The notes under the pieces: model-generated
Databases searched by the model: none
Told to the model about the DNA's origin: nothing
Seen by the model: the letters and a program-made list of their open reading frames with translations, nothing else
Shown here: one piece after another, positions 1-64,000 of the stretch
Layout of the letters: each line of letters begins with the position of its first letter
Position numbering within the stretch: the first letter of the stretch is position 1
Made by a program: the position numbers and the translations under genes
NCBI RefSeq assembly: GCF_001677475.2
Contig: NZ_CP015229.1
Source: Escherichia coli
Lineage (GTDB): Bacteria > Pseudomonadota > Gammaproteobacteria > Enterobacterales > Enterobacteriaceae
Strand: one strand, 5' to 3'
DNA: 64,000 nucleotides

Positions 1-1
1 A

Positions 2-790
2 AGCGCGATGTTGATCACCATGTTCTCGTTTATGGGCGCAGAAATTGTCACCATTGCCGCCGCGGAATCCGACACGCCGGAAAAACATATTGTCCGCGCC
101 ACCAACTCGGTTATCTGGCGTATTTCTATCTTCTATTTGTGTTCTATTTTTGTCGTTGTGGCATTAATACCGTGGAATATGCCGGGGCTGAAAGCCGTTG
201 GATCTTATCGCTCGGTTCTGGAATTGCTCAATATTCCCCATGCGAAATTAATCATGGACTGCGTGATATTACTTTCCGTAACCAGTTGCCTGAACTCGGC
301 GCTGTATACCGCTTCCAGAATGCTCTACTCCTTAAGCCGTCGCGGTGATGCTCCCGCGGTAATGGGTAAAATCAACCGCAGTAAAACCCCGTATGTGGCG
401 GTGTTACTCTCCACCGGAGCGGCATTTTTAACGGTGGTGGTGAATTATTACGCGCCTGCGAAAGTGTTTAAATTCCTGATCGACAGTTCCGGCGCTATCG
501 CCCTGCTGGTTTATTTAGTCATCGCCGTTTCACAGTTGCGGATGCGCAAAATTCTGCGAGCAGAAGGAAGCGAAATTCGCCTGCGTATGTGGCTTTATCC
601 CTGGCTCACCTGGCTGGTCATCGGCTTTATTACCTTTGTGTTGGTAGTGATGCTATTCCGTCCGGCGCAACAGTTAGAAGTGATCTCCACCGGCTTATTA
701 GCGATAGGGATTATCTGTACCGTGCCAATTATGGCTCGCTGGAAAAAGCTGGTATTGTGGCAAAAAACACCCGTTCATAATACGCGCTGA
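2..790 (+). CDS. gabP: GABA permease, C-terminal part (5' end lies outside the window)
   Basis: ORF-track frame 8..790 is open back to the window edge; hydrophobic APC-permease-like sequence; sits immediately upstream of csiR as in the gab operon. Confidence 0.75.
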   Translation, partial: SAMLITMFSFMGAEIVTIAAAESDTPEKHIVRATNSVIWRISIFYLCSIFVVVALIPWNMPGLKAVGSYRSVLELLNIPHAKLIMDCVILLSVTSCLNSALYTASRMLYSLSRRGDAPAVMGKINRSKTPYVAVLLSTGAAFLTVVVNYYAPAKVFKFLIDSSGAIALLVYLVIAVSQLRMRKILRAEGSEIRLRMWLYPWLTWLVIGFITFVLVVMLFRPAQQLEVISTGLLAIGIICTVPIMARWKKLVLWQKTPVHNTR

Positions 791-810
791 TCATGATCAG
801 GAGTCACACC

Positions 811-1473
811 ATGACCATTACGTCTCTGGATGGCTATCGCTGGCTGAAGAACGATATTATTCGCGGTAATTTTCAACCGGATGAAAAATTACGGATGAGT
901 TTGCTGACATCGCGTTATGCACTTGGCGTTGGGCCGTTACGGGAAGCTCTTTCGCAACTGGTGGCGGAACGGCTGGTCACGGTGGTGAATCAAAAAGGGT
1001 ATCGGGTGGCGTCAATGTCAGAGCAGGAGCTTCTCGATATTTTCGACGCCCGCGCCAATATGGAAGCGATGTTAGTGAGTCTGGCTATTGCCCGCGGTGG
1101 CGATGAGTGGGAGGCAGACGTTCTTGCGAAGGCGCATCTGCTCAGTAAGCTTGAGGCCTGTGACGCCAGTGAGAAAATGCTTGATGAGTGGGATCTGCGT
1201 CATCAGGCGTTTCATACTGCAATTGTGGCGGGCTGTGGTTCTCACTATTTGCTGCAAATGCGTGAACGGTTGTTTGATCTGGCGGCGCGCTATCGATTTA
1301 TCTGGCTGCGGCGAACAGTGCTTTCGGTGGAAATGCTGGAGGATAAACACGATCAGCACCAGACCCTGACTGCGGCGGTACTGGCGCGAGATACCGCGCG
1401 CGCCAGTGAGTTAATGCGCCAGCATTTACTGACGCCAATTCCCATTATCCAGCAGGCGATGGCTGGCAATTAA
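811..1473 (+). CDS. csiR: GntR-family transcriptional repressor CsiR
   Basis: ORF 793..1473; recognised N-terminus MTITSLDGYRWLKN begins at internal Met; synteny after gabP. Confidence 0.85.
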   Translation: MTITSLDGYRWLKNDIIRGNFQPDEKLRMSLLTSRYALGVGPLREALSQLVAERLVTVVNQKGYRVASMSEQELLDIFDARANMEAMLVSLAIARGGDEWEADVLAKAHLLSKLEACDASEKMLDEWDLRHQAFHTAIVAGCGSHYLLQMRERLFDLAARYRFIWLRRTVLSVEMLEDKHDQHQTLTAAVLARDTARASELMRQHLLTPIPIIQQAMAGN

Positions 1474-1923
1474 CTACTCTTCAGGAATACGCAACACTTG
1501 CCCCGGGTAAATTTTATCCGGGCTTTTTAGCATCGGTTTATTCGCTTCGAAGATTTTATTGTACAGATTGGCGTTACCGTAGACCTGTTTGGAAATGGCA
1601 CTCAGAGTGTCGCCAGACTTAACGGTATAAAACTGGCTGGCAGTGGCTGGTGTCACCGTTTTCACCTGATCATCGACACTGGCAATACCGGAAATATTCC
1701 CCACCGCAACAAGGATTTTCTCCTTTGCCTCCTGACTTAAGCCGTCACCAGTGACCGTCGCTTTGCCGTCGGCAATTTGAATGTTCACTTTATCGGCATC
1801 AGGTATACCGGTTTTGTTCAGATGCTCCTGCACCTTCTTCGCCTGATCGTCTTTATCGTGCTGACCTGTAACCGCGTCCCAGAGTTTTTCTCCGGCATCT
1901 TTCACAAAATTGAACAGACCCAT
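1474..1923 (-). CDS. ygaU: BON/LysM domain protein YgaU (Kbp)
   Basis: ORF 1474..1950; recognised start [11 protein letters not shown] at internal Met; C-terminal LysM-like [14 protein letters not shown]. Confidence 0.85.
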
Positions 1924-2006
1924 AGCTACCTCATTCGTTAACGGAAACACTCAGAAAGTGTAGCAGAGGAACGCGGCGCGTTAACGCCGCGGGGGTGAGG
2001 ACAGGT

Positions 2007-2165
2007 TTAATCGCGGGTTTGCACCCAGAACGCGTGAATCAAACCGGGGATATAGCCAAGCAGTGTCAGCAGAATATTAATAATGAACGCCCAACCGAAC
2101 CCTTTACCGAGCAGCACGCCGAGCGGCGGCAGAATGATGGTGATGACGATTCTCCAGAAACCCAT
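2007..2165 (-). CDS. yqaE: Small membrane protein YqaE (52 aa, below the ORF-track size cut-off)
   Basis: Manual minus-strand translation gives MGFWRIVITIILPPLGVLLGKGFGWAFIINILLTLLGYIPGLIHAFWVQTRD; conserved position between ygaU and ygaV. Confidence 0.8.
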   Translation of the reverse strand: MGFWRIVITIILPPLGVLLGKGFGWAFIINILLTLLGYIPGLIHAFWVQTRD

Positions 2166-2347
2166 ATGTACTCCCTATAAGAAAATTACTCATTGTTTAA
2201 AAAGAGATTTTATCTCTTAAGCGTAGTAATTTTAGCGGAGCCTGCCAGTTTGAGCTTACGCTTTTACTCTCATTTACGCTGCTGATGCTGGTATATGTTG
2301 CATTTTTAGTTTAGAGTTTACTTAATTTAGAAAAAACTTAAATAACT

Positions 2348-2647
2348 ATGACTGAACTCGCGCAATTACAGGCCAGTGCCGAACAGGCAGCGGCCTTATT
2401 GAAAGCAATGAGCCACCCTAAACGGTTGCTGATTCTGTGCATGCTTAGCGGTTCCCCCGGTACCAGTGCGGGAGAGCTGACGCGCATTACCGGACTGAGT
2501 GCCTCTGCGACATCACAGCATCTCGCTCGTATGCGGGACGAAGGGCTTATCGACAGCCAACGGGATGCCCAACGCATTCTATATTCCATTAAAAATGAGG
2601 CGGTAAATGCCATTATCGCCACCCTGAAAAATGTCTATTGTCCGTAA
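2348..2647 (+). CDS. ygaV: ArsR-family HTH transcriptional regulator YgaV
   Basis: 99-aa ORF; ArsR-type HTH; precedes the rhodanese gene ygaP with a 9-bp gap. Confidence 0.85.
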   Translation: MTELAQLQASAEQAAALLKAMSHPKRLLILCMLSGSPGTSAGELTRITGLSASATSQHLARMRDEGLIDSQRDAQRILYSIKNEAVNAIIATLKNVYCP

Positions 2648-2656
2648 GGAGTCACT

Positions 2657-3181
2657 ATGGCTTTGACAACCATTTCGCCGCATGATGCACAAGAATTAAT
2701 CGCACGCGGCGCAAAGTTAATCGATATTCGTGATGCTGATGAATATCTTCGTGAACATATTCCTGAAGCAGATCTGGCTCCATTATCCGTGCTCGAAAAG
2801 TCAGGTCTTCCGCCTAAATTACGTCGCGAGCAAATTATCTTCCACTGCCAGGCAGGTAAACGCACCAGTAATAACGCCGATAAATTAGCAGCGATTGCCG
2901 CACCCGCAGAAATCTTTTTACTCGAAGATGGGATTGATGGCTGGAAAAAAGCAGGATTGCCAGTTGCGGTAAATAAATCTCAACCCTTGCCGTTAATGCG
3001 CCAGGTGCAGATCGCCGCAGGTGGTTTAATATTAATCGGCGTTGTACTGGGTTATACCGTAAATAGCGGTTTCTTCTTATTAAGCGGCTTTGTTGGTGCC
3101 GGGTTACTGTTTGCAGGAATTAGCGGTTTTTGTGGGATGGCAAGGTTGTTAGATAAGATGCCTTGGAACCAACGAGCTTGA
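2657..3181 (+). CDS. ygaP: Membrane-anchored rhodanese (thiosulfate sulfurtransferase) YgaP
   Basis: 174-aa ORF; rhodanese active-site region FHCQAGKRT; hydrophobic C-terminal tail. Confidence 0.85.
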
Positions 3182-3227
3182 GAAGCGACGCCGGACGCGC
3201 CATAGCAGCGACATCCGGCCTCAGTAA

Positions 3228-3632
3228 TTAGATCAGGAAATCGTCGAGAGATTTACCTTCTGCCAGCGCCTGAGCGATTGGCTTCGGTGTACGGCCCTGA
3301 CCGGTCCAGGTTTTAGTTTCACCGTTAACATCGGTGAATTTATATTTTGCCGGACGCGGCTGGCGTTTTTTACCAGCGCGTGGGGCGGCCGCGGAGCTAT
3401 TACCCAATAACTCTTCCGGGTTAATTCCGTCAGCTTTCATCAGCTCCAGCCAGGTACTAATTTTTTCCTGGCGCTCTGCCAGTTCACGCTGCTGCTGTTC
3501 TTCTTCTTCACGTCTTTCTTTAGTGACAACCCTGAATTTTTCGAGCATTTCTTCAAGAACGTCAATGGAGAATTCGCGAGCCATCGCACGGAGGGTGCGA
3601 ATGTTATTTAAACTTTGTAACATTACGGACAT
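3228..3632 (-). CDS. stpA: H-NS paralogue StpA
   Basis: 134-aa ORF; recognised H-NS-family sequence including C-terminal [16 protein letters not shown]. Confidence 0.9.
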
Positions 3633-4299
3633 AATAAAGAAAACCTTTTAACGCCAAAACAAAAAAGTATTTCGTCGCGTAGTGTAAGCGATCACTTATT
3701 ATATTTCCACAAAATTTAATCTATTTACAGTCCTGCGCGAGATTATTTCAGCTGTTATTTTCTGAAACTCTCAGAATAATTTCAAGATTATATATTAGCC
3801 ATTTTGATGAGTAATTTAGGTTATTGGTGAACAGAGCGGCGCTCTCTGCTCGCTAATTCCGCAAGCCTGACAACACCAAAGTGAATAAAAATGCAATATA
3901 ACAGAATAAAAGAAAACATCCATCACTGGTGCTTTCTGCTGTTAATGTACATTGTCTGGCATAAAAAATGCTGAAAATGACCCGGTCACGACATACACCG
4001 AATTCTCTACGCTTATAGCGTTACCTCACCCCCAAACTTTCATTAGTGAAATTAAAGGCAAGCTAATATCTAATTGATTTAATTGAAAATAAATCATATC
4101 GGCATGTAAAAATCCACAATGTACAAAAAACGCGCCGTTACGGAATATTTTATCTACAAAAACTGACTAAATAAAAATTTTTCACTAATTGATTAGTCAT
4201 AGCCAGCGATATACGCTATGCGAAAATGCAGATGGCAATGAGATCCACTGCTTTCATCTCCATTAACATCCCATTACGCTTTTATTAAGGAGCATTAGC

Positions 4300-4749
4300 A
4301 TGTTCTCACCGCAGTCACGCTTGCGTCATGCAGTTGCAGATACGTTCGCGATGGTTGTTTACTGTTCTGTCGTGAACATGTGTATTGAAGTTTTCCTCTC
4401 CGGAATGAGCTTCGAACAGTCTTTTTATTCCAGATTGGTAGCGATTCCGGTGAACATCTTAATTGCATGGCCATACGGTATGTACCGCGATCTGTTTATG
4501 CGCGCGGCACGCAAAGTTAGCCCGTCGGGCTGGATAAAAAATCTGGCGGATATCCTGGCTTATGTGACGTTCCAGTCACCGGTGTATGTGGCGATCTTGT
4601 TAGTGGTGGGCGCAGACTGGCATCAGATTATGGCGGCGGTCAGTTCAAACATCGTTGTTTCGATGTTGATGGGGGCGGTTTATGGCTACTTCCTCGATTA
4701 TTGCCGCCGACTGTTTAAAGTCAGCCGTTACCAGCAGGTAAAAGCCTGA
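4300..4749 (+). CDS. alaE: L-alanine exporter AlaE
   Basis: 149-aa hydrophobic ORF after the long AT-rich spacer; synteny. Confidence 0.8.
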
Positions 4750-4785
4750 CTCTTCTTTTCGCGACTGGCATCGCCAGTCGCGTCT

Positions 4786-5130
4786 TTAACTGGCTTCGCC
4801 AAATAAACCATTTAAATAACGTTCAAGCGCAACACGCGAACTAAAGCCATGCGGGATACCGTAATGCTCGTGTCGCTCGCCTGCTAAATAGAGCGGAAAT
4901 TGTTGATAATGATCGCAAGTTTTAATATCGGAAGCGGGTTCAGCCAGTGTCGAACTACGTTCTTTTAATGTTGGATGAATTACCAGTGCGGTACGTCCCA
5001 TTCGCGCTTCGCGATTAACATAGACATAATTTTCCCCACGGCGGTAACCATACGCTTTCTGGGTTACCACATCGACAGTAAAACCGACTTTTTCAAGTAC
5101 GCGCGCCACCTCGTCTGGTCGTAAATACAT
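4786..5130 (-). CDS. ygaC: Uncharacterised protein YgaC
   Basis: 114-aa ORF; synteny. Confidence 0.75.
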
Positions 5131-5269
5131 ATTTGATCCTCGTTATTATCAACCGCGGGCCTACCTTACCTGATTGCGCATTCACAACGCTTTCAGAAAA
5201 GTCCATAAAGCCGCGATGAACCTCAGTTAAGAAAATTATGGTCTACACTGAAAATTACATCGAATTCTA

Positions 5270-5611
5270 ATGGGGGATCATATGTTTAACCGACCGAACC
5301 GCAACGACGTTGATGATGGCGTGCAGGATATCCAGAATGATGTCAATCAATTAGCTGACAGCCTCGAATCTGTATTGAAGTCCTGGGGCAGCGACGCCAA
5401 AGGGGAAGCTGAAGCCGCACGCAGTAAAGCTCAGGCATTGCTGAAAGAAACCAGGGCGCGAATGCATGGTCGTACTCGCGTCCAGCAAGCCGCACGCGAT
5501 GCCGTTGGCTGCGCGGATTCTTTTGTTCGTGAAAGACCCTGGTGTAGCGTGGGTACAGCAGCTGCGGTAGGTATTTTTATCGGCGCACTGTTAAGCATGC
5601 GCAAATCGTAG
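5270..5611 (+). CDS. ygaM: ElaB/YqjD-family membrane-anchored protein YgaM (true start may be the Met at 5282)
   Basis: 113-aa ORF; hydrophilic N-terminus with a C-terminal transmembrane anchor; synteny. Confidence 0.75.
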   Translation: MGDHMFNRPNRNDVDDGVQDIQNDVNQLADSLESVLKSWGSDAKGEAEAARSKAQALLKETRARMHGRTRVQQAARDAVGCADSFVRERPWCSVGTAAAVGIFIGALLSMRKS

Positions 5612-5642
5612 TGCAAAAATGATAATAAATACGCGTCTTTGA

Positions 5643-5672
5643 CCCCGAAGCCTGTCTTCGGGGTTTCTTTTT
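5643..5672 (+). terminator. Rho-independent terminator downstream of ygaM
   Basis: ccccgaag / cttcgggg stem followed by tttcttttt. Confidence 0.6.
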
Positions 5673-5740
5673 GCCTGGTGAATCACAAAAATCCCCCTAC
5701 CCCGTCACGCTCATATCCAGGGTAATTTCGACCACTATTT

Positions 5741-5756
5741 GCTATATATTGTGTGG
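5741..5756 (+). promoter_or_regulatory. NrdR-box-like AT-rich palindrome upstream of nrdH
   Basis: gctatatattgtgtgg partial palindrome about 100 bp upstream of nrdH; consensus quoted from memory only. Confidence 0.3.
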
Positions 5757-5858
5757 TTGAATCTTTTTTCAACTACATCTAGTATCTCTGTATCAACAGA
5801 GAGACAACCCGACGCGTATCATCGCGCCGTATCTTCATTTTAAACGGAAATACGAATC

Positions 5859-6104
5859 ATGCGCATTACTATTTACACTCGTAACGATTGCGTTCAGTGC
5901 CACGCCACCAAACGGGCGATGGAAAACCGGGGCTTTGATTTTGAAATGATTAATGTCGATCGCGTTCCAGAAGCGGCAGAAGCGCTGCGTGCTCAGGGCT
6001 TTCGTCAGTTGCCGGTAGTGATTGCTGGCGATCTTAGCTGGTCTGGTTTCCGTCCGGACATGATTAACCGTCTGCATCCAGCGCCACACGCGGCCAGTGC
6101 ATGA
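5859..6104 (+). CDS. nrdH: Glutaredoxin-like protein NrdH
   Basis: 81-aa ORF with CVQC redox motif; first gene of nrdHIEF. Confidence 0.9.
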
Positions 6105-6511
6105 GCCAGCTCGTCTACTTCTCCAGCAGCTCCGAAAACACGCAGCGTTTTATCGAACGTTTAGGTCTGCCCGCGGTGCGCATCCCGCTCAATGAGCGGG
6201 AACGGATTCAGGTAGACGGGCCTTACATCCTGATCGTGCCCTCTTACGGCGGCGGCGGTACGGCTGGCGCGGTGCCACGACAGGTAATCCGCTTTTTAAA
6301 CGACGAGCACAACCGGGCGTTGCTTCGCGGCGTTATTGCTTCGGGTAATCGCAACTTTGGTGAGGCGTATGGCCGCGCCGGAGATGTGATTGCTCAGAAA
6401 TGCGGCGTGCCGTGGCTGTACCGCTTTGAACTCATGGGTACGCAAAGCGATATCGAAAACGTTCGTAAAGGAGTAACTGAATTTTGGCAACGACAACCGC
6501 AGAATGCCTGA
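6101..6511 (+). CDS. nrdI: Flavodoxin-like protein NrdI
   Basis: 136-aa ORF overlapping the nrdH stop; synteny. Confidence 0.9.
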
Positions 6512-8628
6512 CGCAGGAAACGATGGATTACCACGCGCTGAATGCGATGCTTAACCTCTACGACAGCGCAGGTCGCATTCAGTTCGATAAAGACCGCCAG
6601 GCCGTTGACGCCTTTATTGCGACGCATGTGCGTCCGAACAGTGTGACCTTCGGTAGCCAGCAGCAGCGCCTGAACTGGCTGGTCAACGAAGGTTACTATG
6701 ATGAAAGCGTTCTTAATCGCTACTCTCGCGACTTTGTCATTACGCTGTTTGCCCACGCACACACCAGCGGTTTTCGTTTTCAGACATTCCTCGGAGCATG
6801 GAAGTTTTACACCAGCTATACGTTGAAGACATTCGACGGTAAGCGTTATCTGGAAGATTTTGCCGATCGAGTCACGATGGTGGCGCTGACGCTGGCACAA
6901 GGCGATGAAACACTGGCGACGCAACTGACCGATGAGATGCTGTCAGGACGCTTTCAGCCTGCAACACCGACATTCCTCAACTGTGGTAAGCAGCAGCGCG
7001 GCGAACTGGTTTCCTGTTTTTTGCTGCGTATTGAAGACAATATGGAGTCGATTGGTCGGGCGGTAAATTCCGCACTGCAACTGTCGAAACGCGGCGGCGG
7101 CGTAGCATTTTTGCTGTCGAATCTGCGGGAAGCGGGCGCGCCAATTAAACGTATTGAAAATCAATCTTCTGGCGTAATTCCGGTGATGAAAATGCTGGAA
7201 GACGCATTTTCCTATGCCAACCAACTCGGCGCGCGTCAGGGGGCTGGTGCAGTCTATTTACATGCTCATCATCCCGATATTCTGCGTTTTCTCGACACGA
7301 AACGGGAAAATGCCGACGAAAAAATCCGCATTAAAACACTGTCGCTTGGCGTGGTGATCCCGGATATCACTTTCCATCTGGCAAAAGAGAATGCGCAGAT
7401 GGCGCTGTTTTCGCCTTATGACGTAGAGCGAGTTTATGGCAAGCCGTTTGCCGATGTCGCCATTAGCGAACACTATGACGAACTGGTTGCCGATGAACGC
7501 ATCCGCAAAAAATACCTCAACGCCCGTGATTTCTTCCAGCGACTGGCAGAAATCCAGTTTGAGTCCGGCTATCCCTACATCATGTATGAAGACACGGTAA
7601 ACCGTGCTAACCCTATCGCCGGGCGCATAAATATGAGCAATCTTTGCTCAGAGATTTTGCAGGTTAACAGCGCATCAGAGTATAACGAGAATCTCGACTA
7701 TGCCCGCACAGGCCATGATATTTCCTGCAATTTAGGTTCGTTGAATATTGCGCACACCATGGATTCCCCGGACTTTGCCCGCACGGTAGAGACTGCCGTA
7801 CGCGGTTTAACGGCGGTGTCAGATATGAGTCATATCCGCAGCGTGCCGTCCATCGAAGCCGGAAATGCCGCCTCACACGCCATCGGGCTGGGGCAGATGA
7901 ATTTACACGGTTATCTGGCGCGAGAAGGCATCGCTTATGGTTCGCCGGAAGCACTGGATTTCACCAATCTCTATTTCTATACCATCACCTGGCACGCACT
8001 GCGTACCTCAATGTTGCTGGCACGCGAACGCGGTGAAACCTTCGCCGGGTTCAAACAGTCACGCTATGCCAGTGGTGAATATTTTAGCCAATATCTGCAA
8101 GGGAACTGGCAGCCGAAAACGGCGAAAGTTGGCGAACTGTTTACCCGTAGCGGTATTACGTTACCTACCCGTGAGATGTGGGCGCAGCTGCGCGACGACG
8201 TGATGTGCTACGGCATTTACAACCAGAATCTTCAGGCGGTGCCGCCAACCGGTTCTATCTCTTATATCAACCATGCTACGTCGAGTATTCATCCGATTGT
8301 GGCGAAAGTAGAGATACGCAAAGAGGGCAAAACAGGACGCGTTTACTACCCTGCCCCGTTTATGACTAACGAGAATCTGGCGCTGTATCAGGATGCTTAC
8401 GCAATCGGCGCAGAAAAGATCATCGACACCTACGCGGAAGCGACTCGCCATGTCGATCAGGGTTTGTCGCTGACGCTGTTTTTCCCCGATACCGCCACCA
8501 CTCGCGATATCAACAAAGCGCAGATTTACGCCTGGCGCAAGGGTATCAAAACGCTCTATTACATTCGCCTGCGTCAGATGGCGCTGGAAGGCACTGAAAT
8601 TGAAGGCTGCGTCTCCTGTGCACTTTAA
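6484..8628 (+). CDS. nrdE: Class Ib ribonucleotide reductase alpha subunit
   Basis: 714-aa ORF; RNR large-subunit features including a C-terminal CxxC pair (EGCVSCAL). Confidence 0.9.
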
Positions 8629-9597
<969 letters not shown>

Positions 9598-9952
9598 GGG
9601 TGTTATTTTCAAAAATATCACTACCCGCGACAGGGAAATAATTCCCGCCAAATAGCTTTTTATCACGCAAATATTTTGTGGCGATCTACACTGATACTCT
9701 GTTGCATTATTCGCCTGAAACCACAATATTCAGGCGTTTTTTCGCTATCTTTGACAAAAAATATCAACTTTTCTCGATTTGCTCTCAGCCCTTATATCAC
9801 GGGAAATTCCGGCGATTTGCTCGCATCAATATTCATGCCACATTTGCCATCAGGGGTTGCCTCAGATTCTCAGTATGTTAGGGTAGAAAAAAGTGACTAT
9901 TTCCATTGGGTAATATATCGACATAAACAAATAACAGGAATCTTTCTATTGC

Positions 9953-11155
9953 ATGGCAATTAAATTAGAAATTAAAAATCTTTATAAAATATTTGGTGAG
10001 CATCCACAGCGAGCGTTCAAATATATCGAACAAGGACTTTCAAAAGAACAAATTCTGGAAAAAACTGGGCTATCGCTTGGCGTAAAAGACGCCAGTCTGG
10101 CCATTGAAGAAGGCGAGATATTTGTCATCATGGGATTATCCGGCTCGGGTAAATCCACAATGGTACGCCTTCTCAATCGCCTGATTGAACCCACCCGCGG
10201 GCAAGTGCTGATTGATGGTGTGGATATTGCCAAAATATCCGACGCCGAACTCCGTGAGGTGCGCAGAAAAAAGATTGCGATGGTCTTCCAGTCCTTTGCC
10301 TTAATGCCGCATATGACCGTGCTGGACAATACTGCGTTTGGTATGGAATTGGCCGGAATTAATGCCGAAGAACGCCGGGAAAAAGCCATTGATGCACTGC
10401 GTCAGGTCGGGCTGGAAAATTATGCCCACAGCTACCCGGATGAACTCTCTGGCGGGATGCGTCAACGTGTGGGATTAGCCCGCGCGTTAGCGATTAATCC
10501 GGATATATTATTAATGGACGAAGCCTTCTCGGCGCTCGATCCATTAATTCGTACAGAGATGCAGGATGAGCTGGTAAAATTACAGGCGAAACATCAGCGC
10601 ACCATTGTCTTTATTTCCCACGATCTCGATGAAGCTATGCGTATTGGCGACCGAATTGCCATTATGCAAAATGGTGAAGTGGTGCAGGTTGGTACACCGG
10701 ATGAAATTCTTAATAATCCGGCGAATGATTATGTCCGTACCTTCTTCCGTGGCGTCGATATTAGCCAGGTGTTCAGTGCGAAAGATATTGCCCGTCGTAC
10801 ACCGAACGGCTTAATTCGTAAAACCCCCGGCTTCGGCCCGCGTTCGGCACTGAAATTATTGCAGGATGAAGATCGCGAATATGGCTACGTCATCGAACGC
10901 GGTAATAAGTTTGTCGGCGCTGTGTCTATCGATTCGCTTAAAGCCGCGTTAACGCAGCAGCAAGGTCTTGATGCGGCGCTGATTGATGCGCCGTTAGCGG
11001 TCGATGCACAAACGCCTCTTAGCGAGTTGCTCTCTCATGTCGGACAGGCACCCTGTGCGGTGCCCGTGGTCGACGAGGACCAACAGTATGTCGGCATCAT
11101 TTCGAAAGGAATGCTGCTGCGCGCTTTAGATCGTGAGGGGGTAAATAATGGCTGA
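9953..11155 (+). CDS. proV: Glycine betaine/proline ABC transporter ATPase ProV
   Basis: 400-aa ORF; Walker [13 protein letters not shown] signature [10 protein letters not shown]-terminal CBS-like region. Confidence 0.92.
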
Positions 11156-12212
11156 TCAAAATAATCCGTGGGATACCACGCCAGCGGCGGACAGTGCTGC
11201 ACAATCCGCAGACGCCTGGGGTACACCGACGACTGCACCGACTGACGGCGGTGGTGCTGACTGGCTGACCAGTACGCCTGCGCCAAACGTCGAGCATTTT
11301 AATATTCTCGATCCGTTCCATAAAACGCTGATCCCGCTCGACAGTTGGGTCACTGAAGGGATCGACTGGGTCGTTACCCATTTCCGTCCCGTCTTCCAGG
11401 GCGTGCGCGTTCCGGTTGATTATATCCTCAACGGTTTCCAGCAATTGCTGCTGGGTATGCCAGCGCCAGTGGCGATTATCGTTTTTGCTCTCATCGCCTG
11501 GCAGATTTCCGGGGTCGGAATGGGCGTGGCGACGCTGGTTTCGCTGATTGCCATCGGCGCAATCGGTGCCTGGTCGCAGGCAATGGTGACTCTGGCGCTG
11601 GTGTTAACCGCCCTGCTGTTCTGTATCGTCATCGGTTTGCCGTTGGGGATATGGCTGGCGAGAAGTCCGCGAGCGGCGAAAATTATTCGTCCACTGCTTG
11701 ATGCCATGCAGACCACGCCAGCGTTTGTTTATCTGGTGCCAATCGTCATGCTATTTGGTATCGGTAACGTGCCGGGCGTGGTGGTGACGATCATCTTTGC
11801 TCTGCCGCCGATTATCCGTCTGACCATTCTGGGGATTAACCAGGTTCCGGCGGATCTGATTGAAGCCTCGCGCTCATTCGGTGCCAGCCCGCGCCAGATG
11901 CTGTTCAAAGTTCAGTTACCGCTGGCGATGCCGACCATTATGGCGGGCGTTAACCAGACGCTGATGCTGGCCCTTTCTATGGTGGTCATTGCCTCGATGA
12001 TTGCCGTCGGCGGGCTGGGTCAGATGGTACTTCGCGGTATCGGTCGTCTGGATATGGGGCTTGCCACCGTTGGCGGCGTCGGGATTGTGATCCTCGCCAT
12101 TATCCTCGATCGCCTGACGCAGGCCGTTGGGCGCGACTCACGCAGTCGCGGCAACCGTCGCTGGTACACCACTGGCCCTGTTGGTCTGCTGACCCGCCCA
12201 TTCATTAAGTAA
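11148..12212 (+). CDS. proW: Glycine betaine/proline ABC transporter permease ProW
   Basis: 354-aa hydrophobic ORF overlapping the proV stop. Confidence 0.9.
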
Positions 12213-12269
12213 CTCTGCACTTGCCCGGTGACGCCGGGCATTATCACCCTGCCAAAAAAAGGAATAACA

Positions 12270-13262
12270 ATGCGACATAGCGTACTTTTTGCGACAGCGT
12301 TTGCCACGCTTATCTCTACACAAACTTTTGCTGCCGATCTGCCGGGCAAAGGCATTACTGTTAATCCAGTTCAGAGCACCATCACTGAAGAAACCTTCCA
12401 GACGCTGCTGGTCAGTCGTGCGCTGGAGAAATTAGGTTATACCGTCAATAAACCCAGTGAAGTGGATTACAACGTTGGCTACACCTCGCTTGCTTCCGGC
12501 GATGCAACCTTCACCGCCGTGAACTGGACGCCACTCCATGACAACATGTACGAAGCTGCCGGTGGCGATAAGAAATTTTATCGTGAAGGGGTATTTGTTA
12601 ACGGCGCGGCACAGGGTTACCTGATCGATAAGAAAACCGCCGACCAATACAAAATCACCAACATCGCACAACTTAAAGATCCGAAGATCGCCAAACTGTT
12701 CGATACCAACGGCGACGGTAAAGCGGATTTAACCGGCTGTAACCCAGGCTGGGGCTGCGAAGGTGCGATCAACCACCAGCTTGCCGCGTATGAACTGACC
12801 AACACCGTGACGCATAATCAGGGGAACTACGCAGCGATGATGGCCGACACCATCAGTCGCTACAAAGAGGGCAAACCGGTGTTTTATTACACCTGGACGC
12901 CGTACTGGGTGAGTAATGAGCTGAAGCCAGGGAAAGATGTGGTCTGGTTGCAGGTGCCGTTCTCCGCACTGCCGGGCGATAAAAACGCCGATACCAAACT
13001 GCCGAATGGTGCGAATTATGGCTTCCCGGTCAGCACCATGCATATCGTTGCCAACAAAGCCTGGGCCGAGAAAAACCCGGCAGCAGCGAAACTGTTTGCC
13101 ATTATGCAGTTGCCAGTGGCAGATATTAACGCCCAGAACGCCATTATGCATGACGGCAAAGCCTCAGAAGGCGATATTCAGGGCCATGTTGATGGTTGGA
13201 TCAAAGCCCACCAGCAGCAGTTCGATGGCTGGGTGAATGAGGCGCTGGCAGCGCAGAAGTAA
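12270..13262 (+). CDS. proX: Glycine betaine-binding periplasmic protein ProX
   Basis: ORF 12228..13262; recognised start [11 protein letters not shown] with signal peptide at internal Met. Confidence 0.88.
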
Positions 13263-13267
13263 TTTTT

Positions 13268-13352
13268 ATTCGGGCGGATAAGGCGTTTTTGCCTCATCCG
13301 CCGTTCTGTGCACAATGCCTGATGCGACGCTGGCGCGTCTTATCATGCCTAC
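13268..13352. repeat. REP/BIME-type palindromic repeats downstream of proX
   Basis: Two palindromic units incl. gcctgatgcgacgctggcgcgtcttatcatgcctaca. Confidence 0.6.
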
Positions 13353-13453
13353 AAACCACATCGCACATTTCAACAATCTATCTTTCATCCCATATTCATC
13401 AACATCCGCTATTATTGATTTCCAGCTTAATCATCACCTGATGAACAAAAATA

Positions 13454-14638
13454 ATGACTAAACCTAATCATGAGCTTAGCCCGGCGCTGATCGTGCTGAT
13501 GTCTATCGCCACCGGTCTGGCGGTAGCCAGTAACTATTACGCCCAGCCGTTGCTCGACACCATCGCGCGTAACTTTTCCCTTTCCGCCAGTTCGGCAGGC
13601 TTTATTGTTACCGCCGCGCAGTTGGGCTATGCCGCAGGTCTACTGTTTCTTGTTCCCCTCGGTGATATGTTTGAACGCCGCCGCCTGATTGTCTCGATGA
13701 CCTTACTGGCAGCGGGCGGTATGTTAATCACTGCCAGCAGTCAGTCACTGGCGATGATGATCCTCGGTACGGCATTAACCGGTTTATTCTCAGTCGTGGC
13801 ACAAATTCTGGTTCCGCTGGCAGCGACGCTGGCTTCACCGGACAAACGCGGCAAAGTGGTCGGCACCATTATGAGCGGGCTGCTGTTGGGGATCTTGCTG
13901 GCACGAACCGTTGCCGGGTTGCTGGCAAACCTCGGCGGCTGGCGCACCGTCTTTTGGGTTGCCTCGGTGTTAATGGCACTGATGGCGCTGGCATTATGGC
14001 GTGGTCTGCCACAAATGAAATCAGAAACCCACCTCAACTACCCACAGTTGCTTGGTTCCGTTTTCAGCATGTTTATCAGCGATAAGATCCTGCGCACCCG
14101 CGCGTTGCTGGGCTGCCTGACCTTTGCCAACTTCAGCATTCTCTGGACCTCAATGGCCTTTTTGCTTGCCGCTCCACCTTTTAACTACAGCGATGGTGTA
14201 ATTGGTCTGTTTGGACTTGCGGGAGCTGCCGGAGCGTTGGGCGCTCGTCCGGCGGGCGGTTTTGCCGACAAGGGCAAATCGCACCACACAACAACTTTCG
14301 GTCTGCTGCTGCTGTTACTTTCATGGCTGGCAATCTGGTTTGGTCACACTTCCGTACTGGCGCTGATTATCGGCATTCTGGTGCTGGACCTCACCGTGCA
14401 GGGCGTGCATATCACTAACCAGACGGTAATTTATCGAATACACCCTGATGCGCGTAATCGCCTGACCGCAGGTTACATGACCAGCTACTTTATTGGCGGT
14501 GCCGCCGGTTCGCTAATTTCAGCCTCAGCCTGGCAACATGGCGGTTGGGCTGGCGTTTGTCTGGCTGGCGCGACGATTGCCCTGGTTAACTTACTGGTCT
14601 GGTGGCGAGGTTTTCATCGTCAGGAAGCCGCAAATTAA
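13454..14638 (+). CDS. ygaY: MFS transporter YgaY (uninterrupted 394 codons here)
   Basis: 394-aa ORF with MFS-like hydrophobic pattern; synteny between proX and ygaZ. Confidence 0.8.
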   Translation: MTKPNHELSPALIVLMSIATGLAVASNYYAQPLLDTIARNFSLSASSAGFIVTAAQLGYAAGLLFLVPLGDMFERRRLIVSMTLLAAGGMLITASSQSLAMMILGTALTGLFSVVAQILVPLAATLASPDKRGKVVGTIMSGLLLGILLARTVAGLLANLGGWRTVFWVASVLMALMALALWRGLPQMKSETHLNYPQLLGSVFSMFISDKILRTRALLGCLTFANFSILWTSMAFLLAAPPFNYSDGVIGLFGLAGAAGALGARPAGGFADKGKSHHTTTFGLLLLLLSWLAIWFGHTSVLALIIGILVLDLTVQGVHITNQTVIYRIHPDARNRLTAGYMTSYFIGGAAGSLISASAWQHGGWAGVCLAGATIALVNLLVWWRGFHRQEAAN

Positions 14639-14761
14639 GCAATCAGCAACCGTTTTCGTGGCTTTACACTTATAAGGGTGTTAAGAAGCCCATCAGTCTG
14701 ATAAGGTTAAGATATTCATTCAGTCTATTTATAATATTAACAATCGTTAAGCGTACACTCT

Positions 14762-15499
14762 ATGGAAAGCCCTACTCCACAGCCTGCTCCTGGTTCGGCG
14801 ACCTTCATGGAAGGATGCAAAGACAGTTTACCGATTGTTATTAGTTATATTCCGGTGGCCTTTGCGTTCGGTCTGAATGCGACCCGTCTGGGATTCTCTC
14901 CTCTCGAAAGCGTTTTTTTCTCCTGCATCATTTATGCAGGCGCGAGCCAGTTCGTCATTACCGCGATGCTGGCAGCCGGGAGTAGTTTGTGGGTTGCTGC
15001 ACTGACCGTCATGGCAATGGATGTTCGCCATGTGTTGTATGGCCCGTCACTGCGTAGCCGTATTATTCAGCGTCTGCAAAAATCGAAAACCGCCCTGTGG
15101 GCGTTTGGCCTGACGGATGAGGTTTTTGCCGCCGCAACCGCAAAACTGGTACGCAATAATCGCCGCTGGAGCGAGAACTGGATGATCGGCATTGCCTTCA
15201 GTTCATGGTCATCGTGGGTATTTGGTACGGTAATAGGGGCATTCTCCGGCAGCGGCTTGCTGCAAGGTTATCCCGCCGTTGAAGCTGCATTAGGTTTTAT
15301 GCTTCCGGCACTCTTTATGAGTTTCCTGCTCGCCTCTTTCCAGCGCAAACAATCTCTTTGCGTTACCGCAGCGTTAGTTGGTGCCCTTGCAGGCGTAACG
15401 CTATTTTCTATTCCCGTCGCCATTCTGGCAGGCATTGTCTGTGGCTGCCTCACTGCGTTAATCCAGGCATTCTGGCAAGGAGCGCCCGATGAGCTATGA
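14762..15499 (+). CDS. ygaZ: AzlC-family branched-chain amino acid exporter subunit YgaZ
   Basis: 245-aa hydrophobic ORF; synteny. Confidence 0.85.
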
Positions 15500-15824
15500 G
15501 GTTCTGCTGCTTGGGTTACTGGTTGGCGCGGCGAATTATTGCTTCCGCTATTTGCCGCTGCGCCTGCGTGTGGGTAATGCCCGCCCAACCAAACGTGGCG
15601 CGGTAGGTATTTTGCTCGACACCATTGGCATCGCCTCGATATGCGCTCTGCTGGTTGTCTCTACCGCACCAGAAGTGATGCACGATACACGCCGTTTCGT
15701 GCCCACGCTGGTCGGCTTCGCGGTACTGGGTGCCAGTTTCTATAAAACACGCAGCATTATCATCCCAACACTGCTTAGTGCGCTGGCCTATGGGCTCGCC
15801 TGGAAAGTGATGGCGATTATATAA
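15489..15824 (+). CDS. ygaH: AzlD-family exporter small subunit YgaH
   Basis: 111-aa hydrophobic ORF overlapping the ygaZ 3' end. Confidence 0.85.
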
Positions 15825-15914
15825 CCCACAAGAATCATTTTTCTAAAACAATACATTTACTTTATTTGTCACTGTCGTTACTATATCGGCTGAAATTAAT
15901 GAGGTCATACCCAA

Positions 15915-16445
15915 ATGGATAGTTCGTTTACGCCCATTGAACAAATGCTAAAATTTCGCGCCAGCCGCCACGAAGATTTTCCTTATCAGGAGATCCTTCT
16001 GACTCGTCTTTGCATGCACATGCAAAGCAAGCTGCTGGAGAACCGCAATAAAATGCTGAAGGCTCAGGGGATTAACGAGACGTTGTTTATGGCGTTGATT
16101 ACGCTGGAGTCTCAGGAAAACCACAGTATTCAGCCTTCTGAATTGAGTTGTGCTCTTGGATCATCCCGTACCAACGCGACGCGTATTGCCGATGAACTGG
16201 AAAAACGCGGTTGGATCGAACGTCGTGAAAGCGATAACGATCGCCGCTGCCTGCATCTGCAATTAACGGAAAAAGGTCACGAGTTTTTGCGCGAGGTTTT
16301 ACCACCGCAGCATAACTGCCTGCATCAACTCTGGTCCGCGCTCAGCACAACAGAAAAAGATCAGCTCGAGCAAATCACCCGCAAATTGCTCTCCCGTCTC
16401 GACCAGATGGAACAAGACGGTGTGGTTCTCGAAGCGATGAGCTAA
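15915..16445 (+). CDS. mprA: MarR-family repressor MprA (EmrR)
   Basis: 176-aa ORF with MarR-type winged helix; immediately upstream of emrAB. Confidence 0.9.
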
Positions 16446-16492
16446 CGCGTCATCTCGCTCAAAAATCCAGATTTATAAAAGAAAAAATGACT

Positions 16493-16521
16493 GGCCAGCA
16501 TCGCAACATGCTGGCCTTTTT
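16493..16521 (+). terminator. Hairpin plus U-tract between mprA and emrA (terminator or attenuator)
   Basis: ggccagcat-cgcaac-atgctggcc perfect 9-bp stem followed by tttttgg. Confidence 0.5.
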
Positions 16522-16571
16522 GGCAAGCAGGTCGGCTCAGCCGATGAGTTAAGAAGATCGTGGAGAACAAT

Positions 16572-17744
16572 ATGAGCGCAAATGCGGAGACTCAAACCCC
16601 GCAGCAACCGGTAAAGAAGAGCGGCAAACGTAAGCGTCTGCTCCTCCTTCTCACCTTGCTCTTTATAATTATTGCCGTAGCGATAGGGATTTATTGGTTT
16701 TTGGTACTGCGTCATTTCGAAGAAACCGATGACGCATACGTGGCAGGGAATCAGATTCAAATTATGTCTCAGGTGTCTGGCAGCGTGACGAAAGTCTGGG
16801 CCGATAACACCGATTTTATAAAAGAAGGCGATGTTCTGGTCACTCTCGACCCGACAGATGCTCGCCAGGCGTTTGAAAAAGCCAAAACTGCACTGGCTTC
16901 CAGCGTTCGCCAAACCCACCAGCTGATGATTAACAGCAAACAGTTGCAGGCGAATATTGAGGTGCAAAAAATCGCCCTCGCGAAAGCACAAAGCGACTAC
17001 AACCGCCGAGTGCCGCTGGGCAATGCCAACCTGATTGGTCGCGAAGAGCTGCAACACGCCCGCGACGCCGTCACCAGTGCCCAGGCGCAACTGGACGTCG
17101 CTATTCAACAATACAATGCCAATCAGGCGATGATTCTGGGGACTAAACTGGAAGATCAGCCTGCCGTGCAACAGGCTGCCACCGAAGTACGTAACGCCTG
17201 GCTGGCGCTGGAGCGTACCCGTATTGTCAGTCCGATGACCGGTTATGTTTCCCGTCGTGCCGTGCAACCGGGTGCGCAAATTAGCCCAACGACGCCGCTG
17301 ATGGCGGTCGTTCCAGCCACCAATATGTGGGTGGATGCCAACTTTAAAGAGACGCAGATTGCCAATATGCGCATCGGTCAGCCGGTCACCATCACCACCG
17401 ATATTTACGGCGATGATGTGAAATACACCGGTAAAGTGGTTGGTCTGGATATGGGCACAGGTAGCGCATTCTCACTGCTTCCGGCGCAAAATGCGACCGG
17501 TAACTGGATCAAAGTCGTTCAGCGCCTGCCTGTGCGTATTGAACTGGACCAGAAACAGCTGGAGCAATACCCGCTGCGTATCGGTTTGTCCACGCTGGTG
17601 AGCGTCAATACCACTAACCGTGACGGTCAGGTACTGGCAAATAAAGTACGTTCCACACCGGTCGCGGTAAGTACCGCGCGTGAAATCAGCCTGGCACCTG
17701 TCAATAAACTGATCGACGATATCGTAAAAGCTAACGCTGGCTAA
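16572..17744 (+). CDS. emrA: Multidrug efflux membrane fusion protein EmrA
   Basis: ORF 16560..17744; recognised start MSANAETQTPQQ at internal Met. Confidence 0.9.
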   Translation: MSANAETQTPQQPVKKSGKRKRLLLLLTLLFIIIAVAIGIYWFLVLRHFEETDDAYVAGNQIQIMSQVSGSVTKVWADNTDFIKEGDVLVTLDPTDARQAFEKAKTALASSVRQTHQLMINSKQLQANIEVQKIALAKAQSDYNRRVPLGNANLIGREELQHARDAVTSAQAQLDVAIQQYNANQAMILGTKLEDQPAVQQAATEVRNAWLALERTRIVSPMTGYVSRRAVQPGAQISPTTPLMAVVPATNMWVDANFKETQIANMRIGQPVTITTDIYGDDVKYTGKVVGLDMGTGSAFSLLPAQNATGNWIKVVQRLPVRIELDQKQLEQYPLRIGLSTLVSVNTTNRDGQVLANKVRSTPVAVSTAREISLAPVNKLIDDIVKANAG

Positions 17745-17760
17745 TCCAGAGGTGCGTGTG

Positions 17761-19299
17761 ATGCAACAGCAAAAACCGCTGGAAGGCGCGCAACTGGTCA
17801 TTATGACGATTGCGCTGTCACTGGCGACATTCATGCAGGTGCTGGACTCCACCATTGCTAACGTGGCGATCCCCACTATCGCCGGGAATCTGGGCTCATC
17901 GCTCAGCCAGGGAACGTGGGTAATCACTTCTTTCGGGGTGGCGAATGCCATCTCGATCCCGCTTACCGGCTGGCTGGCAAAGCGCGTCGGGGAAGTGAAA
18001 CTGTTCCTCTGGTCAACCATCGCCTTTGCTATTGCGTCGTGGGCGTGTGGTGTCTCCAGCAGCCTGAATATGCTGATCTTCTTCCGCGTGATTCAGGGGA
18101 TTGTCGCCGGGCCGTTGATCCCGCTTTCGCAAAGTCTATTGCTGAATAACTACCCGCCAGCCAAACGCTCGATCGCGCTGGCACTGTGGTCGATGACGGT
18201 GATTGTCGCGCCAATTTGCGGCCCAATCCTCGGCGGGTATATCAGTGACAATTACCACTGGGGCTGGATATTCTTCATCAACGTACCGATTGGCGTGGCG
18301 GTGGTGTTGATGACACTGCAAACCCTGCGCGGACGCGAAACCCGCACCGAACGGCGGCGGATTGATGCCGTGGGGCTGGCACTGCTGGTTATTGGTATCG
18401 GCAGCCTACAGATTATGCTCGACCGCGGTAAAGAGCTGGACTGGTTTTCATCACAGGAAATTATCATCCTTACCGTGGTGGCAGTGGTGGCTATCTGCTT
18501 CCTGATTGTCTGGGAGCTGACCGACGATAACCCGATAGTCGATCTGTCGTTGTTTAAGTCGCGCAACTTCACCATCGGCTGTTTGTGTATCAGCCTCGCG
18601 TATATGCTCTACTTCGGCGCTATTGTTCTGCTGCCGCAGTTGTTGCAGGAGGTCTACGGTTACACGGCAACGTGGGCAGGTCTGGCCTCTGCGCCGGTAG
18701 GAATTATTCCGGTGATCCTGTCGCCGATTATCGGCCGCTTCGCGCATAAACTGGATATGCGGCGGCTGGTAACCTTCAGCTTTATTATGTATGCCGTCTG
18801 CTTCTACTGGCGTGCCTATACCTTTGAACCGGGTATGGATTTTGGCGCGTCGGCCTGGCCGCAGTTTATCCAGGGGTTTGCGGTGGCCTGCTTCTTTATG
18901 CCGCTGACCACCATTACGCTGTCTGGTTTGCCACCGGAACGACTGGCGGCAGCATCGAGCCTCTCCAACTTTACGCGAACGCTGGCGGGGTCTATCGGCA
19001 CGTCCATCACCACCACCATGTGGACCAACCGCGAGTCGATGCACCATGCGCAGTTGACTGAGTCGGTAAACCCGTTCAACCCGAATGCCCAGGCGATGTA
19101 CAGTCAACTGGAAGGGCTTGGGATGACGCAACAGCAGGCATCAGGCTGGATTGCCCAGCAGATCACCAATCAGGGGCTGATTATTTCCGCCAATGAGATC
19201 TTCTGGATGTCAGCCGGGATATTCCTCGTCCTGCTGGGGCTGGTGTGGTTTGCTAAACCGCCATTTGGCGCAGGTGGCGGCGGAGGCGGTGCGCACTAA
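17761..19299 (+). CDS. emrB: MFS multidrug efflux pump EmrB
   Basis: ORF 17752..19299; recognised start MQQQKPLEGAQL; Gly-rich C-terminal tail. Confidence 0.9.
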   Translation: MQQQKPLEGAQLVIMTIALSLATFMQVLDSTIANVAIPTIAGNLGSSLSQGTWVITSFGVANAISIPLTGWLAKRVGEVKLFLWSTIAFAIASWACGVSSSLNMLIFFRVIQGIVAGPLIPLSQSLLLNNYPPAKRSIALALWSMTVIVAPICGPILGGYISDNYHWGWIFFINVPIGVAVVLMTLQTLRGRETRTERRRIDAVGLALLVIGIGSLQIMLDRGKELDWFSSQEIIILTVVAVVAICFLIVWELTDDNPIVDLSLFKSRNFTIGCLCISLAYMLYFGAIVLLPQLLQEVYGYTATWAGLASAPVGIIPVILSPIIGRFAHKLDMRRLVTFSFIMYAVCFYWRAYTFEPGMDFGASAWPQFIQGFAVACFFMPLTTITLSGLPPERLAAASSLSNFTRTLAGSIGTSITTTMWTNRESMHHAQLTESVNPFNPNAQAMYSQLEGLGMTQQQASGWIAQQITNQGLIISANEIFWMSAGIFLVLLGLVWFAKPPFGAGGGGGGAH

Positions 19300-19309
19300 G
19301 GTTGTCAAA

Positions 19310-19331
19310 GGGAGCTGCGGCTCCCTTTTTA
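19310..19331 (+). terminator. Rho-independent terminator downstream of emrB
   Basis: gggagc-tgcg-gctccc stem followed by ttttt, directly after the emrB stop. Confidence 0.6.
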
Positions 19332-19556
19332 TTTGCTCATTCTGCAAACGGTTGTTTTATCCACTCATTCGGTGTATCTTTTCGCCGCCCCAAACTCTTC
19401 CATTCACCATTAACCGGTTCTGAGCATTCGCTCAGGTTGTTAATTCTCTTTTTCTTTCGCCCTCGCTTTCGCGGGTGATACTCACATTTTTCTTTTAACC
19501 CCATAACTCGCACCCTCGCGGGCGTACATTTATTACACACAAAATAATGGATTATT

Positions 19557-20264
19557 ATGAATACCCAACGAAAATACGGGAGAACCTGGCATTACCCTTT
19601 CTCCCCAGGCACCACCAGCGATGACCGTATTAACACCGATTACTGGCAGGATTTACAGGCCATCACGCAATTGGTGCACACAGAAAAACTCGACGGTGAA
19701 AATAACTGCCTTAACCGCTACGGCGTGTTTGCCCGTTCCCATGCCGCGCCTACGCAGTCGGCATGGACCTATAAAATTCGCCAACGCTGGCAACTGCTGA
19801 AAAACGATCTCGGCGATCTGGAGTTGTTTGGTGAAAATCTTTATGCCGTCCATTCGATTGAATATCGCGCCCTGGAGCAGGATTTTTATCTGTTTGCCGT
19901 TCGCTGCCAGGATATGTGGCTGAGCTGGGAAGAGGTGCAGTTTTACGCCGCTCTGTTTGATTTCCCCTGCGTTCCCGAAATCTCCGGCCCGCAGCCGGGG
20001 AATGATGAAAAAAGCTGGCAACGTGATTTTCTGGCGCTGACCAATGCGCGCGGCGCGTTCGATCCCTGGGATACGCAAACCGGGCAACCCTGTACGCTGG
20101 AAGGCATTGTCAGCCGAAATCGTGACGCGTTTTCCGTCGCTGACTTTTCGCATAACGTCTTCAAGTATGTGCGCAAAAATCATGTCAAAACCACCGTGCA
20201 CTGGAAACGACACTGGCAACGGGCGCGGATGGCCCATGAGTTCGCTTATGGAGAACAGTCATGA
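19557..20264 (+). CDS. Minimal ATP-dependent polynucleotide ligase (lysine nucleotidyltransferase family, RNA-ligase-like)
   Basis: 235-aa ORF; motif I K44-L-D-G47, motif III-like F91-G-E-N, motif IV E182-G-I-V, motif V K203-Y-V-R-K207 in canonical order. Confidence 0.7.
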
Positions 20265-21373
20265 TTTGGCAGCTTACCGACGACAAACGCTGGTCGACGC
20301 TACGCCAGCGTTTCAGTTGGGTTGAGGAGATGCATCACACGCCACAAGACCCGGAGCATCATGGTGAAGGTGACGTCGGCGTGCATACGGAAATGGTGCT
20401 TAACGCCCTCGTTACTCAGCCAGAATTCCAGCAACTCCCCGCTCAACAGCAGGAAGTTTTATGGGCGGCGGCGTTATTGCATGATGTTGAAAAGCGCAGC
20501 ACTACCGTGCAGGAAAACGGACGTATTCAGTCTCCAGGCCATGCTCGTCGGGGCGAACTGACGGCCCGACAAATTTTATGGCGCGATATCCCAACGCCGT
20601 TCGTGCTACGCGAGCAAATTGTTGCGCTGGTGCGTCTGCATGGGTTACCGCTATGGTTACTGGAACGTCCGGAACCGGAGCGTTTGCTGCTCACGGCTGC
20701 AATGCGCATCGACACGCGTCTGCTCGCTTTGCTTGCTCGTGCCGACCTGCTTGGTCGCCAAAGCCCGGATCAGCAATCAATGCTGGAACGCATCGATCTG
20801 TTCGAGCTGTTTTGCCATGAGCAACAATGCTGGGGAAAAGTGCGCCCGTTCGTTTCTGATTCCGCACGCTGGCACTACCTGACTCATGAGCAAAGTTCTC
20901 CTGATTTTGTTCCCTGGGGGGCTGAACCTTTTGAGGTTATTTTGCTGTGTGGCTTACCGGGTATGGGCAAAGATCGCTATATCAGTGAACAGTGCCAGGG
21001 AATGGACGTTATCAGCCTTGATGATATGCGGCGGCGAATCAATGCCAGCCCGGACGACAAAACCGCCACCGGGCGTATTGTGCAACAGGCAAAAGAAGAG
21101 GCGCGCGTTTTTTTACGCCAGAAAAAGCCGTTCATCTGGAATGCAACGAACATTACCCGCCAGCTGCGTAGCCAGCTCATCAGCTTGTTTACGGCCTACG
21201 GTGCAAGGGTAAAAATTATCTATCTGGAAGTGCCGTGGGCACAATGGAAGCAGCAAAATGCCAGGCGTGTGTATGCAGTTCCTGAAGTGGTCGTAATGCG
21301 GATGGCCTCAAGGCTGGAAGTTCCTCAACCTGATGAAGCACATAGCGTGGAGTATCGGGTGATTGAAAGGTAA
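20261..21373 (+). CDS. HD-domain phosphoesterase fused to a T4-Pnk-like 5'-OH polynucleotide kinase (HD-Pnk end-healing enzyme)
   Basis: 370-aa ORF; N-terminal HD signature ([11 protein letters not shown] ... LLHDVEK); C-terminal P-loop GLPGMGKD then [24 protein letters not shown] and [16 protein letters not shown], matching T4 Pnk as recalled; start overlaps the ligase stop (ATGA). Confidence 0.7.
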
Positions 21374-21379
21374 AAAAAC

Positions 21380-21416
21380 CGGGCGGTGCTGTCACCTGCC
21401 CGGCTTCTTTTGTTCC
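21380..21416. terminator. Probable bidirectional terminator between the HD-Pnk gene and convergent luxS
   Basis: A-run, ccgggcgg...cctgcccgg imperfect hairpin, then cttcttttgtt, in the 48-bp gap between two convergent stops. Confidence 0.5.
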
Positions 21417-21421
21417 ACTGA

Positions 21422-21937
21422 CTAAATGTGCAGTTCTTGCAACTTCTCTTTCGGCAGCGCCAGCTCTTCGTTGCTGTTGATGCGTACGTCACGTTCCAGA
21501 ATGCTACGCGCAATATCCTGCGCTTCCTGCAACGAGTGCATCTGGTAAGTGCCACACTGGTAGACGTTCAGTTCTGGGATCTGATTCTGATCCTGCACTT
21601 TCAGCACGTCTTCCATTGCCGCTTTCCAGGCATCAGCAACACGCTGCTCATCTGGCGTACCAATCAGACTCATATAAAAACCGGTGCGGCAGCCCATTGG
21701 CGAGATATCGATAATCTCTACACCATTACCGTTAAGATGGTTACGCATAAAACCAGCAAACAGGTGCTCCAGGGTATGGATCCCTCTTTCTGGCATCACT
21801 TCTTTGTTCGGCACGCAGAAGCGCAGATCGAACACGGTGATTGCGTCGCCATGCGGGGTGTTCATTGTTTTCGCCACCCGAACTGCAGGCGCTTCCATCC
21901 GGGTATGATCGACTGTGAAGCTATCTAACAACGGCAT
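21422..21937 (-). CDS. luxS: S-ribosylhomocysteine lyase LuxS
   Basis: 171-aa ORF; recognised LuxS sequence incl. metal-binding HTLEHL. Confidence 0.93.
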
Positions 21938-22005
21938 TTAGCCACCTCCGGTAATTTTTTTAAAAATTTTCTGAACTCTTTCTTCCCAGGCGAGTCTGAG
22001 TATAT

Positions 22006-22079
22006 GAAAGACGCGCATTTGTTATCATCATCCCTGAATTCAGAGATGAAATTTTGGCCACTCACGAGTGGCCTTTTTC
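22006..22079 (+). ncRNA. micA: MicA (SraD) small regulatory RNA
   Basis: Recognised sequence gaaagacgcgcatttgttatcatcatccctgaattcagagatgaaattttggccactcacgagtggcctttttc with terminal hairpin; between luxS and gshA on the opposite strand. Confidence 0.75.
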
Positions 22080-22086
22080 TTTTCTG

Positions 22087-23670
<1,584 letters not shown>

Positions 23671-23715
23671 TTAATTAGCATAACTGTAATGGTGACCATA
23701 TGTGCAGGCCTACAA

Positions 23716-24144
23716 TTAGTGCCACCACATCATGCCCTGAACGGTCGCTGCTGCAACTGCAACATAGCGTAACGCTTTACCAAGGCACAAAAAAAAGATT
23801 ACCGGCCCCCAGGAGATGCGCATCCATCCCGCTAACAGACACAGTAAATCGCCAACTACGGGCATCCAGCTTAATAATAGCGTGACTGCACCATAGCGTT
23901 TCAGCCAGCCAGTAGCTTTCTCTTGCCAGCGCGATGTTTTACGCAATGGAAAGAAACGCCCAAGGATAACGTTAGTTAACCCTCCAAGGCTATTACCCAT
24001 TGTTGCTGTTAAAACTAAAACCCAGGGATGACTGATCCCGGAAAGCAACATTGCCACCAGCACGACTTCGGAGTTGCCGGGTAATAGTGTAGCGCTGAGA
24101 AAACTACTGGCAAACAACGAGAAAAGCGATAACGCTTCACTCAC
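23716..24144 (-). CDS. yqaA: DedA/SNARE-associated family inner-membrane protein YqaA
   Basis: 142-aa hydrophobic ORF; synteny. Confidence 0.85.
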   Translation of the reverse strand: MSEALSLFSLFASSFLSATLLPGNSEVVLVAMLLSGISHPWVLVLTATMGNSLGGLTNVILGRFFPLRKTSRWQEKATGWLKRYGAVTLLLSWMPVVGDLLCLLAGWMRISWGPVIFFLCLGKALRYVAVAAATVQGMMWWH

Positions 24145-24707
24145 AGCAAGCGAACATCCACAGCGTCCATGCCTGCTGCGCGGGCCGCCTGAATACCGAA
24201 ATCGGCATCTTCAAAGACCACACACTGTGTCGGTTGCACGCCCATACGCTGCGCGCACAACAAAAATGTGTCTGGCGCGGGTTTATGGTGTTTGACGTGA
24301 TCGGCAGCGACGACGGCGTCAAAATAACGGCGTAATCCCAGGTGCGCCAGCAATGCCTCAGCGATGGCGCTTTCACTCCCCGTTCCTACAGCCATTGGGC
24401 GACGACCATGCCAACTTTTCACCACTTCAACAAGAGGAAGCGGCTCGACACTATCCAGCAGCATACTTCTTACTGCTTCTGTTTTTTCACGCGCTAACGC
24501 ATGCGGGTCGAGATCGGCCTGATTCAGCTCAATAATCGCCTGAGCAATACGCCAGGTGGGCGAGCCATTAAGCGCAATCATTGCCTGAACATCGTACTGA
24601 AGACCGTAGTGCCCTAATACTTCGCGCCACGCTTTACGGTGCGTAGGCTCCGTATCCAGGATTGTGCCATCCATATCAAAAATTAAACCTGCATAACGCT
24701 CGTACAT
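24141..24707 (-). CDS. yqaB: HAD-superfamily sugar phosphatase YqaB
   Basis: 188-aa ORF; HAD motif I FDMDGTILDTE. Confidence 0.88.
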   Translation of the reverse strand: MYERYAGLIFDMDGTILDTEPTHRKAWREVLGHYGLQYDVQAMIALNGSPTWRIAQAIIELNQADLDPHALAREKTEAVRSMLLDSVEPLPLVEVVKSWHGRRPMAVGTGSESAIAEALLAHLGLRRYFDAVVAADHVKHHKPAPDTFLLCAQRMGVQPTQCVVFEDADFGIQAARAAGMDAVDVRLL

Positions 24708-24917
24708 GGTCTTCTCGCAAGTCGAAAAATATGACGCTACTTTAGCGTAATTGCTTGATTTTGTCGCTGATGGCGAAGGAGAAGAAAATTCAGGAAATAG
24801 ATAAAGTAGTTATTTAGAAATGAGATATTTTTGAAGGAAATTTGTGGGAGAAGATGGTGCCTGCGGTTAGTACTGCTACCTCTTCGATACCTTCATTGCT
24901 GAAGATTACGGAGAATA

Positions 24918-24994
24918 TGGTGCATCCGGGAGGATTCGAACCTCCGACCGCTCGGTTCGTAGCCGAGTACTCTATCCAGCTGAGCTACGGATGC
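24918..24994 (-). tRNA. argQ: tRNA-Arg (ACG), copy 1
   Basis: Reverse complement gives a 77-nt tRNA ending in CCA with recognised tRNA-Arg sequence; symbol assigned by position. Confidence 0.9.
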
Positions 24995-25096
24995 ATCGGG
25001 AAAACTTATTTTACTGCTGATATTGATACCGCTACTAAAGCCATATCAAATAAGAAAATCCATCTTAACCATCATCACTGATGATTACGGAGAATA

Positions 25097-25173
25097 TGGT
25101 GCATCCGGGAGGATTCGAACCTCCGACCGCTCGGTTCGTAGCCGAGTACTCTATCCAGCTGAGCTACGGATGC
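25097..25173 (-). tRNA. argZ: tRNA-Arg (ACG), copy 2
   Basis: Identical 77-nt repeat. Confidence 0.9.
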
Positions 25174-25235
25174 ATCGGGAAATTTATTTTACTGCTGATA
25201 TTGATACCGCTACTAAAGCCATATCAAGTAAGAGA

Positions 25236-25312
25236 TGGTGCATCCGGGAGGATTCGAACCTCCGACCGCTCGGTTCGTAGCCGAGTACTCTATCCAGCTG
25301 AGCTACGGATGC
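25236..25312 (-). tRNA. argY: tRNA-Arg (ACG), copy 3
   Basis: Identical 77-nt repeat. Confidence 0.9.
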
Positions 25313-25374
25313 ATCGGGAAACTTACTTTACTGCAGATTTTTTGATACCGCTACTAAAGCCGTATCAAGTAAGA

Positions 25375-25395
25375 GATGGTGCATCCGGGAGGATT
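25375..25395 (-). pseudogene. Truncated tRNA-Arg fragment (3'-terminal ~21 nt only)
   Basis: gatggtgcatccgggaggatt matches the 3' end of the tRNA-Arg repeat, then diverges into spacer-like sequence. Confidence 0.6.
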
Positions 25396-25511
25396 ACTCG
25401 CCTTGCGGCTCGCCCTTCGGGCCGTTGCTAAAGCAACGTTATCCTTCCTGGTGCTTGCGGCTAGTACCGCCACCTCTTCCACATCTTCATCGCTGAAGAT
25501 TACGGATAATA

Positions 25512-25588
25512 TGGTGCATCCGGGAGGATTCGAACCTCCGACCGCTCGGTTCGTAGCCGAGTACTCTATCCAGCTGAGCTACGGATGC
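25512..25588 (-). tRNA. argV: tRNA-Arg (ACG), copy 4
   Basis: Identical 77-nt repeat. Confidence 0.9.
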
Positions 25589-25591
25589 AAA

Positions 25592-25684
25592 TGGCGGTGA
25601 GGCGGGGATTCGAACCCCGGATGCAGCTTTTGACCGCATACTCCCTTAGCAGGGGAGCGCCTTCAGCCTCTCGGCCACCTCACC
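25592..25684 (-). tRNA. serV: tRNA-Ser (GCU)
   Basis: 93-nt long-variable-arm tRNA; reverse complement matches the tRNA-Ser(GCU) sequence as recalled. Confidence 0.88.
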
Positions 25685-25998
25685 ACACGCCTCTTACGAG
25701 TGCTTCGAAGAACTTGTTTATCGCTCATCGTCGCTGCGTGGCGCACATATTACTTTCTGAGACTTATAAGTCAAACAATTTTTCCCACACTTTTATCGTT
25801 TGCACACTTCACGCTCAATTAGTCTGTAAAAACGTCAAAAAGAGTGTTTTATCAACAGAAAAACGGAGGTCTGTCAGATAGCAGTAATGCAAAAAAATGG
25901 AGACTTAAGTTGAATGAACGGGAGTAAAGCGAAAAGACAATGGAGTGAAGAAGAAATTTGAGGGTGCGTCTCACCGATAAAGATGAGACGCGGAAAGA

Positions 25999-26184
25999 TT
26001 AGTAACTGGACTGCTGGGATTTTTCAGCCTGGATACGCTGGTAGATCTCTTCACGGTGAACAGAAACTTCCTTCGGGGCATTTACGCCAATACGTACCTG
26101 GTTGCCCTTTACCCCTAAAACTGTCACGGTGACCTCATCCCCAATCATGAGGGTCTCACCAACTCGACGAGTCAGAATCAGCAT
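25999..26184 (-). CDS. csrA: Carbon storage regulator CsrA
   Basis: 61-aa [64 protein letters not shown] recognised in full. Confidence 0.97.
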
Positions 26185-26418
26185 TCTTTGCTCCTTGAAA
26201 GATTAAAAGAGTCGGGTCTCTCTGTATCCCGGCATTATCCATCATATAACGCCAAAAAGTAAGCAATGACAAACACATTACATGTAAGCAGTCATGGCAT
26301 TACATTCTGTTAAACCTAAGTTTAGCCGATATACACAACTTCAACCTGACTTTATCGTTGTCGATAGCGTTAATGCGAATGCCGTGAAGCGAGTCCACGG
26401 CATTGCCTGACGCTTATA

Positions 26419-29049
26419 TTATTGCAATTTCGCGCTGACCCAGCCTTTCACACTGGCTAACGCTGCAGGTAAGGCCGCAGCATCCGTACCACCGGCTTGC
26501 GCCATGTCAGGACGTCCACCACCCTTGCCGCCCACCTGCTGAGCGACCACACCAATCAGTTCCCCTGCTTTCACACGATCTGTGACGTCCTTAGATACGC
26601 CTGCAATCAGAGAAACCTTACCTTCGACTACCGTTGCCAGCACGATAATTGTCGACCCCAGCTGATTTTTTAAATCGTCAACCATGGTACGCAACATTTT
26701 CGGCTCAACACCGCTAAGCTCGCTAACCAACAGCTTAACACCATTAACATCAATTGCCTTACTGGAAAGATTTGCGCTCTCCTGTGCGGCAGCTTGTTCT
26801 TTAAGCTGTTGTAACTCTTTTTCCAGCTGACGCGTACGTTCCAGTACTGAGCGCACTTTATCAGCCAGATTATTGCTATCGCCTTTCAGCAGATGCGCGA
26901 CTTCGCTTAAGCGATCGCTGTCTGCATGAACGGTCGCGATAGCGCCTTCTCCGGTTACCGCTTCGATACGACGAACGCCTGCAGCAGTACCCGATTCAGA
27001 GATGATGCGGAACAGACCAATATCACCAGTGCGACTGGCGTGAGTACCGCCACACAGCTCGGTGGAGAAATCGCCCATGCTCAGCACGCGTACGCGCTCA
27101 TCATACTTCTCACCAAACAGCGCCATCGCACCTTTCGCTTTCGCCGCTTCGAGATCCATGATGTTGGTTTCGATCGGCAAGTTACGGCGAATCTGTGCGT
27201 TCACCAGGTCTTCGACCGCACGAATCTCTTCTGGTTTCATCGCTTCGTTGTGTGAGAAGTCGAAGCGCAGCACTTTGTCGTTAACCAGTGAACCTTTCTG
27301 CGATACATGAGTACCCAGAACCTGGCGCAGCGCAGCGTGCATCAGGTGCGTTGCGGAGTGATTCAGACGAATACGGGCGCGAAGAGCCTCATCAACATCA
27401 GCCTGCACCGCGTCGCCCACTTTCAGAGAACCCGCAGCAAGTTTACCGATGTGACCAATCGCCTGGCCGTATTTCTGCGTATCTTCCACCGCAAAGGAGA
27501 AGTTAGCGCCTTTCAGTTCGCCTTTATCACCAACCTGACCGCCGGATTCCGCATAGAATGGCGTTTGATCCAGCACGACCACAGCTTCCTGGCCTGCATT
27601 GATGGCATCAACCGCTTTACCATCAACAAACAGCGCGGTCACTTTGCCGTTCAGTTCCAGATGGTCATAGCCTTTAAATTCAGATGCGCTGTCAACACGG
27701 ATCATTGCGTTGTAATCGGCACCAAAGCCGCTGGCTTCGCGCGCGCGACGACGCTGCTCTTCCATTGCTGCTTCGAAACCAGCTTCGTCAACTTTGATGT
27801 TGCGCTCACGACAAACATCAGCCGTCAGGTCAACCGGGAAGCCATAGGTGTCGTACAGACGGAAAGCCGTTTCACCATCCAGCGTATCACCAGAAAGTTT
27901 TGCCAGCTCTTCATCCAGCAGCGCCAGACCGCGCTCCAGAGTACGGGCAAACTGCTCTTCTTCAGTCTTCAGCACCTGCTCAACCTGCGCCTGCTGGCGT
28001 TTCAGGTCTTCACCCGCAGAGCCCATTACGTCGATCAGCGGACCAACCAGTTTGTAGAAGAAGGTTTCTTTCGCGCCCAGCATATTGCCGTGACGCACTG
28101 CGCGACGAATGATACGACGCAGTACATAACCACGGTTTTCATTGGACGGCATTACGCCATCCGCGATCAGGAACGCACAAGAACGAATGTGGTCAGCGAT
28201 TACGCGCAGCGATTTATTGCTCAGATCGGTCGCGCCAGTGACTTTCGCTACCGCCTGGATCAGCGTGCGGAACAGGTCGATGTCATAGTTAGAGTTAACG
28301 TGTTGCAGCACCGCAGCAATACGCTCCAGACCCATACCGGTATCTACAGACGGCTTCGGCAGCGGTTCCATCGTGCCATCTGCCTGGCGGTTGAACTGCA
28401 TGAAGACGATGTTCCAGATCTCAATGTAGCGATCGCCGTCTTCTTCCGGACTTCCCGGAGGGCCACCCCAAATGTGGTCGCCGTGATCGTAGAAGATTTC
28501 GGTGCACGGGCCGCACGGACCAGTGTCACCCATCTGCCAGAAGTTGTCAGATGCGTATGGCGCACCTTTGTTATCGCCGATGCGAATAATACGTTCGCGC
28601 GGGATCCCTACTTCTTTTTCCCAGATTTCGTAGGCTTCGTCGTCGCTTTCATAGACGGTAACCCACAGACGCTCTTTCGGCAGGGCAAACCATTTTTCAC
28701 TGGTCAGCAGTTCCCATGCAAACTGAATGGCATCGTGTTTGAAATAGTCGCCGAAGCTGAAGTTGCCCAGCATTTCGAAGAAGGTATGGTGACGCGCGGT
28801 GTAACCGACGTTTTCCAGGTCGTTGTGTTTACCACCCGCACGCACGCAGCGTTGGGAAGTGGTAGCGCGGGAATAATTACGCTTGTCGAGCCCAAGGAAC
28901 ACATCCTTGAACTGGTTCATCCCGGCGTTGGTAAACAACAAAGTTGGGTCGTTATGGGGTACCAGGGAGCTGCTGGCAACTACCTGATGTCCCTTACTAT
29001 GGAAAAAGTCGAGAAACGCCTGACGGATCTCAGCGGTGCTCTTGCTCAT
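26419..29049 (-). CDS. alaS: Alanine--tRNA ligase AlaS
   Basis: 876-aa ORF; recognised N-terminus [24 protein letters not shown]. Confidence 0.95.
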
Positions 29050-29176
29050 AATTATCCTGAAATCAAGCTAACGAAATATCGCCACCAGCTCCAGCGTGTC
29101 TTAACCGCCGGGCTGGTAACTGAAAAGTGGGAATAAGATAAGTTTTCTTGACTGGGAAGTAAAATACCGTATGCGT

Positions 29177-29677
29177 TCAGTCGGCAAAATTTCGCCAAAT
29201 ATCCTGGATATCTTCCATCAGATAGCCACGATAGAGCAGAAAACGCTGGATCTTAACTTTTTCTGAAAAGACAGTTGGCAAAGGTTCACCATATTTTCGC
29301 GTCGCCTGATCGCGCGCCAGTGCGCACCAGTCGATGTCACATTCACGCATCGCTTTTTCTGTCGCTTCGCGGGAAATACCTTTCTGATTCAGTTCCTGAC
29401 GAATACGCGCAGGTCCATAACCTTTGCGGCTACGGCTGGCGATAAAGCGCGCAACAAATCGGCTGTCATCAAGATAGCCATGTTCATGGCACCAGGCAAT
29501 AACGCGCTCGTAATCTTCTGCCGTGGCATCAATCTCTTCCGGGCCATTTTTGCCCATAATCGGTGCCGCGAGTTTACGTCGCAGTTCTTGCTCACTGTGA
29601 TCGCGCACCGCCAGAATGCGTACCGCACGATCCAACAGGCGAGCATATGCCGGGCGACGGGACGTTGATTCTGTCAT
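29177..29677 (-). CDS. recX: RecA inhibitor RecX
   Basis: 166-aa ORF downstream of recA on the same strand; recognised RecX sequence. Confidence 0.9.
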
Positions 29678-29837
29678 GGCATATCCTTACAACTTAAAAA
29701 AGCAAAAGGGTCGCAGATGCGACCCAGGTTTTGCTGATAAACAGATTTAATAGTCAATGAGTGTGCAGAATGTTCCCGCAGGCCCAATTCGTTAGAAGAT
29801 CGAGGTGAGAGTAATTTTTCACGCCAGTGCTGACCTG

Positions 29838-29879
29838 TTCCCCTCACCCTCACCCTCTCCCCAAAGGGGCGAGGGGACC
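29838..29879. repeat. GC-rich imperfect palindromic element in the recA-recX spacer
   Basis: ttcccctcaccctcaccctctccccaaaggggcgaggggacc. Confidence 0.5.
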
Positions 29880-29919
29880 GTCCGTGCACACATTATCTAT
29901 TATCATCAATAACGAACGA

Positions 29920-31060
<1,141 letters not shown>

Positions 31061-31558
31061 TCAAGTGTTTTGTAGAAATTGTTGCCACAAGGTCTGCAAT
31101 GCATACGCAGTAGCCCGACGACGCACCGCATCACGGTCACCGCTGAAGCATTCCCGCCGGATAATGCCTTCACCGCGGGCAGTGGCAAAAGCAAACCAGA
31201 CGGTGCCGACAGGCTTCTCTTCACTGCCGCCATCCGGCCCGGCGATACCACTAATAGACACGGCATAATCAGCACGAGCCGCTTTCAGTGCGCCTATCGC
31301 CATTTCCACCACGACGGGTTCGCTCACCGCGCCATGCTGCGCCAGCGTCTCTTCGCGTACGCCGATCATTTGCGCTTTCGCTTCGTTACTGTAGGTGACA
31401 AATCCGCGTTCAAACCAGGCGGAACTGCCGGCAATATCGGTAATCACTTTCGCTACCCAACCACCGGTACAAGACTCAGCAGTTGTTACGGTTGCGCCAC
31501 GGGCTTTCAGCGCCTGCCCAACCTGTTCGCTTAACTGCATCAGTTCACTGTCAGTCAT
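31061..31558 (-). CDS. pncC: NMN amidohydrolase PncC (YgaD)
   Basis: CinA-C-domain-like ORF (31061..31561 in the track) directly upstream of recA. Confidence 0.85.
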   Translation of the reverse strand: MTDSELMQLSEQVGQALKARGATVTTAESCTGGWVAKVITDIAGSSAWFERGFVTYSNEAKAQMIGVREETLAQHGAVSEPVVVEMAIGALKAARADYAVSISGIAGPDGGSEEKPVGTVWFAFATARGEGIIRRECFSGDRDAVRRRATAYALQTLWQQFLQNT

Positions 31559-31702
31559 CACAACCTCTGTCAGTCAAAAATTTATGCCGGACAAGATAGC
31601 ACTTTCGTCAGGAAGATGGTGTTGGCGTTGCAATTTTACGAGGAGGATTCAGAAAAAAGCTGATTAGCCAGAGGGAAGCTCACGCCCCCCTCTTGCAAAT
31701 AG

Positions 31703-32788
31703 TTACTGCACGCGCGCCAGCGCCACGGCTTGTCCTAACTGCCAGACCGCCATTGCGTAATGGGTGCTGTGGTTATAACGGGTAATGGTGTAGAAGTTCG
31801 GCAGACCGTACCAGTACTGGTAACCTGTTCCAACATCCAGACGCAGCAGGCTGGCTTGTTGATGGTTGCCTAGCGGCTGCTGTGGCGTTAAACCTGCCGC
31901 GGCAAGCTGCGAAATGCTGTACTTGGTTTTGAAGCCATTTGGCAAGCCTGGAGCCTGACCGTTTGCCATTACCGCGACCTGATCGCCTTTCACCCAGCCG
32001 TGCGCTTTGAAATAATTCGCCACGCTACCGATCGCATCAACCGGATCCCACAGGTTGATATGCCCGTCGCCGCTGAAATCTACCGCATATTGTTTGTAAG
32101 ACGACGGCATAAACTGTCCGTAGCCCATCGCCCCGGCAAAGGAACCTTTCAGATTGAGCGGATCGTCCTGCTCGTCACGCGCCATCAGCAGGAAGGTTTC
32201 CAGCTCGCCAGAGAAATACTCCGCGCGGCGTGGGTAGTTAAATGACAGCGTTGCCAGCGCATCGAGGATGCGAGTTTTCCCCATCACGCGCCCCCAGCGG
32301 GTTTCAACGCCGATAATCCCGACGATAATTTCCGGCGGTACGCCATACACCTGCCACGCGCGATTCAACGCATCTTCATACTGATTCCAGAAAACCACAC
32401 CGTTCTGCACGTTGTCCGGCGTAATAAATTTTTTGCGATAACGCAGCCATGCGCCGTTCGGACCTGATGGCGGTTTCACCGATGTGGTTGGTGCCTGGTT
32501 ATCCATCAGCCGCAGTACCGAATCCAGACGTTTCGCCTGGGAGAGAATTTCCTGCAACTGCTGACGATCGAAACCGTGTTTGTTCACCATTTTGTCGATG
32601 AACTGCTGGGCATTCGGGTTATTGGCGAAGTCACCGCCCATCTGCATCACATTGTGCTGCGGCTCAAGCAGGAAGCCGCCAGACGGCGTTCCGGTGGTCG
32701 TATCAGTCTCAGTAGGTTTTGGCTTGCTGCTACAGGCGGCAAGCAACACAAAAAGGGGAAGCAATGTTACATAACGACGCTTGAACAT
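31703..32788 (-). CDS. mltB: Membrane-bound lytic murein transglycosylase B
   Basis: ORF 31703..32893; recognised lipoprotein start MFKRRYVTLLPLFVLLAACSS at internal Met. Confidence 0.88.
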   Translation of the reverse strand: MFKRRYVTLLPLFVLLAACSSKPKPTETDTTTGTPSGGFLLEPQHNVMQMGGDFANNPNAQQFIDKMVNKHGFDRQQLQEILSQAKRLDSVLRLMDNQAPTTSVKPPSGPNGAWLRYRKKFITPDNVQNGVVFWNQYEDALNRAWQVYGVPPEIIVGIIGVETRWGRVMGKTRILDALATLSFNYPRRAEYFSGELETFLLMARDEQDDPLNLKGSFAGAMGYGQFMPSSYKQYAVDFSGDGHINLWDPVDAIGSVANYFKAHGWVKGDQVAVMANGQAPGLPNGFKTKYSISQLAAAGLTPQQPLGNHQQASLLRLDVGTGYQYWYGLPNFYTITRYNHSTHYAMAVWQLGQAVALARVQ

Positions 32789-33025
32789 GAGGGGTCCATT
32801 TAACAGATTCAACCAGGGGCAAGTATGGTAAAGCATCCCGCCCCGCACAAGGAAGCGGTAGTCACTGCCCGATACGGACTTTACATAACTCAACTCATTC
32901 CCCTCGCTATCTTTTTATTTAAACTTTCAAATTAAAATATTTATCTTTCATTTTGCGATCAAAATAACACTTTTAAACCTTTCAATCTGATTATATTAGG
33001 TTGCCATTTGGTAATAAAACAATAA

Positions 33026-34563
<1,538 letters not shown>

Positions 34564-34573
34564 AGGCTGAAAC

Positions 34574-35728
<1,155 letters not shown>

Positions 35729-35773
35729 TCAACAGCGGAGATCCCTTAAGGATCTCCGCGAGACTAATAGAAT

Positions 35774-35803
35774 GCCTGATGCGCTACGCTTCTCAGGCCT
35801 ACA
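35774..35803. repeat. REP-type palindromic unit downstream of srlD
   Basis: gcctgatgcgctacgcttctcaggcctaca. Confidence 0.55.
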
Positions 35804-35833
35804 GGACTTCCGCCACTACATTAAGGAGAAGTT

Positions 35834-36193
35834 ATGGTATCCGCACTCATCACCGTCGCCGTTATCGCCTGGTGCGCGCAACTGGCCTTAGGCGGTTGGC
35901 AAATTTCTCGTTTTAACCGTGCCTTCGACACGCTATGTCAGCAAGGGCGGGTTGGCGTGGGCCGTTCCAGCGGGCGCTTTAAACCGCGGGTCGTGGTCGC
36001 CATCGCCCTGGACGATCAGCAACGCATCGTCGACACCTTGTTTATGAAAGGACTGACCGTCTTCGCCCGACCGCAAAAAATTCCCGCAATTACCGGTATG
36101 CATGCGGGTGATTTACAGCCCGATGTGATCTTTCCCCATGATCCACTATCACAGAATGCTCTATCATTGGCGCTTAAACTGAAACGTGGATAA
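35834..36193 (+). CDS. gutM: Glucitol operon activator GutM
   Basis: 119-aa ORF; synteny. Confidence 0.85.
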   Translation: MVSALITVAVIAWCAQLALGGWQISRFNRAFDTLCQQGRVGVGRSSGRFKPRVVVAIALDDQQRIVDTLFMKGLTVFARPQKIPAITGMHAGDLQPDVIFPHDPLSQNALSLALKLKRG

Positions 36194-36259
36194 TTTCGTT
36201 GTGAATGTTACTTGCTTGCGAAGTTATCATTTTGAAACCTAAATCAGGTAATCACGCCC

Positions 36260-37033
36260 ATGAAACCTCGTCAGCGTCAGGCCGCCATTCTGGAGTATCT
36301 GCAAAAGCAGGGTAAATGCTCGGTTGAAGAATTGGCGCAATACTTTGACACCACAGGCACAACCATTCGCAAAGATCTGGTCATTCTGGAACATGCCGGA
36401 ACCGTCATTCGTACTTATGGCGGAGTGGTGTTGAATAAAGAGGAATCCGATCCGCCTATCGATCATAAAACGCTCATCAACACCCACAAGAAAGAGCTGA
36501 TTGCAGAAGCTGCCGTTAGTTTTATTCATGATGGCGACTCAATAATTCTTGATGCTGGCAGTACCGTTTTGCAGATGGTCCCCCTGCTCTCGCGCTTTAA
36601 TAACATCACAGTGATGACCAACAGCCTGCATATCATCAATGCGCTATCCGAACTGGATAATGAACAAACTATCCTGATGCCAGGCGGAACGTTTCGTAAA
36701 AAATCGGCCTCATTTCACGGGCAGCTGGCAGAGAATGCCTTCGAACATTTCACCTTCGACAAATTGTTTATGGGCACCGACGGCATCGATCTCAATGCGG
36801 GCGTAACCACGTTCAACGAGGTTTATACCGTCAGTAAGGCAATGTGCAATGCCGCGCGCGAAGTGATTTTGATGGCGGACTCATCAAAGTTTGGCCGTAA
36901 AAGCCCCAACGTAGTTTGCAGTCTTGAAAGCGTCGATAAGCTAATTACCGACGCAGGTATCGATCCGGCGTTTCATCAGGCGCTGGAAAAGAAAGGGATC
37001 GATGTGATCATAACCGGAGAGAGCAATGAGTGA
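36260..37033 (+). CDS. srlR: DeoR-family glucitol operon repressor SrlR
   Basis: 257-aa ORF; DeoR-type N-terminal HTH. Confidence 0.88.
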
Positions 37034-37991
37034 AGCACTACTGAACGCGGGACGTCAGACGTTAATACTGGAGTTGCAGGAAGCAAGCCGTTTACCGGAA
37101 CGTCTGGGCGATGATTTTGTTCGCGCCGCCAATATCATCCTGCACTGCGAAGGCAAAGTGGTGGTTTCGGGAATTGGCAAATCGGGCCACATTGGTAAGA
37201 AAATCGCCGCAACGCTTGCCAGTACCGGCACACCGGCTTTTTTTGTCCATCCCGCAGAAGCACTGCACGGCGATCTGGGGATGATTGAAAGCCGCGATGT
37301 GATGCTGTTTATCTCTTACTCCGGTGGTGCGAAGGAACTGGATCTGATTATTCCGCGTCTGGAAGACAAATCTATCGCGCTGCTGGCGATGACCGGCAAA
37401 CCGACGTCACCGCTGGGCCTGGCGGCAAAAGCGGTGCTGGATATCTCCGTAGAACGCGAAGCCTGTCCGATGCACCTTGCGCCGACCTCCAGCACCGTCA
37501 ATACCCTGATGATGGGTGACGCGCTGGCGATGGCGGTCATGCAGGCACGCGGATTTAATGAAGAAGATTTTGCCCGCTCCCACCCAGCTGGGGCACTGGG
37601 CGCTCGCTTGCTGAATAAAGTGCATCATCTGATGCGCCGTGATGACGCTATCCCACAGGTAGCATTAACCGCTAGCGTGATGGACGCGATGCTGGAACTC
37701 AGCCGCACCGGTTTAGGTCTGGTGGCAGTGTGCGATGATCAACGACTGGTGAAAGGCGTCTTTACTGACGGCGATTTACGTCGCTGGCTGGTTGGCGGCG
37801 GCGCACTCACCACGCCAGTTAATGAAGCGATGACGACAGGCGGCACCACATTACAGGCGCAAAGTCGCGCCATCGACGCTAAAGAGATCCTGATGAAGCG
37901 CAAAATCACTGCCGCACCGGTGGTGGATGAAAACGGCAAACTCACCGGCGCAATTAACCTGCAGGATTTCTATCAGGCCGGGATTATTTAA
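37026..37991 (+). CDS. gutQ: Arabinose-5-phosphate isomerase GutQ (SIS + CBS domains)
   Basis: 321-aa ORF overlapping the srlR stop. Confidence 0.88.
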
Positions 37992-39502
37992 TCCTTCAAT
38001 CCCAGACGTTTCGCCAGCCGATGCAGGTTGGCGACGTCGGTTTCCAGCATCCGCGCGCAGGCGGCCCAGTTGTGATGATTTTGTGCCAGTGCCTGGCGAA
38101 TAGTTTCACGCTGGAACGCTTCTGTCGCTTCACGCAGATTTTGCTTAATAACGGGCACCGCCGCCGCTTCTGGCGTCGGCAACGTCACCTCAGGAAAAGC
38201 AAAATGTTGCGCCTCAAGAATCACTTCATCGCCGCTGCGGGTGGCTCTCGACAGTACTACCGCCCGATGAATAGCATGTTCCAGTTCACGCACGTTTCCC
38301 GGAAAACTGTAGTGTTGCAGTAAATTTCGCGCTCCGGAACTTAACACTACGCGGGAGAGCCCCAGCCGCAAACGGCACTGCTCACAGAAATACCCCGCCA
38401 GAAGAGTGACGTCATCGCCCCGCTCACGCAGCGGCGGCACCGAAAGCGGAAACACGCTCAGGCGATGGAACAAATCGGCGCGGAATCGCCCTGCCAGCAC
38501 CTCTTCACGCAAGTCGCGGTTAGTCGCCGCCAGCACGCGCACATCGACCCGCAAACTGCGGTCATCGCCAACGCGCTGAATATCGCCATACTGCAACACC
38601 CGCAGCAGCTTGGCCTGCAATGCCAACGACAACTCGCCGATCTCATCGAGAAACAGCGTGCCGTTATCCGCCATTTCAAACTTCCCGCTGCGGTTACTGA
38701 TAGCGCCAGTAAACGCTCCTTTCACATGCCCGAACAATTCACTTTCCGCCACACTTTCCGGCAGTGCGGCACAGTTGAGATAGACCAGCGGATTCACCGC
38801 CCGTGGCGAGGCTTCATGAATCGCTTTCGCCACCAGCTCCTTACCGGTTCCCGTCTCACCGCTGATTAAGACGTTGAGATCGGACGCCGCCACAATCTCA
38901 ATCTCTTTTTTTAATTGCGTCATACCTGGCGACAGACCGATCATCTGCGTCTGTTTCACCGCTTCAAACGGCGCGGCATCGCCCGGCAGCATATTCTGGC
39001 TTTCCAGTTGCTCAATCAGCAACGCATTGCTTAACGCTCCCGCCGCCAGCGCGGCAATCAGGCGTAACTCTTCGTCGCTGAAAACATCGAACTGATCGGG
39101 CTGCATCCCGTCGAGCGTCAGTGCGCCGATCAGGTTTTGCCCGGCAAACAACGGCAGACCAACGCAGGCGTGAACCTTCAGTCTCTCCTGCCCGGGAATC
39201 AAACCGTCATAGGGATCGGGCAATTCGCTGTCTGCGGGAAAGCGCACCACGTCCCCAGCGCGGGCAATCGCTTCCAGCCGAGGATGCCCTTCCAGCGCAA
39301 AGCGTCTACCGAGTACATCCTTCGCCAGCCCGTCGATGGCAAGCGGAATAAACTGCCGCGAGTCGTAACGTAGCAACGCAGACGCATCGCACTCCAGCAC
39401 CTGACGCAGCGTGGTGATCAGGCGCTGAAAACGATCCTGATGACCAATCCCACGCTGCAATTCGATGGCGATATTCGCCAGCACATCAACGGAAAAACTC
39501 AT
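37988..39502 (-). CDS. norR: Sigma54-dependent NO-responsive activator NorR
   Basis: 504-aa ORF; AAA+ sigma54-activator domain with GETGTGKE and GAFTGA motifs; C-terminal HTH. Confidence 0.92.
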
Positions 39503-39514
39503 CTTTGCCTCACT

Positions 39515-39570
39515 GTCAATTTGACTATTGATATTGTCATATTGACCATTTTATTGATAGTCATTTTGAC
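39515..39570. promoter_or_regulatory. Three NorR binding sites (GT-N7-AC) in the norR-norV intergenic region
   Basis: gtcaatttgac (39515-25), gtcatattgac (39536-46), gtcattttgac (39560-70). Confidence 0.8.
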
Positions 39571-39625
39571 TACTCACTAATGAGCATAAATTAATTTATA
39601 CATTAAAAACAATCAGATAAAAAAC

Positions 39626-39642
39626 TGGCACGCAATCTGCAA
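39626..39642 (+). promoter_or_regulatory. Sigma54 (-24/-12) promoter of norVW
   Basis: tggcacgcaatctgca fits the TGGCAC-N5-TTGC class, about 45 bp upstream of the norV start. Confidence 0.75.
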
Positions 39643-39688
39643 TTAACAAGACATCTTTTTAGAACACGCTGAATAAATTGAGGTTGCT

Positions 39689-41128
39689 ATGTCTATTGTG
39701 GTGAAAAATAACATTCATTGGGTGGGTCAACGTGACTGGGAAGTACGTGATTTTCACGGCACGGAATATAAAACGCTGCGCGGCAGCAGCTACAACAGCT
39801 ACCTCATCCGCGAAGAAAAAAACGTGCTGATCGACACCGTCGACCATAAATTCAGCCGCGAATTTGTGCAGAACCTGCGTAATGAAATCGATCTGGCGGA
39901 TATCGATTACATCGTGATTAACCATGCAGAAGAGGACCACGCCGGGGCGCTGACTGAACTGATGGCGCAAATTCCCGATACGCCGATCTACTGTACAGCC
40001 AACGCTATCGACTCGATAAATGGTCATCACCATCATCCGGAGTGGAATTTTAATGTGGTGAAAACTGGCGACACGCTGGATATCGGCAACGGCAAACAGC
40101 TCATTTTTGTCGAAACACCAATGCTGCACTGGCCGGACAGCATGATGACTTACCTGACAGGCGACGCGGTGCTGTTCAGTAACGATGCTTTCGGTCAGCA
40201 CTACTGCGACGAGCATCTGTTCAACGATGAAGTGGATCAGACCGAGCTTTTCGAGCAGTGCCAGCGTTACTACGCCAATATCCTGACGCCGTTCAGCCGC
40301 CTGGTAACGCCGAAAATTACCGAGATCCTGGGCTTTAACTTGCCAGTCGATATGATAGCGACCTCTCACGGCGTGGTATGGCGCGATAACCCGACGCAAA
40401 TTGTCGAGCTGTACCTGAAATGGGCGGCGGATTATCAGGAAGACAGAATCACCATTTTCTACGACACCATGTCGAATAATACCCGCATGATGGCTGACGC
40501 TATCGCCCAGGGGATCGCGGAAACCGACCCGCGCGTAGCGGTGAAAATTTTCAACGTCGCCCGAAGCGATAAAAACGAAATCCTGACCAATGTCTTCCGC
40601 TCAAAAGGCGTGCTGGTCGGCACTTCGACGATGAATAACGTGATGATGCCGAAAATCGCCGGGCTGGTGGAGGAGATGACCGGATTGCGCTTTCGTAATA
40701 AACGCGCCAGTGCTTTCGGCTCTCACGGCTGGAGCGGCGGTGCGGTGGATCGTCTTTCCACTCGCCTGCAGGATGCAGGTTTCGAAATGTCGCTTAGCCT
40801 GAAAGCCAAATGGCGACCGGATCAGGACGCTCTGGAGTTATGCCGTGAACACGGTCGTGAAATTGCCCGTCAATGGGCGCTTTCGCCGCTGCCGCAGAAC
40901 ACGGTGAATACGGTGGTTAAAGAAGAAACCTGTGCCACCACGACGGCTGACCTCGGCCCACGGATGCAATGCAGCGTCTGCCAGTGGATTTACGATCCGG
41001 CAAAAGGCGAGCCAATGCAGGACGTTGCGCCAGGAACGCCGTGGAGTGAAGTCCCGGATAACTTCCTGTGCCCGGAATGTTCACTCGGCAAAGACGTCTT
41101 TGACGAACTGGCATCGGAGGCAAAATGA
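39689..41128 (+). CDS. norV: Anaerobic NO reductase flavorubredoxin NorV
   Basis: 479-aa ORF; C-terminal rubredoxin CxxC pairs. Confidence 0.92.
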
Positions 41129-42258
41129 GCAACGGCATTGTGATCATTGGTTCGGGCTTCGCCGCCCGCCAACTGGTGAAAAATATTCGCAAACAGGACG
41201 CCAGTATTCCATTAACCCTGATTGCCGCCGACAGCATGGATGAGTACAACAAACCTGACCTCAGCCATGTGATCAGTCAGGGGCAACGTGCCGACGACCT
41301 TACCCGCCAGACGGCAGGTGAATTTGCCGAGCAGTTTAATCTGCGCCTGTTTCCGCACACCTGGGTGACGGATATCGATGCCGAAGCCCATGTGGTGAAA
41401 AGTCAGAATAATCAGTGGCAATACGACAAGTTAGTGCTGGCAACCGGTGCCAGCGCCTTTGTCCCGCCAGTGCCCGGGCGTGAGTTAATGCTGACGTTAA
41501 ATAGTCAGCAAGAGTATCGCGCCTGTGAAACGCAACTGCGGGATGCCCGACGCGTGTTGATTGTCGGCGGTGGTTTGATTGGTAGCGAACTGGCGATGGA
41601 TTTTTGTCGTGCAGGCAAAGCGGTCACGCTAATCGACAACGCTGCCAGTATTCTGGCATCGTTAATGCCACCGGAAGTAAGCAGCCGCTTGCAGCATCGG
41701 TTGACGGAGATGGGCGTTCATCTGCTGTTGAAATCTCAGTTGCAGGGGCTGGAAAAAACGGATTCTGGCATTCGGGCAACGCTGGATCGCCAACGCAGCA
41801 TCGAAGTGGACGCGGTAATTGCCACAACCGGACTGCGCCCGGAAACCGCCCTGGCACGACGCGCCGGGCTGACGATTAATCGCGGCGTTTGCGTCGATAG
41901 TTATCTGCAAACCAGTAATGCCGATATTTATGCGCTGGGCGATTGCGCAGAAATTAACGGTCAGGTACTGCCGTTCCTCCAGCCGATTCAACTTAGCGCG
42001 ATGGTGCTGGCAAAAAATCTTCTCGGCAATAACACGCCGCTGAAACTACCGGCGATGCTGGTGAAAATCAAAACGCCGGAATTACCGCTGCATCTGGCAG
42101 GCGAAACCCAGCGTCAGGATTTACGCTGGCAGATTAATACCGAACGCCAGGGAATGGTGGCGCGCGGCGTTGACGATGCTGACCAGCTTCGCGCCTTTGT
42201 GGTCAGTGAGGATCGGATGAAAGAGGCATTTGGATTGTTGAAAACGTTGCCGATGTAG
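41125..42258 (+). CDS. norW: NADH:flavorubredoxin reductase NorW
   Basis: 377-aa ORF; FAD motif GSGFAARQ and second dinucleotide fold GGGLIGSE. Confidence 0.9.
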
Positions 42259-42279
42259 GCGGGCTACTGTACCTAAAAT

Positions 42280-42366
<87 letters not shown>

Positions 42367-42386
42367 GTGTCCAAATGCAGCACGTT

Positions 42387-44639
42387 TTATCCGTTCTGGA
42401 CTTCCCCTGCCAACCAACGCGCCGCAGCAATAACCCCCTGCCCCAGAGACAAACCGCCATCACCTGCCGGTAAACTCTGTGGAAAGAGCAATGTGAAATC
42501 AGCGAGATAATGCGCCAGACGTGCACGCAGCAAACGGTTATGAATAACCCCGCCGCTAAATACCAGCGTAGTGATACCGTGCATCGTGGCCTGCTCACGC
42601 ATCAATGCGGCAAAACCCTGCGCCAGCGTATCATGAAACGCCCACGCGCGTTGATTAACCGGTGCCTGCCAGTTCAGCCACTGCTGCCAGAAGGTGGCGA
42701 GATCCAGTTGATTGTCCACCAGCGGCATCGTCACCGGATGCGTCACTCCGTGGCACGAAGCTGCGAGCGCCTCCAGAGCACAAGCCGCTTCACCTTCATA
42801 ACTTAACGTGGCTGGCGCACAACCCAGTGCCGCCGCCACAGCATCGAACAAACGCCCACACGATGACGCCAGCGGCGCGTTAATTCCACGCTCAATGGCC
42901 CGCGCCAGCACGCTCCAGTTTTGCTGTTGCACACTTGCCGTTTCAGGGTAATTCTGCCACTGCGGCACAAAGCGCAGGCACTGCGCCAGCAGGTTACGCC
43001 ACGGCTGCTTTGCAGCCAAATCGCCCCCCGGAAGCGCCACCGCAGGCAAGCCGCCCAGGTGCTCACATTCGCGATAGTTCACCCGCAGGCACTCGCCGCC
43101 CCACAAAGCGCCGTTCTCCCCCATACCGATACCGTCGAGCGTCAACGCAATGACATCACCGCCATCCAGCGGCCAGTGATGTTCTGCCAGACACGCCGCT
43201 GCGTGGGCATGATGATGAAGCACCGTTTGCGTCGGCAGATTCATTTCGCTCGCCCACTGGCTGGAGACATAGCCCGGATGCACGTCATGCACAACGTATT
43301 GCGGGGTAAAATCGTAGATGTTTTGCATCAGGCGTAACGCTTCGCGCCACTGCATCTGGATGCCATCGTCACTTAAATCGCCCAGATGCTGACTCAACAC
43401 CGCTTGCTCACCGCGCACCAGGCAGAAGGTATTTTTCAGATCCGCGCCGAGACACAGCACAGGCGGAACATTTTTAAAGCCCGGAGGCAAAGCCAGCGCA
43501 TCCGGCACATACCCCCGCGAACGGCGCAGCATTTCGCCGCTTTCGCGCACCACCGAATCATCCATCCGCTGCACGATGTCGCGGTTATGTATCAAGAATC
43601 CGTCGGCAATGCCCTGCAAATCCGCCAGCGCCTGTTCGTTGCTGATAGCTGGTGGTTTACCGCTCAGGTTGCCGGAGGTCATCACCAGCGGGCATTGCAG
43701 TTCCTGTAACAGCAAATGCTGGAGCGGGTTCGCAGGCAACATTACCCCGACTTCGTTAAGGCCAGGGGCGATATCATCACAAAGCTCAGGTACATATTTT
43801 TTATCCACCAGCACAATCGGCGCGGCGGGCGTGGTAAGCAACTGGCGCGCAGCGTCTGGTAAACCGTCAGCCACTGGCAACATGACCGCCAGCGGTTTCG
43901 CCGGGCGATGTTTGCGCGCCCGAAGTGTCGCCACCGCGTTACTGTTACGTGCATCGCAGGCAAGATGAAATCCGCCAATCCCTTTGATGGCGACAATGTT
44001 GCCCATTTTTAACTGTGCGATAGCTGCCTGTAATGCCGCCTCTTGTTCCGCATGTTCATCATGACTTACCCATTCAAGATGGGGGCCACACTCCGGGCAG
44101 GCCACCGGCTGGGCGTGGAAGCGACGATCGAGCGGGTCACAGTACTCTTTGTCACAAGCCGGACACAGCGGAAACGCCGCCATCACGGTAAACGGGCGAT
44201 CGTAAGGCATGGCGCGAATAATGGTGAAACGCGGGCCACAGTGGGTACAGTTGATAAACGGATAACGCCAGCGTCGTTCGCCTGGGGTATTCATTTCGGC
44301 AAGGCAAGCAGGGCAAGTCGCGGCATCGGGAACAATTTGCGTATTCATGACGCCACCCGCGCTCTGGCGGATGGTGAACTCAGTGGGCAGTTGTGACCAG
44401 ATAAACGGCTCACGCTCGACGCTATCAATACGCGCCAGTGGCGGGCAGTGCTGATGCAATTGAACAAGAAACGCTTCCGGATCTTCCAGCAGCCGGACTT
44501 CTACGCCATCGCCGTCATTACAGACATCGCCGTGAAGATTTAATTGCTGTGCCAGTTGCCAGACAAACGGACGAAAACCGACGCCCTGCACTTTGCCACG
44601 AATACGCAGTTGGACACCGCAAGATGTGTTTTTTGCCAT
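42387..44639 (-). CDS. hypF: Carbamoyltransferase HypF (hydrogenase maturation)
   Basis: ORF 42387..44711; recognised start [24 protein letters not shown]; two zinc-finger CxxC pairs. Confidence 0.92.
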
Positions 44640-44791
44640 TAAGTTATTCCCGCCATCATGAATTGCGTAACCCGCCCAGCCGGACACGACAGCGTCGCAT
44701 CCGGCAGTCACAGGTCGGCGATACCGCCCGCTTCGTATTCTACGAATATTTCCGGGAATTCCTTTGATGCCAGAACAGTTCTGTAAGATTT

Positions 44792-45319
44792 TTAGAACAT
44801 CAGCGCCGTACGGCGACGTTTTTCTGCGCTCAGTTGTTCAAGTTTATTACGATCGACACAAATCAGCGCATGAGTCGGGCAAGCCGCCATACACGCCGGG
44901 CCGTCTTCACGATGGTTGCACAGGTCGCATTTATTGGCTTCGGCTTTGTCAGCTCGTACGTTAAGTCCTGCGCCGCTGTTGCGAATCACCGGACGTACCA
45001 CCACTTCCATCGCGCCATACGGGCAAGCCACAACGCAGGTTTTGCAACCAATACAACGTTCCTGCATCACATGAACAAACCCTTTATCACGACTGATAGC
45101 ACCATTCGGGCAGACGTTAGCGCACGGTGCATCTTCACACTGACGGCAAACTGTCGCCGTGGAAATGTTCACACCTTTAATGACATGGATTCGCGGTAAA
45201 AAAGTTTCCGGGGTCAGCGATGCACAGTCCTGATTCTCCTGATGAGAAACCACGCACGCCACTTCACAGGTACGGCAACCAATACATTTACTCGCGTCAG
45301 CAATGATGAAACGGTTCAT
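44792..45319 (-). CDS. hydN: Ferredoxin-like electron-transport protein HydN
   Basis: ORF 44792..45334; four 4Fe-4S cysteine clusters; recognised start [15 protein letters not shown]. Confidence 0.88.
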
Positions 45320-45467
45320 CAAATTCTCCAGCAATAACAGTTAATGCGCCGATACATTCACAAATCATGCCAGTTTTTAATACACTGTTATTTAAGGAAA
45401 TTAATTTCTGTAATGCAGGAAAAATGATGTCATCGACACTAGTGACGATGACATGTGATGACAATTT

Positions 45468-46478
45468 TTATCGCGAAAGAGCAATGAGTGAGTCGCGGCG
45501 GATCAGTTTTCCGCTGAAGGTTTTCGGCGGTGAGAAATCCCCGCCATCGAGCATAAAAATCAGCCGTCCAATAATTTCCTGAATCATCTCAGTCACCGGA
45601 ATTTTTACGCTGGAGAGCGCCGGAACGATATAGGGGGCAATGGCGATATCATCGAATCCGATAACTGACACCTGCTCTGGCACCGCTACGCCGCGCTCGT
45701 GTAACGCTTTCATCGCACCTATCGCCATATCGTCGTTACTGGCAACTAACGCGCTAAATTTAGCCCCACGTTCGAGCAACGTTTCTACCCCTTCGGCACC
45801 GCTGGCGGGCGTCCATTTACCGTTAGCGATAAGTTTTTCATTGAACGCAATACCATGCTGCGCCAGCGCGTCTTTATATCCGGCAAGACGTTCAATGCTG
45901 GTGGGGGAATCCATCGAGCCGGTAAGGAAAGCAATCTCCTGATGTCCGGCGTTTATCAACTCTGCCACGGCGTTAAAGCTGGTCTGTTTATGATCGCACC
46001 AGACGCTATGGCTGCTGTTTTTGCGCAGGCGGCGATTAAGCACCATTATCGGCTGACTGTGTGCGTCAATGATGTCATCAATCTCATCCACGCTTAAAAA
46101 ACGCGGGTAAATCATAATGGCGTCGCAGCGCAAATCCAGCAGATACTGAATCGCCTGGCGCTCTTCTTCGGCGCTATGTTTACCATCTGCCAATAGCAAC
46201 TGTCGCCCTTTCTCTTCCGCCATTCGCGCGGCATGAAACAGTAATTCACTAAAATAAATGCCGTGGTAAAGCGTGTTGGTCACTACCAGCCCCAGCGTCT
46301 GAGTACTCTTCGCCGACAGATTGCGCGCCAGCAAATTTGGGCGGTAACCGCTCTCTTCTACCGCCTGAAACACGCGATCTTTCGTCTCCTGGCTGACGTA
46401 GCCATTACCTGAAAGCACGCGGGAAACGGTCGCTTTTGAAACCCCGGCGCGCTTCGCCACTTCCAGCATCGTCGTCAT
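45468..46478 (-). CDS. ascG: LacI/GalR-family repressor AscG
   Basis: ORF 45468..46544; recognised start MTTMLEVAKRAGVSKATVSRVLSG with HTH. Confidence 0.88.
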   Translation of the reverse strand: MTTMLEVAKRAGVSKATVSRVLSGNGYVSQETKDRVFQAVEESGYRPNLLARNLSAKSTQTLGLVVTNTLYHGIYFSELLFHAARMAEEKGRQLLLADGKHSAEEERQAIQYLLDLRCDAIMIYPRFLSVDEIDDIIDAHSQPIMVLNRRLRKNSSHSVWCDHKQTSFNAVAELINAGHQEIAFLTGSMDSPTSIERLAGYKDALAQHGIAFNEKLIANGKWTPASGAEGVETLLERGAKFSALVASNDDMAIGAMKALHERGVAVPEQVSVIGFDDIAIAPYIVPALSSVKIPVTEMIQEIIGRLIFMLDGGDFSPPKTFSGKLIRRDSLIALSR

Positions 46479-46737
46479 CATTTTCATCCCTTTACACGCA
46501 ATCAACGCAGTGTACTGCACCGTTTGCCGATTGTCCTTGCGCAATCGGCGGGAAAAATATTCAGGTGACCGGTTTCACAAATATAAAAAATGAACAATTA
46601 ACTCTCTTGCTTATTCAGTGACAACTATTCATGATTTTGTGAAACCGGTTTCCTAATTCCGTTTCAGCATCGGCATTTTTCCGTCACGTCGACTGATAAC
46701 AACTACATCTACCCTACTGATAACAGGATAAAATCCG

Positions 46738-49628
<2,891 letters not shown>

Positions 49629-49636
49629 GTAACATT

Positions 49637-49718
49637 GCCGGATGTGGCGTGAACGCCTTATCCGGCTTACATAGTTCGTGCGACATGTAGGCCCGATAAG
49701 CGCAGCGCATCGGGCAAT
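49637..49718. repeat. REP/BIME palindromic repeats downstream of ascB
   Basis: gccggatgtggcgtgaacgccttatccggcttaca and atgtaggcccgataagcgcagcgcatcgggcaat. Confidence 0.65.
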
Positions 49719-49741
49719 CTGGAGTTTGGCATCAGTCAAAA

Positions 49742-50161
49742 TCAAAGAAACCATTCCGGCTTAACGCCAAATCGGGCTGAAAGTGCCTTAATATGGGATA
49801 TTGTCAGGGATCGTTGCCCAGACAAAATCTGACTGACCAGGGATTTAGAGCCGATTTCGTTCTTCAAATCCGCGTAGGTCAGATTATGTTGATCAATCAG
49901 CGTACGAAGTAACGCCACGCCAACCGGCATTGCTGCAACGGCTTTGTCGAACTCTGCAAACTTTTCGTTATTGTTTTCATATTCTGCAATGCGGCTCGCC
50001 AGAAAGTCGATAAGTGGATTGGTGTCATCTTCTTCAATCAAATATTCGACCAGTTCCAGTGCTTCACGATAATCATCTTCTGAGTCACTGCCTCCCAGAA
50101 AGGGGACTGCATTGACCAGTTCTCTTGTTGCTTTAACAGCGCGTGCAGCATTAGCAGTCAT
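49742..50161 (-). CDS. HigA-like XRE-family HTH antitoxin
   Basis: 139-aa ORF; C-terminal XRE HTH (IGSKSLVSQILSGQRSLTISHIKALSARFGV) and N-terminal region resembling chromosomal HigA (YgjM) as recalled. Confidence 0.65.
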   Translation of the reverse strand: MTANAARAVKATRELVNAVPFLGGSDSEDDYREALELVEYLIEEDDTNPLIDFLASRIAEYENNNEKFAEFDKAVAAMPVGVALLRTLIDQHNLTYADLKNEIGSKSLVSQILSGQRSLTISHIKALSARFGVKPEWFL

Positions 50162-50186
50162 TCTTGGTTCTCTCTGTAGTATCGTG

Positions 50187-50288
50187 TCAGACGCCCACTT
50201 TTCTAAAATGCCAGTTTTGATCGGTATAATAAGGCATGGTCAGGAGAGGTTTCAGCGCCCGCTTTTGTGCGTATTCGCTGTCACTCAT
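50187..50288 (-). pseudogene. 33-codon ORF upstream of the HigA-like gene; possible remnant of a HigB/RelE-type toxin gene
   Basis: MSDSEYAQKRALKPLLTMPYYTDQNWHFRKVGV; stop is 25 nt upstream of the antitoxin ATG; in-frame stop 10 codons upstream of its ATG. Confidence 0.3.
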
Positions 50289-50396
50289 CGGCAGATATTC
50301 GGTAAAGCTGGTGGCCTACGCAGGAAGCACTAAGCTCAATAAAAAAGCGCACATCCCTGTCCTGATTTTCAATTCCCTGAATTCCTTAATGAAGAA

Positions 50397-50867
50397 CTAC
50401 TCTTCTTCCACCGCTAACTGCGCGAAGCCGCCATTCCCTTCCCAGCCTTCCAGTCGTTGATAAACGGTTTCTACCGCATCTTTAATCGGTTGGGTCATCG
50501 GATAGTAAAAGCCGACGATATCCGGCTGGATACCAAGGAAAATCACTTCGCCAATGTCTTCTTTTAACTGGTCGATAAGGTAATTCAACGGCATGTTATG
50601 GGTAGTCATCATAAACATCTCGGCGATGTCATCCGGGTCGATGATGCGGATCTCGCCGGGGTTTAGCCCCATATCCGTGGCGTCGACAATCAGTAACCGC
50701 GTAGGGCGCAGTTCACGGATGGCGACAATGTCGTTTTCCGGTGCGCTACCGCCGTCAATCACCACCCAATTACCTTTCGGCGCGGCGGCGCACTTTTCCG
50801 CCAGCAGCGGACCTGCGCCATCATCGCCCATCATGCTATTGCCAACACAGAGTAAAACGTCAGTCAC
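50397..50867 (-). CDS. hycI: Hydrogenase 3 maturation protease HycI
   Basis: 156-aa ORF; synteny. Confidence 0.9.
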   Translation of the reverse strand: MTDVLLCVGNSMMGDDGAGPLLAEKCAAAPKGNWVVIDGGSAPENDIVAIRELRPTRLLIVDATDMGLNPGEIRIIDPDDIAEMFMMTTHNMPLNYLIDQLKEDIGEVIFLGIQPDIVGFYYPMTQPIKDAVETVYQRLEGWEGNGGFAQLAVEEE

Positions 50868-51270
50868 GCAGTCTCCTCACCATCAAATAGATGGCGTTTT
50901 CCTGATGAATATCATGCAGCATACTTAACAGCATTGTACTCCATTCCTGCTGCTGCGAAGTTTGCGCTGCCCGGGCTTTATCGAATGCGTTGGCCAGCAT
51001 CGGCACATGGTTAATGTCGATGACGATCTCACCATATTTCGGCACGCCTTCCATTTTGCGGCGGGCTTCGCTGCCCGCCTCCAGAGTGGCAATCCATGCC
51101 AGATATTCATCCCACGGGCAGGTGAGCGCCGCTTCCAGGCAATCGATAACCCCAAGGTGGTGACCAATCGCCAGGCTGTAATAGACCACCTGCTGCGCCT
51201 CGGCGGGCGTGGCATCGTTCTCATCAATAAATTTACGGCTCAGTTGACTGAACACCACCTTTTCACTCAT
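50860..51270 (-). CDS. hycH: Formate hydrogenlyase maturation protein HycH
   Basis: 136-aa ORF; synteny. Confidence 0.9.
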
Positions 51271-52034
51271 CGGATACGCGCCTCTTCAACAACATGATTC
51301 AGATGGCTGACAATCTCGTTCAGACGCGGATCGTTTTCCGCTTCCAGCCAGCGTGCAACCTGCTCTTCGCCCTGCCCTAACCGTGTAAGGTAATCATCGG
51401 CAATCTGGCGACCGTAGCGGTAACCCGCCAGGCGACGCGCTTCGCGATCCACTTTCACGCGCAGCGGCTGCACCATATCCGGATGCAGAATCTCTGCCGG
51501 TTGCTCATCCAGTTCGCCTGGCTCACGGGCGTGGATTTTCTGCTCCAGCAGGCCGAGCGCCATTGCAAAGCCGTACAGCGTGGCGGCAGGCGTTGGCGGG
51601 CAACCTGGGATGTAAACATCCACCGGGACGATTTTATCCGTACCGCCCCACACGCAGTAGAGATCGTGGAAAATGCCCCCGCTGTTGCCGCAGGCACCGT
51701 AGGAGATACAGATTTTCGGATCCGGCGCGGACTGCCACGCACGCAGCGCAGGGGATCGCATTGCACGGGTGACCGCGCCGGTAAACAGTAAAATATCCGC
51801 ATGACGCGGGGACGGAACAACTTTAATACCGAAGCGTTCTGCATCGAACAGCGGCGAAAGCGTGGCGAAAATTTCAATTTCGCAGCCGTTGCAGCCACCG
51901 CAGTCCACGCGGTAAACGTAGGCAGAACGTTTGATTTTTTTCAGTAACGACGCCTTCATGCTGGCGATGGATTCATCCACCGTCATCGGAACCGGAATGC
52001 CGTTGGCGTCACGGGGGCCTAATAAATTGCTCAT
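51267..52034 (-). CDS. hycG: Hydrogenase 3 small subunit HycG
   Basis: 255-aa ORF; NuoB-like Fe-S cysteine motifs. Confidence 0.92.
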
Positions 52035-52576
52035 CAGATGGCCTCTTTCATATGGCGAGTCAGTTCAATACGGTCGGACGGCACCAGGCATTTCTGGCGC
52101 TTACATTCCGGGCAAGTCTCAAAGCTTTCGCGGTGGTTTTCCGCGCGGCTGTCGCCGTTGTGCTTAAGCAGCGCAATGGCGTAGTCGATCTCTTTCTGGA
52201 CGGCGAAAGGACGATTGCAGACGCGGCAGTTGCACAGCGCGAAGCGGGACTGTTGCAGGAAGTCTTCTTTCTTCCACACCGCCAGTTCGTACTCTTGCGA
52301 CAGTTTGATCGCCGCCGTCGGGCAAACTTCTTCGCAGCGTCCACAGAAGATGCAGCGGCCAAGATTGAACTCCCAGGCCAACTCACCGGTGGCGAGGTCA
52401 GTTTCAACCGTTAAGGCGTTTGACGGGCAGGCATTGACGCAGGCCGCGCAGCCGATGCACTGCTGCGGGTTCTGCTCTGGCTTACCACGGAAGTTTTTAT
52501 CAACCGCAATCGGCTCCAGCGGATAAGACGAGGTCGCCGTGCCGGTTTTGATGACTTTTTTGATAAAGGTAAACAT
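52034..52576 (-). CDS. hycF: Formate hydrogenlyase Fe-S subunit HycF
   Basis: 180-aa ORF with two CxxCxxCxxxCP ferredoxin motifs. Confidence 0.92.
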
Positions 52577-52585
52577 GGCGATTCC

Positions 52586-54295
52586 TTATTTCAGCGGCGA
52601 GTTTTTACGCTCAATGCTGTAACGCTCGAGTTCTTTGTACGGCACCACTTTGCTCTTCTTCTTACGCACATCGACCACGGTCATGCGGTCGGTACAGGAA
52701 TAGCAAGGGTCGAGGCTACCGATAATCAGCGGCGCATCAGAAACGGTGTTGCCGCGCAGCATGTAGCGCAGGGTCGGCCAGTTCGCATAGGTCGCGGCAC
52801 GGCAGCGCCAGCGGTACAGCTTCTGGTTGTCACCGGTCATGCTCCAGTGGATATCATCGCCACGCGGCGCTTCGGCAAAGCCCAACGCAAAACGGTGTGG
52901 AATGTAGGTGAATCCTTCCACCGCCAGCGGACCGCCTGGCAGGTTGTCCAGTCCGTAGTCGATCATATTGAGCGAGGTAAAGACTTCGTTGATACGCACT
53001 TTCAGACGCGAAATAACGTCGCAGCCCTGCTCGCTGTGAACTTCCATCGGCAGCAGGCCATAACCGACAAACGGGTGATCAGCACGGGTATCACGAGCGT
53101 GGCCGCTGGCGCGGACCATCGGGCCAACGTTACTGAAATCGCGGGCAATTTCCGGGTCCAGACGACCAATGCCGTCAGTGCGTTGTTCCATGTTCGGTGT
53201 GCTCAGCAGCACGTCCACCAGCTCCTGCACTTCACGACGCATCTGTTGCGCCAGCTGGCGGGTCTGGATCATGTCATCTTTCAGCAGATCGCGACGAATC
53301 CCGCCGATCAGGTTCAGGCCGTAGGTTTTACGCGCACCGGTAAGGATCTCCGCCATTTTCATGGAGGTTTCACGCACGCGGAAGAACTGCATAAAGCCGG
53401 AGTCGAAGCCGGTAAAGTGGCAGGCGAGGCCGAGGTTGAGCAGATGCGAGTGCAGGCGTTCCACTTCCAGCAGAATAGCGCGGATCATCTGCGCACGTTC
53501 CGGCACCACGATGCCCATCGCATTCTCAACGGAGGTGGTGTACGCCGTGCTGTGGGCGAAGCCGCAGATGCCGCAAACACGGTCAGAGAGGAAGGTCACT
53601 TCGTTGTAACCCATGCGGGTCTCCGCCAGTTTTTCCATGCCGCGATGGACGTAGAACAGGCGGTAGTCGGCGTCGATAATGTTTTCGCCATCGACGAACA
53701 GACGGAAGTGACCCGGTTCGTCGGAAGTGACGTGCAGCGGACCAATCGGCACGACGTTGTTTTTCTTGTCGCCCAGTTCGTTGATGAACTCGTAGGTTTC
53801 AGCATCAGTAGTCGGTGCCGGACGCTGACGATAATCCATGCTGTCTTTACGCAGCGGATAAAGTTCATCCGGCCAGTCATCCGGCAGCACCAGACGACGT
53901 TCATCCGGCAAACCAACCGGAATCAAACCGTACATATCGCGCACTTCACGCTCGCCCCACACCGCCGCCGGAACGCGCGGCGTCACGGACGGATATTCCG
54001 GTTTGTTGGCGTCAACTTCGACGCGAACCGTGATCCAGCACTTAGTCCCCTTCTCCATCGACAGCACGTAATAAACGGCGTAATGACCATTCAGTTTGCG
54101 TTCGTCGTTACCAAACAGCACCGACAGCCAGCCACCCTGCTTGTAGTAGAGAAACTCCACCACTTCCGGCAGATAGTTCACCTTTACGGTCACGGTCAGC
54201 TGATCTTTGGTCTGCCAGGCGTGGTCCAGCACGACGCCCGGAAATGCCTCATTCAGCGCGGCGAGATAATGTTGACCTAATTTTTCTTCAGACAT
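52586..54295 (-). CDS. hycE: Hydrogenase 3 [NiFe] large subunit HycE
   Basis: ORF 52586..54316; recognised start MSEEKLGQHYLAALNEAFPG; NiFe ligand cysteines near both termini. Confidence 0.92.
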   Translation of the reverse strand: MSEEKLGQHYLAALNEAFPGVVLDHAWQTKDQLTVTVKVNYLPEVVEFLYYKQGGWLSVLFGNDERKLNGHYAVYYVLSMEKGTKCWITVRVEVDANKPEYPSVTPRVPAAVWGEREVRDMYGLIPVGLPDERRLVLPDDWPDELYPLRKDSMDYRQRPAPTTDAETYEFINELGDKKNNVVPIGPLHVTSDEPGHFRLFVDGENIIDADYRLFYVHRGMEKLAETRMGYNEVTFLSDRVCGICGFAHSTAYTTSVENAMGIVVPERAQMIRAILLEVERLHSHLLNLGLACHFTGFDSGFMQFFRVRETSMKMAEILTGARKTYGLNLIGGIRRDLLKDDMIQTRQLAQQMRREVQELVDVLLSTPNMEQRTDGIGRLDPEIARDFSNVGPMVRASGHARDTRADHPFVGYGLLPMEVHSEQGCDVISRLKVRINEVFTSLNMIDYGLDNLPGGPLAVEGFTYIPHRFALGFAEAPRGDDIHWSMTGDNQKLYRWRCRAATYANWPTLRYMLRGNTVSDAPLIIGSLDPCYSCTDRMTVVDVRKKKSKVVPYKELERYSIERKNSPLK

Positions 54296-54312
54296 GCTCA
54301 AACTCTCTTTAA

Positions 54313-55236
54313 TCACGCCGCCAGCAAGGAGACGAACGCTAAAAATGCAAAGCCAAACCCAGCCCAGGTAATGCGCGGAGTAATATCAAGACGCAGACGG
54401 GCCATGCTGTTTTCGAACAGCGCGATAACCAGTACGCCGACTACCAGTTTGACGATGGCAATCACCAGCGCCAGCAGCAGTCCACCAGCGGTGAAGGTTT
54501 CCATTTGTCCCCACGGAATAAACACCCCGACGAACATCTGCAACACCACCAGCTGTTTCAGGCTGATACCCCATTTCATGACGCCAAAGCCGCTACCGCT
54601 GTATTCGGAGAGGGGACCTTCCTGCAACTCCTGCTCGGCTTCCGCCAGGTCGAATGGCAGTTTGCCCATTTCGATAAAAGTGGCGAACGCACAGGCACAA
54701 AGCGCCAGCACCAGCGGAATGCTCTGGCTCAGCGGCCAGTGATAAACGGTGTCGGTGATGTTGCTGATGTTGGTGGAACCGGCAACCTGTGCGGCAACCC
54801 ACAGACCAAGCAGCAGCATCGGTTCGACCAGCACGCCAAGCATCGCTTCACGGCTCGCGCCGATAGCGGTAAACGGGCTACCGGTATCCAGACCGGAAAT
54901 GGCAAAGAAGAAACGCGCGATGGCAAAGAGATACAGTAAGGTGATCAAATCGCCCAGCTGCGGCAGCGGAGAACCAACGGTCACCACCGGCAGCGCAGTA
55001 GCGATAGTCAGCATGACGCCCACCATCACATACGGCGTCAGGCGGAACACCCAGCCGGAGGCATCCGGGCCAACGCTCTGGCGACCCAGCAGTTTGATAA
55101 TGTCGCGATACTCCTGCAACACGCCCGGCCCGCGACGGTTATGCAAGCGGGCGCGCGCCACGCGGGTTATACCGGAGAGCAGCGGCGCAACGGCAAATAA
55201 CACCAGCGCCTGAATTAACGGATATAAAACACTCAT
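54313..55236 (-). CDS. hycD: Formate hydrogenlyase membrane subunit HycD
   Basis: 307-aa hydrophobic ORF; synteny. Confidence 0.9.
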   Translation of the reverse strand: MSVLYPLIQALVLFAVAPLLSGITRVARARLHNRRGPGVLQEYRDIIKLLGRQSVGPDASGWVFRLTPYVMVGVMLTIATALPVVTVGSPLPQLGDLITLLYLFAIARFFFAISGLDTGSPFTAIGASREAMLGVLVEPMLLLGLWVAAQVAGSTNISNITDTVYHWPLSQSIPLVLALCACAFATFIEMGKLPFDLAEAEQELQEGPLSEYSGSGFGVMKWGISLKQLVVLQMFVGVFIPWGQMETFTAGGLLLALVIAIVKLVVGVLVIALFENSMARLRLDITPRITWAGFGFAFLAFVSLLAA

Positions 55237-55238
55237 TC

Positions 55239-57065
55239 TCAGGCTCCTCGTGAAACAATAATCACCACCAGTACCGCCAGTTCAACCAGCGCCATCCGGC
55301 GGAACAGCAACGCACTCCCCTCGCACTGCCAGCCCGGTACCAGCGACACCGGATTCAGCCATTTGCGCAGTTTCAGCACCGGCGCAAACGCCTGTTTCAC
55401 CGGCATGGCAAAACCGTGAGCAGTAATCACCATTGATTTTTCATGGTCGTAGCCGCACACCCAGGCCGCGCCGCGGGAACGCGACGGCAAACGATCGCCT
55501 TTGCAAATCGCCATAATGATGAATGGCAGCAGCGGGCAGGCAATCAGCAGCAACGTGATCATGGGTTGAGAAACGGTGGTGTTAGCAGGCTCCAGCGGCA
55601 GAGGTACAGCAGCAGAGAGCATCGGCAGCAGCCACGGCGCAGCAACACCGCCAATTACGCAGCAAATCGCCAGTGCCACAACGCTTACGCTCATCAGGAG
55701 CGGCGCACTGGTGGCGTTTTCGGCTTCTTTGGTACGCGGCGCGCCGAGGAACGTGACGCCATAGACTTTCGCCATACACATCACTGCCAGCGCACCGGTA
55801 ATTGCCAGCCCCACAGCGAGCAGCGGCCCCAGCAGACGGGCAACAAACGCGCCACTATTGCTCAGTTTGAAGAAGGATTGATAGATAACCCATTCACCGG
55901 CAAAACCGTTCAACGGCGGCAGCGCAGCCATTGCCATCAGCCCGACTAACATAGCGATGGAGATAACCGGCATTTTCTTGCCAATACCACCGAGTTTTTC
56001 GATATCGCGATGACCGGTACGGAACCAGACGCTCCCCGCCCCGAGGAACAGTACGCTTTTGAACAGGCTATGGTTAAGCAGATGGTACAGGCCACCGACC
56101 AGGCCAAGAGCAATCAGCGCCGGTTGTTCGAGCGCGATACCCGTTACGCCAGCCCCCAGCCCCAGCAGGATGATGCCGATATTTTCCAGTGTGTGGTAAG
56201 CCAGCAGACGCTGGATGTTGTGCTCCATCAGCGCATACAAACCACCGACGAACGCGGTGATCATGCCGAGCACCAGCAGCGCAATTCCCCACCACAGCGG
56301 CGCGTTACCGCCCAGCAGAGACAGGGTTAAAATGCCCAGCAGGCCGATTTTCATTACCACCGTGGAAAACAGCGCGGCAGCTGGCGCAGAGGCGTTAGCA
56401 TGTGCCTGCGGCACCCAGCCGTGCAGCGGAATAATCCCGGCCAGCAGGCCAAAGCCAATCACACCGAGCAGCCAGATATCGGAACCGAGCGGCAGCTGTT
56501 GCATACGCATATCCAGCAGGCGCAGATCCAGCGTGCCGTAACGCTGCCACAGCAGCCAGCAAGCAATCGCCAGCAGCAGAGTGCCAAGACGCCCCAGCGC
56601 AAACCACAGTTTGCCCTCTTTGCTGTTGCTGGTGAGGAACACCGCACACAAGGCCATGACTTCGGCCATTACCACGAACATGCCGAGGTTGCTGGCAATG
56701 ACGGCGCAGACGGCGGCAGCCATCAACATATTGATCTGCAAGCCGTTGCACTTCACCTGCGCGTGGCGATGCCAGTCAATGTTGTAGAGGCTGACAAACA
56801 GACCGCACAGACCGAGCGTAATCAGCCAAATCGCGTTAAGCGGAGAAATTTGCACATCGTAGCTTACCAGCGACAGCGCACCGCTCACGCCAACCGCGCC
56901 AGTCAGCACAGTAAAGCCCGCGGCTGCCGTATACAGGCTACCCACCGCGCCGCCAATTCCGGCTATCCAGCCGCTTAGCGCCTTTTGAAAAGAAAAGAGA
57001 AATGCCAGAACAGCGGCGGCGGCAAACCACGCCACGCCGCTATTGATCAGGGAAATTGCGCTCAT
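55239..57065 (-). CDS. hycC: Formate hydrogenlyase membrane subunit HycC (antiporter-like)
   Basis: 608-aa hydrophobic ORF; synteny. Confidence 0.9.
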   Translation of the reverse strand: MSAISLINSGVAWFAAAAVLAFLFSFQKALSGWIAGIGGAVGSLYTAAAGFTVLTGAVGVSGALSLVSYDVQISPLNAIWLITLGLCGLFVSLYNIDWHRHAQVKCNGLQINMLMAAAVCAVIASNLGMFVVMAEVMALCAVFLTSNSKEGKLWFALGRLGTLLLAIACWLLWQRYGTLDLRLLDMRMQQLPLGSDIWLLGVIGFGLLAGIIPLHGWVPQAHANASAPAAALFSTVVMKIGLLGILTLSLLGGNAPLWWGIALLVLGMITAFVGGLYALMEHNIQRLLAYHTLENIGIILLGLGAGVTGIALEQPALIALGLVGGLYHLLNHSLFKSVLFLGAGSVWFRTGHRDIEKLGGIGKKMPVISIAMLVGLMAMAALPPLNGFAGEWVIYQSFFKLSNSGAFVARLLGPLLAVGLAITGALAVMCMAKVYGVTFLGAPRTKEAENATSAPLLMSVSVVALAICCVIGGVAAPWLLPMLSAAVPLPLEPANTTVSQPMITLLLIACPLLPFIIMAICKGDRLPSRSRGAAWVCGYDHEKSMVITAHGFAMPVKQAFAPVLKLRKWLNPVSLVPGWQCEGSALLFRRMALVELAVLVVIIVSRGA

Positions 57066-57673
57066 TTAGCCTCTCCACTTTGAGCCTGCTGAAACAAGGT
57101 GAGATCGCCAAAGTCCGTGTTAAAGGTCAGCTCACGCTTACGTTTGCTGACGCGGGCGATATCGGTGTTATCCACCAGATGCAGGGCTTTAGTCGGGCAC
57201 ATCCGCACGCAGGCCGGACCTTGTTCATCAAAACTACAAAGGTCACATTTGACGGCGATCGCGCGAATACCTGGCACCCAGTCAAGCAGCGTACTGATAC
57301 GCGCCGGAGCAGGCGGTGCCGGTGGCGCTTTCGGGGTATTGGCATTTGCAGGAATATCCAGCGGACGGCTGCCGGAAAATTCAATTGCGCCAAACGGGCA
57401 GGCGATGCCGCACAGTTTGCAGCTTACGCACAGGCTTTCATTCAACTGCACGGCCCCATTAACGCGGGTGATGGCGTTAACCGGGCAGACCACCGCGCAG
57501 GGTGCATCTTCACAATGGTGACAGAGCTGCGGTGCAGATTCTTTTTCATTTAGCATCACTCTCAGGCGCGGCATTGATTGCAGGCCGTGCTGGCGATGCG
57601 TCTCTGAACAGGCAGCCTCACAAGTGTGGCAGCCGATACAGAGCGTGGAGTCAGCAATTACAAAACGATTCAC
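57062..57673 (-). CDS. hycB: Formate hydrogenlyase Fe-S subunit HycB
   Basis: 203-aa ORF with multiple 4Fe-4S cysteine clusters. Confidence 0.9.
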   Translation of the reverse strand: MNRFVIADSTLCIGCHTCEAACSETHRQHGLQSMPRLRVMLNEKESAPQLCHHCEDAPCAVVCPVNAITRVNGAVQLNESLCVSCKLCGIACPFGAIEFSGSRPLDIPANANTPKAPPAPPAPARISTLLDWVPGIRAIAVKCDLCSFDEQGPACVRMCPTKALHLVDNTDIARVSKRKRELTFNTDFGDLTLFQQAQSGEAK

Positions 57674-57797
57674 CAGGCATTCCTCAGGTGATTGTCATTT
57701 TTGACGAAAACATGCCGATGAAATGTCATTTTCGACACTCATCGACACGCCCATCCCCAAACAGGCGTAACGCCTGCAAAACGGGCAAAGCCTCAGC

Positions 57798-58259
57798 TCA
57801 TGCTGCCGGGCTTTGTCCCTTTACCAGTTGGCTTAAATTCACCGGCACATTGTTTTCAATGGCGGTATATAAGCTGTCGTAAACGCCAGCGATTTTTTCG
57901 AGATAGTGTTCCAGAACCTGTTCGCGATCGCGGATGTTGACCTTGCCATCAATCATGCCGTCAATGCTCAGTTGCGCCTGCGCAATCCGCTGTTTGTCTT
58001 CGCCATCTTTTGTTTCGACGTAATACTCGATGGTGTGGCTGTTAAAGCCATCCGCCAGGGTGACGTAAATGCGAAAATGTTCAAAAAGGACGAAACAGAG
58101 TTCTTTGTCCGGCGCGCAGCTCATGGCGTGATGCAGGCGCGCTTTCGATAACGTGATCCCCTGAACCAGCGAATTGCAGTAGATGTGCCACTGGTCCTGT
58201 AGGCGACGATGCCGCTGTGCGATGTAATCGGCTTTCTCGCTTATTTCCCAAATAGTCAT
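57798..58259 (-). CDS. hycA: Formate hydrogenlyase regulatory protein HycA
   Basis: 153-aa ORF; first gene of the hyc operon, divergent from hypA. Confidence 0.9.
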   Translation of the reverse strand: MTIWEISEKADYIAQRHRRLQDQWHIYCNSLVQGITLSKARLHHAMSCAPDKELCFVLFEHFRIYVTLADGFNSHTIEYYVETKDGEDKQRIAQAQLSIDGMIDGKVNIRDREQVLEHYLEKIAGVYDSLYTAIENNVPVNLSQLVKGQSPAA

Positions 58260-58296
58260 TGTCAGGTTACCCGTTTAACAGAGATGCCAGTTTTAA

Positions 58297-58311
58297 GCAT
58301 TTTCTGTGCCA
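58297..58311 (-). promoter_or_regulatory. Candidate sigma54 promoter of the hyc operon
   Basis: Minus strand reads tggcacagaaaatgc (GG/GC elements with standard spacing), about 40 bp upstream of hycA. Confidence 0.5.
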
Positions 58312-58424
58312 ACTTTTAATTTATTGTTATTAAAGCGATTTTTAAGCTAAAGATGAATTTCGTCGCCGTGTCGACGTGTCATTTCGACATCATCGACATT
58401 ATTCACCGCAGGGATAATCAACAC

Positions 58425-58440
58425 TGGCACAATTATTGCT
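58425..58440 (+). promoter_or_regulatory. Candidate sigma54 promoter of the hyp operon
   Basis: tggcacaattattgct fits TGGCAC-N5-TTGC, about 30 bp upstream of hypA. Confidence 0.6.
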
Positions 58441-58470
58441 TGTAGCTGGCAATAGTTAATGGGAGGCGAT

Positions 58471-58821
58471 ATGCACGAAATAACCCTCTGCCAACGGGCA
58501 CTGGAATTGATCGAACAGCAGGCCGCAAAACACGGCGCAAAACGCGTAACTGGGGTCTGGCTCAAAATTGGCGCATTTTCTTGTGTCGAAACCAGCTCTC
58601 TTGCCTTTTGTTTTGATCTGGTTTGCCGCGGCAGCCTGGCGGAAGGTTGTAAACTGCACCTCGAAGAACAAGAGGCCGAATGCTGGTGTGAAACATGCCA
58701 ACAGTATGTGACGCTACTAACCCAGCGCGTCCGCCGCTGTCCACAGTGTCATGGTGACATGCTACAGATTGTGGCAGACGACGGTTTACAGATTCGGCGG
58801 ATAGAAATAGACCAGGAGTGA
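58471..58821 (+). CDS. hypA: Hydrogenase nickel incorporation protein HypA
   Basis: ORF 58459..58821; recognised start MHEITLCQRALELIE; zinc CxxC pairs. Confidence 0.92.
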   Translation: MHEITLCQRALELIEQQAAKHGAKRVTGVWLKIGAFSCVETSSLAFCFDLVCRGSLAEGCKLHLEEQEAECWCETCQQYVTLLTQRVRRCPQCHGDMLQIVADDGLQIRRIEIDQE

Positions 58822-58824
58822 GCG

Positions 58825-59697
58825 ATGTGTACAACATGCGGTTGCGGTGAAGGCAACCTGTATATCGAGGGTGATGAACATAACCCTCATTCCGCGTTTC
58901 GTAGCGCGCCATTTGCCCCGGCGGCACGCCCGAAGATGAAAATCACCGGCATTAAAGCGCCTGAATTTACCCCCAGCCAGACTGATGAAGGCGACCTGCA
59001 TTACGGTCATGGCGAAGCGGGCACACACGCGCCGGGCATGAGCCAGCGTCGAATGCTGGAAGTTGAAATTGACGTGCTGGACAAAAACAACCGTCTGGCT
59101 GAACGCAACCGCGCGCGCTTTGCTGCCCGCAAGCAACTGGTGCTCAACCTGGTTTCCAGCCCTGGTTCCGGTAAAACCACCCTGCTGACGGAAACCTTAA
59201 TGCGCCTGAAAGACAGCGTTCCGTGCGCAGTTATTGAAGGCGACCAGCAAACCGTGAACGATGCCGCACGCATTCGCGCTACCGGCACACCAGCGATTCA
59301 GGTGAACACCGGTAAAGGCTGCCATCTTGACGCACAGATGATTGCCGACGCCGCACCGCGTCTGCCGCTGGACGATAACGGTATTCTGTTTATAGAAAAC
59401 GTTGGCAACCTCGTATGCCCGGCCAGCTTCGATCTCGGTGAAAAACACAAAGTGGCGGTGCTTTCCGTTACCGAAGGTGAAGACAAACCGCTGAAATATC
59501 CGCATATGTTTGCCGCCGCCTCGCTGATGCTGCTCAACAAAGTTGACCTGCTGCCGTATCTCAACTTTGACGTTGAGAAGTGCATCGCCTGCGCCCGCGA
59601 AGTCAATCCAGAAATTGAAATCATCCTTATTTCCGCCACCAGCGGCGAAGGGATGGACCAGTGGCTGAACTGGCTGGAGACACAGCGATGTGCATAG
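58825..59697 (+). CDS. hypB: Hydrogenase nickel incorporation GTPase HypB
   Basis: 290-aa ORF; N-terminal [10 protein letters not shown] metal site; P-loop GSPGSGKTT. Confidence 0.92.
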
Positions 59698-59960
59698 GCG
59701 TTCCCGGCCAGATCCGCACCATTGACGGTAACCAGGCTAAAGTCGACGTCTGCGGCATTCAGCGCGATGTCGATTTAACGTTAGTCGGCAGCTGCGATGA
59801 AAACGGTCAGCCGCGCGTGGGCCAGTGGGTACTGGTTCACGTTGGCTTTGCCATGAGCGTAATTAATGAAGCCGAAGCACGCGACACTCTCGACGCCTTA
59901 CAAAACATGTTTGACGTTGAGCCGGATGTCGGCGCGCTGTTGTATGGCGAGGAAAAATAA
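59688..59960 (+). CDS. hypC: Hydrogenase maturation chaperone HypC
   Basis: ORF 59661..59960; recognised start [15 protein letters not shown] at internal Met, overlapping the hypB 3' end. Confidence 0.9.
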
Positions 59961-61081
59961 TGCGTTTTGTTGATGAATATCGCGCGCCGGAACAGGTGAT
60001 GCAGTTAATTGAGCATCTGCGCGAACGTGCTTCACATCTCTCTTACACCGCCGAACGCCCTCTGCGGATTATGGAAGTGTGTGGCGGTCATACCCACGCC
60101 ATTTTTAAATTCGGCCTCGACCAGTTACTGCCGGAAAACGTTGAGTTTATCCACGGTCCGGGTTGCCCGGTGTGCGTACTGCCAATGGGTAGAATCGACA
60201 CCTGCGTGGAGATTGCCAGCCATCCGGAAGTCATCTTCTGTACCTTTGGCGATGCCATGCGCGTACCAGGGAAACAGGGTTCGCTGTTGCAGGCAAAAGC
60301 ACGCGGTGCCGATGTGCGCATCGTTTACTCGCCAATGGATGCGTTGAAACTGGCGCAGGAGAATCCAACCCGTAAAGTGGTATTCTTCGGCTTAGGTTTT
60401 GAAACCACCATGCCGACCACCGCCATCACGTTGCAACAGGCAAAAGCCCGCGATGTGCAGAATTTTTACTTCTTCTGCCAGCACATTACGCTCATCCCAA
60501 CACTGCGCAGTTTGCTGGAACAGCCGGATAACGGTATCGACGCGTTCCTCGCGCCGGGCCACGTTAGTATGGTTATCGGCACAGATGCCTATAATTTTAT
60601 CGCCAGCGATTTTAATCGTCCGCTGGTGGTCGCTGGTTTCGAACCACTTGATCTACTACAAGGCGTGGTGATGCTGGTAGAGCAGAAAATAGCGGCCCAC
60701 AGCAAAGTAGAGAATCAGTACCGTAGGGTGGTGCCTGACGCAGGTAACCTGCTGGCGCAACAGGCGATAGCCGACGTGTTCTGTGTTAACGGCGATAGCG
60801 AATGGCGTGGCCTTGGGGTGATCGAATCTTCTGGCGTGCATCTGACGCCGGATTATCAACGATTCGATGCCGAAGCACATTTCCGCCCGGCACCGCAGCA
60901 GGTCTGCGATGACCCGCGTGCGCGTTGTGGCGAAGTATTAACGGGCAAATGTAAGCCGCATCAATGCCCGCTATTTGGTAACACCTGTAATCCTCAAACC
61001 GCGTTTGGTGCACTGATGGTCTCCTCCGAAGGAGCGTGCGCTGCGTGGTATCAGTATCGTCAGCAGGAGAGTGAAGCGTGA
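59960..61081 (+). CDS. hypD: Hydrogenase maturation factor HypD
   Basis: 373-aa ORF; conserved CGGHTH and GPGCPVC motifs. Confidence 0.92.
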   Translation: MRFVDEYRAPEQVMQLIEHLRERASHLSYTAERPLRIMEVCGGHTHAIFKFGLDQLLPENVEFIHGPGCPVCVLPMGRIDTCVEIASHPEVIFCTFGDAMRVPGKQGSLLQAKARGADVRIVYSPMDALKLAQENPTRKVVFFGLGFETTMPTTAITLQQAKARDVQNFYFFCQHITLIPTLRSLLEQPDNGIDAFLAPGHVSMVIGTDAYNFIASDFNRPLVVAGFEPLDLLQGVVMLVEQKIAAHSKVENQYRRVVPDAGNLLAQQAIADVFCVNGDSEWRGLGVIESSGVHLTPDYQRFDAEAHFRPAPQQVCDDPRARCGEVLTGKCKPHQCPLFGNTCNPQTAFGALMVSSEGACAAWYQYRQQESEA

Positions 61082-62088
61082 ATAATATCCAACTCGCCCA
61101 CGGCAGCGGCGGCCAGGCGATGCAGCAATTAATCAACAGCCTGTTTATGGAAGCCTTTGCCAACCCGTGGCTGGCAGAGCAGGAAGATCAGGCACGTCTT
61201 GATCTGGCGCAGCTGGTAGCGGAAGGCGACCGTCTGGCGTTCTCCACCGACAGTTACGTCATTGACCCGCTGTTTTTCCCTGGCGGCAATATCGGCAAGC
61301 TGGCGATTTGCGGCACCGCGAATGACGTTGCGGTCAGTGGCGCTATTCAGCGCTATCTCTCCTGTGGCTTTATCCTCGAAGAAGGATTGCCGATGGAGAC
61401 ACTGAAAGCCGTAGTGACCAGCATGGCAGAAACCGCCCGCGCGGCAGGTATTGCCATTGTTACTGGCGATACTAAAGTGGTGCAGCGCGGCGCGGCAGAT
61501 AAACTGTTTATCAACACCGCTGGCATGGGCGCAATTCCGGCGAATATTCACTGGGGCGCAAAGACGCTAACCGCAGGCGATGTATTGCTGGTGAGCGGTA
61601 CACTCGGCGACCACGGGGCGACTATACTTAACCTGCGTGAGCAGCTGGGGCTGGATGGCGAACTGGTCAGCGACTGCGCGGTGCTGACGCCGCTTATTCA
61701 GACGCTGCGTGACATTCCCGGCGTGAAAGCGCTGCGTGATGCCACCCGTGGTGGTGTAAACGCGGTGGTTCATGAGTTCGCGGCAGCCTGCGGTTGTGGT
61801 ATTGAAATTTCAGAAGCGGCACTGCCGGTTAAACCTGCCGTGCGCGGCGTTTGCGAACTGCTGGGACTGGACGCTCTGAACTTTGCCAACGAAGGCAAAC
61901 TAGTAATAGCCGTTGAACGCAACGCAGCAGAGCAAGTTTTGGCAGCGTTACATTCCCATCCACTGGGAAAAGACGCGGCGCTGATTGGTGAAGTGGTGGA
62001 ACGTAAAGGTGTTCGTCTTGCTGGTCTGTATGGCGTGAAACGAACCCTCGATTTACCACACGCCGAACCGCTTCCGCGTATATGCTAA
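61078..62088 (+). CDS. hypE: Hydrogenase maturation factor HypE (carbamoyl dehydratase)
   Basis: 336-aa ORF; PurM-like fold; C-terminal PRIC. Confidence 0.9.
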   Translation: MNNIQLAHGSGGQAMQQLINSLFMEAFANPWLAEQEDQARLDLAQLVAEGDRLAFSTDSYVIDPLFFPGGNIGKLAICGTANDVAVSGAIQRYLSCGFILEEGLPMETLKAVVTSMAETARAAGIAIVTGDTKVVQRGAADKLFINTAGMGAIPANIHWGAKTLTAGDVLLVSGTLGDHGATILNLREQLGLDGELVSDCAVLTPLIQTLRDIPGVKALRDATRGGVNAVVHEFAAACGCGIEISEAALPVKPAVRGVCELLGLDALNFANEGKLVIAVERNAAEQVLAALHSHPLGKDAALIGEVVERKGVRLAGLYGVKRTLDLPHAEPLPRIC

Positions 62089-62161
62089 TAAAATTCTAAA
62101 TCTCCTATAGTTAGTCAATGACCTTTTGCACCGCTTTGCGGTGCTTTCCTGGAAGAACAAA

Positions 62162-64000
62162 ATGTCATATACACCGATGAGTGATCTCGGACAGCAAGGG
62201 TTGTTCGACATCACTCGGACACTATTGCAGCAGCCCGATCTGGCCTCGCTGTGTGAGGCTCTTTCGCAACTGGTAAAGCGTTCTGCGCTCGCCGACAACG
62301 CGGCTATTGTGTTGTGGCAAGCGCAGACTCAACGTGCGTCTTATTACGCGTCGCGTGAAAAAGACACCCCCATTAAATATGAAGACGAAACTGTTCTGGC
62401 ACACGGTCCGGTACGCAGCATTTTGTCGCGCCCTGATACGCTGCATTGCAGTTACGAAGAATTTTGTGAAACCTGGCCGCAGCTGGCCGCAGGTGGGCTA
62501 TACCCAAAATTTGCTCACTATTGTCTGATGCCACTGGCGGCGGAAGGGCATATTTTTGGTGGCTGTGAATTTATTCGTTATGACGATCGCCCCTGGAGCG
62601 AAAAAGAGTTCAATCGTCTGCAAACATTTACGCAGATCGTTTCTGTCGTCACCGAACAAATCCAGAGTCGCGTCGTTAACAATGTTGACTATGAGTTGTT
62701 ATGCCGGGAACGCGATAACTTCCGCATCCTGGTCGCCATCACCAACGCGGTGCTTTCCCGCCTGGATATGGACGAACTGGTCAGCGAAGTCGCCAAAGAA
62801 ATCCATTACTATTTCGACATTGATGATATCAGCATCGTCTTACGCAGCCACCGTAAAAACAAACTCAACATCTACTCCACTCACTATCTTGATAAACAGC
62901 ATCCCGCCCACGAACAGAGCGAAGTCGATGAAGCCGGAACCCTCACCGAACGCGTCTTCAAAAGTAAAGAGATGCTGTTGATTAATCTCCACGAGCGGGA
63001 CGATTTAGCCCCCTATGAACGTATGTTGTTCGACACTTGGGGCAACCAGATTCAAACCTTGTGCCTGTTACCGCTGATGTCTGGCGACACCATGCTGGGC
63101 GTGCTAAAACTGGCGCAATGCGAAGAGAAAGTATTTACCACTACCAATCTGAATTTACTGCGCCAGATTGCCGAACGTGTGGCAATCGCTGTCGATAACG
63201 CCCTCGCCTATCAGGAAATTCATCGTCTGAAAGAACGGCTGGTTGATGAAAACCTCGCCCTGACCGAGCAGCTCAACAATGTTGATAGTGAATTTGGCGA
63301 GATTATTGGCCGCAGCGAAGCCATGTACAGCGTACTTAAACAAGTTGAAATGGTGGCGCAAAGTGACAGTACCGTTCTGATCCTCGGTGAAACTGGCACG
63401 GGTAAAGAGCTGATTGCCCGTGCTATCCATAATCTCAGTGGGCGTAATAATCGCCGCATGGTCAAAATGAACTGCGCGGCGATGCCTGCCGGATTGCTGG
63501 AGAGTGATCTGTTTGGTCATGAGCGTGGGGCTTTTACCGGTGCCAGCGCCCAGCGCATTGGTCGTTTTGAACTGGCGGATAAAAGCTCCCTGTTCCTCGA
63601 CGAAGTGGGCGATATGCCACTGGAGTTACAGCCGAAGTTGCTGCGTGTATTACAGGAACAGGAGTTTGAACGTCTTGGCAGCAACAAAATCATTCAGACG
63701 GACGTACGTCTAATCGCCGCAACTAACCGCGATCTGAAAAAAATGGTCGCCGACCGAGAGTTCCGTAGCGATCTCTATTACCGCCTGAACGTATTCCCGA
63801 TTCACCTGCCGCCACTACGCGAGCGTCCGGAAGATATTCCGCTGCTGGCGAAAGCCTTTACCTTCAAAATTGCCCGCCGACTGGGGCGCAATATCGACAG
63901 CATTCCTGCCGAGACACTGCGCATATTGAGCAACATGGAATGGCCGGGTAACGTACGCGAACTGGAAAATGTCATTGAGCGCGCGGTATTGCTAACACGC
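62162..64000 (+). CDS. fhlA: Formate hydrogenlyase transcriptional activator FhlA, N-terminal ~613 codons (3' end outside window; absent from the ORF track because no stop is reached)
   Basis: Manual translation from ATG 62162 (MSYTPMSDLGQQGLFDITRTLLQQ...) stays open to the window end; sigma54-activator motifs GETGTGKE and GAFTGA near 63400-63540. Confidence 0.88.
   Translation, partial: MSYTPMSDLGQQGLFDITRTLLQQPDLASLCEALSQLVKRSALADNAAIVLWQAQTQRASYYASREKDTPIKYEDETVLAHGPVRSILSRPDTLHCSYEEFCETWPQLAAGGLYPKFAHYCLMPLAAEGHIFGGCEFIRYDDRPWSEKEFNRLQTFTQIVSVVTEQIQSRVVNNVDYELLCRERDNFRILVAITNAVLSRLDMDELVSEVAKEIHYYFDIDDISIVLRSHRKNKLNIYSTHYLDKQHPAHEQSEVDEAGTLTERVFKSKEMLLINLHERDDLAPYERMLFDTWGNQIQTLCLLPLMSGDTMLGVLKLAQCEEKVFTTTNLNLLRQIAERVAIAVDNALAYQEIHRLKERLVDENLALTEQLNNVDSEFGEIIGRSEAMYSVLKQVEMVAQSDSTVLILGETGTGKELIARAIHNLSGRNNRRMVKMNCAAMPAGLLESDLFGHERGAFTGASAQRIGRFELADKSSLFLDEVGDMPLELQPKLLRVLQEQEFERLGSNKIIQTDVRLIAATNRDLKKMVADREFRSDLYYRLNVFPIHLPPLRERPEDIPLLAKAFTFKIARRLGRNIDSIPAETLRILSNMEWPGNVRELENVIERAVLLTR

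What the first reader, a model, noticed from the sequence alone, without database searches (positions are those of the whole stretch)
20951..20974. Non-canonical Walker A in the kinase domain: GLPGMGKD (Asp in place of Ser/Thr)
The P-loop reads G-L-P-G-M-G-K-D where canonical P-loop kinases, including T4 Pnk (GKST), have Ser/Thr after the Lys to coordinate Mg. An Asp here is unusual. It may mean altered metal or nucleotide handling, a different NTP donor, or a kinase module that is impaired or regulatory. The DNA reading (aaa gat) is unambiguous in this window.
Basis: seen in the sequence. Interest (0 to 1): 0.45.

Follow-up and report, generated by a model that had tools for sequence, protein, structure and literature searches.

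The report
Swapped metal-site residues in RNA-repair kinase
The odd GKD motif is real and is the conserved hallmark of a known, enzymatically active RNA/DNA end-repair enzyme family (HD-Pnk), where the usual serine-plus-aspartate pair that holds the magnesium has been replaced by an aspartate-plus-asparagine pair.

Summary
Window 20951-20974 does encode GLPGMGKD. It lies in a 370-aa ORF (20261-21373) with an N-terminal HD phosphoesterase domain and a C-terminal P-loop polynucleotide kinase domain. A 235-aa RNA-ligase-family ORF lies upstream and overlaps it by ATGA.

This is the Escherichia orthologue of Runella slithyformis HD-Pnk (52% identity, same operon). I retrieved the Runella sequence and it also reads GKD, and that enzyme is a purified, active 5'-OH kinase. 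The "strain-specific/error" and "impaired kinase" readings are therefore not supported.

The further result is that Asp238 is coupled to a second change. The Walker-B-like Asp, which is essential in T4 Pnk as Asp85, is Asn294 here (WNATN).

- Across 150 diverse family representatives, GK[D/N] pairs with Asn in 123 and GK[S/T] pairs with Asp in 19. Six are intermediates.
- Canonical members are scattered through the tree, and 14 of 17 independent contrasts are concordant.
- The pair ranks 11th of 52,003 column pairs for covariation.

The four other essential kinase residues are conserved.

Best reading: an active kinase whose Mg2+-site carboxylate has moved from Walker B to Walker A. The direct Asp-Mg2+ contact is inferred, not shown. 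The protein is a new member of a known family. I did not find the coupled swap described in the held literature.

The parts
19301..21416 (.). Accessory cassette (2,116 bp) between the emrB stop and the luxS 3' end. It replaces the 57-bp intergenic region of K-12.
   Evidence: K-12 homology ends at window 19300 and resumes at 21417. The two genes are present in 999 of 5426 complete E. coli genomes, always chromosomal and single copy.
19307..19328 (+). Terminator-like hairpin just after emrB, at the left edge of the cassette.
   Evidence: Consensus scan, 9-bp stem plus T-run. Consensus match only.
19557..20264 (+). 235-aa ATP-dependent RNA-ligase-family protein (LIG), with motif I KxDG in 'TEKLDGEN'.
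   Evidence: ORF. Annotated 'RNA ligase family protein' in E. coli N3. 57% identical to the Runella ligase, which carries Pfam RNA_ligase PF09414. Directly upstream of HD-Pnk on the same strand in 80 of 81 loci.
20261..20264 (+). ATGA overlap of the ligase stop codon with the HD-Pnk start codon (translational coupling likely).
   Evidence: Sequence 'cagtcATGAtttgg'. The same overlap arrangement is described for Runella and seen in L082.
20261..21373 (+). 370-aa HD-Pnk orthologue: N-terminal HD phosphoesterase plus C-terminal P-loop 5'-OH polynucleotide kinase.
   Evidence: 52% identity over 367 aa to Runella slithyformis HD-Pnk, E 8e-138. Pfam AAA_33 and weak HD. NCBIfam partial hits to bacterial Pnkp, PSTK and the CCA-enzyme HD region.
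20345..20758 (+). HD domain core (residues 29-166) with conserved H34, H74-D75 (codons 20480-20485), H94, H127 and D162.
   Evidence: Invariant or near-invariant columns in A1, A2 and A4. 'LLHDVEKRS' confirmed by translation. The profile hits the CCA/A-adding enzyme HD region.
20936..21325 (+). P-loop polynucleotide kinase domain (residues 226-355).
   Evidence: Pfam AAA_33 E 3.5e-30. Foldseek: CthPnk 4GP6 TM 0.75, rmsd 2.6 A; T4 Pnk 1LY1 TM 0.75.
20951..20974 (+). Walker A / P-loop GLPGMGKD. K237 is codon 20969-20971 and D238 is codon 20972-20974 (the finding).
21020..21031 (+). D254-x-x-R257, the general-base Asp and acceptor-phosphate Arg (T4 D35/R38, CthPnk D38/R41).
   Evidence: Translation LDDMR. 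D and R kept in 148 of 151 aligned sequences. Roles taken from CthPnk and T4 Pnk.
21131..21151 (+). Walker-B-like strand end F-I-W-N294-A-T-N. N294 (codon 21140-21142) replaces the essential Asp of canonical Pnks and covaries with D238.
   Evidence: Translation. Aligns to CthPnk VVDATN and PSTK IVDDTN. Strand 291-294 in the model. Covariation. T4 Asp85 is essential.
21266..21268 (+). R336, lid arginine equivalent to CthPnk Arg120 / T4 Arg126 (gamma/beta-phosphate contact).
   Evidence: Translation [10 protein letters not shown]. Alignment to CthPnk 'RNKNRTDR'. Near-invariant in A4.
21379..21411 (+). GC-rich hairpin (CCGGGCGGTG...CACCTGCCCGG) plus T-rich tail after the HD-Pnk stop, at the right edge of the cassette. 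Probable terminator, shared with convergent luxS.
   Evidence: Read directly from the sequence printed. Not reported by the consensus scan (no site there in its output), so it rests on my reading alone.

Best explanation
The ORF at 20261-21373 is the Escherichia orthologue of HD-Pnk, a bifunctional nucleic-acid end-healing enzyme. Its N-terminal HD domain removes 2',3'-cyclic, 3' and 2' phosphates. Its C-terminal P-loop domain phosphorylates 5'-OH ends. It is co-translated with an upstream ATP-dependent ligase-like protein as a heal-and-seal cassette.

GKD is not a defect. It is the majority state of the family and is one half of a coupled two-residue exchange in the Mg2+-NTP site. The Walker A residue after the Lys is Asp (D238) instead of Ser/Thr. 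The Walker-B-like residue capping strand 291-294 is Asn (N294) instead of Asp.

Proposed mechanism (inferred): the D238 carboxylate takes over the inner-sphere Mg2+ contact normally made by the Ser hydroxyl. N294 donates a hydrogen bond to it. The canonical Ser-OH...Asp(-) pair therefore becomes an inverted Asp(-)...H2N-Asn pair, with one carboxylate still in the site. K237, D254 (general base), R257 and R336 then catalyse in-line phosphoryl transfer as in T4 Pnk and CthPnk.

Shown: the motif, its conservation, the covariation, the fold, the orthology and the operon. Taken from literature: the kinase activity of a GKD-type member. Inferred: the direct Asp-metal ligation and the Asp-Asn hydrogen bond.
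For: Orthology:
- 52% identity over the full length to Runella HD-Pnk, and 57% between the partner ligases.
- Same overlapping-ORF layout.
- The ligase is upstream in 80 of 81 loci.

Activity of a GKD-type enzyme:
- Runella HD-Pnk reads GLPGTGKD...FVFNATN.
- It was purified and characterised as a 5'-OH polynucleotide kinase / 2',3'-phosphoesterase.

Conservation:
- 117 GKD and 1 GKN among the 118 close homologues that retain the P-loop region.
- All 212 scored close relatives are D+N or N+N.

Coupling:
- In 150 representatives of clusters below 50% identity: KD+N 118, KN+N 5, K[S/T]+D 19, mixed 6.
- Fisher p = 1e-18.
- Canonical members are scattered in about 14 places on a tree built without the two columns, with 18 and 19 Fitch changes.
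- Canonical members are no closer to each other than to variant members (0.37 vs 0.36 identity).
- 14 of 17 independent contrasts are concordant, and the other 3 are intermediates.
- APC-corrected MI rank is 11 of 52,003 pairs. Column 294 explains 0.74 of the K+1-class entropy, and the next best column explains 0.29.

Structural equivalence:
- Model pLDDT 97.4, with N294 at the strand C-cap.
- TM 0.75 to CthPnk and T4 Pnk.
- Sequence alignment puts D238 on Ser22 and N294 on the VVDATN Asp.

Importance of the two positions in canonical enzymes:
- Ser22 is the sole protein ligand of Mg2+ in CthPnk.
- Ser16 and Asp85 are two of the six essential residues of T4 Pnk.
- [S/T]K+1 and Asp-WB are an H-bonded pair across P-loop NTPases.

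The other four essential residues are conserved.
Against: - No structure of any HD-Pnk exists, and I could not read coordinates of the model. The Asp-Mg2+ and Asp-Asn contacts are therefore untested.
- The primary biochemical paper is not in the library. Its details (Mg2+, any NTP) rest on my memory of the abstract, and I do not know whether it already comments on GKD.
- The tree is a simple NJ tree at 35-50% identity, so the number of independent switches is approximate.
- Intermediates (GKS+N x3, GKD+S x2, GKS+S x1) show the coupling is not absolute.
- Activity of the Escherichia protein itself is untested.
- The Runella ligase partner did not seal any standard substrate tested, so the biological substrate of the cassette is unknown.
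Confidence: 0.72

Rival explanations
1. GKD changes cofactor specificity. The carboxylate ligand selects a different divalent metal (for example Mn2+ or a transition metal) or a different phosphate donor than canonical GKS/T polynucleotide kinases use. This is the adaptive reason for the motif.
For: A carboxylate is a different ligand from a hydroxyl. The position is the only protein ligand of the metal in CthPnk. The two states have switched repeatedly in the family, which could reflect adaptation to different conditions.
Against: By my recollection of the 2017 abstract (paper not held), the GKD-type Runella enzyme uses Mg2+ and any NTP. [quoted passage not shown] No difference in donor or metal is therefore evident. 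Nucleobase contacts lie in the lid, not the P-loop.
Confidence: 0.15
2. The kinase module is catalytically impaired or regulatory (a nucleotide-binding switch). The Asp is a loss-of-function substitution tolerated because only the HD domain matters.
For: Ser16 and Asp85 are each essential in T4 Pnk, and both are replaced here. Asn at K+1 in torsinA and DnaC goes with very low ATPase activity. One family member (P0172) has a fully degenerate P-loop and no DxxR, so kinase loss can occur in this family.
Against: K237, D254, R257 and R336 are invariant or nearly so across sequences only about 35% identical. That is not expected for a dead site. The characterised Runella enzyme has the same GKD+N state and is a 5'-OH polynucleotide kinase. 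The tight covariation indicates compensation, not decay.
Confidence: 0.05
3. D238 does not bind the metal. As in adenylate kinases (Gly at K+1), a water is the fourth Mg2+ ligand, and the Asp/Asn pair has a purely structural role or suppresses futile NTP hydrolysis.
For: NMP kinases work with a water in place of the Ser/Thr ligand, and that loss has been argued to suppress futile ATP hydrolysis. T4 Asp85 was assigned a local-structure role rather than a metal role. GKN+N members exist, and Asn is a poorer metal ligand.
Against: Asp/Asn is strictly kept at K+1 in the variant state and is never Gly or Ala, which argues for a specific side-chain function. The complementary change at the residue that normally H-bonds K+1 fits a direct replacement of the pair.
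Confidence: 0.2
4. The apparent coupling of positions 238 and 294 is a phylogenetic artefact: one or two ancient splits, with the tree too poorly resolved to show it.
For: Sequences are 35-50% identical and the tree is NJ without support values. Shared ancestry inflates Fisher and MI statistics.
Against: Canonical members are not more similar to one another than to variant members (0.37 vs 0.36). Their nearest neighbours are mostly variant. Column 294 tracks the K+1 class far better than any other column (0.74 vs 0.29 or less). A clade split would instead drag many columns along.
Confidence: 0.07

Closest known systems
Runella slithyformis HD-Pnk (Munir & Shuman 2017, J Bacteriol 199:e00739-16) with its upstream LIG
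   Same: Same domain order and size (368 vs 370 aa) and 52% identity end to end. Same GKD + (F/W)NATN state. Same DxxR. Same upstream ligase (57% identity) with overlapping ORFs.
   Different: The Runella cluster also has Tpt1 and an MTase-HIT gene upstream and RecQ downstream. The Escherichia cassette is only LIG + HD-Pnk, inserted between emrB and luxS. Loci from the related genera Larkinella and Dyadobacter also lack Tpt1. The Escherichia protein is uncharacterised.
Clostridium thermocellum Pnkp kinase domain (CthPnk; PDB 4GP6, 4MDE/4MDF)
   Same: Best structural match (TM 0.75, rmsd 2.6 A). P-loop Lys, DxxR general base and Arg, xATN motif and lid Arg all align.
   Different: CthPnk has GKS (Ser22 is the sole protein Mg2+ ligand) and VVDATN. 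It is fused to a metallophosphoesterase and a ligase rather than an HD domain. The nucleobase-stacking Arg116 is Gln332 here.
Bacteriophage T4 polynucleotide kinase (kinase domain; PDB 1LY1, 1LTQ)
   Same: Same fold (TM 0.75). Four of its six essential residues (Lys15, Asp35, Arg38, Arg126) have conserved counterparts: K237, D254, R257 and R336.
   Different: The other two essential residues, Ser16 and Asp85, are Asp238 and Asn294 here. T4 Pnk is fused to a DxDxT phosphatase, not an HD domain.
Clp1 polynucleotide kinase (C. elegans; PDB 4OI1)
   Same: A polynucleotide 5'-kinase whose Walker B position is Asn, with the lost carboxylate supplied from elsewhere. Fungal orthologues show the reciprocal Asp/Asn arrangement. 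This is a precedent for carboxylate relocation around the P-loop metal site.
   Different: Clp1 keeps Thr at K+1, and the relocated carboxylate is a Glu on a neighbouring strand. Here the carboxylate sits at K+1 itself. Different P-loop kinase clade.
Other K+1 exceptions: adenylate/NMP kinases (Gly), torsinA and DnaC (Asn)
   Same: They deviate from GK[S/T] at the same position. GKN also occurs in this family (6 of about 370 sequences).
   Different: None has Asp. NMP kinases use a water ligand, and torsinA and DnaC are very weak ATPases. Here the deviation is paired with a Walker B change in a family with a demonstrably active member.

Membership tests
HD-Pnk (Runella-type bifunctional end-healing enzyme) | Full-length sequence similarity to the biochemical exemplar, with the same domain order and a similar size | tested here: met
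   52% identity over 367 aa, E 8e-138; 370 vs 368 aa.
HD-Pnk (Runella-type bifunctional end-healing enzyme) | N-terminal HD phosphohydrolase module with the H...HD...D metal ligands | tested here: met
   H34, H74-D75, H94, H127 and D162 are invariant or near-invariant. Library hits are weak: Pfam HD E 0.02, HDIG E 0.0014, CCA-enzyme HD region E 4.5e-5. Many homologues carry PF01966.
HD-Pnk (Runella-type bifunctional end-healing enzyme) | C-terminal P-loop polynucleotide kinase module (P-loop Lys, DxxR) | tested here: met
   AAA_33 E 3.5e-30. K237, D254 and R257 present. Fold TM 0.75 to CthPnk and T4 Pnk.
HD-Pnk (Runella-type bifunctional end-healing enzyme) | Operon-like linkage to an upstream ATP-dependent ligase gene | tested here: met
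   LIG at 19557-20264 overlaps HD-Pnk by ATGA. The linkage holds in 80 of 81 loci.
HD-Pnk (Runella-type bifunctional end-healing enzyme) | 5'-OH kinase and 2',3'-phosphoesterase activities | not testable with these tools
   Only inferred from orthology to the purified Runella enzyme.
Canonical Walker A P-loop NTPase/kinase motif GxxxxGK[S/T] with hhhhD Walker B | Ser or Thr immediately after the P-loop Lys | tested here: not met
   Asp238. It is Asp or Asn in 127 of the 151 sequences in the deep alignment.
Canonical Walker A P-loop NTPase/kinase motif GxxxxGK[S/T] with hhhhD Walker B | Asp (or Glu) capping the hydrophobic Walker B strand | tested here: not met
   F-I-W-N294, at the strand 291-294 C-cap. 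The aligned residue is Asp in CthPnk and PSTK.
Canonical Walker A P-loop NTPase/kinase motif GxxxxGK[S/T] with hhhhD Walker B | P-loop fold: strand, Gly-rich loop with Lys, then helix | tested here: met
   Strand 224-230, loop 231-237, helix 237-244 at pLDDT above 95. Foldseek probability 1.00 to many P-loop kinases.
T4 Pnk / bacterial Pnkp clade of 5'-OH polynucleotide kinases | The six residues essential in T4 Pnk (Lys15, Ser16, Asp35, Arg38, Asp85, Arg126) | tested here: inconclusive
   Four are conserved (K237, D254, R257, R336). Two are replaced in a coupled way (D238, N294). It works like a member but deviates at two defining positions.
Known anti-phage defence systems (PADLOC) | Match to a PADLOC protein model | tested here: not met
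   No hit for either protein at E <= 0.01.

The most novel reading that the evidence does not exclude
GK[D/N] + Walker-B Asn is a distinct, fully functional architecture of the P-loop Mg2+ site: an inverted K+1/Walker-B pair with the carboxylate on the Walker A helix. It has interconverted with the canonical GK[S/T] + Asp architecture many times within one enzyme family, via observable intermediates (GKN+N, GKS+N). It would be the first natural Asp-at-K+1 class of P-loop phosphotransferase. It would also be a ready-made natural experiment on whether the conserved Ser/Thr-Asp pair acts as a metal ligand, a structural clamp or a proton relay.
Probability: 0.5. Interest if true: 0.6.

Novelty: new member of a known kind. 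Interest (0 to 1): 0.5.

Why it matters
**For annotation.** The "ATP-binding protein / RNA ligase family protein" pair between emrB and luxS is present in about 18% of complete E. coli genomes. It can be named as an HD-Pnk/LIG nucleic-acid end-healing and sealing cassette. Its GKD motif should not be read as a pseudo-kinase signature.

**For enzymology.** Two of the six residues that are individually essential in T4 polynucleotide kinase are exchanged together in an active relative, and evolution has toggled between the two solutions repeatedly. This gives a simple mutant cycle: D238S, N294D and the double mutant. That cycle would test what the near-universal Walker A Ser/Thr-Walker B Asp pair actually does.

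**For motif-based screens.** GxxxxGK[ST] patterns will miss this large family: 882 clusters at E <= 1e-30 in a 50%-identity library.

Tried and rejected
- **Primary paper.** The HD-Pnk paper is not held (PMC5237116 and its DOI). Its biochemical details are cited from memory and from a secondary description.
- **Finding the Runella sequence, failed routes.**
  - The species-genome scan kept only the best 80 loci, and Runella was not among them.
  - A Spirosomaceae-led protein search did not list it by name.
  - A plasmid search found the family on megaplasmids of other taxa but not in Runella.
  - Larkinella and Dyadobacter loci have no Tpt1 to use as a handle.
- **Finding the Runella sequence, route that worked.** That led to the native protein and then to the genomic locus.
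- **Curated libraries.** NCBIfam has no dedicated family for either protein, only sub-threshold partial hits. PADLOC has nothing.
- **Literature searches.** "GKD" plus "Walker A" plus "kinase" found nothing relevant. A search for newer work on the operon found only a general jumbo-phage review.
- **Promoter scan.** No consensus sigma-70 promoter was found upstream of the ligase, so the expression signal is unresolved.
- **Rejected readings.**
  - Sequencing error or strain-specific substitution is rejected by conservation.
  - Pseudo-kinase is rejected by conserved catalytic residues and the active Runella orthologue.
  - The proximity of the tRNA-Arg cluster as a functional clue is rejected because the cassette sits in unrelated contexts in other taxa.
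Full report
**1. The observation**

Window 20951-20974 on the + strand translates to GLPGMGKD, with aaa (Lys) followed by gat (Asp). The octet lies in frame in a 370-aa ORF, 20261-21373. The C-terminal part of this ORF (residues 226-355) matches Pfam AAA_33 at E 3.5e-30. The N-terminal part gives a weak HD-domain match.

In sequence and profile searches of the PDB, the octet aligns with the P-loops of solved polynucleotide/RNA kinases. These include C. thermocellum Pnkp kinase (GSSGSGKST) and archaeal PSTK (GLPGVGKST). So it is a true Walker A position and the Asp occupies the "K+1" site.

**2. What the gene is**

A 235-aa ORF (19557-20264) lies immediately upstream. It is annotated in E. coli as an RNA ligase family protein and carries a KxDG motif. 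Its stop codon overlaps the start of the 370-aa ORF as ATGA. The pair sits between emrB and luxS.

Comparison with K-12 shows that homology stops exactly at the emrB stop (19300) and resumes at 21417. The cassette is therefore the 2,116-bp segment 19301-21416, replacing 57 bp of K-12 intergenic DNA. The two genes occur in 999 of 5426 complete E. coli genomes, always once and on the chromosome. The best identity to the window is only 98%. The flanking luxS-gshA region is at most 99.2% identical to any complete E. coli genome.

This architecture is the one Shuman's laboratory described for Runella slithyformis. [quoted passage not shown] It is encoded just after a ligase ORF whose 3' end overlaps its 5' end.

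**3. Getting the Runella sequence**

The primary paper is not in the library, so I retrieved the Runella gene itself:

- I pulled the RslTpt1 sequence from PDB 7KW8.
- I found the native protein.
- I fetched its chromosomal locus.

That locus shows Tpt1, MTase-HIT, a ~150-nt spacer, an RNA_ligase gene and an overlapping 368-aa AAA_33 gene, exactly as published. The window protein is 52% identical to Runella HD-Pnk over its whole length (E 8e-138). The two ligases are 57% identical. In 80 of 81 genomic loci from Enterobacterales and Bacteroidota, the ligase is the immediate upstream neighbour on the same strand. The window gene is therefore an HD-Pnk orthologue.

**4. Is GKD strain-specific, an error, or a sign of a dead kinase? 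No.**

- Of the 118 of 120 closest homologues (55-97% identity) that retain the P-loop region, 117 read GKD and one reads GKN. These come from Escherichia, Salmonella, Citrobacter, Serratia, Providencia, Xenorhabdus and Bacteroidota. None has Ser or Thr.
- Many enterics also have Ala for the first Gly (ALPGMGKD).
- All 83 GKD-type DNA loci scored encode the Asp as GAT or GAC.
- Runella HD-Pnk itself reads GLPGTGKD. It was purified and characterised as a 5'-OH polynucleotide kinase. By my recollection of its abstract, it uses Mg2+ and any NTP.
- The remaining catalytic apparatus is intact and conserved down to ~35% identity: K237, D254-x-x-R257 (general base and acceptor Arg; kept in 148 of 151 aligned sequences) and the lid R336.

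**5. The second half of the story: a coupled change at Walker B**

The family alignment shows an invariant W-N-A-T-N (N294). This lies exactly where CthPnk has V-D-A-T-N and PSTK has V-D-D-T-N. In a very confident AlphaFold model (pLDDT 97.4, pTM 0.94), N294 caps strand 291-294, the classical "hhhhD" Walker B position. D238 begins the helix after the P-loop.

In T4 Pnk the six essential kinase residues are Lys15, Ser16, Asp35, Arg38, Asp85 and Arg126. Ser16 and Asp85 correspond to D238 and N294. In CthPnk the P-loop Ser is the only protein ligand of the octahedral Mg2+, and its mutation kills the enzyme. A survey of P-loop NTPases describes [Ser/Thr]K+1 and the Walker B Asp as a conserved hydrogen-bonded pair. 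It lists only Gly (NMP kinases) and Asn (torsinA, DnaC) as K+1 exceptions.

**6. Covariation**

A full-library profile search returned 882 clusters at E <= 1e-30, and I analysed the best 150 representatives. These are mutually below 50% identical.

| State (Walker A + Walker B) | Count |
|---|---|
| GKD + Asn | 118 |
| GKN + Asn | 5 |
| GK[S/T] + Asp | 19 |
| GKS + Asn | 3 |
| GKD + Ser | 2 |
| GKS + Ser | 1 |
| Fully degenerate | 1 |
| GKD, Walker-B column gapped (fragments) | 2 |

These counts, cover the 150 representatives plus the window protein.

- On an NJ tree built without these two columns, the canonical members fall in about 14 separate places. Fitch parsimony gives 18 and 19 changes for the two sites.
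- Canonical members are no more similar to each other than to variant members (0.37 vs 0.36). Their nearest neighbours are mostly variant.
- In 17 phylogenetically independent contrasts that differ at K+1, 14 also differ concordantly at Walker B. The other three are the intermediates.
- In an unbiased scan, the 238/294 pair ranks 11th of 52,003 pairs by APC-corrected mutual information. Column 294 explains 0.74 of the K+1-class entropy, against at most 0.29 for any other column.
- Three of four sampled K+1 Ser codons are AGC. Together with the GKN and GKS+Asn intermediates, this fits a single-nucleotide path GAY (Asp) to AAY (Asn) to AGY (Ser). This last point is suggestive only (n = 4).

**7. 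Mechanism**

*Shown:* the fold, the positional equivalence, the conservation and the coupling.

*Inferred:* the carboxylate that canonical enzymes place at Walker B has moved to Walker A. There D238 replaces the Ser hydroxyl as the Mg2+ ligand, and N294 hydrogen-bonds to it. This inverts the donor/acceptor polarity of the pair while keeping one negative charge in the site. Phosphoryl transfer would otherwise follow the T4/CthPnk scheme:

- Lys and Mg2+ stabilise the transition state.
- D254 activates the 5'-OH.
- R257 holds the acceptor.
- R336 holds the gamma phosphate.

Clp1 is a precedent for relocating the Walker B carboxylate in a polynucleotide kinase, but it keeps Thr at K+1.

*Rivals:*

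- Altered metal or donor specificity. There is no sign of it, since both GKD-type Runella HD-Pnk and GKS-type CthPnk are NTP-promiscuous.
- A water-ligand or anti-hydrolysis role.
- A pseudo-kinase.
- A phylogenetic artefact.

**8. Comparison with what is known, and novelty**

The closest structures for the kinase domain are listed below. All are canonical GK[S/T] enzymes.

- CthPnk (TM 0.75, rmsd 2.6 A).
- T4 Pnk (TM 0.75).
- Mammalian PNKP.
- Mucorales RNA kinases.
- PSTK.

The HD half resembles the HD region of CCA/A-adding enzymes. Nothing solved covers the whole protein.

The protein passes every testable membership criterion for HD-Pnk. It fails two defining features of the textbook Walker A/B motifs while keeping the fold. 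It is thus a new, uncharacterised member of a known family.

I did not find the GKD/Asn coupling described in the held literature. I could not read the 2017 paper, so it may already note the motif.

**9. Limits**

- I had no access to model coordinates, and no HD-Pnk structure exists.
- The tree is approximate.
- The Escherichia enzyme is untested.
- The cassette's natural substrate is unknown, because the Runella ligase adenylylates itself but seals none of the standard substrates tried.

Noticed in passing
window 19301-21416: The LIG/HD-Pnk pair is a discrete 2.1-kb accessory segment that replaces K-12's 57-bp emrB-luxS spacer and its hairpin. It brings its own hairpins at both ends. It is present in 999 of 5426 complete E. 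coli genomes, and the window's copy is at most 98% identical to any of them.
   Followed up: partly
loci L002-L081 versus window 19557-21373: Between Escherichia and Bacteroidota, the ligase is consistently more conserved (about 55-70% identity) than HD-Pnk (about 50-58%). Both values are high for such distant phyla, which suggests horizontal spread of the cassette. The family also sits on megaplasmids or chromids of Ralstonia, Pseudomonas, Variovorax, Vibrio and others.
   Followed up: partly
protein P0172: One family representative has a fully degenerate P-loop (SLPYADRE) and lacks the DxxR motif, while keeping the rest of the protein. It is probably a kinase-dead HD-only derivative.
   Followed up: no
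L084 1-7044 (P0195): A canonical-state (GKS + Asp) family member lies on a 548-kb metagenomic scaffold among ERF recombinase, an AAA_23 protein and small unknown ORFs. A divergent RNA ligase (31% identity) sits 1 kb upstream, separated by three small ORFs. This is a phage-like context, possibly a very large phage or prophage.
   Followed up: no
L086 3001-4260 (P0232): An intermediate-state member (GKS + Asn, 419 aa) has no ligase neighbour. It is flanked by two SBP_bac_5 solute-binding genes and a sensor kinase, so not all family members are in heal-and-seal operons.
   Followed up: no
L082 8859-15729 (Runella slithyformis CP002859.1): In Runella an HNH_4 nuclease-domain ORF overlaps the start of Tpt1, upstream of the published four-gene cluster. 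A RecQ helicase gene follows HD-Pnk 246 nt downstream. These are possible extra members of that cluster.
   Followed up: no
homologues P0013-P0052: In Salmonella, Citrobacter, Kosakonia, Serratia and related enterics, the first Gly of the P-loop is Ala (S/C-ALPGMGKD). Escherichia, Providencia, Xenorhabdus and Bacteroidota keep Gly.
   Followed up: no
window 21254-21256 (Q332): The lid residue that stacks on the NTP nucleobase in CthPnk (Arg116) aligns with an invariant Gln in this family. The donor-base contact must therefore differ from CthPnk.
   Followed up: no
window 22006-22077, 13272-13349, 24921-25684: Rfam finds MicA sRNA between luxS and gshA, a naRNA4 (CssrE) element, and a cluster of five tRNA matches (annotated as four tRNA-Arg and one tRNA-Ser in E. 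coli N3). The cluster is about 3.5 kb from the RNA-repair cassette. tRNA-Arg is the target of colicin D (my own knowledge). The proximity is probably coincidental, because the cassette sits elsewhere in other taxa.
   Followed up: partly

Follow-up and report, generated by a model that had tools for sequence, protein, structure and literature searches.

What is a short copy of the tRNA-Arg 3' end doing between two intact tRNA-Arg genes of an Escherichia coli tRNA array? An earlier note on a 64,000-nt stretch of contig NZ_CP015229.1 (assembly GCF_001677475.2; the whole stretch is called the window below) read it as a truncated tRNA-Arg, apparently left by unequal recombination or deletion. Our analysis indicates that the fragment is in all probability the 3' end of a conserved, folded element of ~135 nt (25377–25511, minus strand) that is related to RtT RNA. 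The evidence is set out below, together with the alternatives against which it was weighed.

Layout of the array and extent of the fragment

The four tRNA-Arg genes and the tRNA-Ser gene reported earlier were all found by ARAGORN, and sequence comparison confirmed that the former are identical 77-mers. The array had been placed upstream of csrA (25999–26184, minus strand); along transcription, which follows the minus strand, it is downstream of that gene. Its features are:

25747–25774, minus strand: candidate promoter-like site upstream of serV, TTGACT-16-TAATAT (consensus scan only)
25592–25684, minus strand: tRNA-Ser(GCT), the operon's first gene, serV in K-12 (ARAGORN; Rfam tRNA model, 56.8 bits)
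25512–25588, minus strand: tRNA-Arg(ACG) copy 1, argV position (ARAGORN, Rfam); the module begins straight after its CCA
25377–25395, minus strand: the reported fragment, an exact copy of the tRNA-Arg 3' end, AATCCTCCCGGATGCACCA (exact match to the last 19 nt)
25313–25376, minus strand: 64-nt spacer leading from the module to tRNA-Arg copy 2; the 62-nt spacer between argY and argZ is its homologue (repeat family D2)
25236–25312, minus strand: tRNA-Arg(ACG) copy 2, argY position (ARAGORN)
25097–25173, minus strand: tRNA-Arg(ACG) copy 3, argZ position, preceded by the 62-nt spacer 25174–25235 (ARAGORN)
24918–24994, minus strand: tRNA-Arg(ACG) copy 4, argQ position (ARAGORN)

From its consensus match, the promoter-like site is likely to be the start of the serV-arg transcription unit, module included; the scan, which is no evidence of function, places the module inside this unit.

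The sequence AATCCTCCCGGATGCACCA occurs five times in the window (0.00 matches expected from shuffles), four times within tRNA-Arg genes and once as an orphan between two of them. It comprises 3 nt of the T-loop, the 3' strand of the T-stem, the 3' strand of the acceptor stem and ACCA. The orphan, previously given as 21 nt (25375–25395), is real, but its exact match to the tRNA is 19 nt long. Identity reaches 20 nt (25376–25395) when the next base after CCA is counted; the 21st base (25375) belongs to the downstream spacer and is common only to the argY copy. Its derivation from a tRNA-Arg copy stands, as does its place at the position of a repeat unit, and the sequence after it, earlier called spacer-like, is indeed the 64-nt spacer. 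Since this spacer is homologous to the one between argY and argZ, the module shares the 3' flank of a true tRNA-Arg gene.

Neither ARAGORN nor the Rfam tRNA model called a tRNA cloverleaf in 25313–25511. When the part 5' of the 19-mer was aligned with the first 58 nt of tRNA-Arg, the local alignment was no better than those of shuffled sequences (298–981 of 1000 equalled it) and the global alignment was marginal (equalled by 52–75 of 1000). By eye, the 5' half of the E. coli module can be laid out collinearly with a degenerate tRNA-Arg (TCCGTA, TCAGC and an anticodon-arm-like hairpin), but shuffles score equally and this reading was rejected; it was kept for Yersinia only, where 23 nt are identical to tRNA-Arg.

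Structure of the module

From 5' to 3', the module is composed as follows:

25377–25511, minus strand: RtT-like module, whole element, 135 nt (sub-threshold match to RF00391; fold; model R1)
25478–25507, minus strand: leader hairpin, core CUUCAGCGAUGAAG (single-sequence fold)
25457–25470, minus strand: hairpin 2, GCGG-UACUAG-CCGC (consensus helix 1)
25441–25454, minus strand: 5' strand of the closing helix, GCACCAGGAAGGAU, pairing with the tRNA-derived 19-mer (consensus structure)
25396–25440, minus strand: RtT-homologous core with three hairpins (RtT consensus alignment, high posterior probability)
25423–25438, minus strand: core hairpin CGUUGC-UUUA-GCAACG (fold)
25412–25422, minus strand: core hairpin GCCC-GAA-GGGC (fold)
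25400–25409, minus strand: core hairpin GCC-GCAA-GGC (fold)

The window module folds with an MFE of −52.8 kcal/mol (z = −3.4) and a K-12 copy, with the same architecture, at −60.3 kcal/mol (z = −5.4). This single-sequence architecture is recovered by RNAalifold. The units compared were collected with one exact pattern, and the figures cover the matches listed, a biased sample: 19 distinct units of 132–137 nt from ~12 Enterobacterales genera. Besides Escherichia, the module occurs in Salmonella, Citrobacter, Enterobacter, Kosakonia, Hafnia, Brenneria and Yersinia. In the consensus, which was derived from and tested on the same sequences (effective number of sequences, 1.41), 96.8% of cells are paired versus 28–52% when the partners are slid, compensatory changes are seen in 7 pairs (reached by 2 of 500 shuffles) and the covariation score is 0.132 versus 0.067 (reached by 0 of 500 shuffles). 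Hairpins 2 and 5 covary. In hairpin 2 (90.8% of cells paired), each of the four pairs has both of its bases changed in some sequences, and covariation in the last core hairpin takes the form of C-G in 11 units, G-C in 7 and A-U in 1; helices 3 and 4 are partly invariant because the search pattern fixed 20 nt of them. The leader hairpin is missing from the RNAalifold consensus because the alignment is poor in that part. In the variant leader of a 102-nt spacer described below it reads CAUCAGUGAUGAUG, with a compensatory change. Leaders of other genera have a different sequence and, by eye, are hairpin-capable.

The closing helix, in which the reported fragment forms the 3' strand, is 13 bp long, with 96.3% of cells paired over the 19 units. 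GCACC-A-GGGAGGAU pairs with the tRNA-derived AUCCUCCCGG-A-UGC, such that GGGAGGAU faces the tRNA-derived AUCCUCCC; the window copy has one A.C mismatch (GGAAGGAU versus GGGAGGAU in K-12). The helix resembles the stacked acceptor and T stems of a tRNA, terminates in ACCA and encloses, in place of the T-loop, a junction of three small hairpins. Its 5' strand is 90% conserved between genera versus 51% for the leader. Six of the 13 pairs never vary and one is compensatory: conservation and thermodynamics are the main support for this helix, and covariation within it is weak. In the Hafnia unit, both strands of the helix track the T stem of its own tRNA-Arg (GGGAAGAU/AUCUUCCU). The 5' strand could owe its complementarity to descent from the T stem of the tRNA, without selection for pairing.

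Covariation of the closing helix across all the unit types presented below was also considered. It is clear for Tyr units, acceptable against shuffles for Arg and 5S units, and weak for Lys and Pro units; a cross-type pairing control was clear for Tyr only, and with G.U pairs allowed the 5' strand of Arg units can also pair with the tails of Tyr and Pro units. Type-level covariation is claimed here for arg and tyr units only. A small ORF in the module (MKMWKRWRY; compare tpr inside rttR) is not conserved in other genera and was discarded.

Relationship to RtT RNA

The repeats of the tyrT operon, from which rtT RNA arises, are 178 bp long and the RtT gene is rttR in K-12. The corresponding Rfam family, RF00391, has a gathering score of 45 bits, and no RtT call at this threshold was obtained across the whole window. 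Below it, the module matches model positions 1–130 at 29.3 bits with an E-value of 0.006 (0.0062) in a 3-kb scan; in a 221-nt scan it scores 32.5 bits (E = 7.6e-5), the match being cut at its 5' end (model positions 47–130). The K-12 arg units score 31.0, 29.2 and 22.8 bits, those of Enterobacter 36.7–37.8 bits (E = 4e-4 to 8e-4) and true tyrT units 133–138 bits. The arg unit of Yersinia nurmii, a long form in which a 64-nt insertion is flanked by 23 nt identical to its tRNA-Arg and by that tRNA's last 18 nt, passes the gathering score with 70.8 bits.

A covariance model built from arg units alone (R1; its E-values are rough, from a shortened calibration) gives the window module 149.9 bits, by construction, and finds all four K-12 tyrT units (22.5–28.5 bits, E = 1e-4 to 4e-3), the Yersinia unit (69.4 bits), a Pro unit (51.3 bits), Lys units (44–50 bits) and 5S-type units (28.3 bits). 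With blastn, the module matches annotated Salmonella RtT RNA (E = 4e-7). The similarity is not confined to the tRNA-derived tail; the core matches alone, as seen in the cmscan alignment, with blastn and with R1. The arg module is an unannotated, diverged member of the known RtT family, which annotation pipelines miss because its score is below the Rfam threshold. Further sub-threshold Rfam matches (Plastid-ycf2 and others), antisense to tRNA genes, were rejected as artefacts of tRNA-like sequence.

The end of annotated rttR (1567–1737 in the tyrT locus L005) coincides with the CCA of the first RtT unit (1567–1698), so that in the tyrT case the tRNA-like end is the real 3' end of the RNA. The tyrT units have an internal segment: among the matches listed, the cognate T-stem 5' strand and TTCGA stand beside the core in 36 of 36 Tyr units and 4 of 4 Pro units. 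This segment is present in none of the 12 short arg units listed; the Yersinia arg unit does have the T-stem/UUCGA segment.

Distribution and variation in E. coli and related genera

E. coli genomes were compared, as the earlier note had suggested: module number and spacer lengths differ between strains, and the fragment is near-universal. In K-12 the orphan 19-mer occurs in three units, exactly in two of them and nearly so in the third; strain EF7-18-58 has four orphan 19-mers, each in a unit. At least 80% of the 135-nt module is present in 5,352 of 5,426 complete E. coli genomes (98.6%), the other 74 being below 80% coverage, and the arg-specific core is found in 1–5 copies per genome. In Salmonella houtenae the module is at the syntenic locus with 88% identity. 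These counts, and the ~12 genera mentioned above, contradict confinement of the module to a shallow Escherichia clade.

Spacer lengths between the tRNA-Arg genes are 199/62/102 in the window, 198/62/198 in K-12 and 197/198/198 in EF7-18-58. Two deletion alleles are seen in the window:

24995–25096, minus strand: 102-nt spacer allele that retains the module's leader hairpin only (comparison with K-12, where a 198-nt spacer holds the module)
24855–24917, minus strand: truncated module after the last tRNA, consisting of leader and hairpin 2 and ending in ...GCAGGCACCA (comparison with the complete unit of K-12 and EF7-18-58)

A 57-mer specific to the first allele occurs in 653 of 5,426 genomes (12%). 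In the second, which scores 35.7 bits with R1, the core and the 19-mer present in K-12 have been deleted between two GCACCA repeats, and its junction is found in 189–208 of 5,426 genomes (~3.5–3.8%). These two alleles, and not the reported fragment, are the real deletions of the window. The window is without two of the three K-12 modules; individual modules are dispensable.

RtT-like units behind other stable RNAs

At least 166 matches to the core were obtained. The core is followed by the last 18–19 nt of a tRNA in at least 52 cases for Tyr, at least 42 for Lys, at least 19 for Arg, at least 5 for Pro and at least 2 for Glu, and at least 106 of these tRNA-tailed units have a tRNA gene with the same 3' end in the same locus. 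In at least 13 other core matches the 3' end of 5S rRNA follows. RtT-like units thus generally lie behind 5S rRNA or one of these five tRNAs and take their tail from the 3' end of whichever RNA they follow. One 5S-type unit lies between a 5S gene and tRNA-Thr (locus L012), and E. coli also carries one (locus L052). The interval between terminators T1 and T2 of rrnB presumably has the same 5S-type design. Across tRNA types, the tail of a unit copies the 3' end of the RNA upstream of it, which suggests that the tRNA-like end is the important part, probably for excision by tRNA-processing enzymes.

Could all these units form one class? We regard it as a tentative and on the whole rather improbable reading that they are a three-hairpin module (~45–65 nt) within a partial copy of the upstream stable RNA, mimicking the 'top half' of a tRNA, spread between operons and kept by engaging tRNA-binding machinery. 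In copies of a tRNA (Tyr, Lys, Arg, Pro or Glu) the insertion point may be the T-loop, and in those of 5S rRNA it may lie ~12 nt before the 3' end; the 'top half' may correspond to the acceptor stem, T stem and CCA. Spread may have occurred by recombination through the near-universal T-loop sequences GGTTCGA / AATCC or as a once-mobile insertion, and the machinery may be processing enzymes, the CCA-adding enzyme or RelA on the ribosome. If so, the arg unit of E. coli would represent the design in a minimal, naturally occurring form.

Alternative explanations

The alternative that survives best, although we judge it unlikely, is a neutral relic: an ancient interrupted tRNA-Arg pseudogene that hitch-hikes in an essential tRNA operon with the help of gene conversion, its RNA being functionless and its structure inherited from the tRNA and a GC-rich insertion. 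Single modules are indeed dispensable (two are lost from the window, and copy number varies from 1 to 5), the window copy tolerates an A.C mismatch in a helix that shows little covariation, and identity of the 19-mer with the neighbouring genes is what gene conversion would produce; a role for rtT RNA, moreover, was never firmly established, being graded as only 'likely' or 'implicated' in citing papers. However, gene conversion with tRNA genes does not explain why the partner strand, which is not of tRNA origin, is 90% conserved next to a leader conserved at 51%. Covariation of hairpins 2 and 5, a unit length kept at 132–137 nt across genera and the recurrence of the design behind five tRNA species and 5S rRNA also argue against a relic.

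The explanation first proposed, that unequal recombination or a deletion recently cut short a tRNA-Arg unit of this strain or its lineage and left a stump of 19–21 nt, is very improbable. The fragment proved to be present in K-12 and in nearly all E. coli genomes, the outcome that the earlier note itself had put forward as contrary to its reading. The part of it that stands is that the array is recombinogenic: module number and spacer lengths vary among the window, K-12 and EF7-18-58, and the window has two real deletion alleles. Yet these deletions removed modules and did not create the one reported; the orphan and the 116 nt upstream of it are shared with K-12, 98.6% of E. coli genomes, Salmonella at the syntenic locus and ~12 genera; and the supposed stump is base-paired to a conserved partner strand, as part of the closing helix of an RtT-related structured element. 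We are highly confident that the locus holds a conserved RtT-like element and no recent scar.

tRNA 3' ends are common integrase targets and are duplicated by integration, which is why a duplicated 3' end near an intact gene could be taken for the remnant of a phage or island that targeted tRNA-Arg and was then lost. This idea, also raised earlier, found no support and retains hardly any probability. Nothing mobile is adjacent, as had been noted: the gene and the repeat are separated by only 116 nt, without integrase, island or any such ORF. The module is structured and tandemly repeated behind successive tRNAs, an identical design exists with the 3' end of 5S rRNA, and no genuine phage record matches the module. 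Of the four 'phage' matches obtained, three are Salmonella chromosome contigs; the fourth, an unannotated 7,356-nt record ('Salmonella phage S.Kent 1-2-1'), matches the core, which makes up 41% of the module, and probably represents host DNA. Finally, a chance match of a short sequence can be dismissed for an exact 19-mer with 0.00 occurrences expected in shuffles and a position conserved across species.

Possible origin, processing and role

Returning to the RtT-like element, its origin can be pictured from the long-form units: that each of these is the stable RNA next to it, copied in part and carrying a structured insertion close to the 3' end, is a well-supported inference. The E. coli arg unit would be such a long form after the loss of ~30 nt. 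The module is predicted to be co-transcribed with the tRNAs of the serV-arg operon. Because its 3' end is that of a true tRNA and it is followed by the same spacer as a tRNA gene, the tRNA-processing machinery probably excises a discrete RNA ending in ...GCACCA: an endonuclease would cut after CCA, 3' trimming would follow, and RNase P may cut on the 5' side of the helix to yield a 78-nt species. From this resemblance to tRNA ends and to the tyrT case, we give excision of a discrete RNA through the tRNA-like end about an even chance; any physiological role of the arg module appears doubtful. At the DNA level, the repeated units would supply homology for unequal recombination, and module number and spacer lengths would vary by strain as a result.

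For rtT RNA itself, an effect on the stringent response to amino-acid starvation was reportedly proposed by Bosl & Kersten in 1991. Papers citing that work grade the role as only 'likely' or 'implicated'. A 2010 paper linked rtT-like sequences to BIME repeats and attenuators. No REP/BIME sequence was seen in the arg module. In the literature searched, no description of the arg spacers was found.

Several consequences follow. The fragment is a fixed structured part of the serV-arg operon, neither a lineage-specific rearrangement nor a vestige of mobile DNA. As a relative of RtT that has been shortened in nature to the closing helix and three hairpins, the arg unit points to the conserved parts of the design. 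Because of the repeated units, tRNA-Arg arrays differ from strain to strain, a point to bear in mind when tRNA genes are counted or the locus is engineered. A minimal variant at 1–5 copies per genome offers a practical way to test what rtT RNA does.

Comparison with known systems

The closest known system is RtT of the tyrT operon. Like the tyrT units, the arg module (i) follows a tRNA gene directly, lies on its strand and belongs to its operon, (ii) occurs in tandem behind successive tRNAs and behind the last one, (iii) has as its tail the last 19 nt of the cognate tRNA (tRNA-Tyr for tyrT units) with an identical T-loop breakpoint, (iv) has the core CGUUGC-loop-GCAACG / CCCGAAGGG / GAGUAAU and a third short hairpin and (v) has an outer helix in which a purine-rich 5' strand pairs with the tRNA-derived 3' end; covariance models of the two detect each other reciprocally. 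Unlike them, its tail is from tRNA-Arg and not tRNA-Tyr, its score is sub-threshold (29–32 bits versus 45) and neither Rfam nor RefSeq annotation calls it. It is also without a ~30–40-nt segment (T-stem 5' strand, TTCGA and a CUCGAGCG...CGAGAG hairpin), and has a 57-nt leader with two hairpins of its own. Whereas rttR has an RNA product, that of the arg module is predicted.

Long-form units behind tRNA-Lys, tRNA-Pro and, in Yersinia, tRNA-Arg are found in Enterobacterales and Orbales and have the same design, with a tail that matches the local tRNA. They pass the Rfam threshold (70–91 bits), whereas the E. coli arg unit does not. The Yersinia arg unit connects the E. coli short form to the RtT family, the E. 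coli-type unit being an internally shortened derivative of long-form units. In Pasteurellaceae, RtT homologues next to tRNA-Asn and tRNA-Lys genes were detected on Northern blots (PMC4986893).

The 5S-type units of distal rrn operons have the same core, followed by a copy of the upstream RNA's 3' end (...AACUGCCAGGCAU) to which their 5' strand GGCAGUU is complementary. They differ from the arg module in that the tail is from 5S rRNA and not from a tRNA, and they too are sub-threshold in Rfam (30.3 bits). With the direct repeats of integrase attachment sites the arg module shares a duplicated tRNA 3' end beside an intact tRNA gene; it differs in being tandem and structured, without island, integrase or phage match.

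A more distant parallel is offered by 3'ETS-leuZ and the internal spacer of metZWV, spacer RNAs of tRNA operons that act as sRNA sponges. They resemble the arg module as by-products of tRNA operon processing with a possible role of their own; they differ from it in that they pair with Hfq-bound sRNAs and are not tRNA-like repeats.

The tRNA-Arg array and an additional tRNA 3' end

ARAGORN returned one tRNA-Ser and four tRNA-Arg genes, as the earlier note had read them, and all four tRNA-Arg genes of the window are the same 77-mer.

Features of the array and of the spacer behind its first tRNA-Arg
25592-25684, minus strand: tRNA-Ser(GCT), ARAGORN
25512-25588, minus strand: tRNA-Arg(ACG), copy 1, ARAGORN
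25236-25312, minus strand: tRNA-Arg(ACG), copy 2, ARAGORN
25097-25173, minus strand: tRNA-Arg(ACG), copy 3, ARAGORN
24918-24994, minus strand: tRNA-Arg(ACG), copy 4, ARAGORN
25377-25511, minus strand: 135-nt module (arg unit)
25377-25395, minus strand: orphan 19-mer at the 3' end of the module

The last 19 nt of tRNA-Arg (AATCCTCCCGGATGCACCA) occur five times in the window, with one copy per gene and the orphan as the fifth. In the orphan, three T-loop bases are followed by the 3' strand of the T stem, that of the acceptor stem, and ACCA. RefSeq annotation is blank across this spacer. A truncated tRNA-Arg of 21 nt had been noted here; the tRNA 3' end is indeed present, but its tRNA-derived part is 19 nt long and the other two bases belong to the downstream spacer. 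What follows was rightly taken as spacer-like, the 64 nt 3' of the orphan (25313-25376) being homologous to the 62-nt spacer behind the next tRNA-Arg.

Relation to RtT RNA

RtT is an Rfam family (RF00391) founded on tyrT operon repeats. In the whole-window scan the spacer received no Rfam call at the gathering threshold, which for RF00391 is 45 bits. A permissive Rfam scan aligned 25377-25506 (minus strand) with the entire RF00391 model at 29.3 bits (E = 0.006), and the spacer scanned alone reached 32.5 bits (E = 7.6e-5). Arg units of K-12 scored 22.8-31 bits and the four RtT units of the K-12 tyrT locus 133-138 bits; each of the latter has the 3'-terminal 19 nt of tRNA-Tyr (AATCCTTCCCCCACCACCA) as its end, with a T-loop breakpoint identical to that of the arg orphan. 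The likeness of the arg unit to RtT extends beyond the tRNA-derived tail: the RtT core AACGUUGC-loop-GCAACGGCCCGAAGGGCGAG...GAGUAAU is aligned in the arg unit with high posterior probability, and blastn matched the module to an annotated Salmonella 'RtT RNA' (E = 4e-7). The arg unit of Yersinia nurmii scored 70.8 bits against RF00391, above the gathering score. A reciprocal covariance model with arg units as its sole input matched this Yersinia unit (69.4 bits), a Pro unit (51.3), Lys units (44-50), 5S-type units (28.3) and all four K-12 tyrT units (22.5-28.5 bits, E = 1e-4 to 4e-3). The Yersinia nurmii score and the matches of the arg-only model link the E. coli unit with the RtT family.

The only other calls at the gathering threshold in the window were MicA sRNA (22006-22077, plus strand, 83.9 bits) and a REP-derived naRNA4 element (13272-13349, plus strand, 69.7 bits), both ordinary for E. 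coli. A Plastid-ycf2 match antisense to every tRNA-Arg (24920-25588, plus strand; 33.4 bits versus a gathering score of 65.7) was discarded as an artefact of tRNA-like sequence in the model.

Predicted structure of the module

Folded as single sequences, the window and K-12 copies have one common architecture. A leader with two hairpins is followed by a 13-bp closing helix, in which the strand GCACC-A-GGGAGGAU pairs with AUCCUCCCGG-A-UGC in the tRNA-derived tail; the helix encloses three small hairpins (CGUUGC-UUUA-GCAACG, GCCC-GAA-GGGC and GCC-GCAA-GGC) and the module ends in unpaired ACCA. The fold energy is -60.3 kcal/mol (z = -5.4) for the K-12 copy and -52.8 kcal/mol (z = -3.4) for the window copy, which carries GGAAGGAU and thus has one A.C mismatch in the closing helix. 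The mismatch arises at 25441-25454 (minus strand), where this sole complete module of the window reads GGAAGGAT versus GGGAGGAT in most E. coli units; its state is the one found in tyrT units. An identical copy occurred in 0 of 5,426 E. coli genomes (best identity, 96.3%).

RNAalifold over 19 arg units returned the same structure. This alignment has a small effective number of sequences, the search pattern had preset 20 nt of the core, and the structure came from the very sequences on which it was tested. Within these limits, 96.8% of cells were paired versus 28-52% with the 3' partners slid by 1-3 columns, compensatory changes were found at 7 pairs (reached by 2 of 500 shuffles) and the covariation score was 0.132 versus 0.067 (reached by 0 of 500 shuffles). 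The covariation is located in hairpin 2 and in the last hairpin, where one pair is C-G in 11 units, G-C in 7 and A-U in 1. Support for the closing helix comes from conservation, because its 13 bp are mostly invariant. Its non-tRNA strand is 90% identical versus 51% for the adjoining leader (one sequence per genus), and in Hafnia, whose tRNA-Arg T stem is divergent, both helix strands match the change (GGGAAGAU/AUCUUCCU). A short leader ORF (25483-25509, minus strand; ATGAAGATGTGGAAGAGGTGGCGGTACTAG, MKMWKRWRY) is reminiscent of tpr, a tiny ORF annotated within rttR; it was rejected, being without conservation in other genera, and no ribosome-binding site was seen for it.

Related units in other stable RNA operons

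A search for the core GCAACGRCCCGAAGGGYGAR in one genome per species gave at least 120 loci, holding the 166 matches listed. Among these, core loci are mostly from Enterobacterales, with some from Orbales, Vibrionales and Oceanospirillales; a few matches in unrelated phyla are probably due to chance. The 3' tails of the listed matches correspond to Tyr (52), Lys (42), Arg (19), Pro (5) and Glu (2), and for 106 of the tRNA-tailed units listed the locus contains a tRNA gene with the same 18-19-nt 3' end. In 13 of the listed cases the core is followed by ...AACTGCCAGGCAT, the 3' end of 5S rRNA. Such units sit in the distal part of rRNA operons, for example at 99-221 of locus L012, between a 5S gene and tRNA-Thr, and at 7812-7856 of locus L052 (E. 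coli); their 5' strand GGCAGTT is complementary to the copy of the 5S 3' end (tail ...ATAAACTGCCAGGCAT). They may resemble the rrnB interval between terminators T1 and T2. RtT-like cores from Marinobacterium and Amphritea (L027 and L030) lie 121 nt 3' of tRNA-Arg(CCG) genes and have tails (AATCCCTCCAGC...) without a match of at least 10 nt to a local tRNA 3' end; either decay of the units or a departure from the tail rule may account for this.

The tRNA-derived tail of Lys and Pro units is followed each time by a terminator-like hairpin and a T run, so that the repeating unit includes a terminator, unlike in arg units. A Pantoea sp. locus (L008, 1405-2501) has six RtT units (70-86 bits) alternating with three tRNA-Lys genes.

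Long-form units carry the 5' strand of the cognate T stem and TTCGA directly beside the core. Among the matches listed, this holds for 36 of 36 Tyr units (versus 1 of 36 with non-cognate segments) and 4 of 4 Pro units, and more weakly for Lys units (15 of 35). Yersinia has a long form of 162 nt; in its arg unit, 23 nt of tRNA-Arg precede a 64-nt insertion, behind which come the last 18 nt of the tRNA. This make-up and the cognate T-stem segments indicate that a long-form unit copies part of the upstream RNA and carries a structured insertion at the T loop. The TTCGA segment was found in 0 of 12 short E. coli-type arg units, and its absence fits an internal deletion. Similarity between the 5' half of the E. 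coli module and tRNA-Arg is not significant, so that the E. coli unit would be an interrupted tRNA copy by analogy with the Yersinia form. We offer as a tentative, and on balance unlikely, generalization that RtT-like units form one class of tRNA/5S 'top-half' mimics, built on a shared inserted module that moved between stable RNA operons.

Deletion alleles in the window

Two of the K-12 modules have been lost in the window. Between tRNA-Arg copies 3 and 4 there is a 102-nt spacer (24995-25096, minus strand) versus 198 nt with a module in K-12; it retains the leader hairpin alone, with a compensatory change of CAUCAGUGAUGAUG for CUUCAGCAAUGAAG (CATCAGTGATGATG versus CTTCAGCAATGAAG), and this allele occurs in 653 of 5,426 complete E. 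coli genomes, O157:H7 strains among them. Behind the last tRNA-Arg lies a truncated module (24855-24917, minus strand; 35.7 bits with the arg-unit covariance model), which ends ...GCAGGCACCA at 24855 and is joined directly to TCTTCTCC, as if ~70 nt (core and 19-mer) had dropped out between two GCACCA repeats that K-12 has. This junction occurs in 189-208 of 5,426 genomes. The flanking alaS-recA region shares 99.1% identity with the best-matching E. coli genomes, so the strain is an ordinary E. coli whose array haplotype is a minority one. At the DNA level, repetition of the modules accounts for the array polymorphism.

Distribution and alternative explanations

The module could be a neutral relic, maintained through hitch-hiking and through gene conversion. 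Any single module can be dispensed with and the closing helix covaries little, as suits a relic, but conservation of the non-tRNA strand, covariation in the hairpins and a constant length (132-137 nt in all 19 distinct arg units recovered) point to constraint, and we consider this explanation quite unlikely. Units of this length come from Escherichia, Citrobacter, Enterobacter, Kosakonia, Phytobacter, Silvania, Brenneria, Hafnia and another Enterobacteriaceae lineage.

The idea of an attachment site, with the tRNA 3' end duplicated by an integrating element, found no support: there is no integrase or island, no real phage record matches the module, the units occur in tandem, and some units have a 5S tail. 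Three records of a 'phages' collection that match the module (AGRM01000002.1, AFYI01000003.1 and AGRM01000003.1) are Salmonella chromosome contigs of 0.5-0.7 Mb, and matches to them do not count as phage DNA.

The earlier note favoured a recent scar, a truncated tRNA-Arg left by unequal recombination or deletion, and this is refuted by the distribution of the orphan. The K-12 spacers measure 198, 62 and 198 nt, with the 19-mer in each 198-nt spacer and a near-exact copy behind the last tRNA; strain EF7-18-58 has four orphans. The 135-nt module, which runs from behind the first tRNA-Arg through the orphan, has at least 80% coverage in 5,352 of 5,426 complete E. coli genomes, and the arg-specific 70-nt core has a median of 2 copies per genome (range 1-5; 4,178 genomes scorable by megablast). 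The module is shared with other genera, and in Salmonella enterica subsp. houtenae it is 88% identical at the syntenic csrA/tRNA-Ser/tRNA-Arg/yqaB locus. A chance match is dismissed, as dinucleotide-preserving shuffles gave 0 matches to the 19-mer.

Proposed expression and comparison with known RtT RNAs

The RtT-like module lies within a transcription unit running from a promoter-like site (25747-25774) to a weak terminator-like hairpin (24734-24748). Its 5' end is the base directly behind the tRNA CCA, and its 3' end is that of a tRNA, with the spacer sequence behind it that also follows a true tRNA-Arg. Enzymes of tRNA 3' maturation would be expected to excise the arg module from the precursor as an RNA ending ...GCACCA, and RNase P may cleave on the 5' side of the acceptor-like helix to give a 78-nt species (25377-25454). 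Speculatively, tRNA-binding factors might take the product for the acceptor/T-stem half of a tRNA.

RtT RNA and the repeats at tyrT have been known for a long time, and Lys and Pro units already lie within the Rfam threshold. RtT RNAs are described as released from 'many other tRNA operons' (PMC4986893). As far as secondary citations convey, modulation of the stringent response is the sole role proposed for rtT RNA. No description of the short arg unit was found among searchable papers; older literature may have one. We regard this unit, sub-threshold and unannotated, as a diverged member of the known RtT family. At tyrT, the 3' end of the annotated rttR RNA is exactly the CCA of the first RtT unit.

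Follow-up and report, generated by a model that had tools for sequence, protein, structure and literature searches.

The recA-recX spacer of this Escherichia coli genome is enlarged by a 190-nt composite copy of the BoxC/TMECO repeat, which lies directly upstream of the recA terminator. The long spacer is a common E. coli polymorphism and is not peculiar to this genome. The insert is probably an ordinary, near-neutral copy of a dispersed repeat, not a regulator.

The window, i.e., the whole stretch of 64,000 nucleotides of contig NZ_CP015229.1 that was analysed, carries alaS, recX, recA, pncC and mltB on its minus strand, and this K-12 gene order was established from the open reading frame (ORF) list. 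The spacer between the recA stop and the recX start (29678-29919) is 242-bp-long. In comparison, the same spacer has only 68 bp in the K-12-type strain JB41. The expansion relative to K-12, which the earlier note had proposed, is thus borne out by the alignment with the K-12-type allele: the two spacers are not of equal length and sequence, and the window has 174 bp more. In the pairwise allele alignment, 190 nt of the window (29726-29915) stand where the short allele has 16 nt. The alleles are collinear elsewhere, from recX through the terminator hairpin, and again in the last four spacer bases (ACGA) and recA. The features of the region are as follows.

29177-29677, minus strand: recX coding sequence, 166 aa (ORF list; named recX in matching E. 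coli records)
29678-29707, minus strand: U-tract of the recA terminator, recX leader and ribosome-binding region (invariant in the alignment of the window, the K-12-type strain and E2863)
29708-29725, minus strand: recA intrinsic terminator hairpin with a 7-bp stem and a 4-nt loop, followed by the U-tract (terminator scan and allele alignment)
29726-29915, no strand assigned: whole inserted element, a composite BoxC/TMECO repeat of 190 nt (allele and family alignments)
29726-29744, plus strand: left outer arm AGGTTTTGCTGATAAACAG, abutting the terminator hairpin and homologous to the BIME-1 outer arm (consensus comparison)
29775-29811 (about), plus strand: decayed type-B BoxC/TMECO unit (does not match the motif; in register with the B units of five other loci)
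29812-29839, no strand assigned: linker joining both BoxC units, family consensus TAAATATTCGCGCCAGTGCTGGCCTGTTC (family alignments)
29840-29875, minus strand (recA/recX mRNA-sense): intact BoxC/PIT/TMECO unit, CCCTCGCCCCTTTGGGGAGAGGGTGAGGGTGAGGGG (regex match; compared with Table 1 of PMC4666352)
29897-29915, plus strand: right outer arm CTATTATCATCAATAACGA, the inverted counterpart of the left arm and likewise homologous to that of BIME-1 (consensus comparison)
29920-30981, minus strand: recA coding sequence with its stop codon at 29920-29922 (ORF list, translation checked; recA in matching records)

The long allele was found in 1633 of the 5426 complete E. coli genomes (30%), so that an assembly artefact, considered as the source of the long spacer, is ruled out. 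The remaining complete genomes have a 67-68-bp allele, including K-12-type strains, O157:H7 and an O2:K1:H5 strain. No spacer identical to that of the window was found among the complete E. coli genomes or the retrieved contigs, the best match being 99.1%. The window differs from other long alleles at 4/242 positions, three of them inside the element, and the flanks differ by 1.2%. The distance to the window is the same for short- and long-allele loci, with 2-6 differences in 501 positions of recX and 9-15 in 1000 of recA, so the indel is not tied to the flanking haplotype. Loci with exactly the RecX protein of the window carry either allele. The recX gene itself seems to have divergent haplotypes within E. 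coli: that of the GTDB representative SCPM-O-B-8794 is 94.6% identical to the window's, and other E. coli loci exceed 99%.

The GC-rich palindrome in the spacer, which the earlier note had likened to box-C-type repeats, is by its sequence a BoxC/PIT/TMECO repeat. This assignment comes from the comparison with intergenic repeat families and from a match to the strict motif of Holder et al. 2015 (PMC4666352), CCCTCNCCC-N3-6-GGGNGAGGG-N3-GGGNGAGGG[GTC-]. The regex search with the pattern CCCTCNCCC-N3-6-GGGNGAGGG-N3-GGGNGAGGG has its sole match in the 64-kb window at 29841-29875, on the minus strand. According to the same paper (PMC4666352), TMECO is the repeat that was earlier named BoxC and then PIT. 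The inverted arms of the palindrome (29839-29849 and 29867-29877) are 11-nt-long and 91% complementary, and its 25-nt core occurs once in the window, with no occurrence expected from 100 shuffles. The element is intergenic, located between the recA stop at 29920-29922 and the recX start at 29677. The BoxC repeat is said to have been described before by Bergler 1992 and Bachellier 1996, and the PIT (potential intrastrand triplex) element reportedly by Hoyne/Maher 2000.

The unit of the window is identical to K-12 TMECO no. 7, 11 and 15 (Table 1, PMC4666352) except for one base in loop 2. It is type-A-like, but this loop reads TGA and not TTA, the marker of subtype A (type B has CCG). All the other long alleles examined (E2863, L100, L101 and E1V33) carry TTA, and TGA is a single window-specific substitution in the subtype marker, outside the family pattern. 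The stem blocks needed for a triplex are intact in this copy. A G-quadruplex in the mRNA was also considered, since the G-rich part at 29840-29862 fits the motif; it was rejected, as ViennaRNA favours a hairpin.

The palindrome appears to be merely the intact half of a composite of about 190 nt that also comprises a decayed second BoxC unit and conserved outer arms. The element is homologous over its full length to composites at yggN-yggL, gldA-yijF, alx-sstT, ygfF-gcvP, hrpB-mrcB and fepB-entC, which were aligned together with two single-unit sites. The family order is a left arm GAGATTGCTGATAAAcTGGCTCAATAGTCAATG, a type-B TMECO, the linker TAAATATTCGCGCCAGTGCTGGCCTGTTC, a type-A TMECO on the other strand and a right arm ...ACTTTGTCATCAGTCTGAA. 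The consensus of the left arm is GAGATTGCTGATAAAcTG and that of the right arm ACTTTGTCATCAGTCTGAA; the left arm of the E1V33 allele reads AGAGATTGCTGATAAAC. Within the arms, 29731-29740 and 29900-29909 form an inverted pair. The number of matches per E. coli genome to a query of 194 nt, from the hairpin to recA, has a median of 13, and the TMECO motif was matched at 10 other retrieved loci. In K-12, the tandem inverted arrangement of TMECO is found at 5/18 sites (Holder et al., PMC4666352).

At recA-recX, the paired site of a type-B and an inverted type-A unit has a motif-positive A unit and a B unit that is in register but motif-negative. The type-A unit of the window deviates from the five-locus consensus at a single position out of 42. 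The type-B unit deviates at 13/42 positions and has no regex match, this B-half block being defined as 42 alignment columns (52-93) and thus extending a few nt beyond 29775-29811 on each side. The linker is off consensus at 4/23 positions. As Escherichia sp. E1V33 has the same asymmetry (A unit 0/42, B unit 12/42), the decay of the B unit is old. Such unequal decay (1/42 vs 13/42) is at odds with uniform neutral decay and could result from constraint or gene conversion. Selection against a long perfect palindrome is one candidate; the others are gene conversion from other A copies and constraint on the A motif.

Differences between strains were also seen at two other sites of the family. At hrpB-mrcB, K-12 has a BoxC pair without BIME-type arms and strain Ecol_881 has no pair (L090:300-560 vs L107:220-380). 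About 15 nt at the Ecol_881 site look like a remnant of the right end of the core, which suggests a loss by imprecise deletion. At ygfF-gcvP (L007, query 411-661), homology begins exactly at the BoxC right arm in about 2400 E. coli genomes. Because the ygfF side is unmatched, the repeat marks the edge of a larger presence/absence difference there.

On the mRNA strand, the fold predicted for positions 29726-29919 (194 nt) amounts to one long, imperfect hairpin (-68.7 kcal/mol), in which the left and right arms pair with each other. The whole spacer folds at -89 kcal/mol vs -70.6 ± 4.8 in shuffles (z = -3.8). In the seven family members compared, 37 base pairs join one BoxC half to the other. 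The pairs are mostly invariant, or else broken in the window copy; about a dozen of them are broken in the window and E1V33 copies. Compensatory changes were sought across the seven members and none of the 37 pairs covaries, so that a hairpin selected through compensatory base changes was rejected. The predicted long hairpin is a property of the palindromic repeat itself. With 13/42 positions of the B half altered, this hairpin is not being maintained at recA-recX. An Rfam scan at a permissive E-value found no family in this sequence, the only hit being a chance match to Antizyme_FSE (18.4 bits vs a gathering score of 40; E = 1.4).

The terminator hairpin with its U-tract, placed just before recX by the earlier note, is indeed present at 29708-29725. 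On the coding strand (29725-29708) it reads GGGTCGCATCTGCGACCC then TTTTGCTTTT, a stem-loop of seven pairs, six of them GC, followed by a U-tract, as in an intrinsic terminator. It is conserved in most of 79 Enterobacteriaceae RecX loci. The terminator, the U-tract and the recX ribosome-binding region are as in K-12, save for one stem base. At 29711 the window has T where other alleles have C, which turns a U-G wobble of the RNA stem into U-A. This substitution is window-specific and absent from the K-12-type, E2863, L099-L106 and E1V33 alleles. The predicted stem energy is -12.9 kcal/mol vs -12.3 in K-12. The one hint of an effect in the anatomy is that the left arm places GCAAAA directly 5' of the hairpin, an A-tract that is predicted to be able to pair with the U-tract. 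With the new A-tract included, the extended terminator structure reaches -19.6 kcal/mol vs -16.6 in K-12, and this could alter termination efficiency somewhat. The hairpin still forms in the full-length predicted fold of the spacer. A promoter and terminator scan of 29100-31200 detected no further terminator-like or promoter-like site in the spacer.

As the element lies upstream of the terminator, it is expected in the 3' UTR of every recA transcript, not in the read-through ones alone. recX is co-transcribed with recA and down-regulated at the transcriptional and translational levels, giving about 500-fold less protein, according to PMC9252578, where Pages et al. 2003 is summarised.

Among the 79 RecX loci of Enterobacteriaceae species representatives, spacers of 66-72 bp form the commonest class. 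They are found in Enterobacter, Klebsiella, Kosakonia, Raoultella, Citrobacter and others, and also in E. whittamii. E. albertii has the short-type 20 nt and a hairpin beside the recA stop. Because about 68 bp is usual in Enterobacteriaceae and E. albertii keeps the short type, the short allele is ancestral and the BoxC allele derived. Escherichia sp. E1V33 carries the same 242-bp allele, with a spacer 93% identical to that of the window vs 96-97% in recX, recA and alaS. Its presence there at 93% identity indicates that the long allele is old. The ends of the insert are blurred, no target-site duplication is seen, and the short allele's 16 nt bear a weak resemblance to the arms. It is thus conceivable, though unlikely, that the short allele in Escherichia is itself the product of a very old excision.

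Different genera carry different inserts in this spacer, which is therefore a recurrent site of landing or retention for small repeats. In Escherichia sp. MOD1-EC7003 it is 1022-bp-long (L011:479-1500). Beside the recA stop lies what a deletion has left of the BoxC composite; five units in tandem come next, each of about 170 bp and made of a terminator-like hairpin and a BIME-1. The E. albertii spacer has 238 bp (L013:1263-1500). Its short-type 20 nt are followed by a first hairpin, now decayed, then by a BIME-1 with its arms and finally by another hairpin, which is intact. Beside this intact hairpin, the arm (…TTTGTCAGCAAAACCT) has the unusual 'GCAAAACCT' variant, which is common to the BoxC arm of the window. 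Further genera have other small inserts in this spacer (103-195 bp; L025, L066/L071, L014-L016, L019-L021, L038, L043 and L046). The one of Silvania confinis (L025; …GAGTCCCCAGGAGCTTACTCCAGTAAGTGACTGGGGTGAGCG…) we take to be ERIC/IRU-like. Citrobacter and Salmonella arizonae have an extra spacer segment of about 45 nt in common.

A role of the insert as regulatory RNA is improbable. The structured element would alter the transcription or translation of recX, or the lifetime of the recA and recX mRNA, and shift the RecA:RecX ratio. Possible routes are a change in terminator folding, cleavage of the hairpin by RNase III or RNase E, and protection of the 3' end. Such a role would fit with the co-transcription of the insert with recA, its very stable predicted hairpin and the pairing of the A-tract with the U-tract. 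It would also fit with the fact that REP/BIME and ERIC hairpins can change the stability of the mRNAs carrying them. The dependence of recX expression on co-transcription with recA and its strong down-regulation, as summarised in PMC9252578, point in the same direction. However, the scan gives no additional terminator-like or promoter-like site, and the terminator, its U-tract and the recX leader have stayed the same. Around 70% of E. coli do without the insert, and neither the flanking haplotypes nor the RecX protein sort with it. Moreover, half of the hairpin has decayed and the same repeat is present in many unrelated intergenic contexts. Earlier functional tests of PIT elements, as reported in PMC4666352, gave neither promoter nor terminator activity, and no effect was seen in vivo. 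The change in the RecA:RecX ratio raised by the earlier note is not suggested by the anatomy of the region and is unsupported, though not refuted.

An effect at the level of DNA structure is quite unlikely as well. In this case the BoxC unit would form an intrastrand purine-motif triplex, a hairpin or a cruciform on the transiently single-stranded lagging-strand template, so that replication stalling, deletions and repeat turnover would be concentrated in the recA-recX spacer. According to PMC4666352, TMECO oligonucleotides adopt a stable triplex in vitro and E. coli strains differ more at TMECO loci than at control loci, but in vivo footprinting in the same work gave no support for a stable triplex. 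At this locus, the A-type unit was kept while its partner decayed. The spacer is also variable in Escherichia (short, BoxC, the E. albertii BIME and the 1022-bp array of MOD1-EC7003), and the loss at hrpB-mrcB was imprecise. This variability is equally explained by the preference of repeats for terminator-proximal sites, and the allele has been stable for long enough to diverge by 7% between species. It is very improbable that the insert encodes a small protein or a small RNA. A GTG-started ORF of 71 codons (29674-29889, minus strand) does span the spacer, and at yggN-yggL a related repeat is sometimes annotated by PGAP as a hypothetical protein. Nevertheless, this ORF crosses a repeat with copies in both orientations elsewhere and extends into the recX start. 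The long-allele genomes have no annotated CDS at the spacer, which has neither a predicted promoter-like site nor an Rfam family match. The 71-aa ORF was rejected as a by-product of the repeat and is almost certainly spurious.

The insert is best regarded as one copy, close to neutral, of a selfish or structural repeat. Its parts are two BoxC units in inverted orientation, a conserved linker and inverted outer arms of about 17-19 nt of the BIME-1 type. This composite inserted into the 20 nt that separate the recA stop from the terminator hairpin, in an ancestor to part of the genus. Since then it has been passed on and shuffled by recombination, and it is now a common allele of E. coli (about 30%). 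Of the two BoxC units one has decayed, and the terminator downstream of the element is intact. In the 3' UTR of the recA mRNA, the element is predicted to fold into a hairpin of about 150-190 nt. It would add no terminator and no promoter, and recX read-through would most likely be affected little or not at all. Any effect would be a modest change in the stability of the recA mRNA 3' end, or a slightly stronger terminator owing to the A-tract/U-tract pairing. Neutrality is supported by the recX leader, which equals that of K-12, and by the occurrence of both alleles with the same RecX and near-identical flanks. For recA/recX biology the insert matters little, although the long spacer has to be recognised in recA-recX comparison or typing. 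Its modest value is that of a natural experiment: isogenic-like alleles with and without the insert exist in an SOS operon whose leaky terminator is well studied, and bear on whether a BoxC composite in a 3' UTR influences termination or mRNA stability.

The repeat family is thus a known one, of which the recA-recX copy, at a site empty in K-12, was not found described. The K-12 RefSeq annotation lists no repeat features, and 'recA' and 'recX' are absent from two supplementary text files of Holder et al. 2015 (PMC4666352). No use of the term 'TMECO' was found in the literature after that paper. Like the rest of the BoxC/PIT/TMECO family, the element of the window is intergenic, multi-copy and strain-variable; as at 5 of the 18 K-12 sites, its A unit is paired with an inverted B unit, here a decayed one. 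It differs from the family as known in K-12 by its site, which is empty there, and by a B partner that is beyond recognition by the motif.

The element also resembles the MITE-like ERIC/IRU repeats, as both are shorter than 200 bp, intergenic, bounded by terminal inverted repeats, co-transcribed and able to form a long RNA hairpin; the two have no sequence similarity. With 190 nt and arms at 29726-29744 and 29897-29915, it has the small size (< ~300 bp) and the terminal inverted repeats of a MITE. A target-site duplication was looked for in occupied and empty alleles at recA-recX and hrpB-mrcB; there is no flanking direct repeat and the junctions are blurred. We know of no parent transposase or autonomous relative of BoxC. 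The 'RSA' repeat of K-12, with 152 bp and about six copies, may or may not correspond to the paired BoxC composite. TMECO is not associated with transposases, phages or plasmids (PMC4666352).

The element also bears a likeness to BIME-1 (RIB/RIP), which has the outer arms in common with the element of the window and likewise lies directly against a terminator hairpin. The arm consensus of BIME-1 from six independent loci is cAGATTGTTGACAAAGTG ... TTTGTCATCAGTCTCAGG, and that of the BoxC composites is GAGATTGCTGATAAAcTG ... TTTGTCATCAGTCTGAA. The identities (14/17-18 and 15/16) are far above what chance gives in a fixed register. The cores differ: BIME-1 is a Y + Z1 REP pair with an IHF-binding L linker, whereas the element of the window has a BoxC pair, no REP and apparently no L linker. 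No REP-like sequence was found within 29678-29919, and the BIME-1 and BoxC alignments agree in the outer arms only. The linker at 29812-29839 is unrelated in sequence to that of the aligned BIME-1 loci. Each E. coli genome has at least 40 full-length matches to a BIME-1 unit with its arms. The REP/BIME clusters at 42280-42362 and 49637-49710 of the window are without the TGAGATTG…/…TCATCAGTCTCA arms, and since ordinary clusters lack them, the arms are specific to the BIME-1 subtype.

The two kinds of element also share sites. At yggN-yggL and gldA-yijF, K-12 has a BIME-1-type REP pair in the exact slot of the BoxC composite (L004:401-555 vs L088; L005:401-512 vs L089). These sites were considered as empty in the strains without the composite, which was rejected as BIME-1 is present. 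The BoxC and BIME-1 alleles of yggN-yggL keep the same outer arms (GATTGATAACAAA ... TTTGTCATC). At recA-recX the positions are neighbouring, the BIME-1 of E. albertii being located after the hairpin and the BoxC element of E. coli before it. BIME-1 copies at uvrA-yjbR, pitA-uspB, gloC-aspC and the E. albertii recA-recX spacer have a direct duplicate of the local terminator hairpin on both sides, as if the insertion had split a bidirectional terminator in two. The BoxC composite of the window, in contrast to these copies, has a single hairpin.

It is conceivable, though doubtful, that BoxC-pair composites and BIME-1 are two 'cargo' versions of one mosaic frame. The basis of this reading is formed by the inverted arms of 16-19 nt (about TGAGATTGYTRACAA ... 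TTRTCATCAGTCTCA), the terminator-adjacent sites and the slot swaps. Arm-less, core-only BoxC pairs also exist, at hrpB-mrcB and fepB-entC, and a simple reading is therefore that BIME-1 frames tend to receive BoxC cores, by insertion or by exchange. In this simpler version, BoxC cores may insert by preference into resident BIME-1 elements. Bachellier et al. 1997 (Genetics 145:551) reportedly found boxC inserted at the BIME loci of natural isolates, which makes the association of BoxC with BIME partly known; a published description of arms common to BoxC composites and BIME-1 was not found in the accessible literature. If the frame is indeed shared, BoxC would move or be exchanged via the same machinery or recombination pathway as BIME-1. 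This link between BoxC and BIME-1, through arms, slots and terminators, bears on how BoxC/TMECO repeats spread and is the sole lead of wider interest.

Follow-up and report, generated by a model that had tools for sequence, protein, structure and literature searches.

The 186 bp between the divergent genes norR and norV in the Escherichia coli DNA analysed here (one stretch of 64,000 nucleotides, hereafter the window) are almost certainly the NO-responsive control region of norVW, built in the same way as in E. coli K-12. The cis elements of this control region, the IHF site being a putative one, and the regulator NorR itself are all present, intact and under purifying selection. The binding of NorR to its sites, the requirement for all three of them, the binding of IHF and the mechanism connecting NO with the ATPase are taken from K-12 and, by analogy, would be expected to hold in the window as well. 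The region is thus a clean instance of already described biology, as a previous reading of the sequence alone had anticipated when it spoke of known biology, and it matches the one studied in K-12 by Tucker et al. (2010).

The spacer between both genes runs exactly from 39503 to 39688, with the norR start codon on the complementary strand at 39500-39502 and the norV start codon at 39689, and the surrounding gene order, gutQ-norR/norVW-hypF, is that of K-12. The elements of the system are the following:

37988-39502, minus strand: norR, the NO-sensing enhancer-binding protein of sigma-54, 504 aa, matching the NCBIfam equivalog model NF003451 with 824 bits (cut-off 476).
39515-39525, no strand: NorR site 3, GTCAATTTGAC, next to norR, centred at about -132, 22.7 bits, the same in K-12.
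39536-39546, no strand: NorR site 2, GTCATATTGAC, in the middle, centred at about -111, 22.6 bits; the K-12 version is GTCATATCGAC.
39560-39570, no strand: NorR site 1, GTCATTTTGAC, proximal to the promoter, centred at about -87, 22.0 bits.
39607-39619, plus strand: putative IHF-like element, AAACAATCAGATA, aligned with a perfect WATCAANNNNTTR (AATCAATAAATTA) contained in the consensus of other genera.
39626-39641, plus strand: sigma-54 promoter, TGGCAC-GCAAT-CTGCA, TGGCACGCAATCTGCA (tggcacgcaatctgca), the same in K-12.
39652-39688, plus strand: norV leader, with a putative transcription start (+1) at about 39652 and a Shine-Dalgarno GAGG at 39680-39683 that is at least 90% conserved.
39689-41128, plus strand: norV, the flavorubredoxin NO reductase, 479 aa, matching the NCBIfam equivalog model NF003954 with 1046 bits, above the curated cut-off.
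41125-42258, plus strand: norW, the NADH reductase of NorV, 377 aa, matching NCBIfam NF003437 with 685 bits, above the curated cut-off.

The target genes encode an NO-detoxifying enzyme system, with the norV and norW frames both intact and matching their equivalog models. Their cognate activator is encoded nearby and shows the expected architecture of a GAF domain with a non-haem iron site, an AAA+ domain with the GAFTGA loop and a C-terminal HTH; the Pfam models recovered in the protein are GAF, Sigma54_activat and AAA_lid_14. NorR is identical to its K-12 counterpart in 495 of 504 residues, with no change in the final 52, where the HTH lies. Besides the GAFTGA loop, the protein keeps R75, D96, D99, C113 and D131, the five residues proposed as ligands of the iron (PMC4601167). 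The gene rpoN lies outside the 64-kb window.

The three NorR sites are all inverted repeats of the form GTCA-N3-TGAC, with start-to-start spacings of 21 and 24 bp. The sequence-only reading had described three evenly spaced repeats between norR and norV; their positions were exact, while the spacing is even only approximately. The pattern GTCANNNTGAC has eight matches in the window against 0.88 expected, a number reached in none of 100 shuffles, and a triple GT-N7-AC array with such spacing occurs once in the 64 kb (0.16 expected) and is therefore unique in the window. Moreover, a NorR matrix of 17 columns, built from 267 sites of non-Escherichia genomes only, gives the three sites, read on both strands, as its top six matches in the window (20.5-22.7 bits), with the next one at 13.0 bits. 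The enrichment of GTCANNNTGAC, the lone triple array and the top matrix scores together exclude chance as the origin of the NorR sites, and the motif scan that had been suggested as a check, with both NorR and sigma-54 matrices, ranked the sites and the promoter first.

These repeats can be placed directly on the work done in K-12. The published numbering starts at the promoter, so that site 1 corresponds to 39560-39570, and the mutagenic primers of that study carry GTCATTTTGAC for site 1, GTCATATCGAC for site 2 and GTCAATTTGAC for site 3, in a one-to-one correspondence with the repeats of the window (PMC2831303). In E. coli K-12, Tucker et al. (2010) replaced GT-N7-AC by GG-N7-CC in each of the sites, and the disruption of any single NorR site abolished the induction of a norV-lacZ fusion (PMC2831303). 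The DMS footprint in K-12, given in the same source, covers G residues between -137 and -84, counted from the norV start. If +1 is set at 39652, the base at -137 is G39515, with which the array opens, and the one at -84 is G39568, the last plus-strand G of the array, and this comparison with published footprints agrees with the assignment of the sites. Genomic SELEX in K-12 found the norR/norVW spacer as the sole NorR target (PMC8249747), with which the lone array in the window agrees.

The conservation of the array was followed in loci chosen without reference to the sites, through a back-translated peptide of NorV (WVGQRDWE) and with one genome per species, which gave at least 120 loci. Among the 116 listed loci that have 260 nt or more of upstream sequence, 91 carry a triple GT-N7-AC array, against 0.03 in mononucleotide shuffles. 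The spacings in these 91 listed loci are 21+24 (43 loci), 20+25 (22), 19+25 (11), 20+24 (11) and 19+24 (4), which means that the span of the array is held to 43-45 bp among them. Among the matches listed, the proximal site and TGGCAC are 53-55 bp apart in 30 loci, 64-67 bp in 57 and 75 bp in one. The two main classes differ by one helical turn, with the window in the 66-bp class, and their discreteness, together with the fixed span of the array, implies a strict face-of-helix geometry.

A distance of 13 bp separates the array from the norR start codon, and this proximity leads us to propose an autoregulation of norR, in which bound NorR probably also dampens norR transcription. From the same position, which has to be inside the norR promoter or downstream of it, one could argue that the palindromes are chiefly operators for the repression of norR, or for another regulator, and not a sigma-54 enhancer. 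The annotation of K-12 NorR as a “dual regulator”, the statement that NorR regulates norR as well as norVW (PMC8249747) and the autoregulatory NorR sites proposed in Vibrio (Rodionov et al.) would all be in line with such a role. We consider this reading highly improbable, however, as each K-12 site is needed for the activation of norV (PMC2831303), which makes an operator role additional to the enhancer and no replacement for it. Moreover, the distance to the -24 element falls in one of two fixed classes across the listed genera, and a fixed distance between array and promoter is what an enhancer working with that promoter predicts, and not a norR operator alone. A sigma-70 promoter scan was uninformative, with no match for norR on the minus strand and a single one on the plus strand (39534-39561) against 1.1 expected.

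The pattern of conservation, base by base, also fits the sigma-54 enhancer. When the window and K-12 are aligned by MAFFT with 40 further enterobacterial spacers of the 21+24 type (42 in total, with a mean identity of 67%), the invariant positions are GTC and TGAC in the first site (39515-39525), GTC and AC in the second (39536-39546) and GTCA and GAC in the third (39560-39570). The N3 cores and the stretches between sites are variable. Invariant half-sites around variable cores are the pattern expected when a protein contacts the half-sites. The remaining invariant columns are TGGCA, the -12 G, three positions in the A/T-rich, IHF-like block and one base of each start codon.

There is a fourth GTCA-N3-TGAC copy, GTCAACGTGAC, at 39726-39736, inside norV (about +75), which we considered as a NorR site and rejected. 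It arises from the norV codons GGT CAA CGT GAC, the wobble bases of which vary freely: across at least 120 genomes, the Gly wobble T is kept in 36, and the whole GT-N7-AC core in 17 of the 120 listed, which is why this copy is judged coincidental. To the notion that the three repeats are likewise chance palindromes, or else RNA hairpins or a leader RNA element, with no protein bound to them, we give practically no weight: short palindromes are indeed frequent in DNA as A/T-rich as this spacer, and the copy within norV could be cited in its favour, but the numbers of matches and the unique array exceed expectation, the half-sites are invariant around variable cores and spacers in the 42 genomes, any hairpin would have a stem of just 4 bp, and the non-conserved intragenic copy is precisely what a chance copy looks like. 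A search of the spacer against Rfam returned no family at E<=1.

The promoter that such an enhancer would serve had been called a near-consensus sigma-54 element, and the description holds: TGGCACGCAATCTGCA at 39626-39641 agrees with the pattern at 10 of its 11 specified positions, with GG at 39627-39628 (-25/-24) and GC at 39639-39640 (-13/-12). When one mismatch is allowed, the consensus shows no enrichment in the window (four found against 3.75 expected), and the assignment rests on the context, the identity with the K-12 promoter and its conservation, and not on the frequency of the pattern. A matrix of norV promoters from 84 genomes of other genera scores 39624-39643 with 26.4 bits, and the runner-up in the window with 16.6. 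The enhancer-plus-promoter arrangement proposed for the response to NO was likewise borne out, both by the protein models matched by NorR, NorV and NorW and by the coincidence of the repeats with the sites mutated in K-12.

The -12 half of this promoter varies between genera. In 26 of 117 listed norV upstream regions the -12 element is TTGAT, with G-A in place of the canonical G-C, and in four it has TGT. These regions (from Enterobacter, Lelliottia, Pluralibacter, Morganella and others) retain TGGCAC and the three NorR sites. CTGCA is kept in the window, E. coli and Citrobacter. A sigma-54 pattern of the type GG-N10-GC misses many genera, since they have TTGAT at this position. A non-canonical -12 dinucleotide throughout a lineage, at a sigma-54 promoter that is tightly silent, may merit attention.

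The other three matches to the sigma-54 consensus at one mismatch fall in or beside another spacer of the window, defined by the following genes:

57798-58259, minus strand: hycA.
From 58459, plus strand: hypA.

Two of these matches are divergent and lie in the hycA/hypA spacer, at 58296-58311 (minus strand) and 58425-58440 (plus strand, a perfect TGGCACAATTATTGCT), and the third is intragenic, within hycA, at 58175-58190. The best match of the NorR matrix away from norV, GTGTCATTTCGACAT at 58375-58391 with 13 bits, is found between the two hycA/hypA promoters, presumably within the upstream-activating region of FhlA.

Between the enhancer and the promoter of norV there is an A/T-rich stretch (39571-39625), which contains the putative IHF element at 39607-39619. 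This region, a part of the known system, was absent from the sequence-only reading. The binding of IHF between enhancer and promoter is reported for K-12 (PMC2831303; PMC4601167, Fig. 4). In the alignment of 42 spacers, the IHF-like block shows no variation at A39611, T39618 and A39622, and a conservation of 90% or more at C39610 and A39612. The copy of the window is a weak one, with two mismatches to the IHF consensus, and a scan at two mismatches, with 486 matches against 481 expected, is uninformative, so that the site is placed by homology only. Its exact position should consequently be taken as a prediction from the aligned sequences.

For the start of norV transcription we infer a position close to 39652, that is, 12 nt past the C of the -12 element (C39640), with which the limits of the footprint fit. 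The first part of the leader, 39652-39672 (CATCTTTTTAGAACACGCTG), is fairly conserved across enterobacterial genera, with the consensus CATCTTTTT..AAAACGCTG, and this conservation exceeds what would be expected for a plain leader of 37 nt.

Put together, these elements suggest how the region may work. Three NorR dimers would occupy the three GT-N7-AC repeats and form a hexameric AAA+ ring, poised but inactive, while the sigma-54 RNA polymerase would wait as a closed complex on the -24/-12 element at 39626-39641. A bend introduced by IHF in the intervening A/T-rich DNA would bring the NorR ring to the polymerase. The arrival of NO at the ferrous iron held by NorR's GAF domain would then lift the repression of the AAA+ domain, and the hydrolysis of ATP would turn the closed complex into an open one, with the transcription of norVW from about 39652. 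The model of a hexamer assembled on DNA and de-repressed by NO has been published (PMC2831303, PMC4601167) and has the best support of the accounts considered.

The significance of the present instance is one of annotation only: it is a complete and apparently functional NorR-NorVW module of defence against NO, with its cis elements intact, and it advances no open question. Modules of this kind help enteric bacteria to survive host-derived and endogenous NO at low oxygen, and the norV promoter (PnorV) has been widely reused as an NO biosensor.

Compared with known systems, the closest one is naturally that of K-12. The norR-norVW region of K-12 has the same 186 bp, aligned without gaps and at 98% identity. 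Its sites 1 and 3, sigma-54 element, leader and Shine-Dalgarno sequence are those of the window, and so are the spacings of 21 and 24 bp between sites and of 66 bp to TGGCAC. The differences amount to 11 substitutions in the spacer; the A/T-rich IHF region holds six of them (39577-39603), and another, at 39646, is found after the -12 element and before +1. The sole change inside a NorR site is T39543 (C in K-12), which turns site 2 into a perfect GTCA-N3-TGAC and leaves its GT-N7-AC core untouched. In other genera this T predominates, and E. coli C5 has it as well; for that reason we regard it as a natural polymorphism. There is an outside chance that T39543 and the six changes of the IHF region could shift the NO threshold or the level of norVW induction with respect to K-12. 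A search of 5424 complete E. coli genomes gave no identical copy of the 73-nt enhancer haplotype; the nearest one has two mismatches.

More broadly, the identity of the window with E. coli K-12 is 96.5%, as tested on 20000-32000 and 36713-42714, and with E. albertii and “E. coli” SCPM-O-B-8794 it is about 94%. When compared with any of 5426 complete E. coli genomes, positions 20000-32000 reach at most 98.3% over the full 12 kb, and the norRVW region at most 97.4%. The values for K-12 and for norRVW point to a somewhat divergent Escherichia as the source.

Beyond Escherichia, NorR-controlled promoters of other proteobacteria also have three tandem GT-N7-AC sites before a -24/-12 promoter, usually with norR adjacent and divergent, as here (Rodionov et al. 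2005). The targets of NorR are norVW in Salmonella, Erwinia and Vibrio, hmp in V. cholerae and Pseudomonas, and norAB in Ralstonia (Rodionov et al. 2005). Other lineages differ from the window in the spacing of their sites (20+25 or 19+25) and in a promoter that is one helical turn nearer (53-55 bp), some of them also in a -12 element with TTGAT, and some in having hmp or norB as targets. With enhancers of the NtrC or TyrR type, the system shares the nucleation of a hexameric AAA+ activator by dimers at tandem sites and the IHF-assisted looping to the sigma-54 polymerase (PMC2831303). Unlike them, NorR absolutely needs all three sites, and it is controlled after its assembly on DNA and not by oligomerisation (PMC2831303).

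Follow-up and report, generated by a model that had tools for sequence, protein, structure and literature searches.

An orphan YgjM-type HigA antitoxin gene beside hycI in Escherichia coli, left by deletion of its HigB toxin

The ascB-hycI spacer and its HigA protein

In the window (the whole 64-kb stretch of E. coli DNA analysed here), ascB and hycI are separated by a spacer of 768 bp. The ascB gene lies on the plus strand and stops at 49628, hycI lies on the minus strand, and the 3' ends of both face the spacer. Within it is an intact gene for a HigA-type antitoxin, on the same strand as hycI and accompanied by the remnants of a toxin gene (higB) and of a hypothetical gene (hyp). The features of this region are as follows.

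49637..49716, no strand assigned: BIME, a pair of inverted REP hairpins lying between the stop codons of higA and ascB (REP pattern and RNA fold)
49742..50161, minus strand: higA, intact 139-aa YgjM-type HigA antitoxin gene with an ATG start (ORF list)
49748..49909, minus strand: C-terminal XRE-type helix-turn-helix of HigA, residues 85-138 (Pfam HTH_3)
49922..50161, minus strand: N-terminal helical region of HigA, residues 1 to ~80 (5IFG_B alignment from residue 9)
50158..50190, minus strand: 3' remnant of higB, ~10 terminal codons with the stop, sharing ATGA with the start of higA (blastn, tblastn)
50190..50191, no strand assigned: deletion junction (L001 2091|3124), 1,032 bp missing relative to the full hyp-higB-higA arrangement
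50191..50372, minus strand: 5' remnant of hyp, ~60 codons from the signal-peptide end of a 251-253-aa gene (tblastn)
50226..50255, minus strand: weak sigma-70-like match CTGAAA-18-TATTAT inside what is left of hyp, ~65 nt before the ATG of higA (consensus scan, 9/12)
50397..50867, minus strand, as higA: hycI, last gene of the hyc operon (ORF list, annotation of orthologous loci)

A preliminary description of this DNA had stated that ascB and hycI are adjacent in K-12, and this is correct: in an MG1655 derivative the two are 158 bp apart, with no annotated gene between them. The REP/BIME cluster that it had placed next to higA is also present, comprising a canonical REP at 49637-49666 (no mismatches to the pattern) and a second, inverted REP hairpin at ~49689-49716. 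The BIME folds into two strong RNA hairpins (z=-2.5) and is likely the 3' end of transcripts derived from hycI and higA. Elsewhere in the window, the matches above the Rfam gathering threshold are naRNA4 (REP-derived), the MicA sRNA and a five-tRNA cluster (13272-13349, 22006-22077 and 24921-25684), all ordinary for the region.

The higA product is identical in sequence (100%) to WP_000126294.1, and the same protein is annotated in loci L001, L002, L004, L006 and L007, among others fetched from other genomes. In a search of all PDB chains, it aligned to K-12 HigA (5IFG_B) with E=2.5e-35, residues 9-138 matching residues 8-136, an alignment that spans the entire two-domain protein. BLASTP against K-12 HigA/YgjM gives 46% identity over 134 residues, and Pfam places HTH_3 (PF01381) at residues 85-138 (E=7.9e-9). 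These matches bear out the earlier reading of the 139-codon minus-strand ORF as a protein with the two-part architecture of HigA. The K-12 YgjN-YgjM system (5IFG, 6KML, 6KMQ) has the same kind of two-domain antitoxin of 138-139 aa, helical at its N-terminus and with an XRE helix-turn-helix at its C-terminus. Residues 1 to ~80 of the window protein are predicted to be the homologue of the HigB-binding domain of K-12 HigA, toxin contact being read from the solved HigBA complex.

The NCBIfam model TIGR02607, "antidote_HigA", describes the shorter, Rts1/Vibrio-type HigA proteins that are partnered with PF05015 HigB toxins. No NCBIfam model scored above its cutoff against the window protein; the best relevant match was TIGR02607, at 14.4 bits against a cutoff of 47.7 (E=0.026) and in the helix-turn-helix region only. 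Because the protein has full-length homology to 5IFG_B/YgjM together with HTH_3, and because its TIGR02607 score is under the cutoff, it belongs to the YgjM-type family, whose antitoxins are paired with PF09907 toxins, and the Rts1/Vibrio type is excluded. The preliminary assignment to HigA therefore holds for the YgjM type (5IFG_B, HTH_3) and not for the family modelled by "antidote_HigA". RefSeq labels WP_000126294.1 either "helix-turn-helix domain-containing protein" or "type II toxin-antitoxin system HigA family antitoxin"; an annotation as orphan HigA-family antitoxin is preferable to that of a generic helix-turn-helix protein.

Membership in the anti-phage system PD-Lambda-2, which consists of a HigB-like component A and a component B of ~400 aa, was considered and rejected. 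Of the 402 positions in the PD-Lambda-2_B profile, the window HigA matches only 9-115 (E=2.4e-14), and component A is absent from the window. The PADLOC matches reflect common HigBA ancestry.

The toxin deletion and the states of the locus

In strain CX05 (locus L001), the spacer carries three complete minus-strand genes after hycI: hyp, which encodes a hypothetical protein of 253 aa that carries a signal peptide; higB, which encodes a 103-aa HigB-family toxin; and a higA with a product identical to that of the window. The start of higA overlaps the stop of higB by 4 bp. The CX05-type toxin matches Pfam HigB_toxin (PF09907) with E=4.5e-23 and is 39% identical to K-12 HigB; it has no above-cutoff match in NCBIfam. 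Strains with an intact hycI-adjacent pair thus resemble K-12 YgjN-YgjM in having the toxin first, a 4-bp overlap, a PF09907 partner and an operator of 7-3-7 layout. The K-12 pair differs in being a paralogue located at fadH-rlmG, with identities to the hycI-adjacent pair of 46% (antitoxin) and 39% (toxin). Of 5,426 complete E. coli genomes, 1,461 carry the hyp gene (L001 2544-3305, minus strand), in alleles down to 82% nucleotide identity, and its 253-aa product has no match in Pfam, NCBIfam or PADLOC.

By blastn, the window and CX05 are collinear up to 50190 (L001 2091), and collinearity resumes at 50191 (L001 3124), such that 1,032 bp are absent from the window. Collinearity with higB-bearing loci, our test of origin, holds on both sides of this point. 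The deletion took the first ~93 codons of higB, the final 580 bp of hyp and, between the two genes, the intergenic region that contains the higBA promoter and operator. What was left is higA with its ribosome-binding region, ~10 terminal higB codons and ~60 hyp codons. The higB remnant reads LTRYYRENQE and stop, versus LTRYYRENKE and stop at the end of the intact toxin; the hyp remnant is 81% identical to residues 1-72 of the CX05 protein by tblastn (E=1e-32). When the whole 64-kb window was searched by tblastn, the cognate HigB matched only over its C-terminal 11 residues (93-103, at 50193-50161), and K-12 HigB had no match. Two plus-strand spacer ORFs, of 73 and 74 aa, were rejected as toxin candidates; they are antisense to the hyp remnant and have no tblastn match to HigB.

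The window higA is the surviving antitoxin of a chromosomal K-12-type HigB-HigA module, the toxin of which was removed by a single 1,032-bp deletion. It presents the picture of an orphan type II antitoxin: an intact antitoxin ORF, no intact toxin nearby, a toxin remnant beside it and intact pairs in relatives. It shares with the YgjM type the full-length homology to YgjM and the C-terminal XRE/HTH_3 domain; the overlapping PF09907 HigB gene upstream and the palindromic operator in the promoter are both missing from the window. Because orthologous loci with an identical HigA carry an overlapping higB (1,092 genomes), the gene is a family member by descent that stands outside any working pair. 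The preliminary description had read it as an orphan antitoxin, and the lack of a partner in the window, the remnant of the deleted higB and the YgjM-type identity agree in supporting that reading. Its statement that no intact toxin lies beside higA also stands over the full 64 kb. The spacer is not, however, free of toxin sequence: the last ~10 codons of higB are retained there, fused to the hyp remnant.

The junction sequence GTGTCAG|ACGCC recurs in six other fetched loci, one of which (L002) has a single substitution (GTGACAG). Because all fetched loci of this junction type share it, with that one exception, the window-type junction is, as judged from these sequences, one deletion event inherited by descent. 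The window's hyp remnant has since acquired an extra in-frame TAG at 50316-50318 (minus strand; Gln to stop, in the signal peptide) that is absent from the six other same-junction loci; decay is therefore continuing beside a conserved higA. A second toxin-less form occurs in strain C10, where hyp is intact and a deletion of ~400 bp ends 4 bp from the endpoint of the window's deletion. The C10 form is an independent loss of the toxin that again spared higA and its ribosome-binding region.

The distribution of these states was surveyed in the 5,426 complete E. coli genomes. The higA gene is found at the hycI locus in 2,508, always as a single chromosomal copy with ascB (or its replacement) on the other side, and is absent from 2,918. 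The part of higB that is missing from the window is present in 1,092 genomes, which leaves, by difference, 1,416 (26%) with higA and no higB. Independently, an 821-bp spacer query from the window is matched over 80% or more of its length in 1,416 genomes, so the two routes to the orphan count agree exactly. Intact pairs at exactly this position, the survey of which had been proposed in the preliminary description, thus occur in 1,092 genomes, versus 1,416 with higA alone. A 191-bp probe across the window junction matches at full length in 834 genomes, including UTI89, making this the commonest toxin-less form; the C10-type form is among the remaining ~582. Other partial states exist as well: E-1246 has higB-higA but is missing hyp, and ECOD1 has hyp only.

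The "empty" K-12 spacer (L003 1637-1667; window 49736-50375) joins ~6 codons from the start of hyp to ~8 from its end at a GGGATGT direct repeat. The K-12 ascB-hycI spacer is therefore itself a deletion scar of hyp, derived and not ancestral. In Ecol_745 (L010) and GPEC102 (L011) the asc operon is missing, and higA is flanked by a gene for a 145-aa hypothetical protein and then by hydN. In DA33135 (L009) and CFT073 (L012), a gene of 142-145 aa replaces ascB, and the fetched stretch ends before hydN. Because the ascB side is replaced in these four loci, the polymorphic region reaches past the ascB-hycI spacer. On the other side, hycI is unusually diverse over seven compared loci (4.3% pairwise, more than twice the value for adjoining higA), with alleles of 468 or 471 bp.

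Operator, expression and constraint

A palindrome, GTTTACA-TAT-TGTGAAC, is conserved upstream of higB in CX05, CFT073 and E-1246. In the degenerate form GTTYACA-N3-TGTRAAC, it occurs exactly once in each of these three toxin-bearing chromosomal loci and twice in one plasmid higBA promoter. It is missing from every toxin-less locus that was fetched and, even when 2 mismatches are allowed, from the whole 64-kb window; window searches with the full palindrome, the degenerate core and the 17-nt motif, at up to 2-3 mismatches, gave no matches. A 61-bp probe for the CX05-type higB promoter/operator is matched in 751 genomes, once in each, and only in toxin-bearing ones. The K-12 ygjNM promoter contains GTTGCCA-N3-TGGCAAC, which shares the 7-3-7 layout but differs in its centre; the half-site is thus GTTYACA at the hycI locus and GTTGCCA in K-12, and the window has neither toxin nor operator. 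With the operator absent and the toxin deleted, the window HigA has therefore lost both its partner toxin and its own predicted binding site. The intact HigBA pairs of CFT073, CX05 and E-1246 (WP_000547555/WP_000547564 with WP_000126293/WP_000126294) lie at the orthologous locus, their HigA identical to that of the window or one residue different; they keep higB and the operator, whereas the window lost both in the 1,032-bp deletion.

Its own promoter gone, higA would be transcribed by read-through from hyc, from the promoter of its truncated neighbour, or from both. These sources are candidates because the genes are on the same strand, a minus-strand scan from hycI to higA found no terminator-like site, and there is a weak promoter match. 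The CTGAAA-18-TATTAT match in the hyp remnant is no more than a candidate replacement promoter.

Despite these losses, the coding sequence appears to be well conserved. Among the higA genes of 11 genomes, 23 of the 25 variable sites are synonymous; the two non-synonymous changes are D72N and S122P. The seven same-junction loci differ at 19 sites, 18 of them synonymous and one not, and have no indels, which corresponds to a dN/dS of ~0.02 (binomial P ~8e-11, with 0.24 as the synonymous fraction expected under neutrality). In the same seven loci, pairwise diversity is 1.9% in higA, 4.3% in hycI and 4.9% in the adjoining remnant, which also has a 9-bp indel. Over the species, all but 5 of the 2,508 higA copies have at least 95% nucleotide identity to that of the window. 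These data support protein-level purifying selection on the orphan gene, although recombination may contribute to the synonymous excess. The higA allele of L002, a junction-type locus, is shared with C10 and differs by 1 nt from the allele of the toxin-bearing CX05. Part of the excess may thus derive from alleles recombined out of toxin-bearing strains, in which HigA is essential; because alleles are common to toxin-less and toxin-bearing backgrounds, constraint after the loss of the toxin is not cleanly isolated.

It is conceivable that higA is a neutral relic, useless since the toxin was lost, silent or irrelevant, undecayed so far, and conserved only in what it inherited or imported from toxin-bearing lineages. 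The deletion of the higBA promoter and operator, the weakness of the remaining promoter-like match and the sharing of alleles just described, with the recombination that it suggests, are what such a history would produce. Further, one of the five divergent copies, in GPEC102, is a frameshifted orphan allele, and the 2,918 genomes that have no higA manage without it. Yet the 18-to-1 ratio of synonymous to non-synonymous sites in an indel-free gene, next to a remnant that has gathered more than twice the diversity, an indel and a new stop codon, speaks against uselessness, as do the rarity of divergent copies and the sparing of higA with its ribosome-binding region by two independent deletions. 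We regard the neutral relic as rather unlikely.

Possible roles of the orphan antitoxin

An orphan HigA could also have been domesticated as a transcription factor that controls unrelated chromosomal genes through its helix-turn-helix. HigA of Pseudomonas aeruginosa is reportedly a regulator of this kind, and in the present case the helix-turn-helix is intact and conserved and the protein is under purifying selection. However, the operator motif has no match in the 64-kb window with 2 mismatches allowed, and none of the 5,426 genomes has the 61-bp operator region in more than one copy, a search that short, diverged sites would escape. Moreover, D72N and S122P are the only replacements in our small sample, and the N-terminal, toxin-binding half is therefore unrelaxed, which would not be expected if DNA binding alone mattered. 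We consider domestication improbable.

The second E. coli HigBA locus has its own history of toxin loss. CFT073 and NRG857c carry an orphan higA at fadH-rlmG from which the toxin has been lost (PMC7232551); this parallels the hycI case within one species and one family, and concerns another paralogue at another locus. That study used a toxin-based search and does not mention the hycI-adjacent orphan (PMC7232551). In our survey, the K-12 higBA locus (L014 4325-5052) has matches in 4,377 genomes, 2,825 of them full-length; in about 1,550, ygjM survives with only 74 bp of ygjN, and UTI89 (L017) has neither gene.

The preliminary description had suggested that the window HigA might neutralise this paralogous chromosomal toxin, YgjN, and so serve as its spare antitoxin. 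The two pairs are of one family, and their operators are alike in layout. Because the toxins are only 39% and the antitoxins 46% identical, because the centres of the operator half-sites differ (GTTGCCA versus GTTYACA), and because UTI89, which has the same orphan junction, lacks any higBA at fadH-rlmG, cross-neutralisation of YgjN is unlikely as a general role of the window HigA on sequence grounds. Most of ygjN is, in addition, already gone from the ~1,550 genomes noted above. As an account of why higA persists, we think this one very improbable.

Closer relatives are found on plasmids. More than 500 plasmids encode a HigB and a HigA that are both 60-80% identical to those of the hycI locus (~78% for the top matches), in Klebsiella, Enterobacter, Leclercia, Citrobacter and Escherichia; at least 63 of the records are from Escherichia. 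Phage records have almost no close relatives of HigB, the sole close match (77% identity) being in a 94-kb Cronobacter phage record. The plasmid systems (in Klebsiella, Enterobacter and Leclercia; WP_079899846/WP_079899847 of pJBIWA008_2) are ~78% identical to the chromosomal pair in both proteins and nearly identical in the region of the recognition helix, and their operator is the same GTTYACA-N3-TGTRAAC as at the intact chromosomal loci, in two copies. They differ in being complete mobile modules, whereas the window retains a chromosomal antitoxin only. In the one plasmid locus that was read, Enterobacter pJBIWA008_2, the helix-turn-helix half of HigA is nearly identical to that of the window, and the operator motif is the same. 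Its higBA promoter (L015 628-682) has two tandem GTTCACA-N3-TGTAAAC copies ~38 bp apart, as against a single exact copy in the chromosomal promoters.

Because such plasmid relatives are common and use the same operator motif, immunity in trans is the most economical role for the orphan. The free HigA dimer would have neither a local operator nor a cognate toxin, and would act in trans on closely related higBA modules that arrive via plasmids or recombination. Its N-terminal domain would bind the incoming HigB toxins, and its helix-turn-helix would bind the incoming GTTYACA-N3-TGTRAAC operators. Anti-addiction is a commonly proposed role of orphan antitoxins, exemplified by the chromosomal CcdA of Erwinia chrysanthemi acting against F-plasmid CcdB (PMC7354431). 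That CcdA belongs to a different protein family but has the same proposed working as the one suggested, from sequence, for the window HigA. Insulation from non-cognate toxins is frequent among type II antitoxins (PMC7354431); neutralisation of a 78%-identical HigB by the window HigA is nonetheless plausible. Immunity to incoming HigB toxins is, in our judgement, the most plausible retained role of the orphan. The explanation as a whole, in which a deletion removed the toxin, the antitoxin remained under constraint and it now confers immunity or anti-addiction in trans, seems to us somewhat more probable than its failure.

A bolder version may be put forward tentatively. The orphan HigA present in a quarter of E. 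coli genomes might serve on its own as an immunity factor which, transcribed together with hyc or just after it, neutralises plasmid HigB, represses plasmid higBA promoters and weakens addiction, with repeated toxin loss at both HigBA loci having been selected. In this full form the proposal is doubtful.

We found no paper describing the hycI-adjacent orphan in searches for the locus or for hycI together with antitoxin. Orphan antitoxins that arose by toxin loss are already well documented, and the one at the hycI locus is a common, RefSeq-annotated further example. Toxin-based surveys of toxin-antitoxin systems will overlook it. The hycI locus offers a clean, datable case of chromosomal toxin-antitoxin decay, in which the toxin was lost first and the antitoxin was retained and conserved, and all of the intermediate states of decay are still segregating in one species at this single locus. 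If the orphan HigA does protect against plasmid HigB, the stability of some resistance plasmids in uropathogenic lineages would be affected. Were the immunity reading true, plasmid addiction would be weakened in UTI89-type lineages, and the repeated loss of the toxin would have been selected and not accidental.

Follow-up and report, generated by a model that had tools for sequence, protein, structure and literature searches.

What raises a question at this locus is the short stretch of DNA that separates hycI from an orphan higA-like gene, since a gap lying where the toxin gene of a higBA operon would be expected could hold what is left of that toxin, or something else entirely. In the window, by which we mean the whole 64-kb stretch of DNA that was analysed, the minus strand carries, in this order, hycI, a 235-bp gap and a gene for a 139-amino-acid HigA-like protein (Table 1), beyond which lie REP-like elements and then, on the opposite strand, ascB. 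The initial annotation had tentatively read the gap as a frameshifted, 5'-truncated higB-like toxin gene, based on a 33-codon ORF and on a second ORF in an adjacent frame, and its description of the DNA was accurate: the 33-codon ORF is present upstream of higA, 25 nt separate its TGA (50189-50187) from the start codon of HigA at 50161, a TAG in the same frame (50318-50316) precedes its own ATG by 10 codons, the adjacent frame terminates where this ORF begins, and the gap, measured from the hycI stop at 50397, is shorter than the 312-bp higB of other strains. Our results, nonetheless, lead to a different reading of the same letters, to which we assign a probability of roughly 0.93, namely that a deletion left at 50162-50396 a chimeric scar in which two gene ends meet, non-functional coding debris and not a frameshifted toxin gene.

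Table 1. Features of the hycI-higA region and of the related full-length gene (window positions unless another sequence is named).
Feature	Position	Strand	Basis or remark
hycI	50397..50867	-	
Spacer, 24 nt, hycI stop to Hyp253 start	50373..50396		
Hyp253 5' remnant, codons 1-61	50191..50372	-	tblastn 82% identity, E 4e-39; aligned with the complete CX05, C10 and ECOD1 genes
Nonsense mutation CAG to TAG, Hyp253 codon 19 (LPAQATS to LPA-stop-ATS)	50316..50318	-	window-specific among alleles examined
Adjacent-frame ORF, 23 codons, ending RFFIELSASCVGHQLYRISADE and stop / MRFFIELSASCVGHQLYRISADE	50281..50352	-	off-frame reading of the Hyp253 5' fragment
33-codon ORF, MSDSEYAQKRALKPLLTMPYYTDQNWHFRKVGV	50187..50288	-	Hyp253 codons 29-61
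Deletion junction	50190..50191		alignment and coordinate mapping; same join in other strains
higB remnant, last 10 codons and stop	50158..50190	-	collinear with the CX05 higB 3' end
Orphan higA, 139 aa, XRE/HTH type, intact	49742..50161	-	ORF; 5IFG_B match
Hyp253, full-length, 253 aa, WP_001026446.1	L001 3544-4305 (CX05)		next to hycI in some E. coli

Some features of the surroundings are worth recording. REP-type palindromic elements occupy window 49623-49735, between ascB and higA, where an Rfam search returned naRNA4 (RF02564) below threshold only (40 bits vs a gathering score of 59.5); no Rfam family matches 50162-50396. Among complete RefSeq E. coli genomes, the best match to the window reaches 98.3% in the alaS-recA region (window 20000-32000) and 96.8% in hycG-hycI (window 50397-52034), so that the lineage of the window is one that these genomes represent poorly. 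Diversity within E. coli is unusually high in the hyc region, where hycI differs by 5-7% between strains, and a 3-bp indel at the hycI 3' end (window 50397-50405) results in a product ending in VEEE in the window and in ST95-32 versus VEE in JJ1887 and A37.

When window 49600-50420 was searched by megablast in 5,426 complete E. coli genomes, the ascB-hycI locus proved to be polymorphic, and the comparison with other strains that the initial annotation had called for was indeed informative, as an intact higB-higA pair sits at this very locus in 1,092 of the 5,426 genomes. In strain CX05, the locus contains higA, an intact 103-aa higB that overlaps higA by ATGA, a 173-bp intergenic region, and a gene for a predicted secreted protein of 253 aa, referred to here as Hyp253; C10 carries higA and a full Hyp253 gene without higB, ECOD1 carries Hyp253 only, strains of the K-12 type have neither higA, higB nor Hyp253, and Z1323CEC0015 has the content of the window, with a 198-bp partial "hypothetical protein" pseudogene called by PGAP. 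The CX05 HigB matches Pfam PF09907 (HigB_toxin) over residues 22-93 of 103 (E 4.5e-23) and the K-12 HigB structure 5IFG_A (E 4.5e-22) and, judging from these matches, is a bona fide HigB. The 173-bp region upstream of it holds a single promoter-like site, TTGTGA-17-TATAGT (L001 3470-3442), and no inverted repeats that could act as HigA operators were found there at seed 6. Relative to ECOD1 (L004 about 1400-1410; alignment A1 columns 130-1040), the CX05 higBA cassette (L001 2640-3530) is flanked by TCAG on both sides, which is compatible with insertion of the cassette as well as with a microhomology-mediated deletion.

The anatomy of the scar was obtained from a five-way DNA alignment (A1) and by mapping coordinates onto CX05. 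With a single gap relative to CX05, the window lacks 1,032 bp (L001 3092-4123), which comprise higB codons 1-93 (279 bp), the entire 173-bp higB-upstream region along with its promoter-like site, and Hyp253 codons 62-253 (the 3' 580 bp). What had been taken for a frameshifted, 5'-truncated toxin gene is instead the product of one clean deletion, which brought two truncated genes together. Coordinate mapping showed the join to be blunt, and a role for microhomology was discarded. Exactly the same join is shared by five divergent strains, namely the window's, Z1323, JJ1887 (ST131), A37, and ST95-32, and by at least 819 of the 5,426 complete E. coli genomes, ST131 and ST95 strains included, when counted with a 90-bp query centred on the join and covered for at least 80%; the junction pattern had 0 matches among GTDB species-representative genomes, the deletion being found only within the E. 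coli collection. These data can be accounted for by an ancestral minus-strand order of hycI, Hyp253, the 173-bp higBA promoter region, higB (103 aa, RelE-fold) and higA, in which one illegitimate-recombination deletion fused Hyp253 codon 61 to the last 10 higB codons. In the C10 allele (L002 2063-2132), the Hyp253 gene is complete (251 aa) and the 3' end of higB survives over about 34 nt or more; because the junction of this allele differs and Hyp253 is kept, higB must have been deleted at this site at least twice.

In terms of frequency, higA was found in 2,508 of the 5,426 genomes, with every match covering at least 80% of the gene, the deleted part of higB in 1,092, and the 3' part of Hyp253 in 1,464. 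Subtraction leaves 1,416 genomes with an orphan higA, the same number obtained in the megablast survey, and the orphan state is commoner than the pair at ascB-hycI. The C10-type deletion accounts for at most about 597 genomes, a figure that also comes from subtraction, given that intact alleles yield two-piece matches that pass the 80% coverage filter of the junction query. Allele counts are not exactly additive, as the 1,464 genomes with the Hyp253 3' part compare to an expectation of up to 1,092 plus about 597, probably because megablast misses divergent Hyp253 alleles.

With regard to higB itself, the remnant reads LTRYYRENQE followed by a stop, vs LTRYYRENKE and stop in CX05, in a third frame that the initial annotation did not mention, and its TGA overlaps the higA ATG as ATGA. 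Megablast DNA homology to intact higB ends at window 50190. Translated searches with tblastn (word size 2, without composition filter, against 50101-50420, using CX05 HigB and K-12 HigB as queries) aligned HigB residues 93-103 to 50193-50161, with E values of 3e-5 for the local region and 0.1 for the whole window; such a search had been suggested as a check on the toxin reading and did recover this tail, while no other frame scored better than E 0.5. The idea of a toxin remnant is therefore right in that higB once lay upstream of higA, was lost, and left a trace, and wrong in the sequence that it named. The RelE-fold core is absent from the window, as codons 1-93 are deleted and PF09907 covers residues 22-93, and no other HigB-like gene or sequence was found within the 64 kb. 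The type II HigBA operon is thus incomplete, with only higA intact and both the toxin and the promoter region gone.

Most of the gap is, on the other hand, the 5' end of the Hyp253 gene. Hyp253 residues 1-61 match by tblastn in the exact frame of the 33-codon ORF, which begins at an internal Met of Hyp253 and whose TGA arises from out-of-frame reading into the higB tail. The stub, starting either with the TTG at 50372 or the ATG at 50354, still encodes the signal peptide M(K/N)IRTGMCAFLLSLVLPAQA. With residues 62-253 deleted and a TAG at codon 19, the copy in the window is a pseudogene; CAG is found at this codon in the other four orphan alleles and in all of the full-length alleles. Both ORFs described in the initial annotation are no more than would be expected of leftover coding sequence, that is, pieces of a truncated gene or readings of it in the wrong frame, and the scar is an ordinary deletion pseudogene in which neither gene end can encode its original product.

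Hyp253 carries a predicted Sec-type signal peptide, read as MNIRTGMCAFLLSLVLPAQA with cleavage before TS, and has homologues in E. albertii, Salmonella and Klebsiella spallanzanii, as well as longer metagenome relatives (343-348 aa) with an extra C-terminal domain; the stretch YLPMSDxEYAQKRALKPLLTMP is conserved across genera (alignment A2). A Pfam search with Hyp253 gave nothing even at E <=10, and NCBIfam searches with HigB, HigA, and Hyp253 gave no useful match, only a spurious sub-threshold one for HigA. An AlphaFold2 model built from a 13-sequence alignment reached a mean pLDDT of only 60, a low confidence, and a Foldseek search of the PDB gave no significant match, the best hits being integrin alpha propellers at E 0.05. 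The motifs DLDRNGIQDLV and DLQGNG (DxDxNG-like) give an FG-GAP-like impression, which is a tentative lead.

To compare selection on the parts of this locus, we used the five junction-bearing alleles (window, Z1323, JJ1887, A37, and ST95-32), which are 5-7% apart in hycI. Among variable codons, 18 were synonymous-only and one was amino-acid-changing in higA, compared to 42 and two in hycI, and six and 11 (stop included) in the Hyp253 stub. Neutrality would give one or fewer changing codons out of 19 in higA with a probability of 7e-11; the counts in the stub, in contrast, agree with neutral change (expected non-synonymous fraction 0.79), and a Fisher test of higA vs the stub gave p = 2.3e-4. 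These codon counts show strong purifying selection on orphan higA, equal to what the neighbouring housekeeping gene hycI experiences in the same five alleles, and the difference between the two parts of the locus means that the stub is decaying while the antitoxin is maintained. HigA from the window matches the K-12 HigA structure 5IFG_B over residues 9-138 (E 2.5e-35), its relatives carry PF01381, and the protein is 100% identical to WP_000126294.1, which occurs both with and without higB alongside; at the DNA level, 8-9 differences are synonymous and 0 are non-synonymous. Since strains with and without the toxin share this one protein, recombination re-importing higA from higB-bearing strains could inflate the selection signal, which is drawn from five alleles.

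Gene calls over the scar vary with the genome. PGAP reports the 61-codon stub as an ordinary CDS in JJ1887, A37, and ST95-32 (L005, L006, and L007, positions 742-927; WP_001312049.1, WP_077634469.1, and WP_015953052.1) and as a pseudogene in Z1323CEC0015, and is therefore inconsistent on one and the same deletion product. In addition, a few rare gene calls of 188-209 aa (P0040, P0042, P0043, P0044, and P0045) contain frameshifts in the stub by which HigA comes to share a reading frame with the signal-peptide N-terminus of Hyp253, one of them being named "HTH-type transcriptional regulator ygjM". In a region that is decaying, such fusions are probably artefacts of indels or of sequencing, and they show that indels accumulate in the stub too.

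How do these observations bear on other explanations for the two small ORFs? That they could together represent a frameshifted, 5'-truncated gene of the higB/RelE family is suggested by their position and orientation, which fit higB, by the fact that higB was indeed lost here, and by a motif, SEYA, that loosely resembles the AEYD of HigB. Both ORFs, however, lie in DNA that is collinear with the Hyp253 N-terminus, at 82% protein identity, and the adjacent frame in particular, offered as a piece of the toxin, is an off-frame Hyp253 fragment devoid of HigB similarity; tblastn with CX05 and K-12 HigB found nothing better than E 0.5 on either the 33-codon ORF or the 23-codon frame, and homology to intact higB stops short of both, which refutes the toxin reading for 50191-50352 and leaves it with next to no probability overall. 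It might also be argued that the truncation gave birth to a functional, stand-alone secreted peptide, of 33 codons in the window and 61 in ST131 and ST95. The 61-codon form does retain a plausible Sec signal peptide, is uninterrupted and annotated as a CDS in JJ1887, A37, and ST95-32, where residual function is conceivable, and keeps a constant 25 nt between its stop and the start codon of higA, a distance that could permit translational coupling. The codon changes in the stub, on the contrary, are consistent with neutrality, frameshift variants exist, the stub is without the conserved 190-residue body of the family, and in the window the TAG at codon 19 leaves a 33-codon ORF that has neither a signal peptide nor an obvious Shine-Dalgarno sequence, so that we consider a functional peptide very unlikely.

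A more subtle alternative, and one that is compatible with the deletion-scar explanation but gives this DNA a function, is that the scar is retained as a non-coding expression platform for orphan higA, with transcription coming from upstream or from a promoter in the stub, and the higB tail supplying the ribosome-binding region. The native higBA promoter was deleted and higA is nevertheless under strong selection, which would require that it be transcribed from upstream; read-through from the hyc operon or from the Hyp253 promoter might provide such transcription, as might a weak, fortuitous sigma-70-like site in the stub. The minus strand shows no terminator-like site from hycI to higA, the hycI stop and the Hyp253 start are only 24 nt apart, and a sigma-70-like site with a 9/12 match does occur at 50255-50226, even though this match is weak and not above chance, three such sites being found in the region vs 1.7 expected. 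The higB tail provides 29 nt upstream of the higA ATG that correspond to the native translation-initiation and ribosome-binding context of higA; these 29 nt do vary, at 1-3 positions between alleles, which speaks against this reading. Both of the independent higB deletions (the window type and the C10 type) spare higA, together with no less than 25-34 nt of the sequence that precedes its ATG. Loss of a toxin with the antitoxin spared is tolerated, whereas the reverse is lethal, and we infer that this is why both deletions took the form they did: the toxin could be lost safely, and the antitoxin would be kept. Altogether, we see an expression platform as a plausible addition to the deletion scar, albeit one that we would not bet on.

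If the deletion scar is debris, as we believe, attention shifts to the gene that it precedes. HigA may have been retained for a useful activity that needs no partner, such as neutralizing related HigB toxins from plasmids or phages, or DNA-binding regulation. Related HigB toxins are in fact found on 1,046 plasmids, mostly from Klebsiella, Leclercia, and Enterobacter, with up to 78.6% identity, and on Cronobacter phage JK004 (76.7%), which makes an anti-addiction role conceivable, a regulatory role being equally possible. In its stronger version, this proposal holds that orphan HigA, and not the scar, is the active part of the locus, as a domesticated anti-addiction immunity protein or as a regulator wired to anaerobic read-through from hyc, and that it is strongly selected in roughly one in four E. 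coli genomes, the sampled ST131 and ST95 strains included, after one deletion took its toxin, promoter and operator; we hold this proposal as a whole to be possible but less likely than not. An anti-addiction role has been discussed for orphan antitoxins in general (PMC7354431). Our literature search on the ascB-hycI higA locus and its four RefSeq protein accessions found no specific publication.

As a toxin remnant, this stretch carries little weight, in that our analysis corrects an annotation-level guess and shows another gene, itself truncated, to make up most of the 235 bp. It gains importance as a base-exact, population-wide case of decay of a chromosomal toxin-antitoxin system, where the toxin and the control region were lost in one step and the antitoxin stays under selection. 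Furthermore, it makes the question of what orphan antitoxins do a testable one in well-studied lineages such as ST131 and ST95, through natural, isogenic-like alleles that carry the pair, the orphan with its neighbour, the orphan with the scar, or an empty site. The selected orphan HigA, rather than the scar, is the part worth following.

Comparison to known systems helps place these findings. The intact CX05 locus shares with the K-12 HigB-HigA system (YgjN-YgjM; 5IFG; PF09907 and XRE-HTH HigA) the toxin-first order, protein sizes of 103 and 139 aa, and the ATGA overlap, and the ascB-hycI system is a paralogue of K-12 HigBA, which sits at fadH-rlmG. Compared to K-12 HigBA, the window retains only the last 10 codons of the toxin and has lost the promoter/operator, hence no toxin-antitoxin system is left. 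As an annotated object, the scar is akin to the deletion-generated chimeric pseudogenes that PGAP labels "incomplete; partial in the middle of a contig"; the corresponding stretch in Z1323CEC0015 is called partial and missing the C-terminus, while the 33-nt higB tail within the scar is missed. An orphan higA has been described at fadH-rlmG in the B2 E. coli strains NRG857c and CFT073 (PMC7232551), and orphan antitoxins have been surveyed in Klebsiella (reviewed in PMC7354431). With known orphan type II antitoxins, for which anti-addiction, regulation, or a mere remnant state have been proposed, the ascB-hycI gene shares the loss of the toxin and the retention of the antitoxin. It differs from them, however, because here the deletion could be reconstructed to the base, it is found in at least 819 genomes, and the antitoxin is under selection while the debris that flanks it is not.

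Follow-up and report, generated by a model that had tools for sequence, protein, structure and literature searches.

Back-to-back σ54 promoters and a conserved FhlA-type enhancer in the hycA–hypA control region of Escherichia coli

[quoted passage not shown] The gene hycA (57798–58259, minus strand), a 153-amino-acid open reading frame, is the first gene of the hyc operon and encodes the anti-activator of FhlA, and hypA (58471–58821, plus strand) is the first gene of hypABCDE-fhlA. The gene for the σ54 activator FhlA itself (62162–64000, plus strand) starts 73 bp past hypE and is the last of the hyp operon, as the first-pass annotation of this DNA had placed it; it is incomplete at the window end, which falls at residue 612 of 692. 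The identities of the three proteins were assigned by NCBIfam equivalog or subfamily cut-offs: HycA matched NF007567 with 301 bits (cut-off 180), HypA matched NF002979 with 241.6 bits (cut-off 121) and FhlA matched NF011958 with 1381 bits (cut-off 830) over profile positions 1–612 of 692. Both RefSeq and NF011958 call the formate hydrogenlyase activator ‘FlhA’ (flhA), not FhlA, and thus give it a name shared with the flagellar export protein. The transcription units given in published tables are hycABCDEFGHI and hypABCDE-fhlA (Shimada et al. 2021, PMC8743547). Bases 57700–58900 of the window have a match in 5,425 of 5,426 complete E. coli genomes, with a top identity of 99.8%; the matching stretch is annotated as hycA, hypA and hypB, and our hycA and hypA calls agree with those of RefSeq in a genome of 99.8% identity. 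The closest-matching genome, that of strain CU42ET-1, carries an IS5-family element between hypE and fhlA (10469–11622 of its locus), an insertion that would split fhlA from the hyp promoters; the corresponding hypE–fhlA spacer of the window (62089–62161) is an uninterrupted 73 bp. The strain is one other than K-12: in the 211-bp hycA–hypA spacer, which contains both σ54 motifs described below, three bases (58291, 58304 and 58336) differ from those of MG1655, none of which hits the GG or GC dinucleotides of either motif.

The first-pass annotation had proposed -24/-12 elements of the σ54 type ahead of hypA and, on the opposite strand, ahead of hycA, with the hyc-side -12 element being the weaker match, and both of its strings are indeed present within 58260–58470. 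The hyp motif, TGGCACAATTATTGCT (58425–58440, plus strand), has its GG at 58426–58427 and its GC at 58438–58439, shows no mismatch to TGGCAC-N5-TTGCW and is identical in sequence in K-12. The hyc motif, TGGCACAGAAAATGCT (58311–58296, minus strand; shown in the first-pass annotation in a shorter form, tggcacagaaaatgc, 58311–58297), has its GG at 58310–58309 and its GC at 58298–58297 and carries one mismatch to the same consensus, an A for T at position 12 (-15, base 58300). Both motifs thus have GG and GC exactly ten bases apart and stand on the correct strand a short distance before the gene that they drive. When the window was scanned with a σ54 position weight matrix (PWM) derived from 186 promoters (matrix from PMC7658346), the hyp motif scored 18.96 bits and ranked first of ~128,000 positions, and the hyc motif scored 15.57 bits and ranked third; the gap of 3.4 bits arises almost wholly at position 12, which bears out the weaker hyc -12 element. 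The G at 58304 is a single-nucleotide difference from K-12 in the spacer of the hyc motif (AGAAAA here, AAAAAA in K-12), and this variant is also found in other Escherichia genomes. The transcription starts were predicted by the convention of Table 1 of Bonocora et al. (PMC4591121), where the predicted starts lie 26 nt (hycA) and 20 nt (hypA) before the start codons. Hence hyc transcription is predicted to start at 58285 (minus strand), 12 nt past the C of the -12 element, and hyp transcription is predicted from the motif geometry to start at 58451 (plus strand), with a GGGAGG ribosome-binding site at 58461–58466 within its 20-nt leader. A second CTGGCA is found 22 nt downstream of each -24 TGGCA (58285–58290, minus strand; 58446–58451, plus strand), ending at the predicted start; the GGC at this place is no more than semi-conserved in other genera.

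To judge the strength of the motifs, we note that a search for the IUPAC pattern that tolerated one mismatch gave four sites in the whole window against 3.75 expected, which is chance level, and we therefore relied on the matrix scan and on shuffles instead. For the right strand within the 211-bp spacer, the expected number of equally good sites is ~2 × 10^-5 for the hyp motif and ~5 × 10^-4 for the hyc motif, and for both motifs jointly, placed and oriented as they are, the expectation is ~1 × 10^-8. Of 200 shuffles of the window that preserved its dinucleotides, only five had a site anywhere that equalled the hyp motif. For the hyc motif, 0.3 to 0.8 equally good sites are expected per window, so that it is, taken alone, not significant window-wide; its significance comes from its position and strand.

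Among the other σ54-like sites in the window are the known norV promoter, TGGCACGCAATCTGCA (39626–39641, plus strand), which ranks second by the σ54 matrix, the hydN promoter (45357–45372, minus strand), a published σ54 site of the FhlA regulon, and the antisense site OA04 (9825–9840, minus strand) published by Bonocora et al. The fourth-ranked site, TGGCACATCTACTGCA (58190–58175, minus strand; 14.98 bits), is located within hycA in sense orientation and does not appear in the K-12 ChIP-seq tables. The possibility that it is a third promoter was weighed and rejected: its bases encode W-H-I-Y-C-N, and its GC is lost via the synonymous Cys codon TGT in about one-fifth of the orthologues. The site is probably a by-product of coding. 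Also missing from the K-12 ChIP-seq tables is TGGCATAAAAAATGCT (3957–3972, plus strand; 13.9 bits) in the alaE–stpA region. The 800 bp around this site are present at ≥99% identity in only 24 of 5,426 E. coli genomes, compared with 4,664 of 5,426 for the hyc–hyp stretch, which indicates that the window is a mosaic of rare and common alleles.

Orthologous spacers were collected by searching one genome per species with an N-terminal coding pattern of hypA, which excludes the elements under test; this gave 120 loci, and the 92 that have a divergent upstream HycA homologue form the orthologue set. The 92 spacers are all distinct and represent about 25 genera of Enterobacteriaceae, including Escherichia, Salmonella, Citrobacter, Enterobacter, Kluyvera, Kosakonia, Buttiauxella, Cedecea and Mangrovibacter. 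In all 92, the best hyp-strand site reads TGGCA[CT]-N5-TTGC[AT] and lies 27–34 nt before the hypA ATG (42 nt in one case), and the best hyc-strand site, likewise in 92 of 92, reads TGGCA[CT]-N5-[ACG]TGC[TC] and lies 34–37 nt before the hycA ATG, with TGGCA and TGC being invariant in both motifs throughout. When 60 representatives were aligned with MAFFT, the only invariant blocks were the two TGGCA, the two TGC, a central TGTCA.T.TCG.CA and, ahead of hypA, the GGAG of its ribosome-binding site. Both promoters thus stand out clearly as phylogenetic footprints. At three Buttiauxella loci (L105, L112 and L114) the spacers are 801–836 bp long, compared with the usual ~210 bp, and the extra DNA is located between the central enhancer described below and the hyp promoter.

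The divergent σ54 promoters of hyc and hyp are textbook biology, and the first-pass annotation had itself called them known; they were first described by Lutz et al. 1990 (‘divergent NtrA-dependent promoters’), a work that two papers cite for this locus. In K-12, σ54 ChIP-seq peaks fall on the same two motifs: peak OS27 is assigned to hycA (motif TTGGCACAAAAAATGCT, minus strand, fold-above-threshold 91) and peak OS28 to hypA (motif CTGGCACAATTATTGCT, plus strand, fold-above-threshold 201) (Bonocora et al. 2015, PMC4591121), and Table 1 of the same study flags the two promoters as having experimental confirmation in EcoCyc. Genomic SELEX with σ54 holoenzyme in vitro likewise gave a peak in the hycA–hypA spacer (PMC8743547). 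In Salmonella LT2, ChIP-chip placed σ54 at TGGCATGGAAAATGCTTA (hycA) and TGGCATAAATATTGCTTT (hypA), and expression of both operons depended on σ54, by 26-fold (hyc) and 5.6-fold (hyp) (Samuels et al. 2013, PMC3844500). Occupancy of both promoters by σ54 in the strain of the window is thus predicted by carrying over data from K-12 and Salmonella.

We also scanned the spacer for promoters of other types. No σ70-type promoter facing hypA was found in a consensus scan of the spacer; the sole σ70 consensus match lies inside the hyp motif and faces hycA, and a count of one such match is at chance level. The 5′ end of hypA is known to hold an internal FNR-dependent promoter for hypB onward, and an FNR ChIP-seq peak from published work (U00096.2 coordinate 2,848,688) maps there (~58490). 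No match to the FNR consensus with up to three mismatches was found in 58400–58700, and the FNR consensus scan across the whole window was uninformative. Visual inspection shows a bare TTGAT pentamer near 58508, some tens of bases from the start of hypA.

Between the two promoters lies an FhlA-type enhancer (upstream activating sequence), TGTCGACGTGTCATTTCGACATCATCGACA (58369–58398, plus strand), identified by an FhlA PWM and by conservation; the first-pass annotation was silent on it, as it was on the IHF-like site described below. The invariant core of this enhancer, TGTCATTTCGACA (58377–58389), holds CATTTCG, the left half of the FhlA consensus CATTTCGTACGAAATG, which Hartman et al. 2016 (PMC4987338) credit to Leonhartsberger et al. 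2000. The FhlA PWM (14 columns) scores 16.19 bits at 58385–58398, ranking second in the window. The core, TGTCA-N3-5-CGNCA, recurs in all 92 spacers and always on the same strand; its recurrence was judged by regular expressions and conservation, not by the fixed-spacing matrix, which scores the conserved 13-nt core poorly in many genera, so that our enhancer call leans on conservation more than on the matrix. The distance from the core to the -24 T of hyc is 44, 55–58 or 65–68 bp in all 92 spacers, whereas that to the -24 T of hyp is mostly 46–48 or 58–62 bp and reaches 672 bp, and every large insertion, up to ~620 bp, is on the hyp side of the enhancer. This suggests a compact unit of enhancer and hyc promoter, with hyp being tolerant of distance. 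The stepped hyc–enhancer distances (44, ~57 and ~67 bp) are separated by roughly one helical turn and may further point to helical phasing, as judged from a small number of independent insertions and deletions.

A second FhlA-type enhancer is found in the hycA–hycB spacer (57693–57747, plus strand) and is a candidate distal enhancer for hyp. It consists of TGTCATTTTTGACG (57693–57706) and TGCCGATGAAATGTCATTTTCGACACTCATCGACA (57713–57747), and with 17.44 bits at 57724–57737 it contains the highest-ranking FhlA PWM match in the window. A local pairwise alignment of 57713–57747 with the first enhancer at 58369–58398 gave identity at 28 of 30 positions. Of 75 orthologous hycA–hycB spacers, 73 have a site that scores ≥9 bits with the FhlA matrix, the commonest best site being the palindrome GTCATTTTTGAC (57694–57705 in the window). 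Schlensog et al. 1994 and Leonhartsberger et al. 2000 are said to have found that the distal hycA–hycB site activates hyp. This second enhancer stands 20–33 nt before the start codon of hycB and may also have a role at the RNA level.

An IHF-like site, TAACAATAAATTA (58329–58317, minus strand), with one mismatch to the consensus WATCAANNNNTTR, lies within a 49-bp tract of 82% A+T (58312–58360) that abuts the -24 element of hyc. At the homologous position several other genera have a perfect ATCAA-N4-TTA. An IHF footprint between the hyc enhancer and promoter was reportedly obtained by Hopper et al. 1994. The hyc and hyp operons are both listed as activated by IHF in published work.

The first-pass annotation had further suggested that the pair is under formate/FhlA-dependent control, and the enhancer between the motifs agrees with this. 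The published FhlA half-site, the FhlA PWM matches and the presence of fhlA in the hyp operon are together consistent, at the level of sequence, with membership of the FhlA (formate) regulon, and FhlA is listed as the known or predicted activator of both Salmonella operons (PMC3844500). We considered whether the promoters, although real, could have a main or additional activator other than FhlA, namely HyfR, a paralogue from the same activator family, or, for hyp, a nitrogen-responsive one. In one study hypA was induced under nitrogen limitation, so that FhlA may not be the sole input, but NtrC binding upstream of hypA was not found in that study (PMC4591121). Given the FhlA sites, the Salmonella assignments and the position of fhlA in the hyp operon, we regard another activator as very unlikely. 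Deletion of fhlA with hyfR left intact reportedly abolishes all formate induction.

The preferred reading, FhlA-activated σ54 promoters on both sides of the spacer, has also to be weighed against one in which only the hyp motif works and the hyc motif is vestigial, with hyc being read from another promoter. In favour of this, the -12 region of the hyc motif is off consensus, with its A at -15 and a score 3.4 bits below that of hyp, and the hyc ChIP-seq peak, ~130 bp from the stronger hyp peak, could partly be bleed-through. However, the hyc motif keeps its TGGCA and TGC, and its distance from the hycA ATG, in every one of the 92 spacers; the σ54 dependence measured in Salmonella is the larger for hyc; σ70 signal is absent at hyc in FNR ChIP-seq work; and it is hyc, not hyp, near which the enhancer stays. 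We consequently regard a vestigial hyc motif as extremely unlikely. That both motifs are chance σ54 lookalikes in an A+T-rich spacer, with no promoter function, has in its favour the chance-level IUPAC count and the 0.3 to 0.8 hyc-grade scores expected per window, but it is a negligible prospect given the joint placed expectation of ~1 × 10^-8, the invariance of TGGCA and TGC amid varying surrounding bases and the coincidence of ChIP-seq, ChIP-chip and SELEX signals with the motifs.

Overall, we consider it almost certain that the 211-bp spacer is the formate hydrogenlyase control region with back-to-back σ54 promoters, PhycA and PhypA. PhycA would drive hycABCDEFGHI, and with it hydrogenase 3 and the anti-activator HycA, and PhypA would drive hypABCDE-fhlA, and with it the maturation proteins and the activator FhlA. 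At each promoter RNA polymerase with σ54 would wait as an inactive closed complex. FhlA would bind the enhancer at 58369–58398, and probably also the second copy in the hycA–hycB spacer, and, once bound by formate, would spend ATP to open the closed complexes; an IHF-type bend in the A+T-rich tract would swing the enhancer, ~66 bp away, onto the hyc promoter. The binding of formate by FhlA and its activation of both promoters are published, as is the counteraction of FhlA by HycA; we infer the exact starts, the looping geometry and the enhancer that serves hyp. With one promoter making the activator and the other its antagonist, the arrangement would provide positive (fhlA) and negative (hycA) feedback.

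The two promoters differ in a consistent manner across the orthologue set. Among the 92 spacers, the hyc motif has at its position 12 (-15) a G in 45 cases, an A in 28, a C in 19 and never a T, whereas position 12 of the hyp motif is T in all 92, and the neighbouring position 11 of the hyc motif is T in 33. On a neighbour-joining tree, the hyc -15 base has undergone at least eight changes among A, C and G; the probability that eight changes to random bases would all avoid T is ~0.04, and the avoidance of T is thus suggestive only. From these comparisons we entertain, with more doubt than conviction, the possibility that selection has kept the asymmetry, holding hyc sub-optimal (never T at -15) and close to its enhancer. 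If so, hyc would be a weak promoter that depends on IHF and the enhancer and has strict activator specificity, and hyp would be a strong, distance-tolerant promoter that is possibly served by the second enhancer in the hycA–hycB spacer. The high hyc ChIP-seq signal in K-12 is not an obvious fit with a weak binder. We know of no description in the literature of the never-T hyc -15 or of an enhancer spacing that is tight for hyc only. The check mainly shows that the first-pass annotation had picked real promoters from raw sequence; its value otherwise lies in a precise map, for this strain, of both promoters, the enhancer, the IHF-like site and the second enhancer copy, and the comparison between genera offers a small testable point, that of two σ54 promoters in one spacer that may be tuned differently.

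With respect to known systems, PhycA and PhypA of K-12 are this very locus, with an identical hyp motif, enhancer and IHF-like sequence and with equal distances to the start codons; of the three spacer bases that differ, one is within the hyc motif, in its non-critical spacer. The pair in Salmonella Typhimurium LT2 is also divergent, with the 5′ ends of the motifs 114 bp apart, as in the window, and with ATGCT on the hyc side and TTGCT on the hyp side, again as in the window; it differs in having T and not C at position 6 of both motifs and in its spacer bases. Weak closed-complex, IHF-assisted σ54 promoters are known, for example Klebsiella nifH. The hyc promoter resembles this class in that its -15 base is not T and that an IHF-type site separates it from its enhancer, but the activator and the signal differ. 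The other members of the FhlA regulon, fdhF, hydN-hypF and hyf, also have σ54 promoters with FhlA enhancers, but these are single promoters, whereas hyc and hyp form a back-to-back pair in one spacer.
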